DNA of 24,000 nt from Enterobacteriaceae bacterium G50 (GTDB lineage: Bacteria > Pseudomonadota > Gammaproteobacteria > Enterobacterales > Enterobacteriaceae): assembly GCA_035726825.1 (NCBI GenBank), contig JALNTX010000007.1, positions 142,883 to 166,882 of the forward strand, in the 5' to 3' direction. This document shows positions 1 through 24,000 of the stretch, piece after piece. The translations under genes and the position numbers were made by a program. Every line of letters begins with the position of its first letter. Within the stretch, counting starts at the first letter, position 1. The notes beneath the pieces were generated by a model. That model was not told where the DNA came from and ran no database searches. It saw only the letters and a program-made list of their open reading frames with translations.

Positions 1-2195
1 ATGGAAGGGATCATCATCAACAGCAGCGGAATAACTGCAGGTACAATCGCCGGAAGGCTTTTTACATCCGGGTTATAGCGATAGCGGGTTTCGAGGGTCA
101 TCAGGCCATTCTGCGCGTTTGAGGTCGGCTGGCGGCTGGCGACGTCCTGTAGCCAGGTCTGGTGCATTGCCTGCACATAACCCTGCACTGTTTCCGCCCG
201 GCTCGGCATCGCACCATCCACCCAGACGCCGATTTTCACCGGCGTACCGCGCGCAATATCACGGCCAAAGTTGGGCGGAATTTCAATCGCCACCGCCACG
301 TCGCCTGCCCGCATTCGTTTATCCAGCTCGTCATAGCTGGTGAGCGGCGGCTGTTCGATGAAGTAGCGCGAACCAGCAAGATTAAGCGTCCATTCCTGGC
401 TGCTCATGGTTTGGTCGCGATCGAGTACGGCAAAGCGCAGGTTTTCGACATCCATGCTGATGCCGTAACCCATGATCAGCATCAGAATCACCGTGCCGAG
501 CATCGCCAGCGTCGAGCGTACCGGATCGCGTCGCAGTTCCAGCGCTTCCCGGCGACTGTAGCTGAACAGGCGGCGCAGGCTGAAGCCCTGACGCGGCGGT
601 GTTGGCGCTTCATGCGTCACTGGGATGTCGTCCGGTGGCGGCACCTGCGGCGCAGGGCCGGAGGCTTCCTGAAGCCAGGCGATAAACGCCTCTTCCAGAT
701 TCGCCGCGCCACGGCGCGCAACCAGTTCCTGCGGCGTGCCGCTGGCCAGCACCTTGCCCGCATGCATCAGCGACATGCGGTCGCAGCGCTCCGCTTCGTT
801 CATAAAGTGAGTGGAGATGAAAATAGTGACTTTATCCTGCCGCGACAAATCAACCATCAGCTGCCAGAACATATCGCGCGCCACCGGGTCTACACCGGAG
901 GTCGGTTCATCAAGAATGAGCATTTCCGGGCGATGGATCACCGCCACCGCCAGCGACAAACGCTGGCGAATGCCTAACGGCAGCGAGGCGGGCAGCGCGT
1001 CCTCGACGTCGGCGAGCATGAAGCGATCGTTCATTTCAGCGACTCGAGCCGGGATTTCCGCTTCGGGAATATGAAACAGGCGGGCGTGAAGCTCCAGGTT
1101 TTGCCGCACGGTAAGCTCGCTGTAAAGCGAGAATGCCTGCGACATATACCCTACCCGGCGGCGGGTTTCGATATCATTCGGGTCAACCGGCTGGCCGAAC
1201 AGCCAGGCTTCGCCTTCGCTGGCAGGCAGCAAACCTGTCAGCATCTTCATGGTGGTTGATTTGCCGCAGCCGTTGGAGCCGAGAAAACCAAAAATCTCGC
1301 CGCGCGGAATGCGAAAATTCACATGGTCGACTGCGACAAAATCGCCGAAACGCATGGTGAGATCGCGTGCTTCAATGGCGATTTCCGCATTTTCTGCCTG
1401 ATACGGCGGAATGACGACCGGTTTATGCGCCTGCCGCTGCGCCTCGGGCAACAGGGCGATAAATGCCTGCTCCAGCGTCTCGCTGCCGGTTTTATCCCGT
1501 AGCTGTTTCGCGCTGCCCGTCGCCATCACTTCCCCGGCGTTCATCGCCACCAGCCAGTCGAAGCGCTCAGCTTCTTCCATGTACGCGGTTGCGACCAGCA
1601 CGCTCATGTTGCTTTGTCGTTCGCGGATGCTGTCGATCAGATCCCAGAACTGCGCGCGTGAAAGCGGGTCAACGCCGGTCGTCGGTTCATCAAGGATCAA
1701 CAATTCCGGGTCGTGGATCAGCGCGCAGCACAGCCCCAGTTTTTGCTTCATCCCCCCAGAGAGCTTCCCGGCGGGGCGATCGCGGAACGGGGCCAGCCCG
1801 GTGCTGTTCAGCAGTTCGCTGATCCGCGCTTCGCGCTCCGCTTTGTTGTGGCCAAACAGGCGCGCGAAGAAGTCGACGTTTTCATACACCGACAGCGTGT
1901 GATAGAGGTTTTTGCCCAGCCCCTGTGGCATCCAGGCGATACGCGGGCAGACATCACGGCGGTGCGCCGCATCGCGCATATCGCCACCGAGCACCATCAC
2001 GTTGCCTTGTTCAATTACCCGCGCGCCGGAAATCAGCGACAGCAGGCTCGATTTGCCCACGCCATCCGGGCCAATCAACCCCACCATGCAGCGTGAGGGA
2101 ATGTTCAGCGTAATGTTCTTTAACGCCACCGTCGCGCCGTAACGCTGGCCGACGCCTTCAAGCAGCGCGACAGGTTCCCGTACCTGGCCTTTCAT
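1..2195 (-). CDS. rbbA: Ribosome-associated ATPase RbbA: fused double ABC ATPase plus ABC-2 permease. Partial, the C-terminal part runs off the left edge.
   Basis: Minus-strand ATG at 2195-2193 gives [20 protein letters not shown]...[12 protein letters not shown] (Walker A). A second Walker [15 protein letters not shown], is encoded near 1261-1300. The frame at 1-119 reads [24 protein letters not shown], typical of an ABC-2 permease. The track lists no minus ORF here, consistent with a frame open to the edge. Start overlaps the yhiI stop (ATGA). Confidence 0.85.
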
Positions 2196-3259
2196 TGTGG
2201 CAGCCTCACCACCAGGTCATCCGGCCAGGGCTTCTGCTCATCCAGACGCACCCACGCCATGCCCGGCAGCCCGGTTTTCACATACTCCAGATGCTGTTGC
2301 AGCAGTTCCTGCGGAATGCGCGCCTTCACGCGGAACATCAGTTTCAGCCGCTCATCGCGGGTTTCCACAGTTTTTGGCGTGAACTGGGCGACACTCGCCA
2401 CAAAACTGATGGTCGCCGGCACGCGCAAATCAGGCGCGGCATCAAGCACAAGACGCGCTTCCCCGCCAATCTTCAGCAAACCCGCCTGCTCGGTCGGCAG
2501 GAAGAAGGTCATATAAACATCGCTGAGATCGACCATATTGAGTACCCGGCCGCCCGCCGCCAGCACTTCGCCCGGCTCGGCGACGCGATACTGCACACGC
2601 CCGTCGCGCGGGGCTTTCAGTTCGCTGTCGTCGATATCAGCCTGAATGCGCCGCTCGGTAGCCTGCGCCGCTTCGACGCGGGTTTGTGCCTGAATGATAT
2701 TGGTGCGCGCCGCTTCAATCGCCGCGTTAGACGCCGAAACCTGCGCCTTTGCCGACTCCAGCGCCGCACGTGCGCTTTCTGCCGCTGCGCGATCGTCATC
2801 TAACTGCTGGGCAGACACCGCGCCGCGCGTCGATAGCGTCTGCGAACGAGTGTGCCGTTTAGAGACGGATGCCAGCTCGGCATCACGCTGCTTCACCACC
2901 GCCTGCGCCGCACGCATCTCGCTCTGACGCTGCTCCAGCAAGGCTCGCGCAGCCGCGACCGCGCTTTCCGCTTCTTTGATTTGCGCGATAGCTTCCTGGC
3001 GTTGCTCGTTCAGCACGCGGGTATCCATCTTCGCCAGCACCTCGCCCTGACGCACAAACTGCCCTTCCGATACCAGAATGGTGTCGATGCGCCCGGCGAT
3101 TTTGGTAGCGATATCCACTTCCGTGGCCTCGATTCTGCCATTGCTGGCGGCGAAACCGTCAGGCACGCCTGCGGGGCGTAGCATCCACCACGCCACGGCA
3201 GCCACCACCACCACGATGCCAATGATCCACCACGTCAAATGACGCTTAATGTTTTCCAT
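2192..3259 (-). CDS. yhiI: HlyD-family membrane fusion/periplasmic adaptor protein of the YhiI-RbbA-YhhJ transporter
   Basis: 355-aa ORF with an N-terminal anchor helix ([18 protein letters not shown]), a long Ala/Gln/Arg-rich coiled coil and beta-barrel-like ends. Its TGA overlaps the rbbA ATG, suggesting translational coupling. Same position as in K-12. Confidence 0.85.
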
Positions 3260-3599
3260 ACTCGACCCGCCATAATCCCTGTTAGCTAACCACGCGTGCC
3301 ATAATGCGCGCCGAACACGCGTTCAGCGACGATTCCCCTCCGGGATAAGAAGGAAAGAAGAGAGAAAGCCAGACGGTGTACAGGCGTCGGGATGACGCTC
3401 ACCGTAAAGGAGAGTGCTGGATGAAGGTGTTGCGAAATCGGGTAGTAATGTTGTCATCATCAGCGTTCCTGGCCGTAAATGAAACACGCGTACTCATTGA
3501 TACTGTCAATGTGATAGTAACACCTGGTTTTTGTATGTCTATTGTGTAAATGAAATGAGTTTAACCTCAATAAATTATAAACAGACACAACTATTAAAG

Positions 3600-3628
3600 T
3601 TGTTAACTATTTTGATAATGGCTATTCT
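3600..3628 (+). promoter_or_regulatory. Candidate sigma70 promoter for the M-box/mgtE transcript
   Basis: TTGTTA (3600-3605), 17-nt spacer, TATTCT (3623-3628). This would place the transcription start about 10 nt before the riboswitch P1 helix. Pattern match only. Confidence 0.3.
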
Positions 3629-3644
3629 GCCGACTCAATTTAAC

Positions 3645-3819
3645 GATCTCGTTATGGCGAGGCTCCTGTACAAAAATAAGTTATCGCCCTGTTGGTATCG
3701 AGAGAGACCGCTCAGGGAAATACAGGCATCCATCGAATCAAGGTGTTGCCAAGATAACTTCTGCCAAAATGCTTTTGGTCAGATACGTTGTACAGTGCTA
3801 AATCCAGGACGTAGGGATC
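3645..3819 (+). promoter_or_regulatory. M-box (ykoK leader) Mg2+-sensing riboswitch aptamer
   Basis: Blocks match my recollection of the B. subtilis mgtE M-box. CGTTATGGCGAGGCTCCTGTA matches CGUUAGGUGAGGCUCCUGUA. CATCGAATCAAGGTG matches CAUCGACAUAAGGUG. GTACAGTGCTAAATCC..ACGTAGG matches AUACAGUGCUAAAGCUCUACGAUUG. GATC/GATC closes P1. It lies directly upstream of an MgtE-family gene. Confidence 0.8.
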
Positions 3820-3876
3820 TGCTTTGCTAATCCTGTCTTGTTCGCCCCTATGAGAACTTTTCTATAGGGAAATTTT

Positions 3877-4890
3877 ATGTCCTCCATTCAATATGATGCT
3901 ATCCACAATGGCTTAACGGCTTTCCAGGGTGATGCGATCGCACAATATATGCGTACTGATTTTATGACGTTACCCGACGATCTTTGCGTGGGCGAAGCAC
4001 GCGACCGCTTTATTTCTCAACTCTCTCTTCAGGATATACCTGGACAACTTTTTGTTGTCGCCGGTAAAACGCTACGCGGCGTACTCTCAATAAAAAAGCT
4101 CCTTCAGGAAAAAGATTTAAAACTTCCGATTATCCATCTAATGGACAATTGCTTGCTCCGTGTGAAGCCTGATGCAGAGCGTGCTGAAGTTGTGGCTACT
4201 CTTGCACAGCGCGAGCTGGATGTTATTCCCGTTGTCGATAAAGGCGAGCTTGTAGGCTGCCTGACGATGAAAGAGATTGTGCATTTGCAGGAAGACGACG
4301 TTACCGAGGATGCTCAATTACAGGGAGCCACGCTTCCTTTAGAAAAACCATATCTTGATATGACGCCATGGGCGTTATGGAAAAAACGTTCTGTCTGGCT
4401 GCTATTACTATTTGTCGCTGAAGCCTATACCAGCAGTGTGCTTCAACATTTTGAGGAGTCGCTGGAGTCTGCTATCGCACTGGCGTTTTTCATACCTTTA
4501 TTGATAGGTACTGGAGGAAACAGTGGTACCCAAATTACCTCAACGCTTGTACGCGCGATGGCCCTTGGTGAGGTGCGTTTACGTGATATGGGGCAGGTTA
4601 TTCGTAAAGAGGTGACAACCTCATTCATGATTGCGCTGACATTGGGTCTTGCGGGCTGTTTCCGAGCCTGGATGATGGGGATTGGCGTCGAAATCACCAT
4701 GATCGTTAGCCTAACGTTAGTTTGCATAACGCTCTGGAGCGCAATTGTGTCCTCAGTCATTCCAATGGTGCTTAAGCGGATTGGCATCGATCCCGCAGTT
4801 GTATCTGCGCCCTTTATTGCAACGCTGATTGATGGCACAGGTCTTATTATCTACTTTAAAATCGCCCAGTATTTTCTTGGGTTGAATTAA
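3877..4890 (+). CDS. mgtE: MgtE-family Mg2+ transporter, short form: CBS pair plus MgtE transmembrane domain, without the ~130-aa MgtE N-domain
   Basis: 337-aa ORF. The CBS-like region includes VIPVVDKGELVGCLTMKEIV. The TM domain has MgtE hallmarks FIPLLIGTGGNSGTQ and DPAVVSAPFIATLIDGTGLIIYF. SD AGGGA lies 7 nt upstream. GC is visibly lower than in the flanking genes. Confidence 0.85.
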   Translation: MSSIQYDAIHNGLTAFQGDAIAQYMRTDFMTLPDDLCVGEARDRFISQLSLQDIPGQLFVVAGKTLRGVLSIKKLLQEKDLKLPIIHLMDNCLLRVKPDAERAEVVATLAQRELDVIPVVDKGELVGCLTMKEIVHLQEDDVTEDAQLQGATLPLEKPYLDMTPWALWKKRSVWLLLLFVAEAYTSSVLQHFEESLESAIALAFFIPLLIGTGGNSGTQITSTLVRAMALGEVRLRDMGQVIRKEVTTSFMIALTLGLAGCFRAWMMGIGVEITMIVSLTLVCITLWSAIVSSVIPMVLKRIGIDPAVVSAPFIATLIDGTGLIIYFKIAQYFLGLN

Positions 4891-4897
4891 TCATTTT

Positions 4898-4920
4898 CCG
4901 GCAGCATGGCTGCCGGCTTT
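4898..4920 (+). terminator. Weak intrinsic terminator candidate after mgtE
   Basis: CCGGCAGC-atg-GCTGCCGG hairpin followed only by CTTT. Confidence 0.35.
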
Positions 4921-4947
4921 GCGAGAACGAACAGGTGATAAGAACAC

Positions 4948-6153
4948 CTATTTGCCTGTAGCGCTCTCCCCCAGCGCCTGTGCGCAGGCCCAGGCGCTCG
5001 ACCATGCCCACTGGAAGTTATATCCGCCCAGCCAGCCGGTGACATCCATCACTTCGCCAATGAAATAGAGCCCCGGCACTTTACGCGCTTCCATGGTTCG
5101 GGAAGAGAGTTCGTTGGTATCCACGCCGCCCAGCGTTACTTCTGCTGTGCGATACCCTTCCGTGCCGTTAGGCTGCACGCGCCATTCGGTTAAGATCTCC
5201 ACCAGCGTTTGCTGATCGCGCACGTTAAGCTGTTTCAGCGTGACATCCGGAATCTGCCCCAACTGCTGCAAACACTCCACCAGGCGTTTCGGCAGATGCA
5301 TCGCGAGGGTGTTTTTCAGGCTCTGATTCGGGTGTTCCGCGCGCTGCGCATCAAGGAATTCGACAAGGTCGATATCCGGCAACAGGTTAATGGTGACAAA
5401 CTCCCCTGGCTGCCAGTAGCTGGAAATCTGCAACACCGCCGGGCCAGAGAGGCCGCGATGGGTAAACAGCAGGCTTTCACGAAAAACGGTGCCGTCTTCA
5501 GCGCTAATCACTGAAGGTACTGAAACGCCGGAGATAGTCTGGGAAACATCCAGCATCGGTTTGTGCAGAGTAAAAGGTACCAGCCCGGCGCGGGTTGGCA
5601 GAACCTTCAGGCCAAACTGTTCAGCTATTTTGTAACCAAATGGCGAGGCGCCAAGACCCGGCATCGACAATCCGCCGCTGGCAATCACCAGTTTTTTCGT
5701 GGTGACCGTTTCACCGTTGAGTTGCAGGCAAAAGCCCGCTTCATCACGCTCAACGCTCAATACTTCGCTACGCAGGCGTGTCGTAACGTTACCTTTTGCA
5801 CACTCATCTACCAGCAGCTTCACGATTTGCTCGGCGGAATCATCGCAGAACAATTGCCCCAGCGTCTTCTCATGCCAGGCGATGCCGTGTTTTCCGACCA
5901 GGTCGATGAAGTCCCATTGGGTGTAGCGCGCCAGCGCAGATTTGCAAAAATGCGGGTTTTGGCTGAGATATGCCGCGGGCTCGACATAAAGATTAGTAAA
6001 GTTGCAGCGGCCGCCGCCGGACATCAAAATCTTGCGCCCCGGTTTCTTACCGTTATCCAGTAGCAGCACGCGCAGGCCCGCCTGCCCGGCCTGCGCGGCA
6101 CAAAACATTCCTGCGGCACCTGCCCCAATTACAATGGCATCAAACCTTTCCAC
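4948..6153 (-). CDS. yhiN: NAD(P)/FAD-dependent oxidoreductase, HI0933/BaiN-like
   Basis: 401 aa. The N-terminus MERFDAIVIGAGAAGMFCAAQAGQAG carries a GxGxxG dinucleotide fold. Matches remembered K-12 YhiN and sits divergent from pitA as in K-12. Confidence 0.85.
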   Translation of the reverse strand: MERFDAIVIGAGAAGMFCAAQAGQAGLRVLLLDNGKKPGRKILMSGGGRCNFTNLYVEPAAYLSQNPHFCKSALARYTQWDFIDLVGKHGIAWHEKTLGQLFCDDSAEQIVKLLVDECAKGNVTTRLRSEVLSVERDEAGFCLQLNGETVTTKKLVIASGGLSMPGLGASPFGYKIAEQFGLKVLPTRAGLVPFTLHKPMLDVSQTISGVSVPSVISAEDGTVFRESLLFTHRGLSGPAVLQISSYWQPGEFVTINLLPDIDLVEFLDAQRAEHPNQSLKNTLAMHLPKRLVECLQQLGQIPDVTLKQLNVRDQQTLVEILTEWRVQPNGTEGYRTAEVTLGGVDTNELSSRTMEARKVPGLYFIGEVMDVTGWLGGYNFQWAWSSAWACAQALGESATGK

Positions 6154-6383
6154 GCACTATCCTCAACTTAGAGATTGTCGGGAAGTGTAAATTTTTAAGG
6201 CATGTCCTACCAGTGAAATATAGGACAATCCTATATATGCATTTGAAAAGTCTTAAAAAATCATTTTCACCAGTTATACAAAGATGGGGAAATATCAAAA
6301 AAAGTCTATATTTCACTTTGCCCGCGCTGCCAAAGTCCATGATAATGCCGCGCGTTCATGTCCTCAAAATGGCGTAACGTACT

Positions 6384-7880
6384 ATGTTACATTTGTTTGC
6401 AGGCCTGGATTTACATACCGGGCTTTTGTTGGTACTTGCTCTGATTTTTGTCCTGTTCTACGAAGCGATTAACGGCTTCCATGACACGGCAAACGCAGTG
6501 GCAACCGTGATTTATACTCGCGCTATGCGATCGCAGCTTGCGGTTGCCATGGCGGCTATCTTTAACTTTTTCGGCGTTCTGCTGGGCGGCCTGAGCGTAG
6601 CCTATGCCATCGTGCATATGTTACCGACGGATCTCCTGTTGAATGTCAGTTCGGCGCACGGCCTCGCCATGGTCTTCTCCATGTTGTTGGCTGCGATTAT
6701 CTGGAACCTCGGCACCTGGTATTTTGGTCTGCCAGCATCCAGTTCCCACACGCTGATTGGCGCGATTATCGGTATTGGTTTAACCAATGCGCTGATGACC
6801 GGCACATCGGTGGTGGATGCGCTTAACATCCCGAAAGTGTTAAATATTTTTGCTTCCCTCATTGTGTCACCGATTGTCGGCCTGGTCTTCGCAGGTGGTC
6901 TGGTGTTCCTGCTGCGTCGCTACTGGAGCGGTACGAAAAAACGTGCGCGTATCCACCTGACGCCAGCAGAGCGTGAAAAGAAAGACGGTAAGAAAAAGCC
7001 GCCATTCTGGACACGTATCGCCCTGATCCTCTCGGCTATCGGCGTTGCGTTCTCTCACGGCGCGAACGACGGTCAGAAAGGCATTGGTCTGATCATGCTG
7101 GTACTGATTGGCGTGGCTCCGGCAGGGTTCGTGGTCAACATGAACGCGTCTGGCTACGAAATCACCCGTACCCGCGATGCTATCAATAACGTTGAAGTCT
7201 TCTATCAGCAGCATCCTGCGTTGCTGAAAAAAGTCACCGGCGTTGACCAAATCATTCCTGAGCCTGACACCGCTATCACGCCTTCCGGCGAGCTGCACTG
7301 TCATCCGGCGAACTCTCTCTATGCGTTAACCCGCGTGAAGAACATGCTGGCGGATATCGAGACCTACGACAAACTGAGCGTCGAGCAGCGTAGTCAGCTG
7401 CGTCGCATCATGCTGTGTATCTCTGATACCACCGACAAAGTCGCTAAGCTGCCGGAAGTGAGCGCTGACGATCAGCGTCTGCTGAAGAAACTGAAAGGCG
7501 ATATGCTCAACACCATCGAGTACGCGCCAATCTGGATTATCATGGCGGTCGCGCTGGCGTTGGGTTGCGGTACGATGATTGGCTGGCGTCGCGTGGCGAC
7601 CACCATCGGTGAGAAAATCGGTAAGAAAGGCATGACTTACGCACAGGGTATGGCGGCGCAGATGACCTCTGCGGTATCCATCGGCCTGGCGAGTTATACC
7701 GGGATGCCGGTATCCACCACCCACGTTCTCTCCTCCTCCGTGGCGGGTACGATGATCGTGGACGGCGGCGGTCTGCAACGTAAAACGGTCACCAACATCC
7801 TGATGGCCTGGGTCTTCACGCTTCCGGCGTCGATCCTGCTGTCAGGCGGGTTGTACTGGCTGGCTCTGAAGATTATCTAA
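6384..7880 (+). CDS. pitA: Low-affinity inorganic phosphate (metal-phosphate) transporter PitA
   Basis: 498 aa. [13 protein letters not shown]...[16 protein letters not shown] and [13 protein letters not shown] are the duplicated PHO4 motifs. Near-identical to remembered E. coli PitA. Confidence 0.95.
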
Positions 7881-7893
7881 TCTTCAGGCAGAC

Positions 7894-7930
7894 AAAAAAG
7901 ACGGGTCAGGAAACTGGCCCGTCTTTTTTT
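7894..7930. terminator. Bidirectional intrinsic terminator shared by convergent pitA and uspB
   Basis: AAAAAAGACGGGTCAGgaaaCTGGCCCGTCTTTTTTT. A GC-rich stem is flanked by an A-run and a T-run. Confidence 0.8.
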
Positions 7931-7941
7931 ATGTTGAAAGA

Positions 7942-8277
7942 TTAATGCCAGAGCGCCAGTGCAATCAGGCTTACCACCACTAATCCACACAACGAACTGG
8001 TCAAAATGAACTGGCGGCGTACGCGCTCACAGCGGCGAATAAACTCGTCGTCATGATGGTCGCGATAACGCTGACCGTAAATGTACCAAACCAGCCTCAC
8101 CTGCTTGCTGGGTTGGCCATGTGAGGTAAAAAACCCACCACCATCAACATATTGATAGAGCAAGGGATCGCAACCACGCAGCACCACTAGCAATGCACGC
8201 AACGACGAGAAATAGCGTGCCATATTCACCACACAGACGACACACAGGGCCCAAAACAGCGCGATTGTGCTGATCAT
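7942..8277 (-). CDS. uspB: Universal stress protein B (small inner-membrane protein)
   Basis: 111 aa, [30 protein letters not shown]..., with two hydrophobic helices. Divergent from uspA as in E. coli. Confidence 0.9.
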
Positions 8278-8507
8278 ACCTCCTCCCCGGCGACCCGCCC
8301 AAAGGAGACACCTCCCGGGCTACCGCACCCCAATTACTCATAGCTCCAGACAGCTCAGTGAAAAAGGTGAGAATCCGATCACGTTTATTTGCCCGACCGG
8401 CTCATTAAATAGTGTAGGAGATTAGTGAAATTTTTTACCACAACCTTAAGCGTTATCAATACGAGTGTTGCGAAAAATTTGTTTAACAAATTGGTGATCG
8501 CGTCGCA

Positions 8508-8534
8508 TTGACGCGCAGACCCGGTCGCTATAAT
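8508..8534 (+). promoter_or_regulatory. Candidate uspA promoter
   Basis: TTGACG (8508-8513) and a perfect TATAAT (8529-8534). The spacer is only 15 nt, so the -35 assignment is uncertain. It implies a ~160-nt leader. Confidence 0.45.
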
Positions 8535-8702
8535 GTAGAAATATCTTCTACAATGAGGTCTTTAAGATTATTACAAGGCCTGATTGGCATCCACGGATGC
8601 AGCAGAATTTAGGCAGGGCTAAACCCCCGCGCAATCGACTTGCAGGACGCGGGCGACTTAACGCCCATTGGTCATCGACAACTTTATGGAAGGAGTAACA
8701 CC

Positions 8703-9140
8703 ATGGCTTACAAACACATTCTTATCGCGGTAGACCTGTCACCAGAAAGCAAAGTGCTGGTTGAGAAAGCCGTATCTATGGCACGCCCTTACAACGCGAA
8801 AGTTTCCCTGATTCATGTTGATGTGAATTACTCCGATCTCTATACCGGCCTTATCGATGTAAATCTGGGCGATATGCAGAAACGCATTTCGGAAGAGACG
8901 CACCACGCGCTGTCTGAGCTGTCCACCAATGCGGGTTACCCGATTACTGAAACCCTGAGCGGCAGCGGCGATCTGGGTCAAGTGCTGGTCGACGCCATCA
9001 AGAAATACGATATGGACCTGGTGGTTTGCGGTCATCATCAGGACTTCTGGAGCAAGCTGATGTCTTCTGCGCGTCAGCTGATCAACACCGTTCACGTCGA
9101 TATGTTGATCGTTCCGCTGCGCGACGAAGAAGAGGAGTAA
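8703..9140 (+). CDS. uspA: Universal stress protein A
   Basis: [40 protein letters not shown]... matches remembered E. coli UspA. SD GGAAGGAG precedes the ATG at 8703. The track's 8640 start is an upstream extension. Confidence 0.95.
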
Positions 9141-9161
9141 TCGCCTCTCGCGCATAATGAC

Positions 9162-9188
9162 AACGCCCGCTTTTGCGGGCGTTTTGTT
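9162..9188 (+). terminator. Intrinsic terminator of uspA
   Basis: AACGCCCGC-tttt-GCGGGCGTT followed by TTGTT. Confidence 0.75.
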
Positions 9189-9198
9189 AAATACGTTG

Positions 9199-9224
9199 GC
9201 CTGATAAGCGCAGCGCCATCAGGC
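9199..9224. repeat. REP (palindromic unit) element
   Basis: GCCTGATaagcgcagcgccATCAGGC, the classic enterobacterial REP form, between convergent uspA and the Rrf2 gene. Confidence 0.7.
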
Positions 9225-9231
9225 AATTCAG

Positions 9232-9735
9232 CTACGCTTTGCGCGCGGCAATCCAGTCCTGCACCTCGATAACAAATTCATCCGGCGCTTTGCGGTACAT
9301 CTTGCGGGCAAGGTCGAGGATCGTGTGCTGAGCCAGCGCCTCTTCCATCCGTTGCTGTGCCATATCCATTACCGAGCGCACGCCGCAGATACCTTCACAC
9401 GCCCACTGTGGCGGGTTTTCATCAAACACCGCCAGCCGTTGGCGAATCTCGCGGCATTCAAAGATGCGTTTCTCACCGTCGATGGCAACAGCTACGTCTT
9501 TCACCGTGATGTGCTCCGCCGGTTTAGCCAGTTGAAAACCGCCGCCCTTCCCTTCAATGCTCCGCACCAGCCCGGCTTTTGACAGGCGGGTGAAGATTTT
9601 GGCGAGGTAGTCATAAGGCACGCTTTGCAGCTCAGCAATTTCGCGCACGCTCATGTCACGGGCGTCGCCCTTACTGTCTACCATGCACATCAGGCTATGG
9701 ATGCCGTACTCAACCCCGGAACTGTAAAATGCCAT
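9232..9735 (-). CDS. Rrf2-family transcriptional regulator, possibly Fe-S cluster/redox sensing
   Basis: 167 aa. Rrf2 winged-helix core (REIAELQSVPYDYLAKIFTRLSKAGLVRSIEGKGGGFQLA). Candidate ligands are E9, H13, C94, C113 and C117. Divergent from a flavoprotein gene. Confidence 0.8.
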   Translation of the reverse strand: MAFYSSGVEYGIHSLMCMVDSKGDARDMSVREIAELQSVPYDYLAKIFTRLSKAGLVRSIEGKGGGFQLAKPAEHITVKDVAVAIDGEKRIFECREIRQRLAVFDENPPQWACEGICGVRSVMDMAQQRMEEALAQHTILDLARKMYRKAPDEFVIEVQDWIAARKA

Positions 9736-9753
9736 GCTTTAATCTCAGCCAAT

Positions 9754-9768
9754 ATAACTCTGAGTTAT
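9754..9768. promoter_or_regulatory. Candidate Rrf2 operator (perfect 7-1-7 inverted repeat)
   Basis: ATAACTC-t-GAGTTAT, 19 bp upstream of the Rrf2 start codon in the divergent intergenic region. A second short IR, GCGAT-N6-ATCGC, lies at 9788-9803. Confidence 0.4.
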
Positions 9769-9954
9769 TGTAGCGATTTTGCCCTTTGCGATCCATATAT
9801 CGCGTTGAGGCATCCCGAGCCAGAAAAAATAAAAATCTATTTATCAATGCCATAGCCATTAACCTTCCACAACATTCTTTTTTCGCATTGCCTTTTCAAA
9901 CTACGACCAATAAAATCCGAGTCAATTAATCAGCGTTAACAGAGTGAATAAGCG

Positions 9955-11157
9955 ATGCGTAAACAAATTCTGATCGTAGGTGCCGGCTTTGCCGGGATGT
10001 GGGCAGCCCTGAGCGCGGCGCGTCTGGCAGACAAATACAACAGCCAGGCGATTGATATTACAGTAATTGCTCCGCAGCCAGAGCTGCGCGTGCGTCCACG
10101 TTTTTATGAAAGTCACGTTGAAACGCTGGTTTCCCCGCTGATGCCGCTGTTCGACGTCACCGGCGTGACATTCCTGCGCGGTACCGTATCGGATATTCAC
10201 ACCGACTCGCGGAGCGTGAGCTGGAAAGATGCCGATGGCGACATGCATCAGCACTCCTACGACCGTCTGGTTCTGGCGAGCGGCAGCCACGTAAACCGTT
10301 CATTTGTCTCAGGTGTCGCAGAGCATGCGTTCGATCTCGATCAACTGGAAAGCGCGGCCGTTTTAGAAAAACATCTGCAATCTCTGGCCTCTCAATCTGA
10401 AAGCGACGCGCGTAACACGGTCGTCGTCTGCGGCGGTGGGTTCACCGGTATTGAAATGGCGATGGAGTTACCAGGCCGTCTGCGCGACATTCTTGGCTCA
10501 AATGCTAAGACCAGAGTAGTCGTAGTTGAACGCGGCCCACAACCAGGCTCACGTTACAGTGAAGAAATGCGTAATGTGGTGATTGATGCTTCAAACGAGC
10601 TGGGCGTCGAATGGATAGTGAATGCCGAAGTCGAATCGGTGGATGCCGCAGGCGTCACGCTGAAAGACGGGCAGCGAATTGCCTCTTCAACCGTTATCTG
10701 GACCGTGGGTGTCCAGGCAAGCGACCTGACGGCACAAATTGATGCGCCGCGCGATCGCCAGGGGCGTCTGCATGTTGATGTGAACCTTCGGGTCGAAGGC
10801 CATGACGATATTTACGCCACCGGCGACGTGGCTTATGCAGCAACGGATGATAAAGGTAACCACGCGCTGATGACCTGCCAGCATGCGATTCTGCTGGGCA
10901 AATTCGCCGGGAATAACGCCGCCGCCAGCCTGCTGGGCGTCGAGCCGTCGCCGTATCGCCAGGAGATGTACGTCACCTGTCTGGACCTTGGTGCGTGGGG
11001 TGCGGTGTATACCGAAGGTTGGGATCAGCAGGTAAAACTGACGCGCGAAGAAGCGAAGAAGCTGAAGGTGTCGATCGTGAGCGAGCTGATTTACCCGCCG
11101 AAAGCGGAGAAAACAGCGGCGTTTGAGATGGCGGATCCGTACGCGCCGTTTGTGTAG
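9955..11157 (+). CDS. NDH-2-like FAD/NAD(P)H-dependent pyridine nucleotide-disulfide oxidoreductase family protein
   Basis: 400 aa. N-terminal ILIVGAGFAGMWAA (FAD GxGxxG), second VVVCGGGFTGIEMAMEL (NAD(P)H GxGxxG), and a C-terminal ATGDVA motif. No such gene is at this K-12 position. Confidence 0.8.
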   Translation: MRKQILIVGAGFAGMWAALSAARLADKYNSQAIDITVIAPQPELRVRPRFYESHVETLVSPLMPLFDVTGVTFLRGTVSDIHTDSRSVSWKDADGDMHQHSYDRLVLASGSHVNRSFVSGVAEHAFDLDQLESAAVLEKHLQSLASQSESDARNTVVVCGGGFTGIEMAMELPGRLRDILGSNAKTRVVVVERGPQPGSRYSEEMRNVVIDASNELGVEWIVNAEVESVDAAGVTLKDGQRIASSTVIWTVGVQASDLTAQIDAPRDRQGRLHVDVNLRVEGHDDIYATGDVAYAATDDKGNHALMTCQHAILLGKFAGNNAAASLLGVEPSPYRQEMYVTCLDLGAWGAVYTEGWDQQVKLTREEAKKLKVSIVSELIYPPKAEKTAAFEMADPYAPFV

Positions 11158-11270
11158 GGGCCCCTCACCCCGGCCCTCTCCCACAGGGAGAGGGAGAAAA
11201 CCGCACAACCTTAACCATTGGCACAATCGGTTCCCTCTCCCTGTGGGAGAGGGTTAGGGTGAGGGGGCCC
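11158..11270. repeat. Composite palindromic intergenic repeat (MITE/REP-like), copy A
   Basis: Two arms each hold the hairpin CCCTCTCCCacaGGGAGAGGG and are bounded by GGGGCCCCTCACC...GGTGAGGGGGCCC. It starts right after the TAG of the NDH-2-like gene. A second copy in the opposite orientation is at 22904-23011. Confidence 0.85.
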
Positions 11271-11284
11271 AGGCCGCACCGCCC

Positions 11285-12037
11285 TTACTCCGCCGTCCCC
11301 GCATAAATATCAAACCGATGACCTTTCGTGACCACCGCATTGGTCGTCGGCACATCCGCGAGCGGCGGCGCATAGTCTGGCCGCTTCACTACCACCCGTT
11401 TCGTCGCCAGCAGTCGTGCAGGCGCCAGCAATCCATCTGCATCTAAATCCGGCCCCACCAGCGACTGAAACACGCGCATCTCTTTCTTCACCAGCGCGCT
11501 TTTCTGCTTATGTGGGAACATCGGGTCAAGGTACACCACTTGCGGGCGCGGGGTGATATCCGCAAGCGTTGTCAGGCTGGAGGCGTGGATCAGCTGTAAC
11601 CGTTCCTGCAACCAGCCACCAATTTCCGCATCGGCATAGCCGCGCGCCAGGCCATCGTCGAGCAGCGCGGCAACCACCGGGTTACGCTCCAGCATTCGTA
11701 CATGGCAGCCGACCGAGGCCAGCACAAAGGCATCGCGCCCCAGCCCCGCTGTGGCGTCAACCACGTCCGGCAAATAGCTGCCCTTAATGCCGACGGCTTT
11801 CGCCACTGCTTCACCGCGACCGCCGCCAAATTTGCGGCGGTGCGCCATCGCCCCGCCGACAAAATCGACAAAGATGCCGCCAAGCTTTGGCTCATCACGT
11901 TTGCGCAGTTCAAGATGCTCCGGCGTTAACACCAGCGCCATCGGGTTATCTTCATCGTGCTCCAGCCCCCAGCGGGCGGCAAGAACAGATAAGGCGCCGT
12001 CTCCGGCGCCCGTTTCATCAAGTAAACAGATTTTCAC
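11285..12037 (-). CDS. rsmJ: 16S rRNA (guanine1516-N2)-methyltransferase RsmJ
   Basis: GTG start at 12037 gives (M)[35 protein letters not shown]..., 250 aa, matching remembered E. coli RsmJ. It begins 7 nt after the prlC stop. The track's 285-aa version extends into prlC. Confidence 0.9.
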
Positions 12038-12044
12038 TGACTGA

Positions 12045-14087
12045 TTAGCCTTTGATCCCGTAGTGCTCCAGCATCGCATCGAGCTGCGGTTCGCGGCCAC
12101 GGAAGCGTTTGAACAGCGCCATTGGTTCTTCAGAACCGCCACGAGTCAGGATGTTATCGAGGAAAGACTGCCCGGTATCGCGGTTGAAAATCCCTTCTTC
12201 TTCGAAGCGAGAGAAGGCATCTGCCGCCAGCACATCGGCCCACAGATAGCTGTAGTAACCCGCCGCATAACCACCGGCAAAGATATGGCTGAAAGCGTGC
12301 GGGAAGCGGCCCCAGGACGGAGTCGGCACGACAGCGACCAGTTTCTTGATTTCCGCCAGGGTTTCGAGGATTTTCGCGCCCTGCTGCGGGTTAAATTCCG
12401 CATGCAGACGGAAATCGAACAGGCCGAACTCCAACTGACGCAGGATAAACAGCGCCGCCTGGTAGTTCTTCGCCGCCAGCATTTTATCCAGCAGTTCTTT
12501 CGGCAACGGTTCGCCGGTTTCGTAGTGGCCGGAGATAAACGCCAGCGCGTCCGGCTCCCAGCACCAGTTTTCCATAAACTGGCTCGGCAATTCGACCGCA
12601 TCCCACGGCACGCCGTTGATCCCGGAAACGCCCGCGGTTTCGATGCGGGTCAGCATGTGATGCAGGCCGTGACCGAATTCGTGGAACAGGGTGATCACTT
12701 CATCGTGCGTAAACAGCGCCGGTTTGCCGTTGACCGGACGGTTGAAGTTACAGGTCAGGTAGGCGACCGGTTTTTGCAGTGAGCCATCGAGCTTGCGCAT
12801 CTGGCCGACGCAGTCGTCCATCCACGCCCCGCCGCGTTTGTGTTCACGCGCGTACAGGTCAAGGTAGAAGCTCCCGCGCAGTTCGTTGTTTTCGTCATAC
12901 AGCTCGAAGAAGCGCACTTCCGGGCTCCAGACGTCAACATCTTTGCGCTCTTTGGCGGTAATGCCATAAATGCGTTTTACCACTTCAAACAGGCCGTTAA
13001 CGGCTTTGTTTTCCGGGAAGTACGGGCGCAGTTGCTCATCGCTGATGCTGTAAAGGTGCTGTTTCTGTTTTTCGCTGTAGTAGGCGATATCCCACGGTTG
13101 CAGCTCATCAACGCCGAATTCGGCTTTCGCGAAGGCACGCAGTTGCGCCAGCTCTTTTTCACCCTGCGGGCGCGCGCGTTTGGCGAGGTCGGTTAAGAAT
13201 TCCAGCACCTGCTGCGGGTTTTCCGCCATTTTGGTGGCGAGTGATTTAAAGGCGTAGCTTTCGAAGCCCAGCAGCTGTGCCAGCTCGTGACGCAGGGCGA
13301 GGATTTCCGCCATCACCGGGCTGTTATCCCATTTACCGGCATTCGGGCCTTGATCGGAGGCGCGGGTGCTATAAGCGCGGTACATCTCTTCGCGCAGCGC
13401 CTGATTGTCGCAATAGGTCATCACCGGCAGATAGCTTGGGATATCCAGCGTCAGCAGGTAGCCGTCCAGCTCTTTGGCTTCGGCCTGCGCTTTGGCGGCG
13501 GCCAGCGCGCTTTCCGGCATGCCGGAGAGTTCCGCTTCGTCGCTCACCTGTTTCGTCCAGCCCATGGTGGCATCGAGTACGTTGTTGCTATAGATGTTGC
13601 CCAGCTCAGACAGGCGCGTCGCAATTTCGCCGTAGCGCTGCTGTTTCTCTTTCGGTAGTCCGATACCGGACAATTCAAAATCACGCAGCGCGTTATCGAC
13701 CGCTTTTTTCTGCGCCGTAGAGAGCGTGGCGTAATTATCGCCGTCGCGCAGGTCGCGATACGCTTTATACAGCCCTTCATGCTGGCCGACCCAGGTGCTG
13801 TATTCCGACAGCAGCGGCAGCGTTTGCTCGTAGGCTTCGCGCAGTTCCGGGCTATTTTTCACCGAATTCAGGTGGCTGACCGGCGAGAAAATACGCCCCA
13901 GCACATCGTCCACTTCTGCCAGTGGCTGGCATAAATTTTCCCAGGAGTACGGCGCGCCCTGTGCTACCACGCGTTCCACATTTTCACGGCAGTCGTTCAG
14001 CGCTTTGGTGACGGCGGGAACAACATGCTCAGGCTTGATTGCGGAAAACGGCGGCAGTTCGAAGGGAGTCAGTAATGGATTCGTCAT
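12045..14087 (-). CDS. prlC: Oligopeptidase A (M3 zinc metallopeptidase)
   Basis: Start at 14087 gives [26 protein letters not shown]..., 680 aa. HEFGHGLHH is the HExxH zinc site. The track's 719-aa version extends through the upstream REP pair. Confidence 0.95.
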
Positions 14088-14136
14088 ATGCACAGTCCTG
14101 GTTAAAAAGGGGAAACAAACGCGTATGCGCGTTGTT

Positions 14137-14209
14137 GTCGGGTGGCGGCTACGCCTTACCTGACCTACGTCTGTAGATCGGGTAAGACGCATTAGCGTCG
14201 CCATCCGCC
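14137..14209. repeat. Inverted REP pair (BIME-like) in the prlC leader region
   Basis: GTCGGGTGGCGGCTACGCCTTACCTGACCTACG and CTGTAGATCGGGTAAGACGCATTAGCGTCGCCATCCGCC are imperfect inverted copies of a REP-type unit. Confidence 0.6.
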
Positions 14210-14221
14210 ATGTAATGTATG

Positions 14222-14251
14222 TAGCATGGGGTTAAGTGTAGTGAATTTCAA
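14222..14251 (-). promoter_or_regulatory. Sigma32 (heat-shock) promoter of prlC
   Basis: The minus strand reads aTTGAAA-ttcactacacttaa-CCCCATgcta. TTGAAA is at 14250-14245, the spacer is 14 nt, and CCCCAT is at 14230-14225. The consensus is CTTGAAA-N13-15-CCCCATnT. prlC is a known RpoH regulon member in E. coli. Confidence 0.7.
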
Positions 14252-14363
14252 TGATAAGCGTTGCGCTTTCGCGGCGGAGACGACTTTTCGGTATACTGTG
14301 CGGATAGGCTTTTTTGTTGCCCGGTAACGGGCCCATGTTTTACTTAGCGGAACCCCTTTACCC

Positions 14364-15206
14364 ATGCTCAGTTATCGCCACAGCTTTCACGCTGGCAACC
14401 ACGCCGACGTCCTTAAACACACCGTTCAGAGCCTGATCATCGAATCACTCAAAGAGAAAGAGAAACCGTTTCTCTATCTGGACACCCATGCGGGCGCGGG
14501 CCGTTACCAGTTAAGCAGCGAGCATGCCGAACGTACCGGTGAATATCTGGAAGGTATTGCCCGCATCTGGCAACAGGACGATCTGCCTGCCGAACTGGAG
14601 CCATACATTGGCGTTGTGGAGCACTTTAACCGCAGCGGCCAGCTGCGCTACTACCCAGGCTCACCGCTGATTGCGCGACAGCAGCTGCGTGAGCAAGACA
14701 GCCTGATGATGACCGAACTGCACCCGAGCGATTTCCCGCTACTGCGTTCCGAATTCCAGAAAGACGATCGTGCGCGTGTGGAAAAAGCCGATGGTTATCA
14801 GCAACTCAAATCCAAGCTGCCGCCGGTTTCCCGTCGTGGCCTGATCCTCATCGACCCGCCGTATGAAATCAAAACCGATTATCAGGCGGTGGTTACGGGC
14901 ATTCACGAAGGTTATAAGCGCTTTGCGACAGGTACCTATGCGTTGTGGTATCCGGTCGTCCTGCGTGCGCAAATCAAACGCATGATTAAAGACCTGGAAG
15001 CCACCGGCATCCGCAAAATCCTGCAAATCGAGCTGGCGGTGCGCCCGGACAGCGATCAGCGCGGCATGACCGCGTCCGGCATGATTGTGATTAACCCGCC
15101 GTGGAAGCTGGAACAGCAGATGAACAGCGTGCTGCCGTGGCTGCACAGCAAGCTGGTGCCGAACGGTATCGGCCACACCACAGTAAGCTGGATCGTGCCG
15201 GAGTAA
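14364..15206 (+). CDS. rlmJ: 23S rRNA (adenine2030-N6)-methyltransferase RlmJ
   Basis: 280 aa. [21 protein letters not shown]... and the DPPY motif (LILIDPPYE). Matches remembered YhiR/RlmJ and its K-12 position. Confidence 0.9.
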
Positions 15207-15307
15207 TTGCAGACATAGCCAGAACCTATCAGTTCCAGGTATACAATCGCGGATCTTTGGCGACGGGCGTAGCGCCCTCGCCTGACAATGAACAGGAAGG
15301 AGCGGTC

Positions 15308-16660
15308 ATGACCAAACATTACGACTATATCGCTATTGGCGGCGGCAGCGGCGGCATCGCCTCAATTAACCGTGCGGCGATGTACGGCCAGAAGTGCGCG
15401 CTGATTGAAGCCAAAGAGCTGGGCGGCACCTGCGTGAACGTCGGTTGCGTGCCGAAAAAAGTGATGTGGCATGCCGCGCAAATCCGCGAAGCCATCCACA
15501 TGTATGGCCCGGACTACGGGTTTGATACCACCATCAATAACTTCGACTGGGACAAACTGATTGCCAGCCGTACCGCCTATATTGACCGTATTCATACGTC
15601 GTATGACAACGGTCTGGCGAAAAATAAAGTCGACGTGATTAAAGGCTTTGCCCGCTTTGTTGATGCGAAAACCGTGGAAGTGAACGGGGAAACAATCACT
15701 GCCGATCATATCCTGATCGCCACCGGTGGTCGCCCAAGCCATCCGGATATTCCGGGCGTGGAATACGGTATCGACTCCGACGGTTTCTTCGCGTTGCCGG
15801 CATTGCCAAAACGCGTTGCCGTTGTCGGCGCGGGCTACATTGCCGTGGAACTGGCGGGCGTGATTAACGGACTGGGGGCGGAAACGCACCTGTTTGTGCG
15901 TAAACACGCGCCGCTGCGCACCTTCGACCCGCTGATTACCGAGACGCTGGTTGAAGTCATGAACGCGGAAGGCCCAACGCTGCATACCCAGGCGCTCCCA
16001 AAAGCGGTCGTGAAAAACGCCGACGGCAGCCTGACCATTGAACTGGAAGATGGCCGCAGCCAGACCGTAGATTGCCTGATTTGGGCGATTGGCCGTGAAC
16101 CGGCGAATGACAACTTCAACCTGGCCGCAACGGGTGTGAAAACCGACGATAAAGGCTACATCGTTGTCGATAAATTCCAGAATACCAACGTTCCGGGAAT
16201 TTACGCGGTGGGCGATAACACCGGTGCCGTTGAGCTGACACCGGTTGCCGTGGCCGCAGGTCGTCGTCTCTCAGAACGCCTGTTTAACAACAAGCCGGAT
16301 GAGCACCTGGATTACAGCAATATCCCGACCGTGGTCTTCAGCCACCCGCCCATCGGTACCGTCGGTTTAACCGAACCGCAGGCGCGTGAGCAGTATGGTG
16401 ACGACGCCGTGAAGGTCTATAAATCCTCCTTCACCGCCATGTATACCGCCGTTACCACACACCGCCAGCCATGCCGTATGAAGCTGGTTTGCGTTGGTCC
16501 GGAAGAGAAAATTGTCGGTATTCACGGCATCGGTTTTGGTATGGATGAAATGCTGCAAGGCTTCGCCGTGGCGCTGAAAATGGGCGCAACCAAAAAAGAT
16601 TTCGATAATACCGTGGCAATTCACCCGACAGCGGCGGAAGAGTTTGTTACTATGCGTTAA
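15308..16660 (+). CDS. gor: Glutathione-disulfide reductase
   Basis: ATG at 15308 after SD AGGAAGGAG gives [51 protein letters not shown] with the redox-active CVNVGC, 450 aa. The track's 15101 start is an extension overlapping the rlmJ 3' end. Confidence 0.95.
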
Positions 16661-16664
16661 ATAA

Positions 16665-16696
16665 ATATCCCCTGCATGGCAACATGTGGGGGATAT
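16665..16696 (+). terminator. Stable stem-loop after gor, terminator-like but with no U-run
   Basis: ATATCCCCTGCATG-gcaa-CATGTGGGGGATAT. This is a 14-bp stem with 2 G-U pairs and a GNRA-type loop. The track's ATG at 16676 lies inside the 5' arm of the stem. Confidence 0.4.
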
Positions 16697-16726
16697 CTGA
16701 CTCTCCCGTTAATTCTCTGTGGGTTT

Positions 16727-17557
16727 ATGAAGAATAAAAAATCTAAAATATTTGCAGGCTTTATTATTATTCTTGTTTGTATTTTCTCTTTCTATTATTA
16801 CATCACAAATTATCCACAAATAGATAACTTCCACGTCACAATCGACGCCAAACAGATCTCGGATTTAGAGGGTGGATTATCCGGTCTGACCTGGAATAAA
16901 GACACACAAACGCTGTTCGCCGTCACCGATGCGCCCTCTTTAATTCTGGAACTCAGCACGGATGGAAAGGTGCTGCGCCGTATCAATACCGATAAACCCG
17001 CTGACCTCGAAGCTATCGAATATATTGGCCATAATCGTTTTTATCTTTCCAAAGAAAAGAGCGGGACGCTGGCGATAGTCACAATCAATGCCGACACGCG
17101 ACATGTGGATATCAGCAACGCGGAAACCTATCGCCCCGCCATTCAGGCCGAAAAACAGAATAGCGGCGTGGAGGGATTAGCCTGGAAACCTGAACTGTCT
17201 CGCATGGTCACAGCCCAGGAGAAAAAACCCGTCCGGATTTTTAATATCCTCGATAACGAAGGGGTATTCAAAACGGATAAAAGTCCGCTCAATGAATTAA
17301 TGCTCTCCTGGTATGTGCGCGATATCTCCGGAATGGATTTTGATGGCTCGACGTCTAACCTCTATATTCTCTCCGACATTTCGCAAAAAGTCGTGCTGGT
17401 CGACCGCGAACATAACCTGAAATTTATGTCGCTGACGGCCGGGCATTATGGCCTTTCCCGTGATATTCCGCAGCCGGAAGGGATCGCCACCGACGGCACG
17501 GGCAATCTTTACATCGTCAGCGAACCGAATCTGTTTTATAAATTCAGCCCGCGTTAA
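16727..17557 (+). CDS. Membrane-anchored YjiK/'SdiA-regulated'-domain protein (predicted beta-propeller)
   Basis: The preferred start MKNKKSKIFAGFIIILVCIFSFYYYI is a basic N-terminus followed by a signal-anchor. The body has family-like motifs (LSGLTWNKDTQTLFAVTD, DLEAIEYIG, VEGLAWKP, PEGIATDGTGNLYIVSEPN). The 5' end is AT-rich. Confidence 0.65.
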   Translation: MKNKKSKIFAGFIIILVCIFSFYYYITNYPQIDNFHVTIDAKQISDLEGGLSGLTWNKDTQTLFAVTDAPSLILELSTDGKVLRRINTDKPADLEAIEYIGHNRFYLSKEKSGTLAIVTINADTRHVDISNAETYRPAIQAEKQNSGVEGLAWKPELSRMVTAQEKKPVRIFNILDNEGVFKTDKSPLNELMLSWYVRDISGMDFDGSTSNLYILSDISQKVVLVDREHNLKFMSLTAGHYGLSRDIPQPEGIATDGTGNLYIVSEPNLFYKFSPR

Positions 17558-17582
17558 AACCCGTTACAATCGATTGTTCTGA

Positions 17583-17622
17583 AAATCCCGGCGACGGTGA
17601 AAACCGGGATTCCCATTTTTTA
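17583..17622 (+). terminator. Intrinsic terminator of the YjiK-like gene
   Basis: AAATCCCGG-N12-CCGGGATT followed by CCCATTTTTTATT. Confidence 0.6.
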
Positions 17623-17784
17623 TTATTTTTCATAAACCTGAAAAAATCTCATCTTGTCACCCTGCCAGAAAGTGTGATCTTCCGCACGCTTTGCTCACCC
17701 GTAACCGAAGCGAATGTCTACGCTTTATAAGTGGCCGGATAAAACCGGGATGTAAAACGACGCTCACCGGAGGTGACCTGCGCT

Positions 17785-19434
17785 ATGTTCAACCAGAAAA
17801 TACGTAACGAAGAGTCCGAAGCCTTAGCTATTGACGTCGAGCTGTGCTACGAAGCGGATCCGTACGAATTAAAACTGGATGAAATGCTCGATGCCGAACC
17901 GGAGCCGGAAGTCATCGAGGGGCTGCCCGCCTCCGATGCCTTAACGCCAGCCGATCGTTATCTGGAGCTGTTTGAAAACGTTCAGCGCGCGCGCATTTTC
18001 AGCGATAGCAAAACGTTTCCGGACTGCGCGCCGAAGAAAGATCCGCTGGATATTCTCATCCACTATCGTCGTATCAAGCGTAAACCAGGCTTCGACCTGC
18101 GCCGCTTTGTGGAAGAGAACTTCTGGCCGCCGGAACTGCGCGACAGCGAGTACGTTTCAGACCCGGATAAATCCCTGAAAGAGCACATCGACACGCTCTG
18201 GCCGGTGTTGACTCGCGAGCCGCAGGATCATATTCCCGGTTCGTCACTGCTGGCGCTGCCGCAGTCGTATATCGTGCCCGGCGGGCGCTTTAGTGAGACC
18301 TACTACTGGGACTCATACTTCACCATGCTGGGGCTGGCGGAGAGCGGTCGTGAAGACCTGCTGAAATGCATGGCCGATAACTTTGCGTGGATGATTGAGC
18401 GCTACGGACATATTCCGAACGGTAACCGCACCTATTATCTCAGCCGCTCGCAGCCGCCGGTGTTTGCGCTGATGGTAGAGCTGTTTGAAGAGGATGGCGT
18501 GCGCGGCGCGAAACGCTATCTCGACCATTTGAAGATGGAGTACAGCTTCTGGATGGACGGTGCGGATTCGCTCATTCCGAATCAGGCTTATCGCCACGTG
18601 GTGCGCATGCCGGACGGCTCGCTGCTCAACCGCTACTGGGACGACCGCGACACGCCGCGCGATGAGTCGTGGATTGAGGATGTCGAAACGGCGCAGCACT
18701 CAGGCCGTCCGCCCAATGAAGTGTATCGCGATCTACGCGCCGGAGCGGCATCCGGTTGGGATTACTCCTCTCGCTGGCTGCGCGATACGTCTCGCCTGGC
18801 GAGTATTCGCACTACCCAGTTTATACCCATCGATTTGAACGCCTTTCTGTTCAAACTGGAAAACACCATCGCCAATCTTTCCGGTTTGAAGGGCGAAAAA
18901 GAAACCCAGGCGCTGTTTAAGCAGAAGGCCAGCGCACGCCGCTCGGCGGTAACGCGTTATCTGTGGGATGAAGAGAATGGCTTGTTCCGTGACTACGACT
19001 GGCGTCGCGAACAACAGGCGCTGTTCTCAGCCGCCAGCGTTGTGCCACTGTATGTCGGGATGGCGACACATGAGCAGGCAGACCGGCTGGCGCTGGCGGT
19101 ACGCGCCCGGCTGCTCACGCCGCGCGGTATTCTGGCAACAGAGTATGAAAGCGGCGAACAGTGGGATTACCCGAACGGCTGGGCCCCGCTACAGTGGATG
19201 GCGATTCAGGGATTTAAGCTTTATGGCCATGATGTGCTGGGCAACGAAATCGCCCATAACTGGCTGGAGACGGTGAATCATTTCTATCGTGACCACCATA
19301 AGCTTATCGAGAAATATTACATCGCCGACGGCACGCCACGCGAAGGGGGCGGCGGGGAGTATCCGTTACAGGATGGTTTCGGCTGGACCAACGGCGTGGT
19401 ACGCCGTCTGATTGGTTTGTACGGCGAGCCTTAA
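17785..19434 (+). CDS. treF: Cytoplasmic trehalase (GH37)
   Basis: The start at 17785 gives [34 protein letters not shown]..., 549 aa, closely matching remembered E. coli TreF ([38 protein letters not shown]). GGAGG lies 11 nt upstream. Confidence 0.95.
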
Positions 19435-19449
19435 CACACCTTATAAACC

Positions 19450-19615
19450 CGTAGGCCTGATAAGCGAAGCGCATCAGGCAGTTACACCGCACATGCCGGG
19501 GGCGCTACGCTTGCCCGGCCTACAAGTTTCAGAAACACCGTAGGCCTGATAAGCGAAGCGCCATCAGGCATTTTCATCGCCCTCGCCGGGGGCACTGCGC
19601 TTGCCCGGCCTACAA
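19450..19615. repeat. BIME array: two tandem ~77-bp units, each with two REPs, at 89-bp period
   Basis: Unit 1 (19450-19525) and unit 2 (19539-19615) both read CGTAGGCCTGATAAGCGAAGCGC(C)ATCAGGCA...GCCGGGGGC.CT.CGCTTGCCCGGCCTACAA. They lie between convergent treF and the 526-aa gene. Confidence 0.85.
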
Positions 19616-19629
19616 TGGCTCAAAAACCG

Positions 19630-21210
19630 CTATTTAATCGCCGCATATATTTCGCGCTGTACGTCCAGCCATTGCTTGTTGTGTGTCGTCGGCTCGGCCT
19701 TCACGCGTTGTCGAGCGTTATCCACTTCCCGTCGTTGACGTTCAACCACGGCGGGGCGGGTACAAAACGCCTGTAAAAGATCGCGCCCTGTCGTCGTCAG
19801 TGCTTCACCGCCCGCCAGCATGTGGCTCAGGGTCGTGATAAAGCGCCGACACGGTTTCGGTTCATCCATTTGCAGGCGATAGCGCAACAACATCGCAATC
19901 ACCTCGTCGTGATTCGCCGCCAGCGCCTGCTCCGTCCAGGCGAGCTGCCACTCCATTCCGCCGCGCATGAAAAGCTGCACCACCTCAACGTCGTTGCGGT
20001 CGATAGCCGAACGCAATCCATTGATATCCCAGTTAATACCGCGATTCGCCAGCTGCTCTCGCGGCGATTCTCGCGATGGCGCTTCTATTCCCGGCGCAGG
20101 CGTCGTCGATGCGCTGGCCGTTGGCGCGACGGTTGGCGTATCAAGCATCCAGAATCCGCCAACGACCATCGCCAGCACCATCAGCCCCACCGCGGCCCAC
20201 AGCCCGGAGGAGATTAACTTATCTCGCGCCTCCACCGTTCGGGCTGATTTTTTACGGACACGTTCAATCGACTCATGAATCGGCTGATCATCCGCACCGT
20301 GCAGTCGGGCAAAATCGCGTTGCTCATCCCAGAAATGCTGTACCGCATTTCCGTCCGCAGCCATCAGGCTGGCGGGATTCACCAATGTTCTGCCCTGTTC
20401 AAACGCCCGCTGGATCGGCGTGGCAATCTGCCGGGCGTAGATATCCAGCAGCAGAAAAGCGGTGGATGACACGGCGCGCTGACTAACCACCGCCTTGCGT
20501 ATCAGACGGATATCATCCAGGAACGCATGCAGCGTCAGACGCGGGTCCGCATGGAAAGTGAACTGGGTCGTGCTGTGGAAAAGCGACGCGTAATGACGCG
20601 AAAACGCTTTTTTATCCACCACCAGCAGCGCCAGCTCGCTGAACTGCATGCCACTGAGCACATCTCCCCCGGTGCTGCGCGAAAGCCAGCGCCGCACGCT
20701 GTCCGCGCCAAATTGCAGCTTGAGATAATTGTGCAACCGGGTGGTATCCGGCCAGGCCTGACGAATAAGGGACGCCAGCATCAGTTGGATCATGCGCAGC
20801 TGGCGCAGCGCGAGCGCTTCCAGTTGCTCGGCATCCGCATCAGAATCGCTCTCAAAGATCAGTAACGGCTGACGATGGCGAACCAGCTCCAGTGCGGCAA
20901 CCATCCGCGCCGCGGCGATCAGCTGATCCTCCGTGATGGGTTGCCCACGCTCATATTGCGGTACCAGCTTCTGTAAATGGCGCAGTTGCAGGGTAAATTC
21001 GCTCAGCTCAGCATCATTGATATTGAGCTTTTTCGCCACGCTCGCCCAACCGCCCAGATTAAGCCGGGCCTGATCCAGTTGCTCCAGAAACCAACGCGGA
21101 TCCTTCCCTTCGCCGACGCGCATGTCGAGCAGGTTAAGGATCTCTACAGACGCCTGGCGGATCACGCCGAGGCAATGTTCAAATAATTGATGCGATGGAG
21201 TAGGCATCAT
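19630..21210 (-). CDS. Uncharacterized single-pass inner-membrane protein: helical HEPN-like cytoplasmic N-domain, one TM helix, Pro/Thr/Ala/Ser linker, ankyrin-like periplasmic C-domain
   Basis: 526-aa ORF with SD AAGGA 5 nt upstream. The TM helix LISSGLWAAVGLMVLAMVVGGFWML covers residues ~332-356 (nt 20143-20217). It is preceded by RVRKKSARTVEARDK, so positive-inside predicts N-in. The linker is TPTVAPTASASTTPAPGIEAPS. The C-domain has repeats NGLRSAIDRNDVEVVQLFMRGG and TEQALAANHDEVIAMLLRY. Confidence 0.75.
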   Translation of the reverse strand: MMPTPSHQLFEHCLGVIRQASVEILNLLDMRVGEGKDPRWFLEQLDQARLNLGGWASVAKKLNINDAELSEFTLQLRHLQKLVPQYERGQPITEDQLIAAARMVAALELVRHRQPLLIFESDSDADAEQLEALALRQLRMIQLMLASLIRQAWPDTTRLHNYLKLQFGADSVRRWLSRSTGGDVLSGMQFSELALLVVDKKAFSRHYASLFHSTTQFTFHADPRLTLHAFLDDIRLIRKAVVSQRAVSSTAFLLLDIYARQIATPIQRAFEQGRTLVNPASLMAADGNAVQHFWDEQRDFARLHGADDQPIHESIERVRKKSARTVEARDKLISSGLWAAVGLMVLAMVVGGFWMLDTPTVAPTASASTTPAPGIEAPSRESPREQLANRGINWDINGLRSAIDRNDVEVVQLFMRGGMEWQLAWTEQALAANHDEVIAMLLRYRLQMDEPKPCRRFITTLSHMLAGGEALTTTGRDLLQAFCTRPAVVERQRREVDNARQRVKAEPTTHNKQWLDVQREIYAAIK

Positions 21211-21517
21211 CGACGTCCTTAACCCACAGTTAGGAAAGTAACCTGAAGATTAGTAAGGTTTATTTTTGTTTTTTTGCTGAAACAACTTATACGAACCCGC
21301 CAAAATTAAAAGACCAGGGCAACGCTAAAGAACCAAAATTCGATCGCTCTCACGACTTTGCAGGCAAACGATTGGCCTTTCTAACTATTGTTGCAGCAAA
21401 TTTCGCAAGACGCGGAATATTTTCTGGTGACAGACAAGGTTTACCCAGGCCATCTGGCGAATAGGCGCGGGCAAACACATCCTCTACACTCGCTAACCAC
21501 TTGAGTGAGGAAGAAAA

Positions 21518-21994
21518 ATGTCGAACATTCCCCTGCATATCAGCCCGGAAGGGTTAGGATTTATCAAACAGTGGCAGGGATTTTCTGCCGAACCGTATCA
21601 GGATGAATGTCATCTGTGGGTCGTGGGCTATGGTCATTTGATTCAGGGGAGCGAAGCGTACGATATGCCCGTCAGCGCGTCACAGGCTGACGCGTTATTG
21701 CAGCTGGATATTCAGGCCTGCCAGCGCGTGCTGGCGCAGGAAATAGCGGTGCCGCTGACTCAGCGCCAATATGATGCACTGATCTCACTGGCGTTGAGCC
21801 TGGGGCCTGAGATATTTGCTCGCTCGCCTGTATTGCATTACATCAATCATCAACAGTTTGCTCAGGCGCTTGCGGCATGGTTGGTGGAAACAGAGCTTAA
21901 TGGGGTGAGAAGCAACGGCCTGAACAAACAACGTCAGGCCGAATGTGCCTTATTCCGAACAGACCTGGGACGGGAGTTCATGCGCGCTGAATAA
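21518..21994 (+). CDS. GH24 (T4/P22-type phage lysozyme fold) protein with substituted catalytic residues; no signal peptide
   Basis: 158 aa with SD GAGGAAG. It aligns without gaps to remembered P22 gp19 and phage 21 R. ISPEGLGFIKQWQGFSAEPYQDECHLWVVGYGHL aligns with ISSNGITRLKREEGERLKAYSDSRGIPTIGVGHT. VPLTQRQYDALISLALSLG aligns with VPLNQNQYDALCSLIFNIG. The catalytic Glu position is Q20 (CAG, 21575-21577). Confidence 0.8.
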   Translation: MSNIPLHISPEGLGFIKQWQGFSAEPYQDECHLWVVGYGHLIQGSEAYDMPVSASQADALLQLDIQACQRVLAQEIAVPLTQRQYDALISLALSLGPEIFARSPVLHYINHQQFAQALAAWLVETELNGVRSNGLNKQRQAECALFRTDLGREFMRAE

Positions 21995-22576
21995 CATGGC
22001 CGCCTGAGTGCGATTTTTCACATCCAGACGTCGGTATAGCGATTCAAGATGTGCTTTCACCGTGCCCGCGCTGATATTCAACGTGCGGCTGATCTCTTTA
22101 TTTGATTCGCCGTTTGCCAGCAGTTCCAGTATTTCACGCTGGCGATGGCTAAGCTGTTCCAGCCCACGCTTTTCGCTTTCATAATTAAACGTCCAGCCGC
22201 CAGGAAGACACATTAAGCCGCACGCGGCGCCGTTAATGGCCTGCACAAACGTTTCAACGCTTTCATCACGCGGCACAATAGCTTGAACGTTCCATGCAAG
22301 CGACTCTTTCAGCCACGCTTGCTGACAATCACTCGCCACAATCACCGTATGCGATGACGGAAACTGCTGCGCTTTTTCCTGCAATAACCAACTGCAAAAC
22401 GATTTATCCATGTCGCCATCCAGAATAAGCAATGCCTCTGGAAATTCCAGCAACTGTCGCCACAGTTCATCAGCCTGACTGACGGCGTAAATATCTACTT
22501 CAGGAATATTTTCCTGCAAACTGATCTTCATTCCATGAATAAATATTGACTGCCTGTCAAACATGATTACCTGCAT
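21950..22576 (-). CDS. yhjB: LuxR/FixJ-type response-regulator-like transcription factor
   Basis: 208 aa. MQVIMFDRQSIFIHGMKISLQ... and the C-terminal HTH LSHRQREILELLANGESNKEISRTLNISAGTVKAHLESLYRRLDVKNRTQAA match remembered E. coli YhjB. Confidence 0.85.
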   Translation of the reverse strand: MQVIMFDRQSIFIHGMKISLQENIPEVDIYAVSQADELWRQLLEFPEALLILDGDMDKSFCSWLLQEKAQQFPSSHTVIVASDCQQAWLKESLAWNVQAIVPRDESVETFVQAINGAACGLMCLPGGWTFNYESEKRGLEQLSHRQREILELLANGESNKEISRTLNISAGTVKAHLESLYRRLDVKNRTQAAMLFSAHELPSQVCSE

Positions 22577-22903
22577 ACTGATTCCTCATCAGAAAAATGA
22601 ACCCTACACATTGAAGGGTGAAGGGTATTACTAGCGGAGGTAAATAAGAACTCGCTGTTTGGCCTGGGCTATTTTACTGAGGAAAATAAAAATAAAAACA
22701 TTTTTATTATGAATGATTGCGAAGTGTGGGGAAGCATTACTTATTCACATTATTTATTACATTCTATTTAAGGAAATCCTGAATATAACTCTCCATGGGA
22801 ATAAATATTAATTTCGAGAAGCATAGCGCGGTGGCGGAAATAAAGGAAAGGTGATGAGCAGGGGTGAGTGTTACAAGGTGTGAAATAGCACGAGTTGTTG
22901 TTT

Positions 22904-23011
22904 CCCCTCACCCTAACCCTCTCCCACAGGGAGAGGGGACTGATTGTGCATAGCTTAAAGAACTGCGCCGGTTTTCTCCCTCTCCCTGTGGGAGAGGGCC
23001 GGGGTGAGGGG
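22904..23011. repeat. Composite palindromic intergenic repeat, copy B (inverted relative to copy A)
   Basis: The reverse complement of 22969-23011 is identical over 43 nt to 11161-11203 (CCCCTCACCCCGGCCCTCTCCCACAGGGAGAGGGAGAAAACCG). The other arm shares a 34-nt identical run. It ends 3 nt from the SDR stop codon. Confidence 0.85.
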
Positions 23012-23014
23012 ACT

Positions 23015-23773
23015 CTACAAAAACATCCCTCCAGACACCTCCACCCGCTGCGCGTTCATCCAGCCGAGCTTATCGCTCAGCATTGCGGCAATCGCATCAC
23101 CGATGTCGTCCGGCATACCCACGCGCCCCAGTGCGGTTTGCGAGGCAATATGCTGATTGATTTGCGCATTATCACGCACGCTGCCGCCGCCGAAGTCGGT
23201 TTCTATCGCTCCCGGCGCAATCACATTGACCGAAATGCCGCGCTCGCCCAGCTCTTTCGCCTGATAGCGCGTGAGCACTTCCATTGCGCCCTTCATGGCG
23301 GCATAGGCAGCAAACCCCGGAAGCGCGAAACGCGCCAGCCCCGTAGAAACGTTCAGGATGCGTCCGCCGTTTTTAATCAACGGTAGCAGGCGTTGAGTCA
23401 GGAAAAATGGTCCCTTAAACTGAATGTTCAATAATTCATCAAACTGTGCTTCCGTGGTCTCAGCAAATGGGGCATTGATACCAATGCCCGCATTGTTCAC
23501 TAAATAATCAAACGAGTCGCGCTGCCACGTCTCTTTCAGCGCCTGTTTAACCTGCTGCGAAAAATCGCCAAATGTACTGATATCACTGACGTTAAGCTGT
23601 AATGCCACCGCTTTCACGCCCATTTGCTGAAGTTCTTCCACCACATCCTGCGCCGCCTGCTGCTGGCTATGCCAGGTAAAGAGAATATCTATTCCCTGAG
23701 CGGCCAGTTTCAATACGGCGTTTTTGCCCAGTCCACGGCTGCCGCCAGTCACTAATGCGATACGTTGCGTCAT
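23015..23773 (-). CDS. Classical short-chain dehydrogenase/reductase (SDR)
   Basis: The preferred start at 23773 (SD GAGG 6 nt upstream) gives MTQRIALVTGGSRGLGKNAV (TGxxxGxG). NNAG and the Ser...YAAMK catalytic motif are present. 252 aa. The track's 23812 start adds 13 unsupported residues. Confidence 0.85.
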   Translation of the reverse strand: MTQRIALVTGGSRGLGKNAVLKLAAQGIDILFTWHSQQQAAQDVVEELQQMGVKAVALQLNVSDISTFGDFSQQVKQALKETWQRDSFDYLVNNAGIGINAPFAETTEAQFDELLNIQFKGPFFLTQRLLPLIKNGGRILNVSTGLARFALPGFAAYAAMKGAMEVLTRYQAKELGERGISVNVIAPGAIETDFGGGSVRDNAQINQHIASQTALGRVGMPDDIGDAIAAMLSDKLGWMNAQRVEVSGGMFL

Positions 23774-23796
23774 GAGAAACCTCATTTCAATGGGTA

Positions 23797-23811
23797 TGTT
23801 CGTTGAGAACA
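23797..23811. promoter_or_regulatory. Candidate LysR-type operator in the SDR/yhjC divergent region
   Basis: Perfect TGTTC-gttga-GAACA inverted repeat between the divergent SDR and LysR-family genes. Pattern only. Confidence 0.3.
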
Positions 23812-23892
23812 AGCTTATTAGGTGCTAAAAGAACAATAAATATTGCGGATTACGCTTCACTGTCTCATTCAAAACAACAATAAGGGTTGGGG

Positions 23893-24000
23893 ATGGATAA
23901 AATTCACGCAATGCAACTGTTCATCCGCGTGGCGGAACTGGAGAGTTTCTCCCGCGCCGCCGACACCCTCGGCCTTCCTAAAGGTAGCGTATCGCGCCAG
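23893..24000 (+). CDS. yhjC: LysR-family transcriptional regulator; partial, N-terminal 36 aa, runs off the right edge
   Basis: The ATG at 23893 gives MDKIHAMQLFIRVAELESFSRAADTLGLPKGSVSRQ, a LysR HTH almost identical to remembered E. coli YhjC. It is absent from the track because it is edge-truncated. Confidence 0.8.
   Translation, partial: MDKIHAMQLFIRVAELESFSRAADTLGLPKGSVSRQ

Follow-up and report, generated by a model that had tools for sequence, protein, structure and literature searches.

Positions 3641–3823 of the window, the 24,000-nucleotide stretch of DNA analysed here, form a genuine M-box aptamer ahead of a Mg2+ channel gene. The host is a Pseudocitrobacter. The M-box/mgtE unit is an ordinary example of a known pairing, with an uncharacterised expression platform. 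[quoted passage not shown] We consider it probable that the leader is a functional M-box that controls a CBS-TM type MgtE as a translational OFF switch, through hiding of the Shine-Dalgarno (SD) sequence. The features of the unit are collected in Table 1.

Table 1. Elements of the M-box/mgtE unit, in window positions
Feature	Position	Strand	Basis and remarks
Whole cassette (promoter, M-box, platform, mgtE, terminator-like hairpin)	3548–4966	+	Indel relative to congeners; flanks align up to 3547 and from 4967
Candidate sigma-70 promoter	3600–3628	+	Inferred; −35 TTGTTA 3600–3605, 17-nt spacer, −10 TATTCT 3623–3628; implied start near 3635
M-box (ykoK-type) Mg2+ riboswitch aptamer	3641–3823	+	RF00380, 107.7 bits, full model; identity with ortholog L141
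P1 5′ strand	3645–3662	+	3647–3652 with 3850–3855 and 3656–3660 with 3842–3846 form helix Z (proposed low-Mg2+ state)
P1 3′ strand	3805–3819	+	3805–3816 pairs alternatively with 3831–3840 (hairpin X)
Hairpin X 3′ arm (UCCU GUCUUG)	3831–3840	+	Folds, alignment; pyrimidine-rich, single-stranded once P1 forms
Anti-SD segment (UCGCC CCUAUGAGAA)	3842–3856	+	Pairs with the SD (hairpin S, 3846–3856 with 3860–3869) or with the P1 5′ strand (helix Z)
Hairpin S 3′ arm, including SD AGGGAA 3866–3871	3860–3871	+	Folds of 84 leaders, alignment
mgtE, 337-aa CBS-TM type Mg2+ channel without N domain	3877–4890	+	ORF, Pfam, structure match
Hairpin CCGGCAGC-ATG-GCTGCCGG followed by CTTTG, weak terminator-like, between convergent mgtE and yhiN	4898–4921	+	Read from sequence, inferred; unflagged by scan

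The Rfam covariance model RF00380 (M-box) matches 3641–3823 on the forward strand with an E value of 1.9e-23. The original prediction had placed an M-box leader at 3645–3819, directly ahead of an MgtE-family gene, and had made it depend on a score above the gathering threshold. The coordinates are essentially right, the score of 107.7 bits exceeds the gathering score of 44, and the ATG of mgtE follows the 3′ end of the aptamer on the same strand after a spacing of 53 nt. The alignment spans model positions 1–169 of 169 and is not truncated. All model helices are present; cmscan marks five non-canonical pairs, and the aptamer has a single loop insertion of 11 nt. It stands in the 5′ leader of a gene for Mg2+ transport, and a search of the whole genome (5.06 Mb) returns this single M-box, again with 107.7 bits. 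Relative to the same-slot ortholog L141, the aptamer is 96.7% identical, versus 77.7% nucleotide identity for mgtE. Across species, aptamer identity is 96.7–99.5% while mgtE identity is 77.7–96.7%. The aptamer is predicted from its sequence to respond to Mg2+.

The mgtE ORF has no in-frame start 5′ of 3877. Its 337-aa product contains a CBS pair, a plug helix, and a five-helix pore domain, and lacks the MgtE_N domain. Pfam assigns residues 206–328 to MgtE (PF01769, 112.4 bits) and residues 88–137 to CBS (PF00571), and MgtE_N (PF03448) gives no match in the protein. The TIGR00400 score is 208.6, below the cut-off of 232.75, and the alignment covers profile positions 122–448 of 450; by this score and by PF03448, the protein falls outside the canonical N-CBS-TM MgtE. 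It aligns to residues 149–470 of the T. thermophilus MgtE chain with the pore Asp kept. The IDGTG motif lies opposite SDVTG of 2yvx, and D319, the equivalent of T. thermophilus D432, is invariant in 23 homologs. A structure model, with a pLDDT of only 69, displays the plug helix and the TM helices and matches 2zy9 (E 2.7e-17, TMq 0.61). Its CBS pair superimposes on that of 2yvy with an rmsd of 2.1 Å over 121 columns.

Pfam and structure agree with the original description of a protein without the N domain yet with the CBS pair and the TM domain. The protein is not truncated, as had been supposed, because the same combination of an M-box and a 336–358-aa CBS-TM MgtE (53–80% identity) recurs in 23 of the 28 M-box matches in the family, with the gene within 51–76 nt downstream. 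The best matches listed among these relatives all contain PF01769, most contain PF00571, and none contains PF03448. With its CBS pair, its missing N domain, and a full length kept among relatives, the protein belongs to the CBS-TM class, a recognised MgtE architecture (Zhao et al. 2025, bioRxiv 10.1101/2025.05.26.656215).

The 28 matches are distributed over 24 of 151 sampled genera of the GTDB family. Four Providencia homologs (L129, L131, L135, and L136) were checked; each has an M-box leader, and L129 encodes 356 aa. A search of plasmids returned only chromosomes filed as plasmids. M-box-regulated mgtE is also catalogued in the supplement of Sun et al. (2013, RegPrecise, PMC3766115) for K. 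pneumoniae MGH 78578, C. koseri, S. proteamaculans 568, and P. mirabilis HI4320. The view that an M-box is atypical for the family is thus overstated, although none occurs in the 5,426 complete E. coli genomes searched, and E. coli K-12 is without the element. The Klebsiella unit of this catalogue is orthologous to the window element, with 76% nucleotide identity, 80–82% amino-acid identity, and the same neighbour yhiN. The study is a regulon listing without mechanism and does not include Pseudocitrobacter, the host of the present element.

The unit forms a cassette of 1,419 bp with a GC content of 45.4%, versus 53.5% for the genome, which places it at the 7th percentile of genome windows. The GC3 of mgtE is 0.46, versus 0.64–0.71 in its neighbours. 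The low-GC character first noticed by eye is borne out, with 39–48% GC over 3300–4900 versus 56–67% in rbbA/yhiI, and so is the position of the unit, which fills a variable slot bounded by yhiI and yhiN that holds yhiY/yhiM in E. coli. The cassette is missing in three of four congeners. Congener G003 has 45 nt at the site, and G004 and G001 have REP-like arrays.

These features raise the question of origin. A recent import into Pseudocitrobacter from a lower-GC donor, with a regulation unadapted to the host, is conceivable but rather doubtful. The GC and GC3 values fit such an import, as do the clean empty or REP-filled sites of the congeners and the fact that mgtE GC follows host GC in most other hosts. 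The protein tree also contains non-vertical placements, with Pseudomonas and Chromobacterium in enterobacterial clades and Hafnia in an Enterobacteriaceae clade. However, the identical rbbA-yhiI/yhiN-pitA slot is occupied in a more distant relative (flanks 82–91% identical), the M-box/mgtE unit adjoins yhiN in Klebsiella too, and mobility genes or direct repeats are absent from the cassette junctions. The tree, proposed in the original prediction as a way to the donor lineage, places the window MgtE inside Enterobacteriaceae and not near Firmicutes. The protein is sister to the Citrobacter freundii complex within a Klebsiella/Raoultella/Pluralibacter clade, roughly as in the species tree. This placement, and the occupation of the same slot by the unit in other genera, mean that any transfer took place among enterobacteria. 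Of the proposed horizontal acquisition, gene flux remains, with which the low GC, the empty sites, and the patchy distribution are consistent; the shared slot and the tree speak against the rest. Differential loss would be as possible as transfer between enterobacteria, and old residence with repeated loss and allelic replacement by homologous recombination would fit equally.

The expression platform lies between the aptamer and mgtE. The terminator scan finds no intrinsic terminator between 3824 and 3876, and the leaders read by eye have no T-tract or U-tract after the aptamer or after hairpin S, whichever genus they come from. The M-box at 3641–3823 is therefore not of the terminator type of B. 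subtilis ykoK. The leader collection comprises 98 sequences from Klebsiella, Citrobacter, Enterobacter, Serratia, Yersinia, Proteus, Providencia, and Chromobacterium. Pairing was counted by constrained folding of each sequence and by our own column counts, because MAFFT with RNAalifold misaligned the loops of the Serratia/Proteus-type (group B) leaders and gave a poor consensus. The candidate promoter falls below the 9-of-12 threshold of the scan, and is homologous in position to TTGTTA / AATAAT or TATAAT of the Klebsiella and Raoultella leaders.

Two hairpins, X and S, are conserved in the platform. In an alignment of 43 distinct leaders that was fitted to this structure, 98.4% of cells are paired in hairpin X and 90.4% in hairpin S. 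Five pairs of X and S change on both sides; none of 500 shuffles matches the observed pairing, and slid controls reach 42–60%. In the minimum-energy fold, three to six of the six SD bases are paired in all 84 leaders folded, although the leaders are related, so that counts over the 84 or the 43 are not independent. Two other pairings were considered and rejected. An anti-sequestor from the P1 3′ strand, UAGGG (3812–3816) with CCCUA (3847–3851), is found only in Klebsiella-type (group A) leaders and displays no covariation in group B. Hairpin Y, which pairs the pyrimidine strand with UGAGA and encloses the C-run, is weaker than S and would turn expression ON at high Mg2+.

Simple minimum-energy folds predict hairpin S in both constrained states. 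The switch model rests on helix Z, a predicted long-range pairing of the P1 5′ strand with the anti-SD segment. When only the 3′ half is folded in this plain way, the SD stays paired whether or not the P1 3′ strand is present; it is freed only when the P1 5′ strand is included. In 70 of the 84 leaders, the most favourable state with an open SD has X and Z together; the mean cost is 3.3 kcal/mol. In the other 14, the SD-open fold lacks X, Z, or both, and in 12 of these Z has fewer than six pairs. Because ViennaRNA cannot model the Mg2+-dependent tertiary fold, the bound state was mimicked by blocking strands; with the P1 strands blocked, the RBS opening energy rises by 2.2 kcal/mol on average, is raised in 77 of 84 leaders, and goes from 4.1 to 7.8 in the window. 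The effect is traced to the P1 5′ strand (+2.1), and blocks in the aptamer core contribute about zero. In helix Z, 94% and 88% of cells are paired, versus 30–66% in slid controls. Its strands are nearly invariant and its covariation is accordingly thin, a single compensatory change from C-G to U-A in the Kluyvera/G020 clade. In group B leaders, helix Z displays no excess over shuffles.

These pairings suggest the following translational switch. Transcription of mgtE would probably start near 3635 from the weak sigma-70 promoter. At high cytoplasmic Mg2+ (OFF), the compact aptamer would keep both P1 strands, and the anti-SD segment would bury the SD in hairpin S and leave mgtE untranslated. The untranslated mRNA may additionally be shortened by Rho. 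At low Mg2+ (ON), P1 would open and its 3′ strand would form hairpin X. The freed 5′ strand (3647–3660) would pair with the anti-SD (3842–3855) as helix Z, and the SD would be released for synthesis of the channel.

A leader that works mainly by Rho-dependent premature termination is an unlikely alternative, in which the Mg2+-locked P1 would expose the pyrimidine-rich segment 3824–3849 as a Rho loading site, X would hide it at low Mg2+, and S would be a constitutive damper of translation. In its favour, the C/U-rich segment 3831–3849 is unpaired only when P1 is formed, hairpin X has the best support among the alternative helices, and the retention of S in both states in simple folds agrees with a constitutive role. 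However, no more than about 25 nt would be exposed, and typical rut sites are much longer. Rho termination would also leave unexplained the complementarity of anti-SD to SD and of the P1 5′ strand to the anti-SD, both conserved in 84 leaders. The two mechanisms are not mutually exclusive, and the pe20 M-box of M. tuberculosis joins translational control with Rho-dependent termination (PMC12810186). That the aptamer is a decaying relic, with mgtE constitutive or unexpressed, is very improbable: it scores below the 135–152 bits of Serratia- or Proteus-type leaders and has the five non-canonical pairs, but it still matches the whole model with 2.4 times the gathering score, the aptamer is better conserved between species than mgtE, the mgtE ORF is intact with invariant pore residues, and true relics differ in having P1 insertions or mgtE loss.

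The preferred translational switch leads to a more tentative proposal, to which we give slightly less than an even chance. The enterobacterial platform may be an undescribed "double strand-swap", in which each P1 strand captures a leader segment. It would then be a second, independently built translational type of M-box, the first to control a Mg2+ channel directly, and paired specifically with a channel without an N domain. The annotation itself is routine, since Rfam detects the M-box and the pairing with mgtE has been listed for Enterobacteriales since 2013. The platform is not the textbook terminator, and the leaders of Klebsiella, Citrobacter, Enterobacter, Serratia, and Proteus look like a second translational design.

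The M-box of B. subtilis ykoK (mgtE), as described by Dann et al. (2007) and summarised in PMC9276622 and PMC12810186, shares the aptamer family, the downstream MgtE, and the expected logic of OFF at high Mg2+. The P1 3′ strand has an alternative partner in the platform in both. In B. subtilis the leader ends in an intrinsic terminator, and the MgtE encoded after it is a canonical N-CBS-TM protein, whereas the present leader has an SD-sequestering hairpin in place of a terminator and precedes a channel without the N domain.

A further comparison is with the pe20 and rv1535 M-boxes of M. tuberculosis (D'Halluin et al., RNA 2026, PMC12810186). The mycobacterial case, termed the first translational M-box, has a platform of SD, anti-SD, and anti-anti-SD without an intrinsic terminator, a likeness that is predicted for the present leader. 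Three differences are apparent. First, the regulated frame is a small uORF in M. tuberculosis and mgtE itself here. Second, the role of anti-anti-SD falls in M. tuberculosis to an SD-like sequence at the aptamer 3′ end, and is proposed here for the P1 5′ strand. Third, Rho-dependent termination is demonstrated in M. tuberculosis, and the control by the present leader is predicted by computation.

The 337-aa channel has the same domains as the CBS-TM class of Zhao et al. (2025), namely a CBS pair, a plug helix, and five TM helices without an N domain. The delta-N (1–129) mutant of T. thermophilus MgtE has the same domain content but is engineered, and it has a higher open probability in the account of PMC3435302. 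Canonical MgtE has an N-domain clamp; the 337-aa channel has none, so control at the RNA level may carry more weight for it. The same genome encodes a 478-aa canonical N-CBS-TM paralog without a riboswitch. It also contains an mgtA leader (RF01056, 93.6 bits) ahead of MgtA, which is likewise a Mg2+-responsive leader of a Mg2+ importer; its RNA family is unrelated, however, and the importer under its control is a P-type ATPase. The host thus carries both families of Mg2+-responsive leader RNA. This genome offers a natural comparison of an N-domain-less MgtE with a riboswitch, a canonical MgtE without one, and MgtA with its unrelated leader, which is useful for examining how work is divided between RNA-level control and protein-level Mg2+ gating.

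An Rfam 15 scan of the whole window yields a single match above the gathering score of its family. This match, to RF00380, spans the complete model (positions 1–169 of 169) and scores 107.7 bits, where the gathering score is 44 (E 1.9e-23). The M-box is present in one copy in the 5.06-Mb host assembly. The original prediction, an M-box ahead of an MgtE-family gene in a low-GC stretch, was correct in every particular. In loci L014, L059, L066, and L070, a palindrome, GGTTTATCAAC-N-GTTGATAAACC, lies ~50–75 nt upstream of the −10 element of the M-box promoter. It is conserved in Klebsiella, Raoultella, and Pluralibacter, and its conservation is not seen in the window. We take it to be reminiscent of a PhoP-box half-site pair.

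Features of the M-box-mgtE locus, its predicted platform pairings, and related loci
Feature	Position	Strand	Remarks
Candidate promoter	-35 at 3600-3605, -10 at 3623-3628		Positionally homologous to better-matching Klebsiella/Raoultella hexamers
M-box (ykoK leader), RF00380	3641-3823	+	
Hairpin X (predicted)	3805-3816 (P1 3' strand) with 3831-3840		
Hairpin S (predicted)	3846-3856 with 3860-3869		Buries the Shine-Dalgarno (SD) sequence AGGGAA
Helix Z (putative)	3656-3660 with 3842-3846; 3647-3652 with 3850-3855		GGCGA with UCGCC; UCUCGU with AUGAGA
mgtE, 337 aa	3877-4890	+	Next + strand ORF after the M-box
rbbA, yhiI		-	Left neighbours
yhiN-type flavoprotein gene		-	Right neighbour
pitA			Follows the yhiN-type gene
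Canonical MgtE (MgtE_N + CBS + MgtE), 478 aa	Host genome (G000) contig C4, L146:1480-2916	-	
MgtA behind mgtA leader RF01056 (93.6 bits)	G000 C1:467633-470547	-	
Loci with mgtS-like gene			L021, L098-L108, L112 (Serratia, Yersinia nurmii); L023/L053 (G019), L028/L054, L042

The 337-residue protein matches the Pfam MgtE (PF01769, 112 bits) and CBS families, with no Pfam match to MgtE_N. NCBIfam TIGR00400 aligns only over profile positions 122–448 of 450 and scores 208.6, below its cut-off of 232.75. There is no in-frame start upstream of 3877, where the space is taken up by the aptamer. Alignment with T. thermophilus MgtE spans chain residues 149–470 of 473 and takes in the CBS pair, the plug helix, and the TM domain. 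The pore aspartate is retained (IDGTG versus SDVTG) and does not vary among 23 homologs. The AlphaFold model, whose confidence is only moderate (pLDDT 69), best matches 2zy9 (E 2.7e-17, TMq 0.61), and its CBS pair superposes on 2yvy with 2.1 Å over 121 columns. The closest named relative is from Pseudocitrobacter faecalis DSM 27453 (98%), and the host is accordingly assigned to Pseudocitrobacter. Since CBS-TM is an already recognised MgtE architecture (2025 preprint, bioRxiv 10.1101/2025.05.26.656215), the protein is N-domain-less rather than "truncated", as it had been called.

Members of the two Mg2+-responsive families of leader RNA coexist in the host genome, as do two architectures of MgtE. 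The canonical N-CBS-TM MgtE is 28% identical to the short one, with no Rfam match and no M-box upstream. MgtA is preceded by the enterobacterial mgtA leader, an RNA family unrelated to the M-box. The riboswitch thus accompanies the N-less channel only. The N domain has been described as clamping the CBS dimer; a delta-1-129 MgtE mutant, as summarised in PMC3435302, reportedly shows a higher open probability. RNA-level control may make up for weaker self-gating of the N-less channel.

Of 151 genomes representing the GTDB family, with approximately one for each genus, 24 carry RF00380; among those sampled beyond the family, it occurs in only one genus of one other family of the order. At 23 of the 28 matches, a 336–358-residue homolog of the window protein (53–80% identity) begins 51–76 nt past the aptamer. 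Protein and locus searches identified homologs in the Citrobacter freundii complex, Klebsiella (including one cluster of 1,167 members), Raoultella, Pluralibacter, Enterobacter, Lelliottia, Kluyvera, and Hafnia, and further in Serratia, Yersinia, Proteus, Providencia, and Photorhabdus. Outside the order, they occur in Chromobacterium and one Pseudomonas. The supplement of a comparative genomics study (PMC3766115) states that mgtE occurs under an M-box motif in gamma-proteobacteria and lists K. pneumoniae MGH 78578, C. koseri, S. proteamaculans, and P. mirabilis; Vibrio and Chromobacterium are named in a review (PMC9276622). The M-box/mgtE of the window is a genuine, correctly identified, and ordinary member of this catalogued pairing.

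The cassette boundaries were set by aligning the yhiI–yhiN region of congeners without the element, in which homology ends at 3547 and restarts at 4967. The cassette (3548–4966) is 1,419 bp long with 45.4% GC, in the 7th percentile of genome windows (genome GC, 53.5%). The GC content is 39–48% over 3300–4900 versus 56–67% in rbbA/yhiI, and GC3 is 0.46 in mgtE and 0.64–0.71 in neighbouring genes. The flanking genes are ~80% identical to their E. coli counterparts. Only one of four congeners carries the element; 45 nt separate the yhiI-side and yhiN-side homology in congener G003, and REP/BIME-like arrays with a repeat of ~90 nt (GCCTGATGCGCTTCGCTTATCAGGCCTAC...) lie at the equivalent position in L138 (G001) and L139 (G004). 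No mobility genes or direct repeats are present at the junctions. The same slot in E. coli is occupied by yhiY/yhiM, and 5,426 complete E. coli genomes contain no cassette homolog, sensitive blastn included.

The unit lies between nikR and yhiN in K. pneumoniae and in the identical rbbA-yhiI/yhiN-pitA slot in L141, a locus of a related genus. L141 and the window are 82–91% identical in the flanks and 96.7% in the aptamer; their mgtE genes (4001–5014 in L141) share 77.7% of nucleotides and 90% of amino acids, with 55% GC in L141 versus 47% in Pseudocitrobacter. The two genes differ by a large synonymous shift that took place in one lineage. In most hosts the GC content of mgtE follows that of the host (K. 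pneumoniae, 59%; Proteus, 38%; Chromobacterium, 61–62%), Pseudocitrobacter being an exception. A maximum-likelihood tree groups the window protein with that of P. faecalis. This pair has the C. freundii complex as its sister group (support 96/95) and falls inside a Klebsiella/Raoultella/Pluralibacter clade; other parts of the tree include clearly non-vertical placements. Low GC and absence from three of the four congeners fit the suggested horizontal acquisition; these comparisons give no sign of a recent Firmicute donor. In our reading, M-box-mgtE is a unit of long standing in enterobacteria that has often been lost and at times exchanged among them.

Several loci depart from this arrangement. 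In Serratia-type loci, a gene for an MgtS-like small membrane protein (Pfam PF22865; peptide MGNM..AAYMSTKWDD) directly follows the M-box-controlled mgtE. Loss or decay of mgtE has left the M-box immediately ahead of the mgtS-like gene in G019, in G079, and probably in G159. A GC-rich repeat-like insertion of ~200–290 nt splits the M-box within the P1 3′ strand in L065 (Raoultella sp. BIGb0138) and L071 (Klebsiella sp. WOUb02), ~200–300 nt upstream of mgtE, with the platform and mgtE intact; it may represent a naturally disabled or rewired riboswitch. A Kluyvera-like genome contains two tandem M-box-mgtE units ~1.4 kb apart (G020:C1:1968140-1970799; L034, L041, L048), both bearing the helix Z variant AUCUUG/UAAGA. 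In L020 (G132), the M-box and platform are intact, and the mgtE frame stops within ~40 codons of the ATG, followed by unrelated sequence, so that the copy has probably been disrupted.

The stretch from the aptamer to the ATG contains no terminator-like site, and in the leaders inspected, none of the genera has a U-tract behind the last hairpin. Every minimum-energy fold of the 84 distinct leaders pairs between 3 and 6 of the six SD bases. A platform covariance model was built, and 43 distinct leaders were aligned and fitted to it. In this alignment, which was thus fitted to the structure under test, 98.4% of X cells and 90.4% of S cells are paired, versus only 42–60% in slid controls. X and S show both-sided changes in five pairs, and all five X/S measures lie above 500 of 500 shuffles. 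Because X and S are mutually compatible, they do not make a switch alone.

In folds constrained to leave the SD open, the anti-SD segment (3842–3855) pairs with the 5′ strand of the aptamer helix P1, forming helix Z. For 70 of the 84 leaders, the SD-open state of lowest energy contains both X and Z; the mean cost is 3.3 kcal/mol. P1 strands were made unavailable in folding as a stand-in for the Mg2+-locked aptamer. Under this block, the mean free energy of SD-AUG opening rises by 2.2 kcal/mol; 77 of 84 leaders show an increase, and the value for the window leader goes from 4.1 to 7.8. The effect is due to the P1 5′ strand (+2.1); aptamer-core blocks of equal size give ~0. At least 10 Z pairs form in 70 of 84 natural leaders versus 139 of 510 after shuffling of the anti-SD zone. 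In MAFFT alignments, Z cells are paired at 94% in Klebsiella-type and 88% in Serratia/Proteus-type leaders, versus 30–66% when slid; in the Serratia/Proteus type, Z is not above shuffles. With hardly any variation in either strand, Z offers little covariation, the single compensatory change being AUCUCG/UGAGA to AUCUUG/UAAGA in the Kluyvera clade.

The lack of a terminator, together with the evidence for X, S, and Z, leads to a model of a translational OFF switch by double strand-swap. At high Mg2+, the SD would be sequestered in hairpin S; on separation of P1 at low Mg2+, its 3′ strand would enter hairpin X and its 5′ strand would capture the anti-SD in helix Z, freeing the SD. Judged from leader conservation and folding models, action of the platform at translation is fairly probable, and the specific helix Z is proposed tentatively. 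Rho-dependent termination on the exposed pyrimidine strand, as an addition or alternative, is plausible by analogy with the M. tuberculosis M-box, for which it has been shown (PMC12810186). No working mechanism for the enterobacterial M-box-mgtE was found in the searchable literature. The M. tuberculosis M-box was called by its authors the first translational M-box described (PMC12810186).

Follow-up and report, generated by a model that had tools for sequence, protein, structure and literature searches.

The window analysed here is a stretch of 24,000 nucleotides from Enterobacteriaceae bacterium G50 (contig JALNTX010000007.1), in which two divergent genes, called gene 1 and gene 2 below, lie between treF and a yhjB-like gene. 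The features of the locus, in positions of the window, are as follows.

17773..19434, plus strand: treF, cytoplasmic trehalase, left flank (NCBIfam NF009773 TreF, 1133 bits; Pfam Trehalase, E=4e-165)
19451..19617, no strand: BIME array, four REP palindromes as two units (direct reading)
19630..21210, minus strand: gene 1, STY4199-family HEPN / TM / predicted periplasmic helical-domain protein, 526 aa (ORF)
19633..20055, minus strand: predicted C-terminal periplasmic helical domain of gene 1, aa 386-526, with invariant Cys454 and Cys483 (pLDDT 85-96)
20143..20217, minus strand: predicted single TM helix of gene 1, aa 332-356, N-in/C-out (top Kyte-Doolittle window; helix 326-352 in the model)
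20374..21192, minus strand: predicted cytoplasmic HEPN_STY4199 domain of gene 1, aa 7-279 (Pfam envelope)
20476..20499, minus strand: degenerate HEPN motif R238-K-A-V-V-S-Q-R245, with Ser243 at the family His position (alignment with distant members)
21211..21517, no strand: divergent intergenic region, 307 bp (GC 0.44-0.45)
21518..21994, plus strand: gene 2, predicted cytoplasmic GH24 pseudo-lysozyme, 158 aa (ORF)
21575-21577, 21602-21604 and 21620-21622, plus strand: catalytic positions of gene 2, Gln20, Asp29 and Val35, respectively (alignment)
21950..22576, minus strand: yhjB-like LuxR/GerE-type orphan response regulator gene (Pfam GerE, E=2.7e-21)
21950..21994, no strand: convergent 3' end overlap of gene 2 and yhjB, 45 bp (ORF coordinates)

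The ORF coordinates and direct reading place both ORFs, the 307-bp gap, the overlap with the 3' end of yhjB and the BIME flank where an earlier note on this DNA had put them. The BIME array consists of tandem palindromes resembling E. coli REPs, as judged by reading, by blastn (thousands of match places in about 5,426 E. coli genomes) and by Rfam (sub-threshold matches to the REP-derived naRNA4, RF02564, at 19454-19520 and 19543-19610). Apart from these REPs, the 2.5-kb stretch had no match in the about 5,426 E. coli genomes, and in E. coli K-12 treF is followed after 50 bp by yhjB, with neither a HEPN nor a lysozyme gene between them. In other genera, the 3' ends of gene 2 and yhjB mostly overlap or are separated by at most 38 bp, Salmonella being the exception (108 bp). 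The GC content of the locus equals that of its neighbours, and this host-like composition supports the long residence suggested by the earlier note.

Gene 1 matched PF18729 (HEPN_STY4199) at E=1.6e-119 and 398.8 bits against a cutoff of 25, over profile positions 10-282 of 282, and its hydrophobic segment at aa 332-356 supports the one TM helix, both as previously supposed. There are seven K/R in the 20 residues preceding the TM segment and none in the next 20, so that an N-in/C-out topology is predicted. The order of HEPN domain, then TM, that characterises HEPN_STY4199 is found in gene 1, and in distant members the family profile reaches through the TM. Past the TM, a Pro/Thr/Ala linker leads to an all-helical C-terminal domain; the AF2 model of the protein is all-helical as well (mean pLDDT 83). 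The proposal that the periplasmic domain is ankyrin-like found no statistical support, with Ank Pfam models giving at most 2-3 matches, only at E about 0.2, in the C-domains of 20 orthologues, and hhalign placing aa 397-424 on the Ank repeat of P0211 with a probability of 0.2%. Foldseek of the C-terminal domain against PDB and BFVD returned nothing at E<0.3, and a PDB profile search of this domain for an ankyrin fold was weak or empty. Genuine canonical ankyrin repeats are present in one distant STY4199-family member. A PHROG search with gene 1 gave no match.

The orthologues of gene 1 number 284 (523-541 aa), the named ones all belonging to Enterobacteriaceae, and D233, R235 and R238 are invariant among them. 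In 99 distant HEPN_STY4199 members, the RNxxxH motif has R238 in 99/99, N239 in 99/99 and H243 in 97/99. The motif of the window, RKAVVSQ, has no His at +5 to +7 from R238 and does not show the Rx4-6H pattern of an active HEPN RNase. This His was lost in most Enterobacteriaceae orthologues, and AHH is retained by the Kluyvera group only. Judged from these residues, gene 1 of the window probably encodes a HEPN pseudoenzyme, the loss of the canonical His not being proof that all nuclease activity is gone. The 2013 survey of Anantharaman et al. (PMC3710099) placed HEPN_STY4199 (Salmonella STY4199/STM3604) in the Swt1-like HEPN clade and rated the TM-fused STY4199 group as 'active' (table entry 'Fusions to TM (STY4199)'; PMC3710099), whereas gene 1 has Ser243/Gln244 replacing the His of RNxxxH. 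Gene 1 is otherwise a full-length orthologue of the PF18729 protein STY4199/STM3604, with the same HEPN/TM/C-terminal architecture and the same place beside treF. No function has been reported for the HEPN_STY4199 family.

Gene 2 matched the full-length profile of PF00959 (Phage_lysozyme) at E=3.1e-24 and 86.1 bits against a cutoff of 22.3, and PHROG assigned it to phrog_7, endolysin (E=1.6e-25), the best phage matches being 35-39% identical. Its sequence matches in PDB include 6H9D, 8APP, 2ANV and 4EVX, with 6H9D as the best (E=2.8e-16). The search for an export route in gene 2 found no hydrophobic N-terminus, no signal or SAR-like N-terminus and no TM, in agreement with the GH24 fold lacking an export signal that had been described before. 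The GH24 catalytic set is incomplete, with Gln20 for Glu (T4L E11) and Val35 for Thr (T26), while Asp29 (D20) is retained; the exchange of the catalytic Glu for Gln had already been read correctly, and both proteins indeed miss their canonical catalytic residues (the HEPN His; the lysozyme Glu and Thr). Among 18 aligned members of the gene 2 clade, the Glu position is occupied by Gln in 17 and by His in one, and the Thr position in the clade by Val, Ile or Leu; six more distant GH24 homologues retain both Glu and Thr. Replacement of the catalytic Glu by Ala (E11A) abolishes GH24 activity (10.1101/418723).

The omega of gene 2 is 0.08-0.34 over its whole length, and 0.12-0.16 for the 100-aa N-lobe, which is far from the yhjB overlap; the ORF is intact in 46/46 loci across divergences with saturated dS. 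Compared with its neighbours, the gene evolves 2-4 times faster (75% amino acid identity against 91-98%, window vs P. faecalis), and the proteins of Salmonella and the Enterobacter cloacae complex, 102-116 aa long, have lost the C-terminal lobe. By these sequence measures, gene 2 is a lysozyme relic apparently under selection yet decaying. Phage P22 and APSE-type GH24 endolysins share its fold and GH motif (YxD...GYGH), but in gene 2 the Glu and Thr are replaced, the protein has no route of export, and neither holin and spanin genes nor a prophage surround it. Holin, spanin and prophage context were absent from all 83 loci examined, where the neighbours were treF, the HEPN gene, GNAT, yhjB and SDR; the locus is neither a lysis cassette nor a prophage remnant, as the earlier note had held.

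In Salmonella, this locus has an orthologue of gene 2, STM3605, annotated as 'putative phage endolysin' (PDB 4EVX), next to the HEPN gene STM3604; the earlier note was right about both Salmonella genes. In STM3605, too, the catalytic Glu is replaced by Gln (IKQWQG), and Val/Ile stands in place of the Thr. With 116 aa it is without the C-terminal lobe, whereas gene 2 (33% identity) retains the full 158-aa fold. A deletion mutant of STM3605 exists, and no phenotype is given in the paper (PMC5465630). The literature on STM3604, STM3605 and yhjB consists of mutant lists and transcriptome tables, with nothing mechanistic.

For comparison among genomes, 83 orthologous loci from 80-odd species were collected with the HEPN gene as seed, together with two lysozyme-seeded contexts, both of which also hold the HEPN gene. 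No lysozyme gene accompanies the HEPN gene in 37/83 loci (45%), where the omega of the latter (0.05-0.18) indicates purifying selection comparable with that at loci with the lysozyme gene (0.03-0.10). In the 46 loci with both genes, a GNAT gene is interposed in 38 and direct divergent adjacency is seen in eight. The gene yhjB is present in 46/46 loci with the lysozyme gene and absent in 37/37 without it, and the two were lost together in at least eight changes on the HEPN tree; in one Enterobacter hormaechei strain, a 30-aa remnant marks a deletion. The HEPN and lysozyme genes are no obligate pair, because the HEPN gene stands alone in 37/83 loci; the lysozyme relic tracks yhjB instead. The dedicated pair proposed earlier was thereby contradicted by independent occurrence in one direction, HEPN gene without lysozyme gene under unchanged selection, and by the GNAT gene that often lies between the two. 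Since gene 2 and yhjB physically overlap, their joint loss says little about whether they are functionally linked. At distant HEPN_STY4199 loci, on short contigs, no recurrent neighbour or lysozyme gene was seen.

More than 20 genera share the order treF, HEPN, [GNAT], [lysozyme, yhjB], SDR (brackets mark genes present in part of the loci). Because of this wide synteny, it is more likely that the locus is ancestral in Enterobacteriaceae and was deleted in E. coli than that 2.5 kb were inserted here, as the earlier note had assumed. Gene 1 and gene 2 appear to be vertically inherited at a fixed core-genome position.

On balance, we lean towards regarding gene 1 and gene 2 as separately evolving, vertically inherited pseudoenzyme genes of a core locus that are neighbours by chance in this genus and form no dedicated two-gene module. 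In the wider STY4199 family, a variable extracytoplasmic domain, one helix and a cytoplasmic HEPN RNase would make up a transmembrane sensor-effector architecture. The data show directly to which families the proteins belong, their topology signals, the lost residues, the selection on the genes and which genes occur together. Beyond this, we infer that gene 1 acts non-catalytically, by binding or scaffolding across the inner membrane, independently of gene 2. Gene 2 would be a domesticated phage GH24 endolysin that stays in the cytoplasm and may be retained as a binding protein, its Glu-to-Gln and Thr-to-Val exchanges presumably leaving it unable to cleave peptidoglycan. Its role may lie in the yhjB circuit rather than with the HEPN protein: it could bind a protein or ligand as an accessory factor, or its transcription could interfere with that of the convergent yhjB.

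Other readings of the same observations have to be weighed. The lysozyme gene was seen solely where the HEPN gene and yhjB both exist, and none of the 83 loci has the HEPN gene and yhjB yet no lysozyme gene; a functional link among all three genes would give this pattern as well, and the sensor or adaptor role proposed in the earlier note is compatible with it. YhjB, an orphan with no known kinase, might then be the end point of a single signalling path that also includes the HEPN-TM protein and the dead lysozyme: the periplasmic domain would sense an envelope cue, which would be passed on to YhjB by the dead HEPN domain and by the dead lysozyme, the latter as an adaptor for muropeptides or proteins. 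In its favour are, besides this pattern in 46/46 loci, the HEPN gene in both lysozyme-seeded contexts, the absence of both genes from E. coli, the status of YhjB as an orphan response regulator (PMC3405474) and the purifying selection on the HEPN gene, the lysozyme gene and yhjB alike. We nevertheless consider it unlikely, given that the HEPN gene is alone in 45% of loci with undiminished constraint, yhjB is alone in E. coli, and GNAT usually separates the HEPN and lysozyme genes; moreover, the HEPN gene and yhjB flank the lysozyme gene on either side, so flanking deletions alone can explain its presence pattern. A more specific idea would make the dead lysozyme the input module that YhjB lacks, a cytoplasmic muropeptide or protein receptor acting possibly with the dead-HEPN protein in a kinase-free envelope-sensing pathway made up of pseudoenzymes only. 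This seems rather doubtful to us, and we keep it in view on account of the exact match between the presence of the lysozyme gene and the joint presence of the HEPN gene and yhjB.

It is also improbable that gene 2 lacks any function of its own and is simply an endolysin remnant in decay, whose frame persists only through DNA overlap with the yhjB 3' end and regulatory signals. The fast evolution, the lost catalytic residues and the lobe missing from Salmonella and the Enterobacter cloacae complex agree with such decay, but the ORF is intact in 46/46 loci despite saturated dS, the overlap with yhjB is at most about 45 bp while omega is low over the whole length and in the distant N-lobe, and Gln is conserved at the catalytic position instead of drifting. 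An anti-phage defence or toxin-antitoxin-like conflict system around a HEPN nuclease, which the earlier note had raised, is very unlikely. HEPN domains and lysozyme folds do recur in conflict systems (PMC3710099), a STAND NTPase adjoins one distant family member, and Kluyvera-group orthologues retain the His. However, neither protein matched any family at E<=0.01 among the PADLOC-DB 2.0 models, the genes occupy a fixed syntenic core-genome site in more than 20 genera under apparently vertical inheritance with no defence island, the catalytic His is gone from gene 1 of the window, there is no MNT or antitoxin partner, and the low omega is unlike that of diversifying arms-race genes.

Both proteins fall into families that are catalogued yet uncharacterised, gene 1 into PF18729 and gene 2 into the STM3605/4EVX clade of GH24. 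To the existing annotations this adds that the Enterobacteriaceae branch of the wider membrane-anchored HEPN RNase family has lost the catalytic His and is still strongly constrained, that a phage lysin appears to have been domesticated as a cytoplasmic Glu-to-Gln pseudoenzyme, and that the lysozyme relic is genetically tied to yhjB rather than to the HEPN gene. Should the link with yhjB prove functional, it would offer a first way into this orphan regulator and add a second case of lysin co-option; otherwise the locus would be an ordinary variable stretch of the core genome.

The muramidase domain of SpmX (PDB 6H9D), a localisation factor of Caulobacterales, is likewise a phage-derived, detoxified GH24 domain that is kept by the host in a non-lytic role. 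SpmX retains the catalytic Glu, has D20L/T26M mutations with weak activity left, and is fused to TM segments (10.1101/418723). The substitution pattern of gene 2 is the opposite, Glu being replaced by Gln and Asp retained, and the protein is stand-alone with no TM; against the SpmX model NF051871 of NCBIfam it scored 59.1 bits, far below the cutoff of 700, and falls outside that family.

Ire1 and RNase L are KEN-type HEPN RNases under the control of sensor domains, lumenal in Ire1 and formed by ankyrin repeats in RNase L. The wider STY4199 family may work like them, with a sensor domain controlling a HEPN RNase, but it is without a kinase domain, its domain order is reversed and the relationship exists only at the level of the HEPN superfamily; gene 1 of the window, in addition, is without the catalytic His.

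In the 307-bp spacer between gene 1 and gene 2, a sigma-70 promoter scan found no consensus match, and tblastn found no GNAT remnant in the window. A 62-aa minus-strand ORF at 21350-21538 was rejected as a gene: stops interrupt it in P. cyperus and no homologue was found beyond the genus. Within the spacer, three blocks (21387-21499) show 100% conservation in the genus: the window and three species of Pseudocitrobacter have the same sequence there although the coding dS is 0.5-1.5.

The ORFs, the BIME array and the yhjB overlap were all found where the earlier note had placed them, and its description of the locus is correct:

17773-19434, + strand, treF, the left flank
19451-19617, BIME array of four REP palindromes
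19630-21210, - strand, gene 1 (HEPN gene), a 526-aa ORF
307-bp spacer between gene 1 and gene 2
21518-21994, + strand, gene 2 (lysozyme gene), a 158-aa ORF
21950-22576, - strand, yhjB-like LuxR gene, convergent with gene 2

The overlap with yhjB takes up the final 45 bp of the gene 2 ORF. The GC content is 0.44-0.45 in the spacer and similar to the flanks in the rest of the locus. In E. coli K-12 the order is treF, 50 bp, yhjB, and the REPs are the sole part of the treF-yhjB stretch with a match in E. coli (5,426 complete genomes). This arrangement had been read as an insertion; the broad synteny favours an ancestral locus that Escherichia has deleted. A patch of lower GC content (0.38-0.46) upstream of treF encodes a 293-aa protein with a hydrophobic N-terminal segment (16676-17557; Pfam SdiA-regulated PF06977, E = 2.6e-75); in the K-12 region shown, ccp and gadA take this place.

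Sequence comparison identifies the two genes as orthologues of families that are catalogued but uncharacterised. Gene 1 is a full-length member of Pfam PF18729 HEPN_STY4199 (E = 1.6e-119, aa 7-279), from which its NCBI orthologues take the name 'STY4199 family HEPN domain-containing protein'. The 2013 HEPN survey described HEPN_STY4199 as TM-fused, 'active' and part of a Swt1-like group (PMC3710099), and no mention of the family was found in the literature beyond it. The protein has a single hydrophobic segment (aa 332-356). The preceding 20 residues include seven K/R and the following 20 include none, a distribution that implies an N-in/C-out topology. After a Pro/Thr/Ala-rich linker comes a helical domain of 140 aa that contains two invariant cysteines, as would be expected of a domain located in the periplasm. 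The AlphaFold2 model is confident (mean pLDDT 83; C-terminal domain 85-96) and all-helical, and Foldseek returned no significant neighbour for it in PDB or BFVD. The C-terminal domain is at most tentatively ankyrin-like: Ank models touched at most 2-3 of 20 orthologous C-terminal domains, weakly (E about 0.2), and hhalign aligned residues 397-424 with a true Ank repeat in a distant relative at negligible probability. Constraint on gene 1 is tight and even over the N-domain, TM/linker and C-domain (omega 0.03-0.10).

When 1.8 billion cluster representatives were searched with a profile, 283 clusters were returned, many of them 600-1,325 aa long, in which the HEPN domain and TM helix are conserved and the extracytoplasmic C-terminus is variable; one member has canonical ankyrin repeats. 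The motif IRNxxAH[HN]K, the canonical HEPN Rx4H, is nearly invariant in 99 distant relatives (R 99/99, N 99/99, H 97/99). Enterobacteriaceae orthologues retain the Arg and have mostly substituted the His (R238-KAVV-S-Q-R in the window), so that gene 1 was rightly described as lacking catalytic residues. AHH is retained only by the Kluyvera group, whose His pair (RNxxLAHH) is found at loci L014, L017, L021-L023, L025, L026, L029, L030, L033, L037 and L040; these orthologues and the other Enterobacteriaceae form a natural active-versus-inactive comparison set. The lost His refines the 'active' label of the survey (PMC3710099). By its architecture the wider family looks like a transmembrane RNase coupled to a sensor, which may work like Ire1 and RNase L, a comparison resting on established knowledge of both proteins. 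We infer that the enterobacterial branch now acts non-catalytically. At locus L086 (50-4354), a distant 873-aa HEPN_STY4199 homologue (P0175) is divergent from a 1,434-aa SAM/NACHT/TPR STAND NTPase, which hints that some non-enterobacterial members lie in conflict-type neighbourhoods.

Gene 2 has a GH24 fold (PF00959, E = 3e-24; PHROG endolysin match), and its nearest phage relatives share only 35-39% identity. No signal peptide or SAR-like N-terminus was detected in it. In 18 aligned sequences of its clade (Pseudocitrobacter, Salmonella, Enterobacter, Kluyvera, Superficieibacter and others), the catalytic Glu is replaced by Gln 17 times and by His once, and the Thr by Val, Ile or Leu; the Asp is invariant. 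Six more distant homologues retain Glu and Thr. Replacement of this Glu by Ala (E11A) abolishes GH24 activity (10.1101/418723). The proteins of Salmonella and the Enterobacter cloacae complex have lost the C-terminal lobe and are only 102-116 aa long; PDB 4EVX is the shortened Salmonella orthologue STM3605. The top PDB sequence match is 6H9D, the muramidase domain of SpmX, a known co-opted phage lysin. However, in SpmX the Glu is retained and the mutated residues are D20 and T26, and gene 2 scores far under the SpmX family cutoff.

In a one-genome-per-species scan the HEPN gene was present in 163 species, and 83 loci were compared (80 of the scanned loci, the window, one Salmonella and one Enterobacter locus). 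The common order is treF, HEPN, [GNAT], [lysozyme, yhjB], SDR: lysozyme, yhjB and GNAT genes accompany the HEPN gene in 38 loci, lysozyme and yhjB without GNAT in 8, GNAT only in 27, and 10 have the HEPN gene alone. The earlier note's observations were borne out and its interpretation only in part, the proposed HEPN-lysozyme module being unsupported: the HEPN gene occurs independently, 45% of loci having it but no lysozyme gene, and its omega in these is unchanged (0.05-0.18). A GNAT gene usually lies between the two, direct divergent pairing being limited to a few genera. In 65 of 83 loci (e.g., 5321-5854 in locus L002) the gene immediately next to the HEPN gene, in divergent orientation, encodes this GNAT-family acetyltransferase. 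It is a commoner neighbour than the lysozyme gene, and is absent from the window, Pseudocitrobacter, Salmonella and Superficieibacter.

The lysozyme gene and yhjB covary perfectly, with at least eight joint gains or losses on the HEPN tree and a 30-aa remnant left in one Enterobacter hormaechei strain; in most genera the two genes overlap at their 3' ends or are separated there by no more than about 40 bp. The same locus came up in two contexts seeded with the lysozyme gene, and named Gln-clade members come solely from genera that also have the HEPN gene. The lysozyme gene was found exactly where the HEPN gene and yhjB are both present, never with just one, and this pattern keeps a link among the three open; flanking deletions alone would also yield it, because the lysozyme gene sits between the other two. 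The lysozyme-yhjB linkage and the double pseudoenzyme status are the points worth note.

A defence role for the pair is disfavoured, since PADLOC matched neither protein, the locus keeps to one site in the core genome and the genes are under purifying, not diversifying, selection. As to a prophage remnant, which the earlier note had already discounted, no phage gene was found in any locus compared. Gene 2 outpaces its neighbours 2-4 times in evolutionary rate and might be taken for a functionless relic; however, all 46 loci that have it carry an intact ORF (omega 0.08-0.34), so that it is under selection, and omega is also low (0.12-0.16) in the N-lobe, at a distance from the overlap with yhjB. 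An STM3605 deletion strain is described in a paper that reports no phenotype (PMC5465630), and the literature on STM3604 (the Salmonella HEPN gene), STM3605 and yhjB contained nothing further except transcriptome-table entries; yhjB is indole-induced. YhjB has been described as an orphan response regulator (PMC3405474); that a kinase-free sensing path feeds it through the dead lysozyme seems improbable.

Three non-coding blocks 5' of gene 2 (21387-21499; TATTGTTGCAGC, CCAGGCCATCTGGCGAATAGGCG and TCCTCTACACTCGCTAACCA) are 100% identical between the window and three Pseudocitrobacter species, with neighbouring coding dS of 0.5-1.5. The two long blocks were not found in any other locus, and the short one is not discriminating. 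They are probably an operator or leader of gene 2. A 62-aa minus-strand ORF overlapping them (21350-21538) was rejected, as stops break it in P. cyperus. In locus L094 (958-4243, assembly GCA_047608605.1), treF and the HEPN gene were each called as two split ORFs, reflecting either frameshift pseudogenisation or sequencing error. Between the yhjB upstream region and the SDR gene 3' end lies a large imperfect palindrome (22895-23020; 43-nt arms, 86% complementary, 40-nt spacer), through which spurious ORFs read and which looks like an intergenic repeat element.
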